Source: a virus. Taken from it: DNA of 23,078 bases. Numbering within the stretch: the first letter of the stretch is position 1; every line of letters begins with the position of its first letter. Both the position numbers and the translations under genes were made by a program. The stretch is taken from the IMG/VR virus record IMGVR_UViG_3300031949_000010; one strand, written 5' to 3'. Below the pieces are notes generated by a model. That model had not been told where the DNA came from, did not search any database, and saw only the letters and a list, made by a program, of their open reading frames with translations. This document shows positions 1 to 23,078 of the stretch, in pieces.

Positions 1-1
1 C

Positions 2-25
2 TCGGCGCTCGACGTGGTGGACTGA
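2..25 (+). CDS. Possible 3' end of an upstream ORF (partial, ...SALDVVD*)
   Basis: Open frame from the window edge to TGA at 23-25 with GC-ending codons; too short to identify. Confidence 0.3.
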   Translation, partial: SALDVVD

Positions 26-104
26 CCCGGCGAGGGCTGAGATGGTCCGGTGTGGGTGCCTTGCGCCCGACGACTCGGAGCACCCGCAGTAGGGGAGTCG
101 CGCA

Positions 105-575
105 ATGGACATTCGGTGCATTTCGCTCATGGAGCCATGGGCAAGCCTCGTCGCCCTGGGCTACAAGCGGATCGAGACGCGCGGCTGGGCGACCGCCTAC
201 CGCGGCCCTCTGGGGATCCACGCCTCCAGATCGACCAAGTGCCTAAAGGACGGCTTTCCCGACAAACTCTGCGAGAGGGCGAACCTGTTCTTCCGGTTCG
301 GCCCAGACTACCCCTGGCCGTTCGGGCGGATTCTCTGCATGAGCGACATCAGGGCCTGCGTCCGGACAGACCTCATGACGCGCCCCGTCGAGCCCCGAGA
401 GATCGCCCTGGGCGACTTCTCGTTCACGTCGGAGCGAAAGAGGTACGGGTTCGTGCTGTCCCCTCCAAAGCTCCTCGCCGACGGCATCCCTCACTGTGGG
501 TCCCTCAGTTTGTGGGAGCCCTCGATCGAGGCGATGGTAAAGATCCGAGGTCTGCTCTCTGGAGCCGGAGTCTGA
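105..575 (+). CDS. ASCH-domain protein (ASC-1 homology, PUA-like)
   Basis: ISLMEPWASLVALGYKRIETRGWATAYRGPLGIHAS matches the ASCH signature (SLxxPWA...GxKxxExR.W...RG.L.IHA); C-terminal GSLSLW; SD GGGGAG upstream. Confidence 0.9.
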   Translation: MDIRCISLMEPWASLVALGYKRIETRGWATAYRGPLGIHASRSTKCLKDGFPDKLCERANLFFRFGPDYPWPFGRILCMSDIRACVRTDLMTRPVEPREIALGDFSFTSERKRYGFVLSPPKLLADGIPHCGSLSLWEPSIEAMVKIRGLLSGAGV

Positions 576-576
576 G

Positions 577-2418
577 GTGCGGGAAGGAGATGCCCTGAAT
601 GGCCTGGCTCTATTCGCCGGTGTTGCCGGTCTCGAAAGAGGCCTTGATCTTGTCCTCGGAAGAGCCTATCAAACCGTGTGTTATGTCGAGCGGGACGCTT
701 ACGCCGCGGCCGACCTCGTGGCACGGATGGAAGACGAGGTCCTGGATCCGGCTCCTGAATGGGACGACGTTTCCACCTTCGATCCTATCCCGTGGCGTGG
801 AATCGTGGATCTCGTCGCTGGCGGCTTCCCGTGCACCGACATTTCCGACGCCGGGAAGCGTGCCGGGATCGGAGGAGCCAAGAGTGGCCTCTGGAAACAG
901 TACGCCCGAATCATCGCCGCCCTCCGACCCGCCATCGTCTGGGCCGAGAACGTCGGGGCTCTCGTTCGCCGTGGGCTCGACGTTGTCCTCGAGGACCTTG
1001 CCGCCCTCGGGTACGATGCGGAATGGATGTGTCTCCGCGCGTCCGACGTGGGTGCCCCCCACGGCCGGAAGAGGCTCTTCCTCCTCGCCATCCGGCAGGA
1101 CCTCCTGGACGACACCATGCGCGACGGAGGAGGACCGGGGCGGGCAGAAGTACGCTCAGGGCGGCACGCCGCTCAGGAGCCAGGCCTCGAACTTGGCCAC
1201 GCCGAACGTGCCGAACGGCGGGAGGACGATGACGCCGGAGGAGGTGGCAGCGAGGGGCGCGACAGAGAGGGGGAAGCGCCAGGTGCCCCTGGAAATGGAG
1301 GCAAGGTTCTGGCCGACGCCCTACGGATTTCAGGCGGGGAACGGCCCGGACGGGAACGAATTCTCGAAGGCGATGAGGAGGCTTGCCCAATCATCGCCCA
1401 ACTCCGCGAACTCGGAATCGCCGTCGAGCCCTGCCCGGACAACGGGGCCGACCCGGATGGCGAGGACCGATGGCACACCGACGGATACTGCTCCAACCTT
1501 GCAGGCCTCAGGGGCCTGCTCGATGAGGCGCTGGCCGACACCGAGGGCTTCGGCGAGCGAGCAGAGGACGCACCAGCGGCCGCCGTCCCACGACAAGGGA
1601 CACGGGGGGAACCTCTCTTCGGAAGCCGAGAACTGGCCGACGCCAACAGCGCAGGACTGCGAGAGCTCGGGCAATCGCCCCGGGAAGTCGGGCGCGGCCG
1701 ACGGCCTGACGAAGGCGGCGAGGTCGCACGCGGGGACGTCGCTCACGGACCTGGCGGCGAGGAAGTGGTCGACCCCTCGCTCGGAGGACTCGGAGTCGTG
1801 CGGGAAGCATCCCGGAAGCAAGGGCGGCGACTCGTTGACGGCGCAGATCCAGAACTGGCCGACGCCGGCGACGAACCCTCAGGCACCGAACCGGAACTCG
1901 AACACAGTGAACGGACCGACGAGCCTGGAGCAGGCGGCGCTGGAGAACTGGCCGACTCCCACATCGTCGGACAGAACCGGGATGAGCGCGGGCGACCGGA
2001 AGTCGAGCCTGCGGAACGGCGTGCAGGCTTGGCCGACACCGAGCGCCCGGGACATGAAGGGGACGGACATCCCGAACCATCGCGGCGGCGCAAGCCTATC
2101 GCACTACGTGGAGACTGGGCAGAGGTGCCACCCTTCCCCCCGGGACCCGGGGAGCGCGACCGATGGGAGGCGCTCCTCTCCCACAGCCCGCAGCTCGCCC
2201 CTGCGATTAAACCCCGCCTTCGTGTCGTTCTTGATGGGCTGGCCATGGTGGTGGACAAGGGCCGAACGGATCAACTTCGCTGCGCGGGAAATGGAGTCGT
2301 ACCTCTTCAGGCAGCGGTCGCTTTTGCGATCCTTGCTGGCCGGTTCGGGTTTCTGCCAGAGGTGAGGGTCGGACCGAAGGGTCCCTTCCTGGTTGCGGCG
2401 GAGGGCGCGCCGGGCTAG
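577..2418 (+). CDS. C5-cytosine DNA methyltransferase, catalytic (alpha-like) polypeptide
   Basis: Motif I LFAGVAG, IV GGFPC, VI ENV, VIII ASDVGAPHGRKRLF, X GNGVVP (2287). No motif IX in this frame. Start uncertain: GTG 577 or CTG 595 (LNGLALFAG). Confidence 0.92.
   Translation: MREGDALNGLALFAGVAGLERGLDLVLGRAYQTVCYVERDAYAAADLVARMEDEVLDPAPEWDDVSTFDPIPWRGIVDLVAGGFPCTDISDAGKRAGIGGAKSGLWKQYARIIAALRPAIVWAENVGALVRRGLDVVLEDLAALGYDAEWMCLRASDVGAPHGRKRLFLLAIRQDLLDDTMRDGGGPGRAEVRSGRHAAQEPGLELGHAERAERREDDDAGGGGSEGRDREGEAPGAPGNGGKVLADALRISGGERPGRERILEGDEEACPIIAQLRELGIAVEPCPDNGADPDGEDRWHTDGYCSNLAGLRGLLDEALADTEGFGERAEDAPAAAVPRQGTRGEPLFGSRELADANSAGLRELGQSPREVGRGRRPDEGGEVARGDVAHGPGGEEVVDPSLGGLGVVREASRKQGRRLVDGADPELADAGDEPSGTEPELEHSERTDEPGAGGAGELADSHIVGQNRDERGRPEVEPAERRAGLADTERPGHEGDGHPEPSRRRKPIALRGDWAEVPPFPPGPGERDRWEALLSHSPQLAPAIKPRLRVVLDGLAMVVDKGRTDQLRCAGNGVVPLQAAVAFAILAGRFGFLPEVRVGPKGPFLVAAEGAPG
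599..2365 (+). CDS. Overprinted +1-frame methyltransferase partner (beta-like polypeptide) with WPTP repeats and motif IX-like LNPAFVSFLMGWP
   Basis: 588 codons open inside the MTase gene; ATG 599 has AGGAG 9 nt upstream; nine W[PST]TP/LATP units; LNPxFVxxLMGWP at 2207, just before motif X of the other frame. Confidence 0.75.
   Translation: MAWLYSPVLPVSKEALILSSEEPIKPCVMSSGTLTPRPTSWHGWKTRSWIRLLNGTTFPPSILSRGVESWISSLAASRAPTFPTPGSVPGSEEPRVASGNSTPESSPPSDPPSSGPRTSGLSFAVGSTLSSRTLPPSGTMRNGCVSARPTWVPPTAGRGSSSSPSGRTSWTTPCATEEDRGGQKYAQGGTPLRSQASNLATPNVPNGGRTMTPEEVAARGATERGKRQVPLEMEARFWPTPYGFQAGNGPDGNEFSKAMRRLAQSSPNSANSESPSSPARTTGPTRMARTDGTPTDTAPTLQASGACSMRRWPTPRASASEQRTHQRPPSHDKGHGGNLSSEAENWPTPTAQDCESSGNRPGKSGAADGLTKAARSHAGTSLTDLAARKWSTPRSEDSESCGKHPGSKGGDSLTAQIQNWPTPATNPQAPNRNSNTVNGPTSLEQAALENWPTPTSSDRTGMSAGDRKSSLRNGVQAWPTPSARDMKGTDIPNHRGGASLSHYVETGQRCHPSPRDPGSATDGRRSSPTARSSPLRLNPAFVSFLMGWPWWWTRAERINFAAREMESYLFRQRSLLRSLLAGSGFCQR
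1106..2045 (+). repeat. Nine dispersed copies of a TGG(C/T/A)CGAC-type unit (WPTP in +1 frame, LAD[A/T/S] in MTase frame)
   Basis: Copies at 1106, 1193 (variant), 1310, 1532, 1634, 1766, 1856, 1949, 2030, all in the same frame. Confidence 0.85.
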
Positions 2419-2421
2419 AAT
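2393..2421 (+). promoter_or_regulatory. Putative sigma70-type promoter TTGCGG-N17-TAGAAT
   Basis: -35 at 2393-2398, -10 at 2416-2421, 17-nt spacer, upstream of ORF 2443. Confidence 0.55.
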
Positions 2422-2442
2422 CGGGCGGAGGAACACGAGGAC

Positions 2443-2883
2443 GTGGGCGACACCGCCTGCAAGCGCTGTGGCGCTGCCGCCGCGCAGGAAGCGCTGATCG
2501 AAGGCCTCTGCGCGCCGTGCGTCTTCTCGCTCGCGGATAGCCAATCGTCCTCGACGCGCGAGGAGATCCGCCGGAAGGCCGAGGTGGTGCGGGCGGAGAC
2601 GGCCGGGCTCTTCCCCGAGGAGGGCCTCCGCTCCATCATCGAGGGGCTCTGGGACGCCGCAGAAGCCGGCGCGGACAGGGAGGTCGAGGTGGTCCGGACC
2701 ATGCTCGAGATCCAGAGGGCTGGCGGTTTGGGGGCCTCAAGGGACATGATGGCCGTGGCCGAGGGCTTCAGGGAGCTCTCCGGGAAGCTCAAGACGGCCC
2801 TCGAGGACTTCGCCGAGGCCATGGAGGAGGAGGTCCGGAGGAAGATTCGGCTCCTCTCCAAGGCCGGAAACCGGGACGCGTGA
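2443..2883 (+). CDS. Hypothetical protein, N-terminal CxxC...CxxC zinc ribbon plus helical C-terminus
   Basis: CKRC...CAPC; GAGG SD; ATGA overlap with the DnaJ gene. Confidence 0.7.
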   Translation: MGDTACKRCGAAAAQEALIEGLCAPCVFSLADSQSSSTREEIRRKAEVVRAETAGLFPEEGLRSIIEGLWDAAEAGADREVEVVRTMLEIQRAGGLGASRDMMAVAEGFRELSGKLKTALEDFAEAMEEEVRRKIRLLSKAGNRDA

Positions 2884-3575
2884 TGGCCGACCCCTATGTC
2901 GTCCTGGGCGTCGTCCCCGGCGCGCCGGCCGACCAGGTGCGGGCCGCGTACCGCCGACTGGCCGCCGAGCTCCATCCGGACAGGAACCCGGGAAATCCAT
3001 CGGCCGCGCGCCGGTTCAGAGAGGTCTCGGAGGCCTACACTAGGATCAACTCGGGCTCCCCGGCAAGGCCGACATCCCGGGTCGAGGAGGTGTCTCCTAT
3101 TTTCGCCGTGGGCGACATCCTGGGCGGCTTCGTCGACATGCTCTTCGGGGCCGCCCCGTCGTCGAGCAGGACGTCCGTCTGCCGCGCGCAGCTCGAGCTC
3201 GACCGGCGTTCGGCCTCGCTCGGCGCAAGGCGGGACGTCAAGGTCTCATGGGACGCCCCCTGCGCCTCCTGCGCCGGAGTGGGCGGCGAGCCCGGCGGGC
3301 CCTGCGGCGCGTGCGGGGGTAGCGGCAGGACGGGCGCGAGTTTGGGCCTCGTCCGGATCGTCGCCACGTGCAGGACCTGCATGGGCTCGGGGCGGGGCAC
3401 GCGGCCGTGCAGGGAGTGTGGCGGCGTGGGCGCGGTGCCGAGACGCGAGAGCATCGAGGTGGAGATCCCCGCCGGCGTGCGCGACGGTGCCAGGCTCGTT
3501 TACAGGAGCGCGGGACTCGCGGACGCTTTCGGCCGGCCGGTCGAGGTCTGGATCGACCTCACAGTGGCCCCGTGA
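2880..3575 (+). CDS. Compact DnaJ-family co-chaperone (J domain, zinc finger, truncated C-terminal domain)
   Basis: DPYVVLGV...AYRRLAAELHPD...F.EVSEAY; four CxxCxGxG repeats (CASCAGVG, CGACGGSG, CRTCMGSG, CRECGGVG); EIPAGVRDG. Confidence 0.9.
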   Translation: MMADPYVVLGVVPGAPADQVRAAYRRLAAELHPDRNPGNPSAARRFREVSEAYTRINSGSPARPTSRVEEVSPIFAVGDILGGFVDMLFGAAPSSSRTSVCRAQLELDRRSASLGARRDVKVSWDAPCASCAGVGGEPGGPCGACGGSGRTGASLGLVRIVATCRTCMGSGRGTRPCRECGGVGAVPRRESIEVEIPAGVRDGARLVYRSAGLADAFGRPVEVWIDLTVAP

Positions 3576-3649
3576 CACCGAAACTGCTAATGTGCTCCGA
3601 TTGCGGCGAGTGCAGGCGAGGAGGAAGCGGATGAAGGAGGAGAGGACAT

Positions 3650-4195
3650 ATGGCGAGCGCTGATGTTGTCCGGCTCCTGGGCGCGATCGAGCGCGGCTGG
3701 CAACTCGCACAGGCCGGCGCGGTTTCCGAGACGGAGTTCCTGCTCTTCCAGTCCATAGCGGCCGACGCCCTTCGGACCGTCTCCTCGATCGCGAGGGCCT
3801 ACCCGCTGACCTCGGACGAGGAGGAGACCATCCGGCAGGCGTCCCGGCGCGTGGAGGGCTTCACGGTGGCCCTCGAGGCGGCCGCAGAGCGCCCCAAGTG
3901 GTGGACCTGGGCCGCAGCCGGGCTTGCCGGCGCGGCGTTGGGCGCGGGCGCGGTGGCCCTCTTCTCGGACGACGGTGGCTCGCGCCGGATGTCCGGCCCA
4001 CGTGAGCGGAAGGGCGGGGTCCTCTGGCCAGCCCTCGCCGTCCTGGGCTCCGGGCTCGTGATCGGCGCGGCGGGTTTCCCTCATCGGGACTCGGTCGGGG
4101 GCGCGCTCGCGATCGGAGCCGGGTCGAGCGCCGCCGGCGCCGCCCTCACGTTGCTTGTCCTTCATCTTTCGGGTTCGGACCTGTTGGCCGCATGA
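3650..4195 (+). CDS. Membrane protein with 2-3 Gly/Ala-rich hydrophobic helices
   Basis: Strong SD AAGGAGGAGAGG; WWTWAAAGLAGAALGAGAVALF, VLWPALAVLGSGLVIGAAG, GALAIGAGSSAAGAALTLLVL. Confidence 0.75.
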   Translation: MASADVVRLLGAIERGWQLAQAGAVSETEFLLFQSIAADALRTVSSIARAYPLTSDEEETIRQASRRVEGFTVALEAAAERPKWWTWAAAGLAGAALGAGAVALFSDDGGSRRMSGPRERKGGVLWPALAVLGSGLVIGAAGFPHRDSVGGALAIGAGSSAAGAALTLLVLHLSGSDLLAA

Positions 4196-4204
4196 GGACT
4201 TGCC

Positions 4205-4471
4205 ATGGCAGACCTAAAGGTGCTTGAGAAGGATGGCTGGGAGGAACTCGACGATGTGGAGAGCGCGATCACAGAGGGCGCTCTCGACATAAGGAAACTC
4301 TGGGCATCAGTCGGTCAAGGCGACACCGCCCAAGCCGCCCTGACGCTATTTGAGGCAGGCTTCGATCTTGACGATGCCGAAGTGGAGGGCGTGAAGGACG
4401 TGACCATCATTTCCACCCCTGACGACATCCTGGGGCAACACTACAGGATCTGGGTGAAGTTGCGCGGGTAA
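4205..4471 (+). CDS. Hypothetical acidic protein
   Basis: SD GAGG; tiles between neighbouring genes. Confidence 0.7.
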   Translation: MADLKVLEKDGWEELDDVESAITEGALDIRKLWASVGQGDTAQAALTLFEAGFDLDDAEVEGVKDVTIISTPDDILGQHYRIWVKLRG

Positions 4472-4483
4472 GAAGGAGAGGAC

Positions 4484-4792
4484 ATGCAAAATCCACGCGC
4501 GAAAAGCGAGAAGATCGAAATCCCACTGGACATCCAAGTGCAGAGCGTAAGCAACCGTGGAAGAAGCACGCTCTCCGCAGCGGTCATCTGGGACCACGGC
4601 TACTGGACGCTGCGCATTGATGGAACGCCCGGGCAATGGACCCTCCGGACTCTCCTGTTTGGCTATCCGGAAGAAGATGAGATTCGGCCGATCTCCGGCG
4701 AGATGTATATCGACGCCGGTGCTGGCTGGTACATCGAGAACTGGCCGGTGGTTCTGGGGCGCGCCCTCAAGATCGTGCTCGGGAACATGTAG
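4484..4792 (+). CDS. Hypothetical protein
   Basis: SD AAGGAGAGG; globular Trp-rich composition. Confidence 0.7.
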   Translation: MQNPRAKSEKIEIPLDIQVQSVSNRGRSTLSAAVIWDHGYWTLRIDGTPGQWTLRTLLFGYPEEDEIRPISGEMYIDAGAGWYIENWPVVLGRALKIVLGNM

Positions 4793-4809
4793 ATCTTAGG
4801 GCGAGAGGC

Positions 4810-5052
4810 GTGACCTGCTCCGAATTCAAGACCTGCATCTACGTCGTCAATGGCCCTGGAGGGTCCGGCCGGTTGACGAGGCAAATGCGTTCCCATGCTA
4901 GGCGCTGCCGCTTATGCGATACTCTCTGGGTGCGTGTCATGGAAATCCAGTTGGGGCGGCAACTCAGAGAGAAGCTGGCTCTGCAACGCGAGATACGCGA
5001 GATGAGAAGAGAACAAGCGCGGCCCCTTCGGCCGGCACAAAGGAAATGTTAG
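4810..5052 (+). CDS. Small protein with zf-HC2 (ZAS)-like pattern
   Basis: MTCSE...SHARRCRLC (Cys near N-terminus plus HxxxCxxC); GTG start after GAGG. Confidence 0.55.
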   Translation: MTCSEFKTCIYVVNGPGGSGRLTRQMRSHARRCRLCDTLWVRVMEIQLGRQLREKLALQREIREMRREQARPLRPAQRKC

Positions 5053-5062
5053 GGAGGCGCAA

Positions 5063-5254
5063 GTGGAAGACTCGGTCCGGAAATACGTGGGGACCATGCT
5101 CGGGCAACGCGACTACCTGACCGAGCTCTACCACGCCTTCGAGGAAAATTACAACGAGGCTTTGAAGGAGGGCGACGCGACGCGCGTGGAGATGTTCATG
5201 GCGGCGATCATCATGACCGAACGGCTGATCGAGCGCACAAAAAAGAGATCTTAG
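5063..5254 (+). CDS. Hypothetical small helical protein
   Basis: SD GGAGG, GTG start. Confidence 0.65.
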   Translation: MEDSVRKYVGTMLGQRDYLTELYHAFEENYNEALKEGDATRVEMFMAAIIMTERLIERTKKRS

Positions 5255-5269
5255 GCCGAGAAGATTGAA

Positions 5270-5590
5270 ATGCCGCTCGAGTGCTCCTGCCAAAGGGACG
5301 CCGATGGCCGCTGCGACCGATGCGCGGCCGAGATCGCCCTGGTTCTCGTGAAGTACCTTGAGGCAGTGAAGCGCCTGGCCGAGGGGATGGCCGACGTTTG
5401 CACCGCATGCGCCAAGGCGGAATTCGACAGGTCTGGAGCATTCGCGATCCGTGATGTGGCCGCGAGACACTTGAACCTGCCGGCGATCGCGCTCGAGGCC
5501 TTCGTCGTCCATTACCGCAGGAGCCGAGGCATCGAAAACACGCCGCTCATGGACCTCGAGATCCGCCGGCTCCGCGAGCGGGCACCCTGA
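5270..5590 (+). CDS. Hypothetical Cys-rich protein
   Basis: CxC...CxxC...CxxC pattern; tiles with neighbours. Confidence 0.6.
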   Translation: MPLECSCQRDADGRCDRCAAEIALVLVKYLEAVKRLAEGMADVCTACAKAEFDRSGAFAIRDVAARHLNLPAIALEAFVVHYRRSRGIENTPLMDLEIRRLRERAP

Positions 5591-5603
5591 TGGCGAGCGA
5601 TGC

Positions 5604-5632
5604 TTGCGCGGCCGGGGAGGGCGCGCTATCAT
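5604..5632 (+). promoter_or_regulatory. Putative promoter TTGCGC-N17-TATCAT, probably leaderless for ATG 5639
   Basis: -10 ends 6 nt before ATG 5639; no SD between them. Confidence 0.6.
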
Positions 5633-5638
5633 CCTCGC

Positions 5639-5851
5639 ATGGCCCTTGAGGTCGAGATCGCCACATACCGGAGGCTCTGGCCCTCTCTCGTCCAGCGCCA
5701 CCTGGGCAAGCAGGTCCTGATCCAGGGTGATCGGCTGGTCGGCGCCTATCCAGACTATGGCTCCGCCCTCCGCGAGGCGACTAGGCTCTTCGGCACGAAT
5801 CCGTTCCTGATCCGGGAGGTCCGAGACCCGGAGCCGGTGGAGACCCTATGA
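5639..5851 (+). CDS. DUF5678-like small protein
   Basis: LEVEIATYRR...L...HLGKQVLIQGDRLVGAY..Y..A..EA...FG..PFLIREV resembles small proteins typically encoded directly before retropepsin-like proteases. Confidence 0.7.
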   Translation: MALEVEIATYRRLWPSLVQRHLGKQVLIQGDRLVGAYPDYGSALREATRLFGTNPFLIREVRDPEPVETL

Positions 5852-6468
5852 CGGCCGGCGAACGCGCGTTTTCGTTTGGTCGGGAGTCCTTGGCGGCCCC
5901 GAGGCGCAGGTCCCGGAACCTGCTGGGCGCGGCCGCGCCGTCCGCAGGAGCCTCCCTCAGGGACGAGGGCGCGATCATCCAGGTCACGATTCAGCAGCCC
6001 GTGTCCGTGGCGGCGCGCCTGAAGGGCGAGGGCCGGCAGGTCCCAGATCCGTTTCGGGCGCTCGCAATGGTGGACACCGGGGCCTCGATCACGGCGATCG
6101 AGCGGACGGTCGCCGAACGACTGGGGCTCCTCCAGACCGGGGTCGCCCCCGTCGCCGGCGTGACGGGCGTCGCGGAGCAGCCCGTCTATGCCGCATCGCT
6201 CGGCTTCCTCTCTCCGAGCTTCACGCTTGACCCCTGGTCGATGATCGGAAGCCCGATCGGTCGCCAGGGCTTTCATGTTCTCCTTGGACGGGATGTCCTT
6301 CAGCGGCTCCGGCTGATCTACGACGGGGCGTCGGGCGCATTCTCGCTCTCCCCCGCCGACGGAGGACTCGTATCTGGGCCCGGCATCGCGCGGGTAGCAG
6401 GTGTGGTTCTTGCGTTCGCGGGCGTGGGCACGGCTGCGGCCTTCGCGACCGGGCTGCTCAAGCCCTGA
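5848..6468 (+). CDS. Retropepsin-like (clan AA) aspartyl protease with C-terminal membrane anchor
   Basis: AMVDTGASITAI catalytic motif; LLGRDVL closing motif; hydrophobic tail VAGVVLAFAGVGTAAAFATGLL; ATGA coupling to 5639 ORF. Confidence 0.88.
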   Translation: MTAGERAFSFGRESLAAPRRRSRNLLGAAAPSAGASLRDEGAIIQVTIQQPVSVAARLKGEGRQVPDPFRALAMVDTGASITAIERTVAERLGLLQTGVAPVAGVTGVAEQPVYAASLGFLSPSFTLDPWSMIGSPIGRQGFHVLLGRDVLQRLRLIYDGASGAFSLSPADGGLVSGPGIARVAGVVLAFAGVGTAAAFATGLLKP

Positions 6469-6553
6469 GAGATCCAAGATGCCGTACGTTCCGTCAAATG
6501 CCGGCCGGGTCGGCTCCCTAGGAATCCTTGTGGAATAAGATAAAGAGGAGAAC

Positions 6554-6778
6554 ATGAGAGGAATTAGAAAATCCTTCTTTGACCACATTTTGGCGCGGAA
6601 TCGCGCTTTGGATCTGACCAAACAAGGTCAAATTGTCAACATCGAACCGCCAGAGCGTCTGTGGGACTTCATCGACCATGTTGGAGTCTTCCTTTTGGAG
6701 CATGGAGCAATCAACTACAAGGACATTGAGGCGGCGCGCGACATGGCTAAGGACTACGAGGACCGCCTAGCCGGGTGA
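6554..6778 (+). CDS. Hypothetical protein in a lower-GC patch
   Basis: SD GAGGAG; AT-richer codons than flanks. Confidence 0.65.
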   Translation: MRGIRKSFFDHILARNRALDLTKQGQIVNIEPPERLWDFIDHVGVFLLEHGAINYKDIEAARDMAKDYEDRLAG

Positions 6779-6816
6779 ATAGCAATATTCTCGTAGAAGA
6801 TAATTTAGCCTCCGCC

Positions 6817-6846
6817 TTGACAACACGCCTCCGGGCGGGCTAGACT
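6817..6846 (+). promoter_or_regulatory. Putative sigma70 promoter TTGACA-N18-TAGACT
   Basis: Perfect -35, 18-nt spacer, AT-rich tract upstream (6779-6806), intergenic. Confidence 0.7.
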
Positions 6847-6855
6847 TCCTTCCGC

Positions 6856-7044
6856 ATGCCGCTGACAGCCCACGCGAGGACGATCCCCACGGACGAAAGC
6901 CCAGAGGAATCCGGTCCCCGTCTGGGCCTGTCGGCGATGGCCCTGGAGAGTTGTCCCGAACCCAGGGACGACGGGGAAGGGCGCCGCTCCCGAACGGCGG
7001 CATGGAAGAGGGGGAAACACACGCGTCGCGAGCCGGGCCGATGA
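6856..7044 (+). CDS. Possible small near-leaderless ORF
   Basis: ATG 9 nt after the -10 box; stop overlaps ATG 7041 (ATGA); low-complexity product. Confidence 0.35.
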   Translation: MPLTAHARTIPTDESPEESGPRLGLSAMALESCPEPRDDGEGRRSRTAAWKRGKHTRREPGR

Positions 7045-7256
7045 GCGAGACATCCATCCGAGACGAGAAGGTCCACTGCAAGAGCGCAATGGCCTCCGCG
7101 TCGGCCCACATCTCGGGCCTCGGGGGGCCGGACGCGTCGCGCGAGCGCCTTGAGGCGGCCGTCAGCCACCTGGCGGCATGCCGGTCCTGCAGGTCCTCCC
7201 TCGACCCAAGTGACCGCGCCCGCTTCGTCTTTGAGGTGTCTCTCTCTCGAGCCTGA
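7041..7256 (+). CDS. Small zf-HC2 (ZAS)-like protein
   Basis: VHCKSA...AVSHLAACRSC (Cys plus HxxxCxxC). Confidence 0.6.
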   Translation: MSETSIRDEKVHCKSAMASASAHISGLGGPDASRERLEAAVSHLAACRSCRSSLDPSDRARFVFEVSLSRA

Positions 7257-7311
7257 ATCCCATCAAGTTTAGCTCAGGTCCAGACGATCATCGTTCCAGG
7301 AAGGAGTGGCC

Positions 7312-7422
7312 ATGGAAACGATGCGAAGGGAACTGGGCGAACGGACGTGGGCGTCGACCTGGGCGTGGGCGGCGGCTATGGTGGGCGCTGGAGTCATCCT
7401 CCTCCTCGGGGCCGTGGCATGA
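7312..7422 (+). CDS. 36-aa single-pass membrane microprotein (absent from ORF track)
   Basis: SD AGGAAGGAG; METMRRELGERTWASTWAWAAAMVGAGVILLLGAVA*. Confidence 0.65.
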   Translation: METMRRELGERTWASTWAWAAAMVGAGVILLLGAVA

Positions 7423-7426
7423 AACG

Positions 7427-7654
7427 ATGAACGGAGAGCCAGAGCGGCCCGGTGCTCCTCGCGACCTCCACACCATCCTCCGGGTTTCGAATATTGGAGG
7501 CCGCGAGGTGCGCTTCCACAAGGATGGCTCGGTACTCGTCTGGGACGGCCCGCTCATGCGCTATCGGGCGCCGACCGAGAAGGAGCGAAGCGAGATCCTT
7601 GCGTGGCTCGACGATCTCACGACACTGGCCAAGTCCGTCCAACCAAAGCCTTGA
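7427..7654 (+). CDS. Hypothetical protein
   Basis: Starts 4 nt after the previous stop; globular composition. Confidence 0.6.
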   Translation: MNGEPERPGAPRDLHTILRVSNIGGREVRFHKDGSVLVWDGPLMRYRAPTEKERSEILAWLDDLTTLAKSVQPKP

Positions 7655-7703
7655 CTCCGCCCCCAGTGCGTTGGATCATGGTGGGCTGAAGAAGGAGGAT
7701 CGG

Positions 7704-8102
7704 ATGACGATCGTCAAGTGCAGAGGTGGGTGCGGCAAGTCGCGCGAGACGCCGACGCTGAACAAGACCCGCGCGGTGGCCGGCCACACGATGGTTTCTC
7801 CCTGGACCTGCGACGAATGCGCCCAGAGGATTGCGCGCCGCAAGGCGGGCACCCCTCCTCCGGAGGAGGAAAAGAAGGACGTCGGGTTCCGGCTCGTGCC
7901 CGGCAAGCGCCGCGCTGCTTTGGTGGATGCGCGCGCGAAGGAGACGTCCGGGGAGAAGGCTCCCACAGGTGGCGCGCCTGGATCCTCGCAGATGTCAGAA
8001 GGGACGCAGGATCCGGTGCCCCCTGTCGGCAATGTCGCATCGGTGGTGGAGACCGCCGACGACGGGAGCCCCGCAGCTCCTCCATCCTCGGCAACGGCCT
8101 GA
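7704..8102 (+). CDS. Hypothetical protein, N-terminal zinc ribbon plus disordered tail
   Basis: SD AAGGAGG; CRGGC...WTCDEC. Confidence 0.7.
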   Translation: MTIVKCRGGCGKSRETPTLNKTRAVAGHTMVSPWTCDECAQRIARRKAGTPPPEEEKKDVGFRLVPGKRRAALVDARAKETSGEKAPTGGAPGSSQMSEGTQDPVPPVGNVASVVETADDGSPAAPPSSATA

Positions 8103-8165
8103 ACGAACTCGATCCAGGGACCGTCCGCCAGTGGCGGCGCGTTCCGGCCAGAAGGGAGTTGAAAG

Positions 8166-8387
8166 ATGGCCCATCCGGCGAAGGCCCGCAGGTTCGCGGA
8201 GGAATCTCTGGCCTTCCACTCGCGCAAAGTGGGAAACCGGGACGAGGAGTTCGAAACCAAGTTGTCGGACCTCCTTGCGGACCTCATGCACCTGGCGGAC
8301 GCGAAGGGCGTGGAGTTCGATGAGGTCGTAGCGCACGCCCGCAGGAATTTCCAAGGGGAACGCGCGGAACACGGGCGCGACGCCTGA
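8166..8387 (+). CDS. Small helical protein with DLLADLMH motif
   Basis: LSDLLADLMHLADAKGVEFD, a pattern I associate with phage/mobile-element hypothetical proteins; function not assignable. Confidence 0.7.
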   Translation: MAHPAKARRFAEESLAFHSRKVGNRDEEFETKLSDLLADLMHLADAKGVEFDEVVAHARRNFQGERAEHGRDA

Positions 8388-8393
8388 AGGAAG

Positions 8394-8930
8394 ATGGCCG
8401 AGAAGCGAAAGCGCGGGCTGGTTCTGGCACCCGAGTACCTGGTCGAGATCATGGGGCGCCGGTACCCCGTCCATGGCATGGTGGAGGCCTCCCGGCTCGT
8501 AGAGGCGGTCCGCGACCGCTCCGGCGCCGGCGCCTCCGAGATGGGCGCGGAGTTCCCGGTCTACGAGGACGGTCGCATGATCGCCTACGTATCCTACAAT
8601 GGGCGAGTCTGGAGGGGCCTCCCCGGCGCGTGGCCGGATGCCGAGCTCATGTACGATCCGGCAGCGCAACGCTCGGAAGGGAAGCTGGCCGGCCACGCCC
8701 CAGAGGACGATGCGCCAGGGTTGGCCCGCGCCGTGGACGTGGCCCTACGGAGCGCCGCACGCGATGGACTGGACACCATCTCCGTGGAGCGCGCGTTCCG
8801 GGCGGTTCTCGATCAGACTTCGATCCTGGACGATGCACGGCTCTACCTTGGGGACAAGGCCCTGATGCGCGTCTTCGCCGAGGGCCTGGATGCGGCCGGC
8901 GCGTCCCAGGGCGTGGGCGTCACGGCGTAG
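8394..8930 (+). CDS. Hypothetical protein with IAYVSYNGRVW motif
   Basis: RDRSGAGASE...VYEDGRMIAYVSYNGRVW; SD AAGGAAG. Confidence 0.7.
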   Translation: MAEKRKRGLVLAPEYLVEIMGRRYPVHGMVEASRLVEAVRDRSGAGASEMGAEFPVYEDGRMIAYVSYNGRVWRGLPGAWPDAELMYDPAAQRSEGKLAGHAPEDDAPGLARAVDVALRSAARDGLDTISVERAFRAVLDQTSILDDARLYLGDKALMRVFAEGLDAAGASQGVGVTA

Positions 8931-8947
8931 TTGCCCGCCGTTTCTTC

Positions 8948-8976
8948 TTGACAGTGGACCGACTGCGGCGTACCTT
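8948..8976 (+). promoter_or_regulatory. Putative sigma70 promoter TTGACA-N17-TACCTT driving the structural module
   Basis: Perfect -35, 17-nt spacer, intergenic, 85 nt before ATG 9062. Confidence 0.75.
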
Positions 8977-9061
8977 CTTCCTGTAGATCGAGCCTATCCC
9001 TCCCCCGGGCGGCTTAGCCGTTGAAAGGACCCGTGCGGATCTCGATCCGTGCGGAGGCCCC

Positions 9062-11017
9062 ATGGCATCGGAGCTCACGCCCGCCATCCGCGAGGCGGTC
9101 GACGCGCTCTTCAGGCAGGGCGTCACGAAGGCCAGCGAGATCGTCGACACCCTGGCCCAGCGCAAGCTCAAGATCAACGCCATGCAGGTGGGTGGTCTCT
9201 GGACACTCTACCGCCGCAAGATGGCGGCCGAGCCCGGCGCGCCCAAGATGTCCCCCGACCCCCTGAAGCGTGCGGCAAGGGCGCAAGCGGACGCCGACGA
9301 CAGGCTGAAGTTGGGCGTGGGTGCCACGGACGACGGCTTCAACTGGTCTGGGGACGGGAAGGGCGGCGGGCTCGGGTTCGGGCAGTCCAGGGTAGAGGTG
9401 CACGTCACCCGCATCGCCCCCGCGAACGACGGCTTCCTCGGCGTCGAGGAGGACGGCCTCACACCCGACCAACTCGGCCGCAAGTACGGCTGGGGCACCT
9501 ACGACCTCGTGAAGTACGTGAACGGCACGAAGATCGCCACGTCGAGGATCTCGATCGCGAAAAGCTACGGCGACCCACGCGCCCCGCGGAACCCGGCCGT
9601 GCTGCCACGTCTCGTCCCCCGGGACGAGGAGGCGGAGAGGGCGACGCATCGGGCGCCCGAGAGCGGGTCGGCGGGACACCTGGGCGACGTGGTCCAGACC
9701 TTCAAGACCCTGAAGGACATCGCCGAGGCCGACCGGCCTGGCGCAACGGCTGCGGAAGCCAAAGTCATTGATCGTGCCCTCGAGGTCGCCATGGGCGGGA
9801 AGAGCGCGCCCGGGCAGGACGCCCTCGAGCGGTTCGTGAAGGAGCAGTCCGCAAGGGACGCCGCCGAACGCATCGCCGAGCGAGACCGCGAGAACGCCCG
9901 CCGCGCCGAGGAGCGCGAGCGGTGGAACCAGATGGAGAAGGAGAGGGAAGGGGCCCACACGCGCGAAATGGAACGTATCCGGGCTGAGGTGGCCGCGACT
10001 GAGAAGCGCGACCGCGAGTACCGGGACTTCCTCCAGAAGAACGAGAAGGACCGGGAGGCGCGTCTCGAGAAGGTGATCCAGGAGACGAACGAGTCCGTCC
10101 AGGGCCTCCAGGTGGCCATGAAGGATGAACTCGACAAGAACCTCGCCCACCAGCGGGAGTTGGCGAAGATCGAGCGCGACCGGCTCGACAGCGACCGCAC
10201 GCGCGACACGCGGGAGCTCGCGCAACTCAAGGAGCACCAGCAGCAACTCTTCGAGCTCCAGAGGCAGAGCCTGCCGGGCGCCGGATCGGACAAGGCGACC
10301 GAGATGATCGTCGGCCTGATCCAGAACGCGCTCGCGAAGGTCGAGACGAAGGCGAACGAGATCCTCCAACTCAAGAAGCTCGAGAAGGTGATCGCCGCGC
10401 TCGGCCCCGAGAACGCGCAGCAACTCGCCGCCGCCTTCATGCGGCAGGGCGGGATAGACCTCGGCAGCTTCCTGGGCGGACGCGGACCCGCCGCTCCGGG
10501 CGCCCGCCCGGCGGGGGCCGAGGGCGCGGCCACCGGCGGGGAGCCCAAGGCCGAGGCGAAAGAGGACCCGAAGGGGGACGGCATGAACGGCATCGCGCAG
10601 CAGGTCTACGGCACCCCCTTCTTCCGGGACCTCCTCTCGATCTGGTCGGGTCACCTGCGGATGAAGCGGACGCCTTATCTCTTCGCGAACCAACTCTGCG
10701 GCTACATGCTCGAGGACCGCCGGGTCGAGCTCTTCTACAACTACATGGCGGGCCTGACATGGCCCGAGTTCCTGGCGGAGATCCGGGACAAGGTTGATCC
10801 GGACAGGCTGCCGCTCTTCGAGGCCCCAGAGGCCTTGGCGTTCTTCGACGCGGTGATCGACCTCGTTGCGCAACGGGTGGAGAAGGACCACGTCGACCGG
10901 AACATCGTACCGAGGAAGGCAGCGGGGGCGGGGGCGGCCATGGCAGTCCCGGCTGCGGAGGCCGCGTCCGCCAACGGGAGCGCGGCCACGCCTGCCATGG
11001 AGGGCGGCTCGAAATGA
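9062..11017 (+). CDS. Large coiled-coil protein (N-terminal helical/HTH-like region, YGWGTY domain, E/R/K-rich coil, helical C-terminal domain)
   Basis: SD GGAGG; strongly GC-ending codons; long charged heptad-like stretch; ATGA overlap with next gene. Confidence 0.85.
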   Translation: MASELTPAIREAVDALFRQGVTKASEIVDTLAQRKLKINAMQVGGLWTLYRRKMAAEPGAPKMSPDPLKRAARAQADADDRLKLGVGATDDGFNWSGDGKGGGLGFGQSRVEVHVTRIAPANDGFLGVEEDGLTPDQLGRKYGWGTYDLVKYVNGTKIATSRISIAKSYGDPRAPRNPAVLPRLVPRDEEAERATHRAPESGSAGHLGDVVQTFKTLKDIAEADRPGATAAEAKVIDRALEVAMGGKSAPGQDALERFVKEQSARDAAERIAERDRENARRAEERERWNQMEKEREGAHTREMERIRAEVAATEKRDREYRDFLQKNEKDREARLEKVIQETNESVQGLQVAMKDELDKNLAHQRELAKIERDRLDSDRTRDTRELAQLKEHQQQLFELQRQSLPGAGSDKATEMIVGLIQNALAKVETKANEILQLKKLEKVIAALGPENAQQLAAAFMRQGGIDLGSFLGGRGPAAPGARPAGAEGAATGGEPKAEAKEDPKGDGMNGIAQQVYGTPFFRDLLSIWSGHLRMKRTPYLFANQLCGYMLEDRRVELFYNYMAGLTWPEFLAEIRDKVDPDRLPLFEAPEALAFFDAVIDLVAQRVEKDHVDRNIVPRKAAGAGAAMAVPAAEAASANGSAATPAMEGGSK

Positions 11018-11712
11018 TGCCCTTCGTCATGCCCCGTACCCGCCTGGGCGTCGCCGTCGACGCGCCCGGGCCGAGGGAGGGCGAGATCATCCGGACCTCG
11101 GTGCCCGACACGATGGAGGGCATCCGGTTCGAGATGGGCCGCATGGTCCGCTCCGTCCAGGAGGCGGTCGGGGACCCGGTCGTCGTCGATGCTGCCAGGA
11201 TGATCCTCCTGGCGTCGGAGCCCAAGAACAAGATCTCGGAGCTCGGCGCGATCTTCGCGTGGTCGAAAGCGCACTTCCACTACGTGAGCGACCCCGTCAA
11301 CAAGGAGTACATGCAGTCGGCCCGGCGGATGATCCGGCAGGCGCAGGCCCCGAGGGCGATGCTTGCCAGGATCCTGGCGCCGATCTACGGGCACGCGAAA
11401 AACGGCGTGGTCCGGATGGACGGCCGCGAGATGAACGGCCCTCTGCCAAAGGCCCTCGGAGACTGTGAAGAAGCGGCCGTGCTCACGGCGAGCCTCGCGG
11501 GTGCCGTGGGAATACTGCCCCGTTTCCGCTACGGGGGCGCAGGCAAGAGCCTCTGGCACGCCTGGAGCCAGGCCTACGTCCCGCCCGATGGCCTGTCGGG
11601 CGTGGGCCCAGAGGGCCAGTGGCTCGACATGGACATCACCGAGACGAAATACGACCTCGGACAGCACGCGCCCTTCCGGGCGTACGCGCACCAGGAGATC
11701 TTCGAGAACTGA
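11014..11712 (+). CDS. Transglutaminase-like (papain-fold) cysteine enzyme, candidate maturation protease
   Basis: FHYVSDP..KEYMQS, GDCEEAAVLTASL (Cys), WHAWSQAY (His), WLDMDIT (Asp). Confidence 0.85.
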   Translation: MMPFVMPRTRLGVAVDAPGPREGEIIRTSVPDTMEGIRFEMGRMVRSVQEAVGDPVVVDAARMILLASEPKNKISELGAIFAWSKAHFHYVSDPVNKEYMQSARRMIRQAQAPRAMLARILAPIYGHAKNGVVRMDGREMNGPLPKALGDCEEAAVLTASLAGAVGILPRFRYGGAGKSLWHAWSQAYVPPDGLSGVGPEGQWLDMDITETKYDLGQHAPFRAYAHQEIFEN

Positions 11713-11713
11713 T

Positions 11714-12364
11714 ATGGGCGTCCCCGAGTTGGTCTGGGAAGGCGGCGCGCCGGGAGGCGCGGCGTTGGCGGAGTCGGTCCGCCCCGGACGCGGCGGCTTC
11801 GACGTCCTCGAGCTCGGGCGCGGACCGGCGCTCGCGCAGGCAACCGATATGGTGATCCCCGGACCCGCGAGCGGCTTCGACCTGGCCGGGGGCCTCATGG
11901 GCCTCCTCTCGGACGGGATCTCGGGGCTCGGGACGATCATCGGTGCGCCGCTCGGCGTGATCGGCGACGCCGCCTCGTTCGTGATCGACGGAATCGCGGG
12001 GCTCGTGGGGAAAATACCGATCGTGGGCGAGTTGGTGGGGACAGTGCTCCTCGTCGGGAAGACGCTCCTCAACGCGGGCCTCAGCCTGCCCGAGACGGTG
12101 CTCAAGGCGTTCGCGAACGTCTTGGGCAGCTTCTCGAAACTCTCTTCCGACCAGCAGAAGAAGGTCTCCGAGGCCGCGATCGGGAAGCTGACCTCCTGGG
12201 GCAAGGAGAAGGGCCGGGAGGAAGACGTGCGGTCTATGCTCGAGAGGAACGCGCCACTCCCGGGCGGGGCCACCTCGGCACCGCCGGATGCGAGTTGGGG
12301 AACGGCGCTCGTCGGGATCGGGGTTCCGGTGGTGCTCACGGGCGGGGCGGCCCTTTTCGCATGA
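11714..12364 (+). CDS. Gly-rich putative virion membrane protein with C-terminal anchor
   Basis: ATG 1 nt after previous stop; amphipathic G/L/I/V-rich middle (KIPIVGELVG); tail WGTALVGIGVPVVLTGGAALFA. Confidence 0.75.
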   Translation: MGVPELVWEGGAPGGAALAESVRPGRGGFDVLELGRGPALAQATDMVIPGPASGFDLAGGLMGLLSDGISGLGTIIGAPLGVIGDAASFVIDGIAGLVGKIPIVGELVGTVLLVGKTLLNAGLSLPETVLKAFANVLGSFSKLSSDQQKKVSEAAIGKLTSWGKEKGREEDVRSMLERNAPLPGGATSAPPDASWGTALVGIGVPVVLTGGAALFA

Positions 12365-12383
12365 CGGAGGGGGAAGGAGAACC

Positions 12384-13022
12384 ATGGCCGACGAGGTGAT
12401 CGAAATGGGATCTTTTGAAGGAGGACGGAAGATGGCATCGAGGAAGGGCGGCGGCCTGGGGCGCCAGGTGGACCGGGCCGTCAACATGCTGGCGCGCGAG
12501 CGCGCGGGCCTGGGCTCCCGCGCCGGCTTCGGCCGGCCGGGCTTCGGCAACATCAGGCGCGAGGAGCTCGCCGGCCGGTTCGGCCACGAGAGCTTCCTGG
12601 GCGCCATCATCCCCAAGCAGGTGAAGCCGGTGCCCGTGATCCTGGGCACCGTCGTGGGCGTCGGGGTGAACAGCGCCGTGGGGCGCCTCCTCGAGAGCCC
12701 GGCGGTCGGGATCAACGCGAACCCGCTGCTCGCGCGCGTGCTCCTGGCCGGGGCCGGCGTGATCGGCCACATCGCGCTCAAGACGGACTTCACGCTCGGG
12801 TTCATGGTCGGGCAGTTCCCCGGCCTGATCGACGCGGGCGTCTCGGCCATCATGGACATGGCCCTGGGCGAGACCTCCCTGGCGGGCGCCGGCAACGGGC
12901 TGGGCGTCGCGTCCCAGGAGACCCTGAACGAACTCCGCGCGCTGCGGCGCAAGCTGGAGGGCGAGGGTGCGACCGGGCAGGGCGCCGTGCCGATGGGCCT
13001 CCGGGCCCGAGCGGCGGCGTAA
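12384..13022 (+). CDS. Putative virion core/membrane protein with basic GLG/GFG-repeat N-terminus
   Basis: SD GGAAGGAG; Arg-rich N-terminus with GGGLG, AGLG, AGFG, PGFG, GRFG, SFLG, then hydrophobic helices. Confidence 0.8.
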   Translation: MADEVIEMGSFEGGRKMASRKGGGLGRQVDRAVNMLARERAGLGSRAGFGRPGFGNIRREELAGRFGHESFLGAIIPKQVKPVPVILGTVVGVGVNSAVGRLLESPAVGINANPLLARVLLAGAGVIGHIALKTDFTLGFMVGQFPGLIDAGVSAIMDMALGETSLAGAGNGLGVASQETLNELRALRRKLEGEGATGQGAVPMGLRARAAA

Positions 13023-13231
13023 CCAAAACCTTCGGCTTTCGCGCCGGGCGGCGGCGGCGCCTCCTTCCGGGGGAGGGACCGATCGGGTCCTTCAGGGAGG
13101 GCCGCCCCGCCGCGGGCGCACGCGGTTCATGGAGTGTGGTGCGAGAGGGTGGGGAGACGCGGTGACCTGGTTCGTTCGGTTTGAGAGTGACGGTTCCGGG
13201 GGCTTCCCCGGCCGATGAAGGAGGCAAGACG
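13023..13231 (+). promoter_or_regulatory. Structured intergenic region/leader before the candidate capsid gene
   Basis: Nested stems between about 13041 and 13119 (GAGGGACC/GGTCCTTC inside CCTCCTT/AGGGAGG inside GGCGGC/GCCGCC) and CCGGGG-GCTT-CCCCGG just before the SD. Confidence 0.55.
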
Positions 13232-13987
13232 ATGATGCAGAAGATGCCGGGCGGCATCCTGCCGGGGTCGGCGTTCACCTACAAGGACTGCGCGGGCGCG
13301 CAGCTCACGGCGTACGCGTTCTGCTCGACGATCATCCAGGCGAAGACCGCCGAGTTGACCGTCGTGGACAGCTACGACACGCCGGCCACGAACGAAGTCG
13401 CCCAGGGCGACATCGTGAGCGACCTGCGGCTGACCACGGGGGACCCGGACCAGGAGTGCGGCCTGTCGGAGAACGACCGCTTCTTCAACGAGGCGAACGG
13501 AGCCGGCTACGCCGACAAGTGCTCCGTCACCGTCCTCTACTGCTACGGCGTGTCGGCCGAGAACCTGCTGACGCTCCCGCAGGCGGTGGCGGTGAACGAC
13601 TCCTGCCTCGAGGAGGTCTGGAACTCGAACGAGCGGTGCCGCATCATCAAGAACATGATGCAGCACTACTGGAACAAGTACCCCGTCGACGCGATCGCCG
13701 CCCAGGGCGCGGTCGGCGCGACGCAGGCCACGTTCCGGGAGATCGTCAACATGGGCGCCAAGTCGCTCGACGACCTCGGCTGCAACTGCTGGTACACGTT
13801 CAACCAGCGCGACCAGACGCTCCGGATCAACATCGACAACCTGGACTCGACGCCCTTCGCCGTGGGCGACACGATCCGGTTCGTCGGCACCTTCGGGACC
13901 CTGCAGCTCGTGCCGAGCCTCGAGTGCATCCGGCCGCTGGGAGCCGTGGATCTCCAGCCGCTTGCGCCGGCGATGCCGGCGGCCTAG
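13232..13987 (+). CDS. Candidate major capsid/major virion protein (251 aa, 10 Cys)
   Basis: Ideal SD GAAGGAGG; near-exclusive C/G-ending codons; flanked by hairpins; no TM segment. The CDS is firm; the capsid role is inferred from context only. Confidence 0.6.
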   Translation: MMQKMPGGILPGSAFTYKDCAGAQLTAYAFCSTIIQAKTAELTVVDSYDTPATNEVAQGDIVSDLRLTTGDPDQECGLSENDRFFNEANGAGYADKCSVTVLYCYGVSAENLLTLPQAVAVNDSCLEEVWNSNERCRIIKNMMQHYWNKYPVDAIAAQGAVGATQATFREIVNMGAKSLDDLGCNCWYTFNQRDQTLRINIDNLDSTPFAVGDTIRFVGTFGTLQLVPSLECIRPLGAVDLQPLAPAMPAA

Positions 13988-14010
13988 GCCGGGATCAAGC
14001 AAGGCCATTC

Positions 14011-14065
14011 CAGGGGGAGGAGCGCCCGAGGAACTGGGCGCCCGGGCGCTCCATCCCTTCCCCTG
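14011..14065 (+). terminator. Stem-loop after the candidate capsid gene (attenuator or mRNA 3' stabiliser)
   Basis: Perfect 10-bp IR GGAGCGCCCG (14019-14028)/CGGGCGCTCC (14043-14052), outer CAGGGG/CCCCTG; no U tract. Confidence 0.5.
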
Positions 14066-14097
14066 CCCCCCGTGGGTAGGGCCCGAAGGAGGTCTCC

Positions 14098-14802
14098 GTG
14101 GCCGAAGGTCGGTCGTCCATCCAGGGGCAATCGCCGCGCGCCATCGAGGCGCCGCCGCGCGAAGGCTTGGGGCTCTCCCAAGCGAGTGCGGACGGGCTTT
14201 TCGTCGTCACGCTCTCGGACTACTTCCGGGACGGCAAGAACAAGACCGACAAGGTCCTCCGGAAGATCGCCGGCGCAGCGGGCCTTCCGCAGGTCCTGGC
14301 AGCGCTCGGCTTCACGCTACCCCGGGAGGCCTACTTCCCGTCGCCCCTCCAGGAGGCGCATCGGCCGCTCAAGACACTCCTTGTTCCCGCGAAACTGGCC
14401 ACGGATCCGCCCGGCCAGATGGACTGCAACGTCCGATTCTGCGCCCCCAGGACCTGCTGGCTCTACATCCGCGACCTCTTCGCCCGGCCGCTCAACCTGA
14501 CGGCCGCCGAGAGCCTCGTCCTCCGCTACAGCCTCCAGTGCGGCTCGAACACCGCCTTCATCGACTTCTGCCAGATCACGTCACAGGCCTCCGAGGCGCC
14601 GGGGCAGTACACGCCGCCCCAGGTCCTCATGGTGCCGCCCACGGGATGCCTCGTGATCGACATCTTCAACGAGGATCAGCACTCCGAGGCCTGGATCGGC
14701 CTCACCGGGTTCCAGTGGCTCGTCCCCGTCGAGGAAGGAGACCCCGTCCTCGGCCTGCGCAGGCAGGCGGCAGCGCGCGCGGCGGGAAGGAACGGCCGAT
14801 GA
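14098..14802 (+). CDS. Putative virion protein, beta-rich C-terminal half with 6 Cys (possible second capsid protein)
   Basis: SD AAGGAGG, GTG start; strand-like segments LVIDIFNE, AWIGLTGFQW. Confidence 0.7.
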   Translation: MAEGRSSIQGQSPRAIEAPPREGLGLSQASADGLFVVTLSDYFRDGKNKTDKVLRKIAGAAGLPQVLAALGFTLPREAYFPSPLQEAHRPLKTLLVPAKLATDPPGQMDCNVRFCAPRTCWLYIRDLFARPLNLTAAESLVLRYSLQCGSNTAFIDFCQITSQASEAPGQYTPPQVLMVPPTGCLVIDIFNEDQHSEAWIGLTGFQWLVPVEEGDPVLGLRRQAAARAAGRNGR

Positions 14803-15527
14803 GCCGCGCCGCCCTGCTGGGCGTCGACGAGGTGATCGAGCTCGGTCAGGAGCGCCCTCCCGAGAGCGCGACCCCGACCGAGCTCCAGGAGATCCGCAGC
14901 GTGATCGACGCTTGGATCGCCCGCTACGGCCGGGAGGTCACGAGGCTGGTCGCCCGGCAGAGCCGTCTCGCACAGGAAACCGGGGAGTCGCTCTTCCGGC
15001 TCTGGCTCCAAGAGGTCGGTGCGACGCTGGGCATCGTGCCCAACCCAGCCGAGGTCTGGGAGGCGACGCGCCTGGTGGCCTTCCGGCTACTCTCGGTCGG
15101 GCAGGCGTTCGCGCAGCAGTACCACCCGTACTTCACGGACGAGCAGGACCGCCTGCTCTCTATGGAGATGGACCAGGCCCTGAAGACGATCGACACGGCC
15201 GAGGAGTTCTCGCGGGCGCTGCGCCCGGAGGTCCTGCAGTACATCGAGCGCCTCATCAAGGGCGCGACCCAGGTCCTTATGGACGTCTCGGCACAACTCG
15301 CCGACATCCTGAAGCGCGTCGGCTTGGCCGCGATCGAGGTGCCCCAACTCACCTTCGACCTCATCAAGTGGATCCGGGAGCACATCGGCCTCGTGGTCGG
15401 GATCGGCGTGGCCGTGGTGGTGGCCGCATTCGTCGTCCCGCCCCTCATCCAGGCCTCCATGGCCTCAGGGCGCATGTCGGGCACGGCGGCGGGGCCCGCG
15501 GGACGCCTCGGAAGGAGCGCGGCATGA
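14799..15527 (+). CDS. Helical protein with C-terminal TM anchor, putative virion membrane protein
   Basis: ATGA overlaps at both ends; IGLVVGIGVAVVVAAFVVPPLI. Confidence 0.8.
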   Translation: MSRAALLGVDEVIELGQERPPESATPTELQEIRSVIDAWIARYGREVTRLVARQSRLAQETGESLFRLWLQEVGATLGIVPNPAEVWEATRLVAFRLLSVGQAFAQQYHPYFTDEQDRLLSMEMDQALKTIDTAEEFSRALRPEVLQYIERLIKGATQVLMDVSAQLADILKRVGLAAIEVPQLTFDLIKWIREHIGLVVGIGVAVVVAAFVVPPLIQASMASGRMSGTAAGPAGRLGRSAA

Positions 15528-16327
15528 GCGAGGGAACCCTCGGCATGGCCGTCCAGTCCCGCCAGCGCGGCGAAGCCCTCGCCCTCGCGCTCCACGTGTC
15601 CGGCCTGGTCGGCGCGTCGGAGACCGTGACCTCGAACGCCGTCCGTGCGCAGGGCTACAACGCCGTCGTCGGCCTCATCCTCTCGGACGTCGCCTTCACG
15701 ATCGAGATCCAAGGGGCGAGCGCGATCCGCAAGGCCGGTCGCCAGGTAGCGGGAGAGTGGACCACGCTCGAGTCGATCGCGAGCGCCGCCTCCGGCGCGC
15801 GCCAGCGCGTCACCCTCGACCACGAAGTGCGGGCCGACTACATCCGGATCCGCCTCGTGAACGGGGCCTCGAAGGAGAGTTTCCTTCAGCACGGCGTCCG
15901 GCTCATTCCCATCTTCTCGTTCAAGCGCGTCGAGGTCGTGAGCGGAGACATCGACGTCACGGCCGCGCCCATTGGCACGCCGACGCCGACGACCGGATCC
16001 CAGAACCTCGCCTTGGCGCCACTTGCGCTGACTTCGACCCCGGCGGTCGCGAAGAAGGCGCGCTGGGTCTCGATCTCGTTCTCAGCCGTCCTCCCGGCGC
16101 TACAGACCGTCACGATCACGCTTGACAGCGCATCCGGAGCTGCTTTCGATGTCCTGATCGAGAGCGTGAACATCCTGCCGGCCGCGTCCGTCGCTGCACA
16201 GGGGTATTTCTTCGAATTCCCGCCCGAGATGCTGCTTGCGGCGGGTGACCAGATCAGGGTCGAACTCACAAACACCGGAGCTCCCGCAGTCACGGCGAGC
16301 GCCGTCATCATGATGGAGACCGGCTAA
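15524..16327 (+). CDS. Two-domain beta-sandwich structural protein (penton/spike-base-like)
   Basis: SD AAGGAG; SDVAFTIEIQG...W...ADYIRIRLVNGA and a second domain ending LAAGDQIRVELTN, both jelly-roll-like strand patterns. Confidence 0.7.
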   Translation: MSEGTLGMAVQSRQRGEALALALHVSGLVGASETVTSNAVRAQGYNAVVGLILSDVAFTIEIQGASAIRKAGRQVAGEWTTLESIASAASGARQRVTLDHEVRADYIRIRLVNGASKESFLQHGVRLIPIFSFKRVEVVSGDIDVTAAPIGTPTPTTGSQNLALAPLALTSTPAVAKKARWVSISFSAVLPALQTVTITLDSASGAAFDVLIESVNILPAASVAAQGYFFEFPPEMLLAAGDQIRVELTNTGAPAVTASAVIMMETG

Positions 16328-17950
16328 ATGTCTTTACGCGGGTCCCGGGTCGGCGGCGTCCCGACGGACGAGGGCGTCTTCGGAACCGGCGCGCTCAACG
16401 AGAACATCGTCGGCGTCATCGTGCGCGCCGCAATGTCCGGGGAAGACGCTTCCGCAGCCGCGGGCTTCCGCAACGTCCCCATCGCCTCCCGCGCCGCGCT
16501 CGCCGCGCAGGCCTACACGGACCAGCGGCTGCTTGTTGACGGAGTGGTGCGCGGCGACGACGGGGTGACGTACAGCGCAATCCCGGCCCGCGCGGGAAAT
16601 GTCGCGATCTCCGAGAGCATCGTGGGTCTGCTTGTGGATGCTCGGGTGGTCGGATGGGACTCCGACGCGGTCGCGGGCTCACAAAACATTCCTGTTCAGG
16701 CTCGCAACGCCGTCGCCGCGCAGTCGTACACTGTGTACCGCCTTCTGACTGATTCCGTCCTCCGCGGCGATGACGGGGCGACGTGGAGCGCAGTCGCAGC
16801 CAGGAACTGGGATGCTGACGGGGATGCCGGATCCACCCTCATCGGTCTTATCGTAAACGCCAGGCTCGCAACCGTGACAGGTGCGTCTGGAGGGGCGACG
16901 GTTAACCGGCTTTACGCCGATCTTCCGTCCGGAATATCCGGAACCACAGATACTGCGGTATTCGCACTCTGGACCGCTTCGTACTGCGTCGGCAGAGACA
17001 CGACGGGCGCCGCCGTTGCGCGACCCGTAGAAGCGAGGGACTATGGCGTAGATGGGGACGCAGACGCCGCTCTGATCGGACTTCTCACGAATGCTAGAAA
17101 CGCAGTTTTCCAAACCCCCACATCAAGCGTCTGGACACGCATATCAGGGGATGCCGTAAGCAGTCTGACGGGTGAATCGACCGGCTCGCAAGTGTGGACG
17201 CGCGTTGCTTCGTCTCTATTCGGCGTCGACACAACCGGCGCCGCCGTGGTCAGGTCGGTGGAGGCGCGGAATGCTGACGCAGACGGTGACTTTGCCACGA
17301 CGCTGATAGGCTTGCTGGTAAATTCGCGTAACGCTCTTCTCGATGCGTCATCCGGTGGATGGGTCATCCAAGGCGGACTCCGAGAAGTGACTGGCGGTGT
17401 GGACGCTGCGCTGATATATGAGACGAGGGAGAGTGGATACGTTTCTTCCATTCGCGAGCGCCGCTTCATCGCGACCTCCCAGACCGCCGGAGCCACTCTC
17501 ACCGCCCAGGCTGCTTTCGTCGCGACGACCCCGACGCTCATGTTGCGACAAGCGGCGGGAGCGACCGAGACGGAAGTCGTCCGGTCCATCTCGATCACTT
17601 CCTTCGCGGCAACTCCAGCCGGGATCCGCGTCGTCGTGATGCTGGATCCGGATGACCGCTTCTCGGCCGGCGGCACGGCGGTCGTGCCTCAGAATCCGAA
17701 CGAAGGCTCGGCTGCTGCCAGCGGCATCACAAGCTTCCTCGAGAACCCGACCGCGACGGCCGCGGACGCGGACGAGCGGATCATCTACAACGAGGGGTTC
17801 GCGGGTGGGGTCGGTGCCAAGCTGGTCCTTGAGTTCAAGGACGAGATGATCCTCTCCGGGGTCGGCACGATCCTCGTCTACGTCTTCGACTCTGCCGGGG
17901 CTGCCGCGCCGACGATCGCTTGGAATTTTGAGTGGGAGGAGTATGTGTAA
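16328..17950 (+). CDS. Putative spike/receptor-binding protein with 71-78 aa internal repeats and beta-rich C-terminal domain
   Basis: TAAATG coupling; five [IL][VI]G[LV][LI]xx[AS] cores; A/G/T/V-rich; ends WNFEWEEYV. Confidence 0.75.
   Translation: MSLRGSRVGGVPTDEGVFGTGALNENIVGVIVRAAMSGEDASAAAGFRNVPIASRAALAAQAYTDQRLLVDGVVRGDDGVTYSAIPARAGNVAISESIVGLLVDARVVGWDSDAVAGSQNIPVQARNAVAAQSYTVYRLLTDSVLRGDDGATWSAVAARNWDADGDAGSTLIGLIVNARLATVTGASGGATVNRLYADLPSGISGTTDTAVFALWTASYCVGRDTTGAAVARPVEARDYGVDGDADAALIGLLTNARNAVFQTPTSSVWTRISGDAVSSLTGESTGSQVWTRVASSLFGVDTTGAAVVRSVEARNADADGDFATTLIGLLVNSRNALLDASSGGWVIQGGLREVTGGVDAALIYETRESGYVSSIRERRFIATSQTAGATLTAQAAFVATTPTLMLRQAAGATETEVVRSISITSFAATPAGIRVVVMLDPDDRFSAGGTAVVPQNPNEGSAAASGITSFLENPTATAADADERIIYNEGFAGGVGAKLVLEFKDEMILSGVGTILVYVFDSAGAAAPTIAWNFEWEEYV
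16397..17330 (+). repeat. Protein-level tandem repeats (A-A-B-B-partial) in the spike gene
   Basis: Cores at 16406, 16619, 16838, 17072, 17303; type A contains RGDDGxT[YW]SA, type B contains GxDTTGAAVxRxVEAR. Confidence 0.85.
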
Positions 17951-18575
17951 CATACTTCTTGCCCTGATGTGGACAACGTCCATAGAAGCCAATGGCCATA
18001 TTGCAGTTGTGGCACAGCACACGAAAGCCTTTCGGCCATCCGGCCCTTCTCAACCAAACGGCCATTTCGAATCCACGATAAGAAGTCTTCTTCCGATGCT
18101 TCTCTCCTCCCCCCTTTTTGTGGTCGAGAGCAAGGAATTCGTAGGCCGACTCTCCACAACATGCACATTGGGGAGGATCTCCACCGTAATGAGTCAGCGC
18201 CAGCAGACGAATTCTTTTCTTGCTTGCTCTAGAAGACTTTCTGTAGAAGTTCGGGTTTTTCCTTCTCCTATTCCTGATGTACACACGACAGCATTCGCAA
18301 CACCATGTCTTGAGCTTGTCTTGGCGGCTGTTGTCCAGTGTGTACATATGAAGCGGTCGCGCGATCCCACACCGTTTGCATATCCTGAGAATAAGCGACC
18401 GTCTGCGTTTTTTCCTACGGATGTATCCGTTGGAGCAAGATATACATATTGCGGACAGGCCATCCTTGGATTTTCCAGAAAGACGAAACGCACAACGCCT
18501 TTTCCAAGACGCGCAATAGATACATCTTTTGCGGTTGCGAAACTGGAACGGTATGATCGGTTGATCCATAGCCAT
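17835..18575 (-). CDS. Free-standing HNH-type endonuclease with two N-terminal CxxC...CxxC modules
   Basis: CACCGE...FLALDHKKGGG...FRVLCHNCN...CPH; SD GGAGG before ATG 18575; markedly lower GC; only convincing minus-strand gene. Confidence 0.85.
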   Translation of the reverse strand: MAMDQPIIPFQFRNRKRCIYCASWKRRCAFRLSGKSKDGLSAICISCSNGYIRRKKRRRSLILRICKRCGIARPLHMYTLDNSRQDKLKTWCCECCRVYIRNRRRKNPNFYRKSSRASKKRIRLLALTHYGGDPPQCACCGESAYEFLALDHKKGGGEKHRKKTSYRGFEMAVWLRRAGWPKGFRVLCHNCNMAIGFYGRCPHQGKKYVTHTPPTQNSKRSSARQPRQSRRRRRGSCRPRRGSSRP

Positions 18576-18603
18576 GCGCCCTCCATAGCGCAGGTTGTGG
18601 CCA

Positions 18604-18646
18604 GAGGCCGACGCCCGTGTCTGCGGGTATCGGCCTCGTTTATTAT
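18604..18646. terminator. Strong hairpin followed by T-rich tract on + strand
   Basis: GAGGCCGA..CCCG/CGGG..TCGGCCTC (18604-18637) then GTTTATTAT. Confidence 0.55.
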
Positions 18647-18670
18647 CGGACAATTCGAAGAACGAGTCAA
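18642..18670 (-). promoter_or_regulatory. Putative promoter for the HNH gene, TTGACT-N17-GATAAT
   Basis: -35 at 18670-18665, -10 at 18647-18642 on the minus strand. Confidence 0.6.
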
Positions 18671-18700
18671 CCCAGCCAAATTAGGAATCAAGGTCTCTTA

Positions 18701-19564
18701 ATGGACCAATTCTCCACCAGTCCAGCAGGCGGCGGCGGGGGATCGACGTCCCTGCTCTTCGGGGACGGTAGCACTGGCACGGGCACGATCGGAAACACCA
18801 CGCTCACTGCCGACGCCTACTACGACGACCTGACCATCCCGGGCGGCGTGGTCCTCGAGACCGCCGGGTACCGGCTGTTCGTGAAGGGGACCTTAACGAA
18901 CAACGGGACCATCCGGAACAACGGGGTGAACGGGATCGCCGGAAGCGCGGGACAGGCGGGAGCCCCGGCCGGGACGCTGGCCGGAGGCACCATCGGGGGC
19001 AACGGCGGCAACCCCTCCACGGCCGGAACCAACCAAGCCAACAAGGGCGTAGGGGGCGGGGGTGGGAACGGCGGGAATGCTTCCGTTTCCAACGGATCGC
19101 TTGGCGGGACCGTCACCGCTATCGCCGCGAACGAAGGCGGGACCGGGGTCCTGCGGAACATCCCTGGGGGAATGACGGGCCGTCGTTTACAGGGCCCTGC
19201 GGCCGGTGCATTCGAGAATGTTGCCGTCGCTCCGGGAGCCGGGGGTGGGGGCGGCGGGGAAGGCGCTGGCTTCGGCTCGGGCTCGGGCGCGGGCGGGGGC
19301 GGCGGTGTCATCGTGGCCGCGCACGCTTGGGCGGGCTCCGGGGTGGTGGAAGCGAAGGGCGGAGACGGGGGGAGCCCGTTGGGCAACGGCGGGGGCGGCG
19401 GGGGCGGCGGGGGCGGGTTCATCGTCGCCGTTTCCGGAGGGGACGATTTCGGGTCGGTCACCTTCTCGGTCGCGGGCGGGGCCGCAGGGACCGGGAATGC
19501 TCCGGGGCTGAACGGGACCTCTGGAAGCAGCGGGCAGCTCGTCCAGATCACAAATGCCGCATGA
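18701..19564 (+). CDS. Glycine-rich virion surface protein
   Basis: LFGDGSTG N-terminal motif, GYRLFVKGTLT, multiple GGGGG runs typical of phage Gly-rich fibre domains. Confidence 0.8.
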   Translation: MDQFSTSPAGGGGGSTSLLFGDGSTGTGTIGNTTLTADAYYDDLTIPGGVVLETAGYRLFVKGTLTNNGTIRNNGVNGIAGSAGQAGAPAGTLAGGTIGGNGGNPSTAGTNQANKGVGGGGGNGGNASVSNGSLGGTVTAIAANEGGTGVLRNIPGGMTGRRLQGPAAGAFENVAVAPGAGGGGGGEGAGFGSGSGAGGGGGVIVAAHAWAGSGVVEAKGGDGGSPLGNGGGGGGGGGGFIVAVSGGDDFGSVTFSVAGGAAGTGNAPGLNGTSGSSGQLVQITNAA

Positions 19565-19570
19565 TGATCC

Positions 19571-19599
19571 TTGGAGGTGGCCGCGCGCCGGGCTATAAT
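19571..19599 (+). promoter_or_regulatory. Putative promoter TTGGAG-N17-TATAAT
   Basis: Perfect -10 in GC-rich DNA, 17-nt spacer, intergenic. Confidence 0.7.
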
Positions 19600-19613
19600 T
19601 CGTTGGAGCAACC

Positions 19614-19973
19614 ATGAAAGCCAGATACGAGATGACGAGGTTCGACGCGGATTCCTATCCCGGGACCGCCATCGTCCGCATCCAGGCGACCGCGCTTCAT
19701 ACGGACGGTTCGCCGGCGACCTACCGGAAACGCGTCAGCCTCATGGAGAACGGGAAGCCCGCGGTGGGCTACGAGCAGGCGTCTGTCTTCTCCGAGGCGG
19801 AGCGGCGTCTGCCCTACGAAGGCCAGGAGCCGCAAGCGTACGGGCTCGAAGTGGCGAGATCCGTGAAGGGCGAACTCGACGACAAGCTCGCGAAGGCTCT
19901 GAACGCGCACGGCCTCCGCGATGCGGCCCCGGCAGCGCCCAAGATCGAAGGACCTGTGGAGCTCAAACTTTGA
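19614..19973 (+). CDS. Hypothetical protein
   Basis: SD GGAG; codon usage like flanks. Confidence 0.75.
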   Translation: MKARYEMTRFDADSYPGTAIVRIQATALHTDGSPATYRKRVSLMENGKPAVGYEQASVFSEAERRLPYEGQEPQAYGLEVARSVKGELDDKLAKALNAHGLRDAAPAAPKIEGPVELKL

Positions 19974-19989
19974 TTTGGAGGTCTGGAAC

Positions 19990-20442
19990 ATGACGGAGAT
20001 CACGCCGACGGTGCCGGACGGTTACCGGGAGTTGACCGGGACCGAGAAGGAGGAGTTTCTGAACGTCGGGACCGCGATCACGCTCCTCCAGTTCAAGTTG
20101 AACCAGCATCAGGCGGAGCTCCGCGCCGCGAAGGTCGAGACCGAGCTGGCCCAGTCCCGGATCCGGGACGTTCAGCGCGAGATGCAGATCGCGATGCAGC
20201 AGCGCGACGAGCAGAATGCGCGCCTCAAGATCGTGGGCAACAAAGAGGACGTGGTCGTGGACGGCTCCAAGGTCTACGTCATCGTCCGACCGGAAGGCTG
20301 GGAGCCGCCGAAGAAGGCCTCTTCCGAGATGAGGCTCATCCCGGGCGTCGGTCGGGTCGAGATCACGAAGACGCCCGGCATGCCGTCCCTTGAGGCGATG
20401 GCCACCGCCCCCATCGTGCCCGTGGACAAAAAGAAGGACTAG
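19990..20442 (+). CDS. Hypothetical coiled-coil protein
   Basis: SD GGAGG; Q/E/R-rich helix. Confidence 0.75.
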   Translation: MTEITPTVPDGYRELTGTEKEEFLNVGTAITLLQFKLNQHQAELRAAKVETELAQSRIRDVQREMQIAMQQRDEQNARLKIVGNKEDVVVDGSKVYVIVRPEGWEPPKKASSEMRLIPGVGRVEITKTPGMPSLEAMATAPIVPVDKKKD

Positions 20443-20455
20443 GAGGAACGAATTC

Positions 20456-20803
20456 ATGGCGACGAAGACGAAGCTCTCCACGGCCGATGCCGCGACCCTC
20501 GAGCGGCTCGACAAGCGCGCGACGGACTGCGAGGGGAAAATCCGGTCGGCTGACCAGAACCTTTCATCGTTCGATGAGTTCATCGCGGAAGCCGACGCGA
20601 TGATCGCGCTTCCACAGGTCTCTCAGGCGGAGAAGGACCAGTGGGCGGCCCGGAAGCTCCACTGCCAGACCGTCCAGACGGCCGACGAGAACAACCGGAA
20701 GGCCGTCGCCCAGGCGCTCCTCGCTCCCACCCTGACGGCACTCGACGCCGAGAAGGCCAGGCTGGGGGCGGAGAAGGGCGCCGACGGATGGTACGTCGGG
20801 TAG
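20456..20803 (+). CDS. Hypothetical helical protein
   Basis: SD AGGAGG. Confidence 0.75.
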   Translation: MATKTKLSTADAATLERLDKRATDCEGKIRSADQNLSSFDEFIAEADAMIALPQVSQAEKDQWAARKLHCQTVQTADENNRKAVAQALLAPTLTALDAEKARLGAEKGADGWYVG

Positions 20804-20872
20804 TTTCGCGCGACCGGGGTTGCAGGACGTGACGGGGTGCTGTCTTGAACGTCTTTGCAACAGGAAGGGGCG

Positions 20873-21052
20873 ATGGACACAACGTGCTGGACGATCATCA
20901 CGACGCTGGCCGGAGCACTCGCCGCGACGGCGATCTGGGGCGTGAAGCAGGCAAAGGGCAAGGAGAAGATCCTCCGGGAGTGGCTGGATGCGAGCCGTGA
21001 ACAACTGAAACTGGTCAGCTTCGTCAACGAGGTCAACAGGAGCAAGAGGTGA
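20873..21052 (+). CDS. Small single-pass membrane protein
   Basis: WTIITTLAGALAATAIWGV then basic tail; purine-rich SD. Confidence 0.65.
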   Translation: MDTTCWTIITTLAGALAATAIWGVKQAKGKEKILREWLDASREQLKLVSFVNEVNRSKR

Positions 21053-21055
21053 CCT

Positions 21056-21295
21056 ATGGTCTCCGAGAAGAAGATGCGCGAGGAGATCCTGAGCAACCAG
21101 AACGCCCTGAAGCAGCGTCTGGTCGAACTCTACGAGAAGATCCAGAACGGCGGCCTTTCCGATGAGGAGAAGGATAGGCTTGAGGAGGCGGTCCGCCTGA
21201 TCAAAGCTCAACTCGAACCGGTCACCAAGACCGTCTGCAAGCGGCTCGGCGTCCCGGAGGACAGCGACATCATCCGGCTCTGCAAAAGTCGGTAG
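21056..21295 (+). CDS. Hypothetical helical protein
   Basis: SD GAGG; tiles with neighbours. Confidence 0.7.
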   Translation: MVSEKKMREEILSNQNALKQRLVELYEKIQNGGLSDEEKDRLEEAVRLIKAQLEPVTKTVCKRLGVPEDSDIIRLCKSR

Positions 21296-21314
21296 CCTGA
21301 CGAGGAGGAGAACC

Positions 21315-21728
21315 ATGCTCTCATGGATTGTGGCGGTCGAGGAGAAGGACGCGATCAAGGATCTGGTCCTCCAGTTTCTGGCCAGCTACCTGGGAATCGC
21401 GCTCGGCGTCTCCATGATCGTCGAGCTCACGAAGTGGATCGCGAAGGATTGGGCGAAGCCGAAGGCCCCTGTCCTGACCATCCTGCTCGCCTTCCTGCTC
21501 GGATCGGCCGCGAAATGCGTCCTGCCGGACATCTATGGTGGACACACGTTCAGGACCTGGACGTTCCACTTGGTGACGCTCCTCTTCGTAGCGGTGCTTG
21601 CTGCGGCTTTTCACGACAAAATCTGGAATATCGTCAAGGGAAAACTGGGTACAATCATTCCCGGAGGCGTGGAACCTCCCGCCGATGAGAAGCCTCCTAG
21701 TACCGGCGGCGGGGGCGACGCCAGATAG
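21315..21728 (+). CDS. Holin-like membrane protein (3 TM)
   Basis: SD GAGGAGGAG; LGIALGVSMIVELTK, VLTILLAFLLG, LVTLLFVAVLAAAFHD, charged tail. Confidence 0.6.
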   Translation: MLSWIVAVEEKDAIKDLVLQFLASYLGIALGVSMIVELTKWIAKDWAKPKAPVLTILLAFLLGSAAKCVLPDIYGGHTFRTWTFHLVTLLFVAVLAAAFHDKIWNIVKGKLGTIIPGGVEPPADEKPPSTGGGGDAR

Positions 21729-21805
21729 CCGATCCTTATTGTGGCAGCGACTTCGGAGTGTTATTCTATCCAAAGCCGCGCGATCCGCGCGGAGGGAGAT
21801 TTGGC

Positions 21806-22063
21806 ATGCGAAAGGCCATCCGCGTCCTCGTTCTTCCACTGCTTGTCCTCGTCCTGATCGCGCTCGGCGCCTGCTCGGCCGCAGTCTCTAGGATCGACGC
21901 CGAGCGCGTCTCGACGCTCTGGGATGTTCTGGGACCTCGCCAGCGCGAGTACATCGCGAAGGACCCCGCCCTCGCGAACGACGCTGACAGCCGGGCCAAG
22001 CGTATCGAGACGGTCGACCGGATGGACCGCGCGGTTCGCGACCTGAAGGAGTCGTCGAAATGA
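21806..22063 (+). CDS. Small lipoprotein
   Basis: MRK, hydrophobic core, lipobox LGA-C; SD GGAGGGAG. Confidence 0.8.
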   Translation: MRKAIRVLVLPLLVLVLIALGACSAAVSRIDAERVSTLWDVLGPRQREYIAKDPALANDADSRAKRIETVDRMDRAVRDLKESSK

Positions 22064-22404
22064 GCGCCACCTGGGACACGCTCCGGAATTCCCTGGCTCC
22101 CCGCGTGAAGAGCGCCCTGGGGGCGCTCTGGGACCGCAAGGAGGCCCGCGAGTTCGCCGAGCGGAAGCTGGACGATATGGCGAAGGACGCCTGGCTTTCG
22201 GCAAACGGCGACACGGACGAGATCCGGCAGGTCCACCGGGACAACCTCGAGGACCTCTGGGCCCACGTGAAGGACGAGGCCCTCGTCATGGCGAGGGATG
22301 CGGCGGGAGGGTTCGGGGAAGTTCTGGGCACGATTCTCAAGGCCGTGGCGGGCACGCTCCTGGGCGCACTTGAGGCGAGACTCCTCGGGAGGCTCGCCCC
22401 GTGA
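22060..22404 (+). CDS. Helical protein with amphipathic/hydrophobic C-terminus
   Basis: ATGA coupling to the lipoprotein; FGEVLGTILKAVAGTLLGAL. Confidence 0.75.
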   Translation: MSATWDTLRNSLAPRVKSALGALWDRKEAREFAERKLDDMAKDAWLSANGDTDEIRQVHRDNLEDLWAHVKDEALVMARDAAGGFGEVLGTILKAVAGTLLGALEARLLGRLAP

Positions 22405-23078
22405 CCGGAATGATGGGGTCCGACGGGCCGTCCCCCGGCCCGGCTTCCTGCCGGGAAGGGGCCGTCCTAAACTGGCGGCAATGGGTGAGCCCAGAGGCCC
22501 GGGCCGAGATCCTGCGCTTCATGTGGATCGCCTTCGCGGTCGGCGTCGTCGCAGCGGCCATCGCTGCCTGGATCTACGCATCGTGGAGCGAGAGCAAGGA
22601 CTGGGTCTTCCACTGCGCGATCATCCTGGCCGCGTGCGGCTTCACGATGCCGGCCTTTGCCACCTCGATCCGGATCATGCTGGTCATGTTCTACATGAAC
22701 TGGCACGCTTCGATGGCCCAGCAGGGCATGATCTCGGACCTGAAGGAGGTCAAGGACGAGGCGGTCCCCATCCTCGACGACCTGGGCAAGGTCGTCTCCA
22801 CCCTGAAGACGGTGGCCGACCGCTACGCGAAGGATGACGTCGTCAAGTCTGCGATCCTTGAGGTGGAGCGCCTGGCGGAGAGGCTGATCGACGGGAAGAA
22901 CGGCATCCTTCCGCGTTTCGAACGGAAGATCGACGACGTGGTGGCGGCGCTGGGCGCGCCCATGGGCCCCCGGCAGGCGGGGCTCCTGGAAAAAGGCATC
23001 GCGGGCCCGGGGAACGGGGTAGGGAAGGAAATTTTAGGCATGAACGGAATGGCAGAAGGGAGACCCAATGGCGCGCTG
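22401..23078 (+). CDS. Membrane protein, two N-terminal TM helices plus helical region; runs off the window end (absent from ORF track)
   Basis: My translation from GTG 22401 (or ATG 22410): ...FMWIAFAVGVVAAAIAAWIY...VFHCAIILAACGFTMPAF...ISDLKEVKDE..., no stop to 23078. Confidence 0.75.
   Translation, partial: MTGMMGSDGPSPGPASCREGAVLNWRQWVSPEARAEILRFMWIAFAVGVVAAAIAAWIYASWSESKDWVFHCAIILAACGFTMPAFATSIRIMLVMFYMNWHASMAQQGMISDLKEVKDEAVPILDDLGKVVSTLKTVADRYAKDDVVKSAILEVERLAERLIDGKNGILPRFERKIDDVVAALGAPMGPRQAGLLEKGIAGPGNGVGKEILGMNGMAEGRPNGAL

Follow-up and report, generated by a model that had tools for sequence, protein, structure and literature searches.

A dual-coding gene in a soil virus-like element and its probable product, an orphan two-chain DNA cytosine-C5 methyltransferase

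Does the methyltransferase gene of this virus-like element encode one protein or two? In the window (the whole 23,078-nucleotide stretch of DNA analyzed here, from the viral genome IMGVR_UViG_3300031949_000010), a GTG-started frame of 613 amino acids, termed alpha, carries the C5 methyltransferase motifs I, IV, VI, VIII and X but not motif IX. The original prediction held that an ORF of 588 amino acids in the +1 frame, lying entirely inside alpha with about 1.77 kb dual-coded, supplies the missing motif. An ORF scan returned the same nested arrangement, with an ATG-started ORF at 599 to 2365, termed beta, and an overlap of 1,767 nt. Our analysis indicates that the element very probably uses this dual-coding gene to specify both chains of an orphan DNA cytosine-C5 methyltransferase. 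The design itself is known from M.EcoHK31I; the extent of the overlap, the starts and an array of modules on beta are different here. The coordinates of all features are given in Table 1.

The alpha GTG at 577 lies 2 nt past the stop codon of an upstream ASCH-like gene. As had been predicted, the +1 ORF has the better Shine-Dalgarno (SD) sequence, the pairing energies with a 9-base anti-SD being −8.8 kcal/mol for ATG 599 and −6.1 kcal/mol for GTG 577. The usual start knot of the family reads A/G/TTGAATG and combines the alpha start, a +1-frame TGA and the beta ATG 4 nt on; it was found in 86 of the 112 relatives with an assigned beta start. Because the nearest relative, L011, has a non-start codon at the knot position and an ATG 22 nt upstream, GTG 577 is most likely the alpha start in this copy, as judged from the sequence comparison. 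If so, a single shared ribosome-binding site would be less likely here than in the usual 4-nt layout. The starts had been proposed to lie 4 to 22 nt apart and possibly to share one such site; a spacing of 22 nt is the most likely one here, but the sharing is the less likely part. No promoter-like site was found in positions 1 to 3800.

Table 1. Features of the dual-coding gene and its two reading frames (positions in the window)
Feature	Position	Strand	Remark
GGAG, candidate SD of alpha GTG 577	567-570	+	From sequence; L011 shares the 22-nt offset
Alpha ORF	577-2418	+	GTG start; same protein in ENA and Logan assemblies
AAGGAG, SD of beta ATG 599	584-589	+	Within the first alpha codons; from pairing energy
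CTGAATG, start knot position	595-601	+	CTG here is a weak alternative alpha start
Beta ORF, +1 frame	599-2365	+	N-terminal part opposite alpha motifs I-VIII; then nine W-x-T-P modules, the IX-like segment and a C-terminal helix
Alpha motifs I-VIII block	610-1104	+	Alpha is the better-conserved frame; pLDDT mostly above 90
Alpha motif I	610-630	+	
Alpha motif IV (GGFPC)	820-834	+	Catalytic PC
Alpha motif VI (ENV)	946-954	+	
Beta hairpin (beta 134-147)	998-1039	+	Over alpha motif VII; predicted strands 138-141 and 144-147, pLDDT 74-80
Alpha motif VIII	1060-1074	+	
Array of nine W-x-T-P modules in beta	1106-2125	+	Candidate target-recognition region
Module starts	1106, 1193, 1310, 1532, 1634, 1766, 1856, 1949, 2030	+	
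16-nt module boundary	1531-1546	+	Apparent extra module in sister strain, from contig ends of run X3
Conserved alpha segment preceding motif X	2128-2244	+	Overlaps the beta IX-like segment, with conservation in both frames
Beta IX-like segment (beta 537-549)	2207-2245	+	
Beta C-terminal helix (beta 560-580)	2276-2338	+	Predicted packing on the alpha motif X helix
Alpha motif X (GNGVVP)	2287-2304	+	

Residues 10 to 176 of alpha matched the Pfam family PF00145 (E 3e-30), and the chain showed the PF00145 C5 DNA methyltransferase motif set together with the large-domain fold, including the motif X helix. The residues C86, E124, N125, R164 and R166 were invariant across 148 sequences. A profile of the IX-like segment of beta matched beta (E 2e-10) and nothing in alpha, and the other motifs were located in alpha as predicted, so the description of this frame as having C5 methyltransferase motifs but no motif IX was correct. 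The alpha model was confident over residues 1 to 180 and about 520 to 590 and disordered between them. Superposition of the model (range 5 to 595) on M.HhaI gave a Z score of 23.9 and an rmsd of 2.5 for 202 aligned residues, and about 125 HhaI residues, which is about the size of the HhaI small domain, were left unmatched. No target-recognition domain is evident on alpha: its middle region lacks conservation, has a net charge of −30 (acidic) and is disordered, and compact relatives have only a very short one.

With alpha motifs I to VIII as the sole criterion, viral contigs, GTDB genomes and metagenomes together gave 240 loci. The full layout, i.e., alpha motifs I to VIII and X with a +1 frame that stays open between motif I and the IX-like segment, was present in 210 of them. 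Motif X had moved to the beta frame after the IX-like segment in 8 loci (L009, L047 and L252 are among such relatives), beta was partial or broken in 3, and IX was joined to alpha in 2 (L016 and L043). The remaining loci were broken, otherwise arranged or incomplete, and the broken, rearranged or incomplete forms amounted to about 12% in all. Both frames were open over at least 867 codons in L263 and over more than 600 in L264. The locus had been described as a much longer version of the M.EcoHK31I design; the whole-gene overlap holds, but the locus is neither a single case nor the longest one. The tree has long outgroup branches and unsettled bootstrap values and was used for nearest relatives and the X-in-beta changes, not for the direction of evolution; the X-in-beta forms need at least three changes in it, and among named organisms it is Myxococcus genomes that hold the closest relatives of the catalytic core (68 to 72% identity).

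The layout was also found in the named phages Burkholderia phi1026b, Acidovorax Alfacinha1, Pseudomonas phPA-G and Microcystis Mel-JY01. Shorter overlaps, with a beta of about 180 to 240 amino acids beginning inside alpha, occurred in Che9d and Paenibacillus phage Xenia, and likewise on a Bacteroides plasmid and a Methanomethylovorans plasmid. The phage genes phi1026b gp67, Che9d gp80 and Xenia gp63 show the two-frame layout, and their frames overlap either fully or in part. The records of phi1026b, Alfacinha1, phPA-G and Mel-JY01 each annotate one frame, either alpha or beta, and in every record examined that has an alpha-type motif X just one of the two frames was annotated. Gene callers often retain beta as 'hypothetical' and discard the catalytic alpha. 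Standard annotation had been expected to miss the second subunit; one frame is indeed missed, but it may be either of them. Our literature search found no paper on this two-frame phage family, which is a weak negative since most subscription journals were outside its coverage. Whole-length overlap, near-coincident starts and a module array on the hidden chain were absent from the literature searched.

Is the +1 frame open by chance? The window has a GC content of about 67% and many long spurious ORFs. The 19 neighboring ORFs contained 106 +1-frame stops in 3,936 codons (2.7 per 100), and this rate predicts about 16 stops over the 588 codons of beta. When the alpha protein was fixed and its codons were resampled, the probability of no stop in the +1 frame was 0.0098, and the reciprocal test gave 0.0002; the probability of alpha remaining open across the middle region was 0.002. 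Such a single-gene test is suggestive for one gene of 67% GC, and relatives were therefore compared. We chose 126 non-redundant relatives on alpha alone, with motifs I and X both in alpha, and derived the expected stops from flank codon usage with the alpha protein fixed. Only 2 stops were observed in their +1 frames, compared with about 707 expected, and 124 of the 126 loci were stop-free, compared with 1.6 expected, although the loci share ancestry and are not independent trials. For motifs I to VIII alone, the numbers were 2 observed and 518 expected. Stops had room to arise because the alpha wobble positions are largely free to vary. The suppression spans GC contents of about 0.4 to 0.7, and the layout was also seen at 37 to 45% GC. 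The +2 frame of the relatives was mostly full of stops, and four single-chain methylases from AT-richer plasmids had 22 to 39 such stops each. The open +1 frame is not a chance event, and both frames are open and under selection. A comparison of homologues for open frames and suppressed synonymous variation had been proposed as a check; besides the missing stops, it showed alpha wobble positions that are largely fixed at the ten codons listed for the IX-like segment.

The frame under selection changes along the gene. Over motifs I to VIII, alpha was 73 to 75% identical to its counterparts in L011 and L012, and beta 61 to 65%. The first 130 residues of beta showed mostly little amino-acid constraint beyond remaining open. 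At the Pro and Gly of the beta hairpin, the four-fold wobble bases of the overlying alpha codons (GCC and GGG) were 100% fixed. Our first module-pair statistics were selected on beta identity and thus biased, and the test was redone on matches selected at the DNA level; all 23 of these matches between relatives were in frame, and in beta codons the mismatches were 17% at the first position, 15% at the second and 38% at the third. At the IX-like segment both frames were conserved, and the alpha wobble was 95 to 100% fixed at the ten codons listed. In a sister strain represented by sequencing run X3, among the 40 changes listed of 113, 10 of 12 in the core were silent in alpha and 7 of 8 in modules 1 and 2 were silent in beta, the eighth restoring the consensus Trp. 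Selection moves from alpha over motifs I to VIII to beta in the middle, and to both frames at the IX/X region.

The middle part of beta (residues 170 to 510) is an array of W-x-T-P modules of 27 to 44 amino acids, with a non-module linker after module 3, and appears as LAD-type repeats in the alpha frame. Among 120 homologues we counted 613 modules of at least 35 recurring types, which stand in differing orders in different genes and are common to distant genes. For seven of the nine modules of this gene, L011, L012, L014 or L015 contains a close counterpart. The modules are shuffled between relatives. At 1546 one X3 contig diverges from the window, showing the opening residues of module type 10, and at 1531 the following X3 contig rejoins the window after the closing residues of that type. 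Because these contig ends are the start and end of module type 10, a further complete module seems to be present in the sister strain at the 16-nt repeat.

The module consensus T-P-x-A-x-D resembles, by eye only, the T-L-T-A-S-D at the TL position of the single-chain enzyme L262. The published TL consensus is T-(I/L/V), and the TL motif lies 10 to 50 residues ahead of motif IX, with flanks that contact DNA (PMC2413257). The distance from the last module to the IX-like segment is 57 residues here, and the family median, with a 7-residue offset included, is about 41. In view of the likeness to the L262 TL position and the placement ahead of the IX-like segment, the W-x-T-P modules are probably target-recognition elements, perhaps a variant of the TL motif. 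Beta would then probably supply the target-recognition region besides motif IX.

It is quite plausible, if somewhat short of probable, that the two-chain enzyme recognizes a single site, with the last module used and the other eight being inert or structural products of repeat expansion. Most compact relatives have 0 to 3 modules, and the co-fold described below contained the last module only, both of which suit a single site. However, the internal modules are under purifying selection in the beta frame, and neutral duplication would not keep at least 35 module types that occur in distant genes and in varied orders. A multispecific beta, whose nine modules dock in turn in one alpha slot and each read a different DNA target, is a tentative proposal. 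We are equally hesitant about its extension, in which the methylation pattern would be tuned by gain or loss of whole modules while both frames are kept open. Should the modules prove to be separate recognition units, nature would have supplied a library of short specificity cassettes, and with it a direct test of tandem domains alternating on one catalytic core. If the multispecific reading is true, this would be a swappable specificity array encoded wholly in an unannotated frame.

The motif IX label for the beta segment rests on pattern, position and model, and we call the segment IX-like. Its Leu, Pro, Leu, Gly, aromatic and Pro residues are spaced as in motif IX of L262. In the Streptomyces phage locus L009, the IX-like segment and motif X lie in one chain, 32 residues apart (29 in L262), and a Vibrio plasmid enzyme carries the IX-like segment downstream of motif X on its catalytic chain (E 3e-5). 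The original prediction was that the +1 frame supplies motif IX; an IX-like segment was found there, but the profile comparison with canonical motif IX gave no significant match.

Searches with beta gave no match in Pfam and none among the PDB sequences, and the best hit of a fold search had a Z score of 2.7 from a poor model; because the model is poor, these blanks are uninformative on novelty. Beta matched phrog_1008 (E 5e-25), and 158 beta homologues were collected. PHROG 1008 ('DNA methyltransferase') is the beta family and also matches alpha motif X. The ESM Atlas assigns beta to C5 methylase clusters at 0.95, which we set aside, as scores of this kind can also come from the wrong frame of a genuine gene.

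The beta chain alone was modeled poorly (mean pLDDT of 55 and pTM of 0.32), with better results for the hairpin and some of the modules, as well as for the IX-like segment and the last helix. We co-folded alpha 1 to 600 with beta 440 to 588, which includes the last module alone, and SAH, alongside three controls. The score was 0.89, compared with 0.00 for the best control; of 80 solved complexes, 58 attain the mark applied, as do 2 of 110 mismatched pairs. Agreement between the runs was at least 51% of contacts, with a partner pLDDT of at least 61. In the modeled interface, beta 534 to 565 contacts alpha 540 to 546, 559 to 577 and 42 to 55, and the last module is part of it. The pass may reflect likeness to solved methylases; because the halves of split enzymes tend to pass by such likeness, the co-fold supports the two-chain reading and does not show binding.

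We regard it as improbable that beta is a real but non-catalytic protein (a regulator, inhibitor or targeting factor) and that alpha works alone with a reduced small domain. The lack of Pfam and PDB matches for beta, the conserved segment of alpha itself ahead of motif X, and TL and IX assignments that are not significant at the profile level are consistent with this possibility. However, natural fusions place the C-terminal half of beta with motif X or with the catalytic core, and alpha is without an evident recognition domain. In addition, methylation by M.EcoHK31I was lost on removal of its beta (PMC2836561).

A single polypeptide could in principle be produced by programmed frameshifting, in which alpha motifs I to VIII are followed by a +1 shift that brings in the modules and IX, and a return shift then reaches X; this would give the canonical motif order. 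Motifs I to VIII are in fact joined to the C-terminal half of beta in 2 of the 240 loci (L016 and L043) and in a few database proteins (P0071, P0133 and P0140). However, the joined forms are DNA-level frameshifts that leave motif X in another frame. Frameshifting also leaves unexplained the openness of beta over motifs I to VIII (2 versus 518 stops), with its conserved ATG and own SD, as well as the conserved beta hairpin and the open alpha middle (P = 0.002). We therefore consider this possibility very improbable.

The two-chain reading can be compared with known enzymes. M.EcoHK31I has a beta of about 176 amino acids with an internal start. It is an enzyme of E. coli HK31 with the target YGGCCR (Lee, Kam and Shaw 1995, via PMC2836561 and PMC3404938). 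According to these two sources, its beta is encoded inside alpha in another frame, alpha has motifs I to VIII and X and a predicted target-recognition domain, and beta has motif IX; PMC2836561 states that removal of beta abolished methylation. Judged by this published description, our gene is alike in having two predicted chains in one DNA stretch and a nested beta under selection. The predicted M.EcoHK31I-like pair of subunits agrees with the stop suppression, the frame-specific selection, the fusions and the co-fold. Unlike in M.EcoHK31I, the overlap extends over the whole gene and the two starts are separated by 22 nt, beta holds the recognition-like modules as a tandem array, and the gene is an orphan on a virus-like element. 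In M.AquI, the second chain has part of the variable region, motif IX and motif X (PMC3404938). Our gene resembles this two-chain C5 methyltransferase in having the IX-like segment and a variable part on the second chain, but its motif X is on alpha; the relatives L009, L047 and L252 have the AquI split with the overlap kept.

The multispecific enzymes of Bacillus phages are single chains in which TL-motif modules have been shown to specify separate targets. M.SPR, M.H2I, M.phi3T and M.rho11 owe their multispecificity to tandem recognition domains (PMC8936443, PMC2413257). The tandem modules here likewise lie between motifs VIII and IX, but they are on an overprinted second chain and have T-P instead of TL, and their specificity is a candidate one.

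On the two-chain reading, ribosomes would start at GTG 577 and ATG 599 and produce two full-length proteins from the same mRNA; we infer that both chains are translated and that the enzyme methylates DNA. Alpha would be the large catalytic domain, with SAM binding, the catalytic cysteine and the motif X helix, and its 330-residue middle may be a passive disordered by-product of the beta code. Beta would be the small domain, with the IX-like segment and the C-terminal helix docking on alpha, as the models predict. The W-x-T-P modules, probably a TL-motif variant of target-recognition domains, would contact the DNA and have a role in its recognition, and they may be gained, lost and shuffled through in-frame recombination between their repeated starts. 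The likeliest function would be anti-restriction, with the methylase pre-methylating the DNA of the element against host restriction.

Long same-strand overlaps are considered rare in prokaryotes and their phages. Here, a large family has whole-gene dual coding over lengths that range from about 0.7 kb up to 2.6 kb or more; on this reading, two frames build one enzyme, and selection is visibly handed between the frames. Hundreds of phage and prophage 'DNA methyltransferase' entries would then be half an enzyme recorded as a single gene. Cloning or codon-optimizing the annotated frame would wreck the other chain, and specificity predictions would use the wrong frame.

The gene and its surroundings were also compared between assemblies. 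The identical 613-amino-acid alpha with the same neighbors was present in ENA and Logan assemblies, whose samples may be common to the window. Five pieces from run X2, of another soil study, were identical to the window, and two X3 contigs covered 422 to 2600 with 64 + 30 = 94 substitutions and no gap. The portion of run X1 that was analyzed contained no close match. None of the 28 X3 changes listed inside the overlap produced a stop in either frame. Assembly frameshifts, which had been named as a possible source of the split, were found in none of the ENA and Logan assemblies or X2 and X3 contigs. These data, and the persistence of the layout at 37 to 45% GC, make it exceedingly improbable that the arrangement is artefactual, whether as a shadow ORF of high-GC DNA or through assembly frameshifts that split an ordinary single-chain gene, even with the many long spurious ORFs of the 67% GC window and a conservative single-gene null that gives P = 0.01 only.

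The contig that carries the methylase gene is about 96 kb long and is a soil virus-like genome. Contigs of runs X3 and X4 join 521 to 2454 via 148 other letters; these sister genomes lack the whole gene, and the gene is therefore accessory. Its neighbors are the ASCH-like gene, an unknown 146-amino-acid gene and a DnaJ-like gene. No restriction endonuclease was found among the neighbors adjacent to the gene, unlike in type II restriction-modification systems with their adjacent cognate endonuclease. Vsr is the usual repair partner of C5 methylases, and in the close relative L012, where beta alone was called, a Vsr gene lies directly upstream.

The methyltransferase gene is present in some close relatives of the window and absent from others. 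In sister genomes recovered from the sequencing runs X3 and X4, position 521 of the window was joined to position 2454 with 148 other nucleotides between them, and run X3 contained both the gene-bearing and the gene-less forms. The ASCH-like gene upstream (Table) ends 2 nt from the start of alpha, the frame with motifs I to VIII and X. A two-codon ORF in the frame of beta, the +1-frame ORF inside alpha, was also observed (ATG CCC TGA, 590-598); it directly follows the Shine-Dalgarno sequence, abuts the beta ATG and is probably incidental.

Different arrangements of the motifs were found in related loci. In the Streptomyces phage RemusLoopin (L009:2513-3566), one frame carries motifs I to VIII and an overlapping +1 frame carries the W-x-T-P modules and motifs IX and X, a split resembling that of M.AquI. 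The Vibrio cholerae plasmid pNDM-116-14 (L260:1204-2448) encodes a single-chain C5 methylase with a permuted order, in which motifs I to VIII are followed by motif X, a module-like segment and, at the C-terminus, an IX-like segment; many Vibrio and Alteromonas plasmids also carry such a permuted single chain. In two further loci (L047:3223-3621 and L034:3079-3810), motif X has moved to the frame of beta, and the third frame encodes an HNH-like endonuclease sequence between motifs IX and X. In L034, this endonuclease sequence shares a frame with the IX-like segment and a module.

In Burkholderia phage phi1026b (L005:2502-4622), the unannotated beta frame is stop-free past the IX-like segment and continues in frame into an annotated ParB-like gene, which would make a possible 706-aa beta-ParB fusion. 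The Mycobacterium phage Llama locus (L007:2501-3260), annotated as two methylase genes, has a frameshift 3' of motif VI, and both frames are displaced relative to the intact Che9d gene; it may be a broken copy. At least 867 codons are open in both frames of L263:1-2610, which has about 14 modules, a beta start more than 200 nt 5' of alpha motif I, and an N6/N4 methylase as the next gene.

Other genes of the window
Feature	Position	Strand	Details
ASCH-like gene	105-575		phrog_3193, E 7e-23
Compact DnaJ homologue	2880-3575		J domain, zinc finger, C-terminal domain
Retropepsin-like aspartyl protease	5848-6468		PF13650, PF13975; hydrophobic C-terminal tail
Coiled-coil-like ORF	9062-11017		651 aa
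HNH or endonuclease VII-like gene	17835-18653	minus	

A gene similar to the DnaJ homologue also lies near the methylase in locus L012. The coiled-coil-like ORF had no match in Pfam or PHROG, and the 625-aa ORF antisense to it is probably a high-GC shadow. The HNH or endonuclease VII-like gene lies on the strand opposite to the surrounding apparent structural genes.

Follow-up and report, generated by a model that had tools for sequence, protein, structure and literature searches.

Phage-encoded enzymes of the transglutaminase fold have been described in a cell-wall role, PeiW and PeiP cleaving the pseudomurein Ala-epsilon-Lys bond (PMC4592898, PMC2989375). The only cultured-phage relative of the enzyme studied here is gp34 of SSIP-1, a tailless phage with an internal membrane. 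Virion-borne cell-wall hydrolases are usual in bacterial membrane-containing tailless phages, and we know of none of these phages that uses a maturation protease.

The window analysed is a 23,078-nt stretch of DNA from an uncultured GC-rich virus-like element, and the product of 11014-11712 lies within its virus-type structural gene block. The original prediction for this block was a virion maturation system in which a transglutaminase-fold enzyme trims or cross-links proteins bearing terminal [LMF]G motifs; the positions of the ORFs and of all dipeptides that it named were confirmed. The features are as follows.

5848..6468, plus strand: retropepsin-like aspartyl protease with a C-terminal TM segment, outside 11014-16360 (PF13650, PF13975)
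9062..11017, plus strand: coiled-coil upstream partner of the enzyme, 651 aa; short N-terminal domain, long coiled coil, C-terminal helical domain
11014..11712, plus strand: transglutaminase-fold cysteine enzyme, 232 aa, without TM segment (PF01841, homologues, AF2 model)
11035..11049, plus strand: R-T-R-L-G, enzyme residues 8-12, in the disordered N terminus (conservation, pLDDT)
11320..11457, plus strand: lineage-variable insertion, enzyme residues 103-148 (alignment, AF2 model)
11464..11466, plus strand: catalytic Cys151 codon, motif GDCEE (invariant in 19 sequences)
11557..11559, plus strand: His182 codon (invariant in 19 sequences)
11632..11634, plus strand: Asp207 codon, motif W-L-D-M-D-I-T (invariant in 19 sequences)
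11714..12364, plus strand: Gly-rich membrane protein, 216 aa (TM-like windows 80-119 and 196-216)
11798-11818, plus strand: weak tag-like FDVLELG in the 11714 ORF (motif read in the sequence)
12384..13022, plus strand: membrane protein, 212 aa, conserved downstream partner of the enzyme (19 homologues; TM-like windows at 85-133)
12384..12410, plus strand: MADEVIEMG tag, 9 codons, at the annotated start of ORF 12384 (homologue alignment)
12418..12434, plus strand: AAGGAGG, 7-nt spacer and Met17 ATG of ORF 12384 (DNA, alignment)
12537..12551, plus strand: P-G-F-G-N junction, residues 52-56 of ORF 12384 (alignment)
13232..14802, plus strand: two Cys-rich ORFs, 251 and 234 aa, candidate particle proteins (no family match)
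14799..15527, plus strand: tail-anchored membrane protein, 242 aa (TM-like window 191-224)
14826-14849, plus strand: DEVIELG-Q in ORF 14799 (homologue alignment)
15524..16327, plus strand: 267-aa ORF, mostly beta-strand in a very low-confidence AF2 model

ORF 11714 starts one base past the stop codon of the enzyme gene, and the start of ORF 14799 overlaps the previous stop codon as ATGA.

Results

ORF 11014-11712 matches PF01841 (Transglut_core) in Pfam with an E-value of 5.7e-6, scoring 27 bits against a cut-off of 23. It has 12 close homologues together with distant ones in the related loci L001-L007 and L009. In an alignment of 19 sequences (26-97% identity) G149-D150-C151, H182 and D207 are invariant, unlike D205, which confirmed the predicted intact Cys-His-Asp triad. 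The AF2 model (pLDDT 77.6) matched transglutaminase-fold structures with Z 13.0-8.6, and Foldseek also returned such matches. Those found include CPR-C4 (7pjo), a solved cysteine protease, the putative proteases 3kd4 (Z 13.0) and 3isr (Z 10.5), factor XIII and TG2/TG3 (Z 12.1-10.8), PeiW (Z 8.8), PeiP (Z 8.6) and LapG (Z 8.6); among BFVD fold matches PeiP ranked fifth, and the first was a 304-aa viral protein (E 1.7e-9, TM 0.60). By alignment and model the product is a cysteine amidohydrolase of the transglutaminase (papain-like, clan CA) fold that is catalytically intact and apparently active; the fold does not by itself separate protease from isopeptidase, glycoamidase or transamidase. No TM-like window was found in its 232 aa. 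The insertion noticed earlier between EYMQS and GDC proved real and lineage-variable: it separates the N-terminal helical region from the catalytic Cys, is missing from the L006 and L007 short forms and from SSIP-1 gp34, is longer in L001, L002, L004, L005 and L009, and contains Cys in the L002 group. AF2 models it as two helices followed by a lower-confidence stretch at about residues 126-146, and gives residues 1-16 of the enzyme a pLDDT below 50.

Searching with the L007 homologue of the enzyme, the sole match among 50,697 phage records was SSIP-1 gp34 (E 2e-11). The enzyme family profile also found gp34 (97.7% probability, E 1.6e-12), with Cys, His and Asp aligned. As gp34, the one cultured-phage relative, is annotated in GenBank as "structural protein", a particle-associated role is reasonable. 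gp34 has a TM anchor at its C terminus.

The gene order coiled-coil protein, enzyme, membrane protein is the same in L002, L004, L006, L007 and L009, and the coiled-coil gene, the enzyme gene and the ORF 12384-family gene form a cassette across very divergent virus-like elements. The 651-aa coiled-coil protein, for which Pfam, PHROG and NCBIfam gave no match, is collinear with a 575-aa protein upstream of the L002 enzyme (E 8e-6), and a protein of the same build precedes the enzyme in L004, L006, L007, L009 and SSIP-1 (ORF 33). Distant ORF 12384 homologues lie downstream of the enzyme in L002, L003, L004 and L009. No other gene of the block is as well conserved as the enzyme gene across hosts from different phyla, and it stays tied to these two viral partners. 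Neither Cys-rich ORF had a family match in Pfam, PHROG or NCBIfam, and profile comparison did not link them to the putative shell proteins of L002 or L009. GC3 within the window peaks at ORF 13232 (0.96), for which a set of 1.8 billion representatives contained hardly any relatives. For ORF 15524, the single-sequence AF2 model is of very low confidence (pLDDT 37.8); its closest clusters in the ESM Atlas, at a score of 0.91, consist of unnamed viral proteins, which is no more than a lead.

Most proteins of the module had been said to bear terminal [LMF]G tags, and a composition-corrected enrichment check had been proposed. We counted sites within 40 aa of a terminus against composition-preserving shuffles in the 7 module proteins and, for comparison, in 19 proteins encoded elsewhere in the window. 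The module had 16 terminal sites compared with 10.6 +/- 3.0 after shuffling (p 0.058) and 35 in total compared with 29.0 (p 0.11); the non-module proteins had 30 compared with 19.8 (p 0.012) and 51 compared with 35.9 (p 0.003). Observed over expected terminal counts are therefore 1.5 in both sets, with no module-specific excess, and the raw terminal density of module versus non-module proteins gave an odds ratio of 1.46 (p 0.24). GRLG is kept in 0/5 orthologues, AGLG in 3/19, AGFG in 3/17, PMG in 10/19 and NGLG in 12/19, and the C-terminal examples are not conserved. With an excess no greater than that of non-module proteins and most examples not conserved, the general tagging claim fell away: most of the listed LG, MG and FG dipeptides are ordinary composition, perhaps helix C-caps. 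What stands of the proposed virion system is a genuine enzyme in a structural block, with a relative annotated as structural.

Conservation is complete at three N-terminal [LM]G sites, whose flanks vary. The [LM]G of RTR-LG in the enzyme is retained in all 11 close homologues that cover the site, and R-x-[LM]-G has no clear alignment in distant ones; IE[LMF]G of ORF 12384 is found in 13/13 orthologues and IELG of ORF 14799 in 6/6. PGFG-N of ORF 12384 is likewise kept in 19/19. DEVIELG-Q occurs in five of the six ORF 14799 homologues, with L15-G16-Q17 invariant and its flanks variable. DEVIE[LM]G is carried by two membrane-protein families, and all tagged proteins are membrane proteins, one of them tail-anchored. 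A heptamer sharing 6/7 residues between two N-termini arises in 91/300 shuffles, and DEVIE[LM]G is meaningful only because it is conserved in orthologues. RNA structure near the tags is unremarkable (z 0.39, -1.5, -0.6). G[LMFIV]G, a motif chosen post hoc, occurs 16 times in the module against 9.1 expected (p 0.019) and 8 times in non-module proteins against 6.4 (p 0.31). ORF 12384 supplies 6 of these 16 sites (6 versus 2.1 expected, p 0.013), and the excess of [RK]-x(0-1)-G-hydrophobic-G is gone once this ORF is removed (p 0.36). The Gly-hydrophobic-Gly excess is modest and driven by ORF 12384; L007 and L009 show none, and in L002 and SSIP-1 it is marginal. A few short conserved N-terminal motifs are left as possible cutting or sorting signals.

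MADEVIEMG is present in 13 of the 19 ORF 12384 homologues, with conservative changes only (D/N/E, V/I, I/L, M/L/F), and the remaining 6 are called from Met17. All 20 sequences have this residue and, four or five codons before it, a conserved Gly-Gly; in a distant clade, from which the DEVIE tag is missing, the N-terminal Met aligns with it. Met17 is likely the ancestral or an internal start, and the tag is a clade-specific add-on upstream of it. Because the tag precedes an invariant Met17 that has its own Shine-Dalgarno sequence, a tag-less form is possible without proteolysis. All 20 sequences share F54, G55 and N56, and G55, inside G-[FLM]-G-[NKE]-I, does not vary in 22 sequences drawn from two distant clades, each of which has retained the enzyme. 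The approximately 40 N-terminal residues ahead of G55 include a helix conserved in both clades, which does not resemble a disposable propeptide.

Discussion

We tentatively favour, at a probability well below even, a particle-associated peptidase that acts on viral proteins. The enzyme would be built into the forming particle, or act at it, and would cleave a few membrane or assembly proteins of the virus where a conserved hydrophobic-Gly junction lies in a flexible N-terminal region, thereby releasing or priming them. Candidate cut sites are R-x-[LM]-G12 of the enzyme itself, DEVIE[LM]-G of ORFs 12384 and 14799, and G-F-G55 of ORF 12384. We infer peptidase activity, substrates, cut sites and timing alike: the Pfam match, the invariant triad and the fold matches of the model to proteases are consistent with such a role, as are the gp34 link, the viral protein that heads the BFVD matches, the kept cassette, the conserved N-terminal [LM]G sites and G55, and the membrane nature of every tagged protein, and the module-only Gly-hydrophobic-Gly enrichment (p 0.019 versus 0.31) is modest support. 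A likeness to adenain would be one of function only, the residue order here being Cys-His-Asp (clan CA) and not that of clan CE. Several points argue against trimming of the tags: the enzyme family is far wider than DEVIE[LM]G; proteins outside the module show as large an [LMF]G excess as those inside it; that two proteins of the window share DEVIE[LM]G is insignificant on its own; ORF 12384 supplies much of the Gly-hydrophobic-Gly excess; the Met17 start and the helix before G55 each count against it; and PeiW and PeiP, of the same fold, offer by analogy an equally good precedent for a cell-wall role.

It comes close to an even chance that the motifs are not substrates of the enzyme at all. 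The LG dipeptides would be mostly composition or helix caps, and DEVIE[LM]G either a clade-specific sorting or docking handle for membrane proteins or, in ORF 12384, an alternative-start extension giving long and short isoforms. The equal excess in non-module proteins and the unconserved C-terminal examples fit this, as do the restriction of the tag to membrane proteins, the Shine-Dalgarno sequence of Met17 with its match to the ancestral start, and the homologues called from that residue. However, the tag substitutions are conservative at the peptide level, V to I would break any rRNA-pairing reading, the surrounding RNA is ordinary in structure, and a handle and a cut site can coexist. Such a reading is compatible with either of the next two.

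Almost as probable as the favoured reading is a cell-wall peptidase carried by the virion, located at or close to the viral membrane, which would cut peptide or isopeptide cross-links of the host wall at genome delivery or lysis, the Gly motifs being unrelated. PeiW and PeiP, which both match the model, are phage-encoded transglutaminase-fold enzymes with such a job, and PRD1 and Bam35 would offer a parallel, since their virions carry lytic enzymes. The structural annotation and C-terminal anchor of gp34 point the same way, its build resembling that of P7 in PRD1 and gp26 in Bam35, both virion hydrolases associated with the membrane. The enzyme gene sits among membrane-protein genes, and no other cell-wall hydrolase is recognisable in the window or in 20 kb of L007. 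On the other hand, the window enzyme lacks a cell-wall-binding domain as well as a TM segment, SSIP-1 already encodes an endolysin (ORF 31, GH108 plus PG_binding_3), and phage cell-wall peptidases are usually NlpC/P60 or CHAP rather than Transglut_core. The top conservation of the enzyme and its two tied viral partners fit assembly at least as well.

That the enzyme is a true transamidase or deamidase, cross-linking Gln to Lys or deamidating particle proteins (for example at the Gln of L-G-Q in ORF 14799) and so stabilising the contact between shell and membrane, is improbable. The matches to factor XIII and TG2/TG3 would suit it, and the invariant L15-G16-Q17 lies in a flexible N-terminal region, but no Gln follows the Gly in ORF 12384, ORF 11714 or the enzyme, and prokaryotic Transglut_core proteins with proven cross-linking activity are, to our knowledge, rare. 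Least probable of all is cleavage of the tags by a host enzyme or by the membrane-anchored product of 5848-6468. The latter, with its active-site D-T-G, matches PF13650 (E 1.4e-6) and PF13975 (E 2.8e-6), above or at thresholds, and has a C-terminal TM-like window at 175-204. Against it, none of the related loci examined showed such a gene, cleavage after Gly is as far as we know not typical of retropepsins, and it is encoded outside the structural block.

Family, catalytic residues and fold of the enzyme

The product of ORF 11014-11712 (232 residues; hereafter the enzyme, all other ORFs being named by their start coordinate) matches the Pfam family PF01841 (Transglut_core, clan Peptidase_CA) at E 5.7e-6, its 27 bits exceeding the cut-off of 23. 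Besides this family, no Pfam match was obtained up to E 0.1, PHROGs and NCBIfam gave no match for the enzyme, and a PDB sequence search with the enzyme family profile returned no match up to E 1. Metagenomes contain 12 close homologues with 63-97% identity, and distant homologues with 26-37% identity occur at the metagenomic loci L001-L007 and L009, the L009 contig having been binned with a Thermoanaerobaculia genome. G149-D150-C151, H182 and D207 are invariant across all 19 enzyme sequences aligned, which bears out, in the order C151-H182-D207, the intact Cys-His-Asp triad that had been claimed from the sequence alone. The insertion suspected between EYMQS and GDC is also real: it spans residues 103-148, is missing in the short forms of L006 and L007 and in gp34 of SSIP-1 (Salisaeta icosahedral phage 1), and in the L002 group it is longer and contains Cys. 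The enzyme has no signal peptide, hydrophobic N-terminal segment or transmembrane (TM)-like window.

The AF2 model of the enzyme has a pLDDT of 77.6, with residues 1-16 disordered; C151 is the first residue of a helix that runs to residue 164, and strands carry both H182 and D207. Fold matches of this model (VIA) include the putative protease 3kd4 (Z 13.0) and factor XIII (Z 12.1), followed by TG3 (Z 11.1), TG2 (Z 10.8), the putative cysteine protease 3isr (Z 10.5), PNGase (Z 9.9), PeiP and PeiW (Z 8.8 and 8.6) and LapG (Z 8.6), and Foldseek retrieved transglutaminase-fold structures with probability 1.0. With all three defining features present, namely the profile, the triad and a papain-like alpha/beta core, the enzyme belongs to the transglutaminase-like superfamily. 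The structural matches settle its fold but not its reaction, because the superfamily spans proteases, isopeptidases, glycoamidases, deamidases and transamidases (PMC10318531). The enzyme is conserved and apparently active on amide bonds.

Relation to gp34 of phage SSIP-1

Among 50,697 phage records, tblastn with the window enzyme as query found no match. With the L007 homologue as query, exactly one phage matched, SSIP-1, at gp34 (E 2e-11), and hhalign of the enzyme family profile with gp34 gave a probability of 97.7% (E 1.6e-12) and put all of Cys, His and Asp in register; the connection was reached solely via distant homologues and not via the window protein itself. gp34 (JN880423 21296-22210, 304 residues) is annotated in GenBank as 'structural protein', passes PF01841 and ends in a hydrophobic, Gly/Leu-rich segment that forms a putative TM anchor. 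The top BFVD fold match of the enzyme is a viral protein of 304 residues, equal in length to gp34 (E 1.7e-9, TM 0.60). SSIP-1 itself lacks a tail; its icosahedral particle has an internal membrane and two types of major capsid protein (PMC6356626).

The two proteins differ in that gp34 carries the C-terminal anchor and lacks the 103-148 insertion, whereas the window enzyme has no anchor. ORF 11714, which starts one base downstream of the enzyme, has TM-like segments, and no similarity was found between it and either the gp34 C-terminus or the large membrane protein of L007. The gp34 gene follows that of a coiled-coil protein of ~400 residues and precedes genes for small membrane and structural proteins, and the enzyme gene is placed alike. 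None of the other proteins of the window block was detectably similar to the SSIP-1 block, and SSIP-1 ORF 35 and the ORF 12384 family show no similarity. The enzyme is a relative of gp34 without its anchor.

Elsewhere in SSIP-1 (locus L010) we noted the following:
9525-10079, ORF 31, a GH108 + PG_binding_3 endolysin, three genes upstream of gp34
15432-16394, structural protein gp40, an AAA_25-type ATPase

A conserved gene cassette around the enzyme

The gene order in L002, L004 and L009 is a coiled-coil protein of ~575 residues, a small ORF, the enzyme, a membrane protein and several small beta-rich proteins, and that in L006 and L007 is a protein of ~390 residues, the short-form enzyme and a Gly-rich membrane protein of ~590 residues. 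ORF 9062 is collinear in alignment with the L002 coiled-coil protein (E 8e-6), and the membrane protein 3' of the enzyme in L002, L003, L004 and L009 is homologous to ORF 12384. By profile comparison, ORFs 13232, 14098 and 15524 showed no similarity to the shell-protein candidates of L002 and L009, nor was similarity between groups detected among such candidates. Because these proteins are dissimilar between groups and the enzyme alone is common to the window block and SSIP-1, the enzyme is the most conserved gene of the block. The single-sequence AF2 model of ORF 15524 reached a pLDDT of only 37.8, too low to reveal a jelly-roll shell protein in the window. Scans of viral_contigs found no relative, and a further candidate locus, L008, was dropped as a spurious pattern match.

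Membrane-containing tailless phages are abundant and poorly understood, and SSIP-1 has, to our knowledge, so far stood almost alone in sequence space. A cysteine enzyme with an apparently intact catalytic site is the most conserved gene joining it to virus-like elements from soil and sediment that measure 20 to about 100 kb. It thus provides a marker for finding an SSIP-1-related lineage, and it raises a question that is testable in a cultured phage.

By eye, residues 100-115 of the following ORF hold a junction of hydrophobic-Gly type, G-L-G-F-G-Q, which closes the N-terminal domain and directly precedes a small beta domain:
9062-11017 (+), coiled-coil protein
The corresponding junction of its homologues reads K-F-[SA]-G-K-Q in L006 and L007 and G-F-T/K-P in L002 and L004.

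Terminal hydrophobic-Gly motifs in the module

The original prediction held that most proteins of the module (ORFs 11014, 11714, 12384, 13232, 14098, 14799 and 15524) carry recurrent [LMF]G tags near their termini. We counted [LMF]G within 40 residues of a terminus in these 7 proteins and in the 19 non-module proteins of the window and compared the counts with composition-preserving shuffles.

Terminal and total [LMF]G dipeptides, observed vs expected from shuffles
Protein set; terminal [LMF]G; total [LMF]G
7 module proteins; 16 vs 10.6 +/- 3.0, p 0.058; 35 vs 29.0, p 0.11
19 non-module proteins; 30 vs 19.8, p 0.012; 51 vs 35.9, p 0.003

The ratio of observed to expected terminal motifs is 1.5 in module and non-module proteins alike, and the raw terminal density does not differ between the two sets (odds ratio 1.46, p 0.24). 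Recurrent tags as a property of the module did not survive this check: the excess of [LMF]G is a general property of these proteins, and the "recurrent terminal tags" are largely a matter of composition. A hydrophobic residue followed by Gly is a common helix C-cap. When site conservation was scored on the orthologue alignments A1, A2 and A3, the C-terminal examples were not conserved (GRLG in 0/5 orthologues, PMG in 10/19, NGLG in 12/19), nor for the most part were the "GLG/GFG units" of ORF 12384 (AGLG in 3/19, AGFG in 3/17, GGLG in 9/19). Dipeptide "tags" of the LG type in GC-rich genomes evidently need controls for both composition and conservation.

A second motif, G[LMFIV]G, was chosen post hoc and tested against shuffles. 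It is in excess in the module (16 vs 9.1 +/- 2.9 expected, p 0.019) and not in the non-module proteins (8 vs 6.4, p 0.31), with ORF 12384 alone contributing 6 of the 16 sites (2.1 expected, p 0.013). When a basic residue was required before the motif, the module had 5 sites against 1.8 expected (p 0.04), 3 of them in ORF 12384, and the excess was gone once that ORF was removed (p 0.36). Among the related loci, the motif is marginally enriched in L002 and SSIP-1 (p 0.034 and 0.043) and shows no excess in L007 and L009 (p 0.46 and 0.50). The overall excess is weak and the individual cases are suggestive, a lead rather than proof. Single occurrences include R-R-R-G-L-G at residue 21 of the L007 protein that follows the enzyme and, in SSIP-1, R-G-L-G in gp37, Q-G-M-G in ORF 36 and R-G-M-G in gp34.

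A short list of conserved sites

The following sites are conserved, or match the sequence DEVIE[LM]G (hereafter the tag):
Enzyme, R-x-[LM]-G12, kept in 11/11 orthologues
ORF 12384, residues 3-9, DEVIE[LM]G; IE[LMF]G9 kept in 13/13 homologues having that N-terminus
ORF 12384, PGFG55-N, kept in 19/19
ORF 14799, residues 10-16, DEVIE[LM]G; IELG16 kept in 6/6, Q17 invariant
ORF 11714, residues 29-35, FDVLELG, a weak form of the tag

When the distant clade is added, G55 in G-[FLM]-G-[NKE]-I is invariant in 22 sequences. The three ORFs with the tag or its weak form (12384, 14799 and 11714) all encode membrane proteins, that of ORF 14799 being tail-anchored. The occurrence within the window of a heptamer common to two N-termini at 6 of 7 positions is not significant (91/300 shuffles); DEVIE[LM]G is nevertheless credible because it is strictly conserved in both families amid variable flanks. 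Its only substitutions in homologues are conservative at the peptide level (D/N/E, V/I, I/L, M/L/F). The conserved sites form a short list of candidates for co-expression and mass spectrometry.

Two explanations of the tag at the level of translation were discarded. A nucleotide-level signal, in which GAGGTGATC pairs with the 3' end of 16S rRNA, was dropped in view of V to I and other changes that are conservative at the peptide level, and translation attenuation via a leader hairpin was dropped in view of folds around the three tags that are no better than those of shuffles.

The beginning of ORF 12384 contains a second in-frame start:
12384-12434, nested in-frame starts, with the Shine-Dalgarno sequences GAAGGAG before the ATG at 12384 and AAGGAGG before the ATG at 12432
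This second start, Met17, lies seven codons past the tag, with AAGGAGG 7 nt before it, and is invariant in 20 sequences; 6 of the 19 homologues of ORF 12384 are called from it. Since Met17 is invariant and aligns with the N-terminal Met of the tag-less distant clade, the tag appears to be a clade-specific add-on upstream of an ancestral start. With its own Shine-Dalgarno sequence, Met17 therefore allows a tag-less form of ORF 12384 to arise by internal initiation. The enzyme family, moreover, far exceeds the tag in age and breadth. As read from these alignments, the Met17 start and the breadth of the family complicate a simple interpretation of the tag as a cleavable leader.

Possible functions of the enzyme

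The proposal that the enzyme and the tags form a virion maturation system stands in part: the enzyme is well supported and its putative virion context likewise, but the tags are largely composition, and the likeness to adenovirus, ASFV and poxviruses is one of function only. Proteases of the adenain group, found in these viruses, are cysteine proteases packaged in particles with an internal membrane or jelly-roll proteins, where cleavage of several precursors takes place at short sites containing Gly. They have a clan CE fold with His before Cys, whereas the enzyme has the order Cys151-His182-Asp207 and all its strong fold matches are clan CA/transglutaminase-like; because both residue order and fold are those of clan CA, the enzyme falls outside the adenain group and the comparison is an analogy of function.

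Narrowed to the conserved sites, the earlier idea becomes that of a particle-associated peptidase which would cleave a small number of the virus's proteins where hydrophobic-Gly junctions are conserved. We hold this only tentatively, as the most probable of three readings. It is consistent with the conserved N-terminal sites, one of them on the enzyme itself, with the co-conservation of G55 and the enzyme across clades, with the tight linkage of the enzyme to two viral partner genes and with the annotation of its SSIP-1 homologue gp34 as a virion structural protein. Set against these, no significant site code runs through the module's proteins, ORF 12384 has the Met17 start and the supposed propeptide holds a conserved helix; in addition, we know of no precedent for a maturation protease among bacterial membrane-containing phages. 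In the open-access literature we found no paper that connects a transglutaminase-like enzyme with the particle of a jelly-roll or membrane phage, or that describes a transglutaminase-fold enzyme as a particle gene conserved in membrane-containing phages. A parallel is offered by LapG/BTLCP, small Cys-His-Asp proteases of the same superfamily that trim the N-terminus of one specific substrate associated with the membrane; LapG, however, is periplasmic, calcium-dependent and of another Pfam family, and the enzyme lacks both that family match and export signals. If the enzyme does process particle proteins, proteolytic maturation in this virus architecture would not be confined to its eukaryotic members.

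It is possible, and only slightly less probable, that the enzyme instead acts as a virion-borne isopeptidase that opens the cell wall during entry, a suggestion made by analogy with PeiW and PeiP of methanogen phages (MEROPS C71). These are virus-encoded, share the transglutaminase-like fold (8z4f, Z 8.8; 8jx4, Z 8.6; BFVD rank 5) and hydrolyse an isopeptide bond of the cell wall (PMC4592898, PMC2989375). The putative membrane anchor and structural annotation of gp34 would fit such a role, as would the finding of no other recognisable wall hydrolase in the window or L007. Virion lysins are usual in tailless membrane phages. PRD1 P7 and Bam35 gp26, for example, are carried with the internal membrane of such phages and encoded among membrane-protein genes, but they are transglycosylases or muramidases, unrelated to the enzyme in fold and chemistry. 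On the other side, SSIP-1 has a separate GH108 endolysin and the enzyme has no binding domain, whereas PeiW and PeiP, as lysins of archaeal walls, carry N-terminal pseudomurein-binding repeats (PMC2989375); sequence similarity between them and the enzyme is undetectable. Should the enzyme open the cell wall, it would add a new type to the virion lysins that act on bacteria.

The most specific form of the peptidase proposal is that the enzyme is the maturation or priming protease of a large, SSIP-1-related lineage of tailless membrane-containing bacterial viruses, cutting short, conserved N-terminal tags that end in Gly (DEVIE[LM]G, R-x-[LM]-G and G-[FLM]-G) off membrane and assembly proteins inside the particle. 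We consider this unlikely as a whole; if true, proteolytic maturation of the adenovirus type would have its first counterpart in prokaryotes, and the protease fold would be an unrelated one. A cross-linking or deamidating activity, for instance on the invariant Q17 of L-G-Q in ORF 14799, is improbable. Finally, any processing might be the work of a different enzyme encoded in the window, a minor alternative:
5848-6468, retropepsin-like aspartyl protease with a D-T-G motif (Pfam PF13650, PF13975) and a C-terminal TM segment

Other features of the window and related loci

Most of the window has a G+C content of 64-72%, and its plausible genes lie nearly all on the + strand. Besides the retropepsin-like protease it encodes a C5 DNA methylase and a DnaJ-like protein, and the remaining ORFs of the window gave no family matches. 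A protein identical to ORF 14799 is found on a record from a 96-kb contig.

Two further ORFs of the window stand out:
13232-13987, Cys-rich protein with the highest GC3 in the window (0.96)
17835-18653 (-), Cys-rich protein, the only sizeable minus-strand ORF
ORF 13232 has almost no relatives among 1.8 billion representatives; its sole distant match is a multihaem cytochrome c of 1268 residues, in 8 repeated stretches (E 2e-11), a match that could stem from a degenerate relationship between CxxC repeats or from composition alone. The minus-strand ORF lies in a stretch of 56% GC, against about 68%, between a repeat-rich ORF of 540 residues and a protein with 32% Gly. It shows an HNH-like D-H...N...C-x-x-C-N pattern with a weak match to the YbcO nuclease family as its sole Pfam match (E 0.005), and may be an inserted homing-type nuclease.

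At the related loci, two regions were of note:
L007 1-20196 (contig Ga0157376_10000638, 22.7 kb), 50% GC, with a protein-primed family B DNA polymerase (PF03175, E 3.5e-16)
L001 146-1264, ORF directly upstream of the enzyme homologue
L007 also carries one clear family-2 glycosyltransferase and two weaker GT2-like ORFs beside the cassette of coiled-coil protein, short enzyme and large membrane protein. The L001 ORF has a Walker-B-like I-F-I-E-E-A stretch ahead of a coiled coil, with a winged-helix-like tail after that; with no Pfam confirmation, it may be a packaging-type ATPase cut by the contig end.
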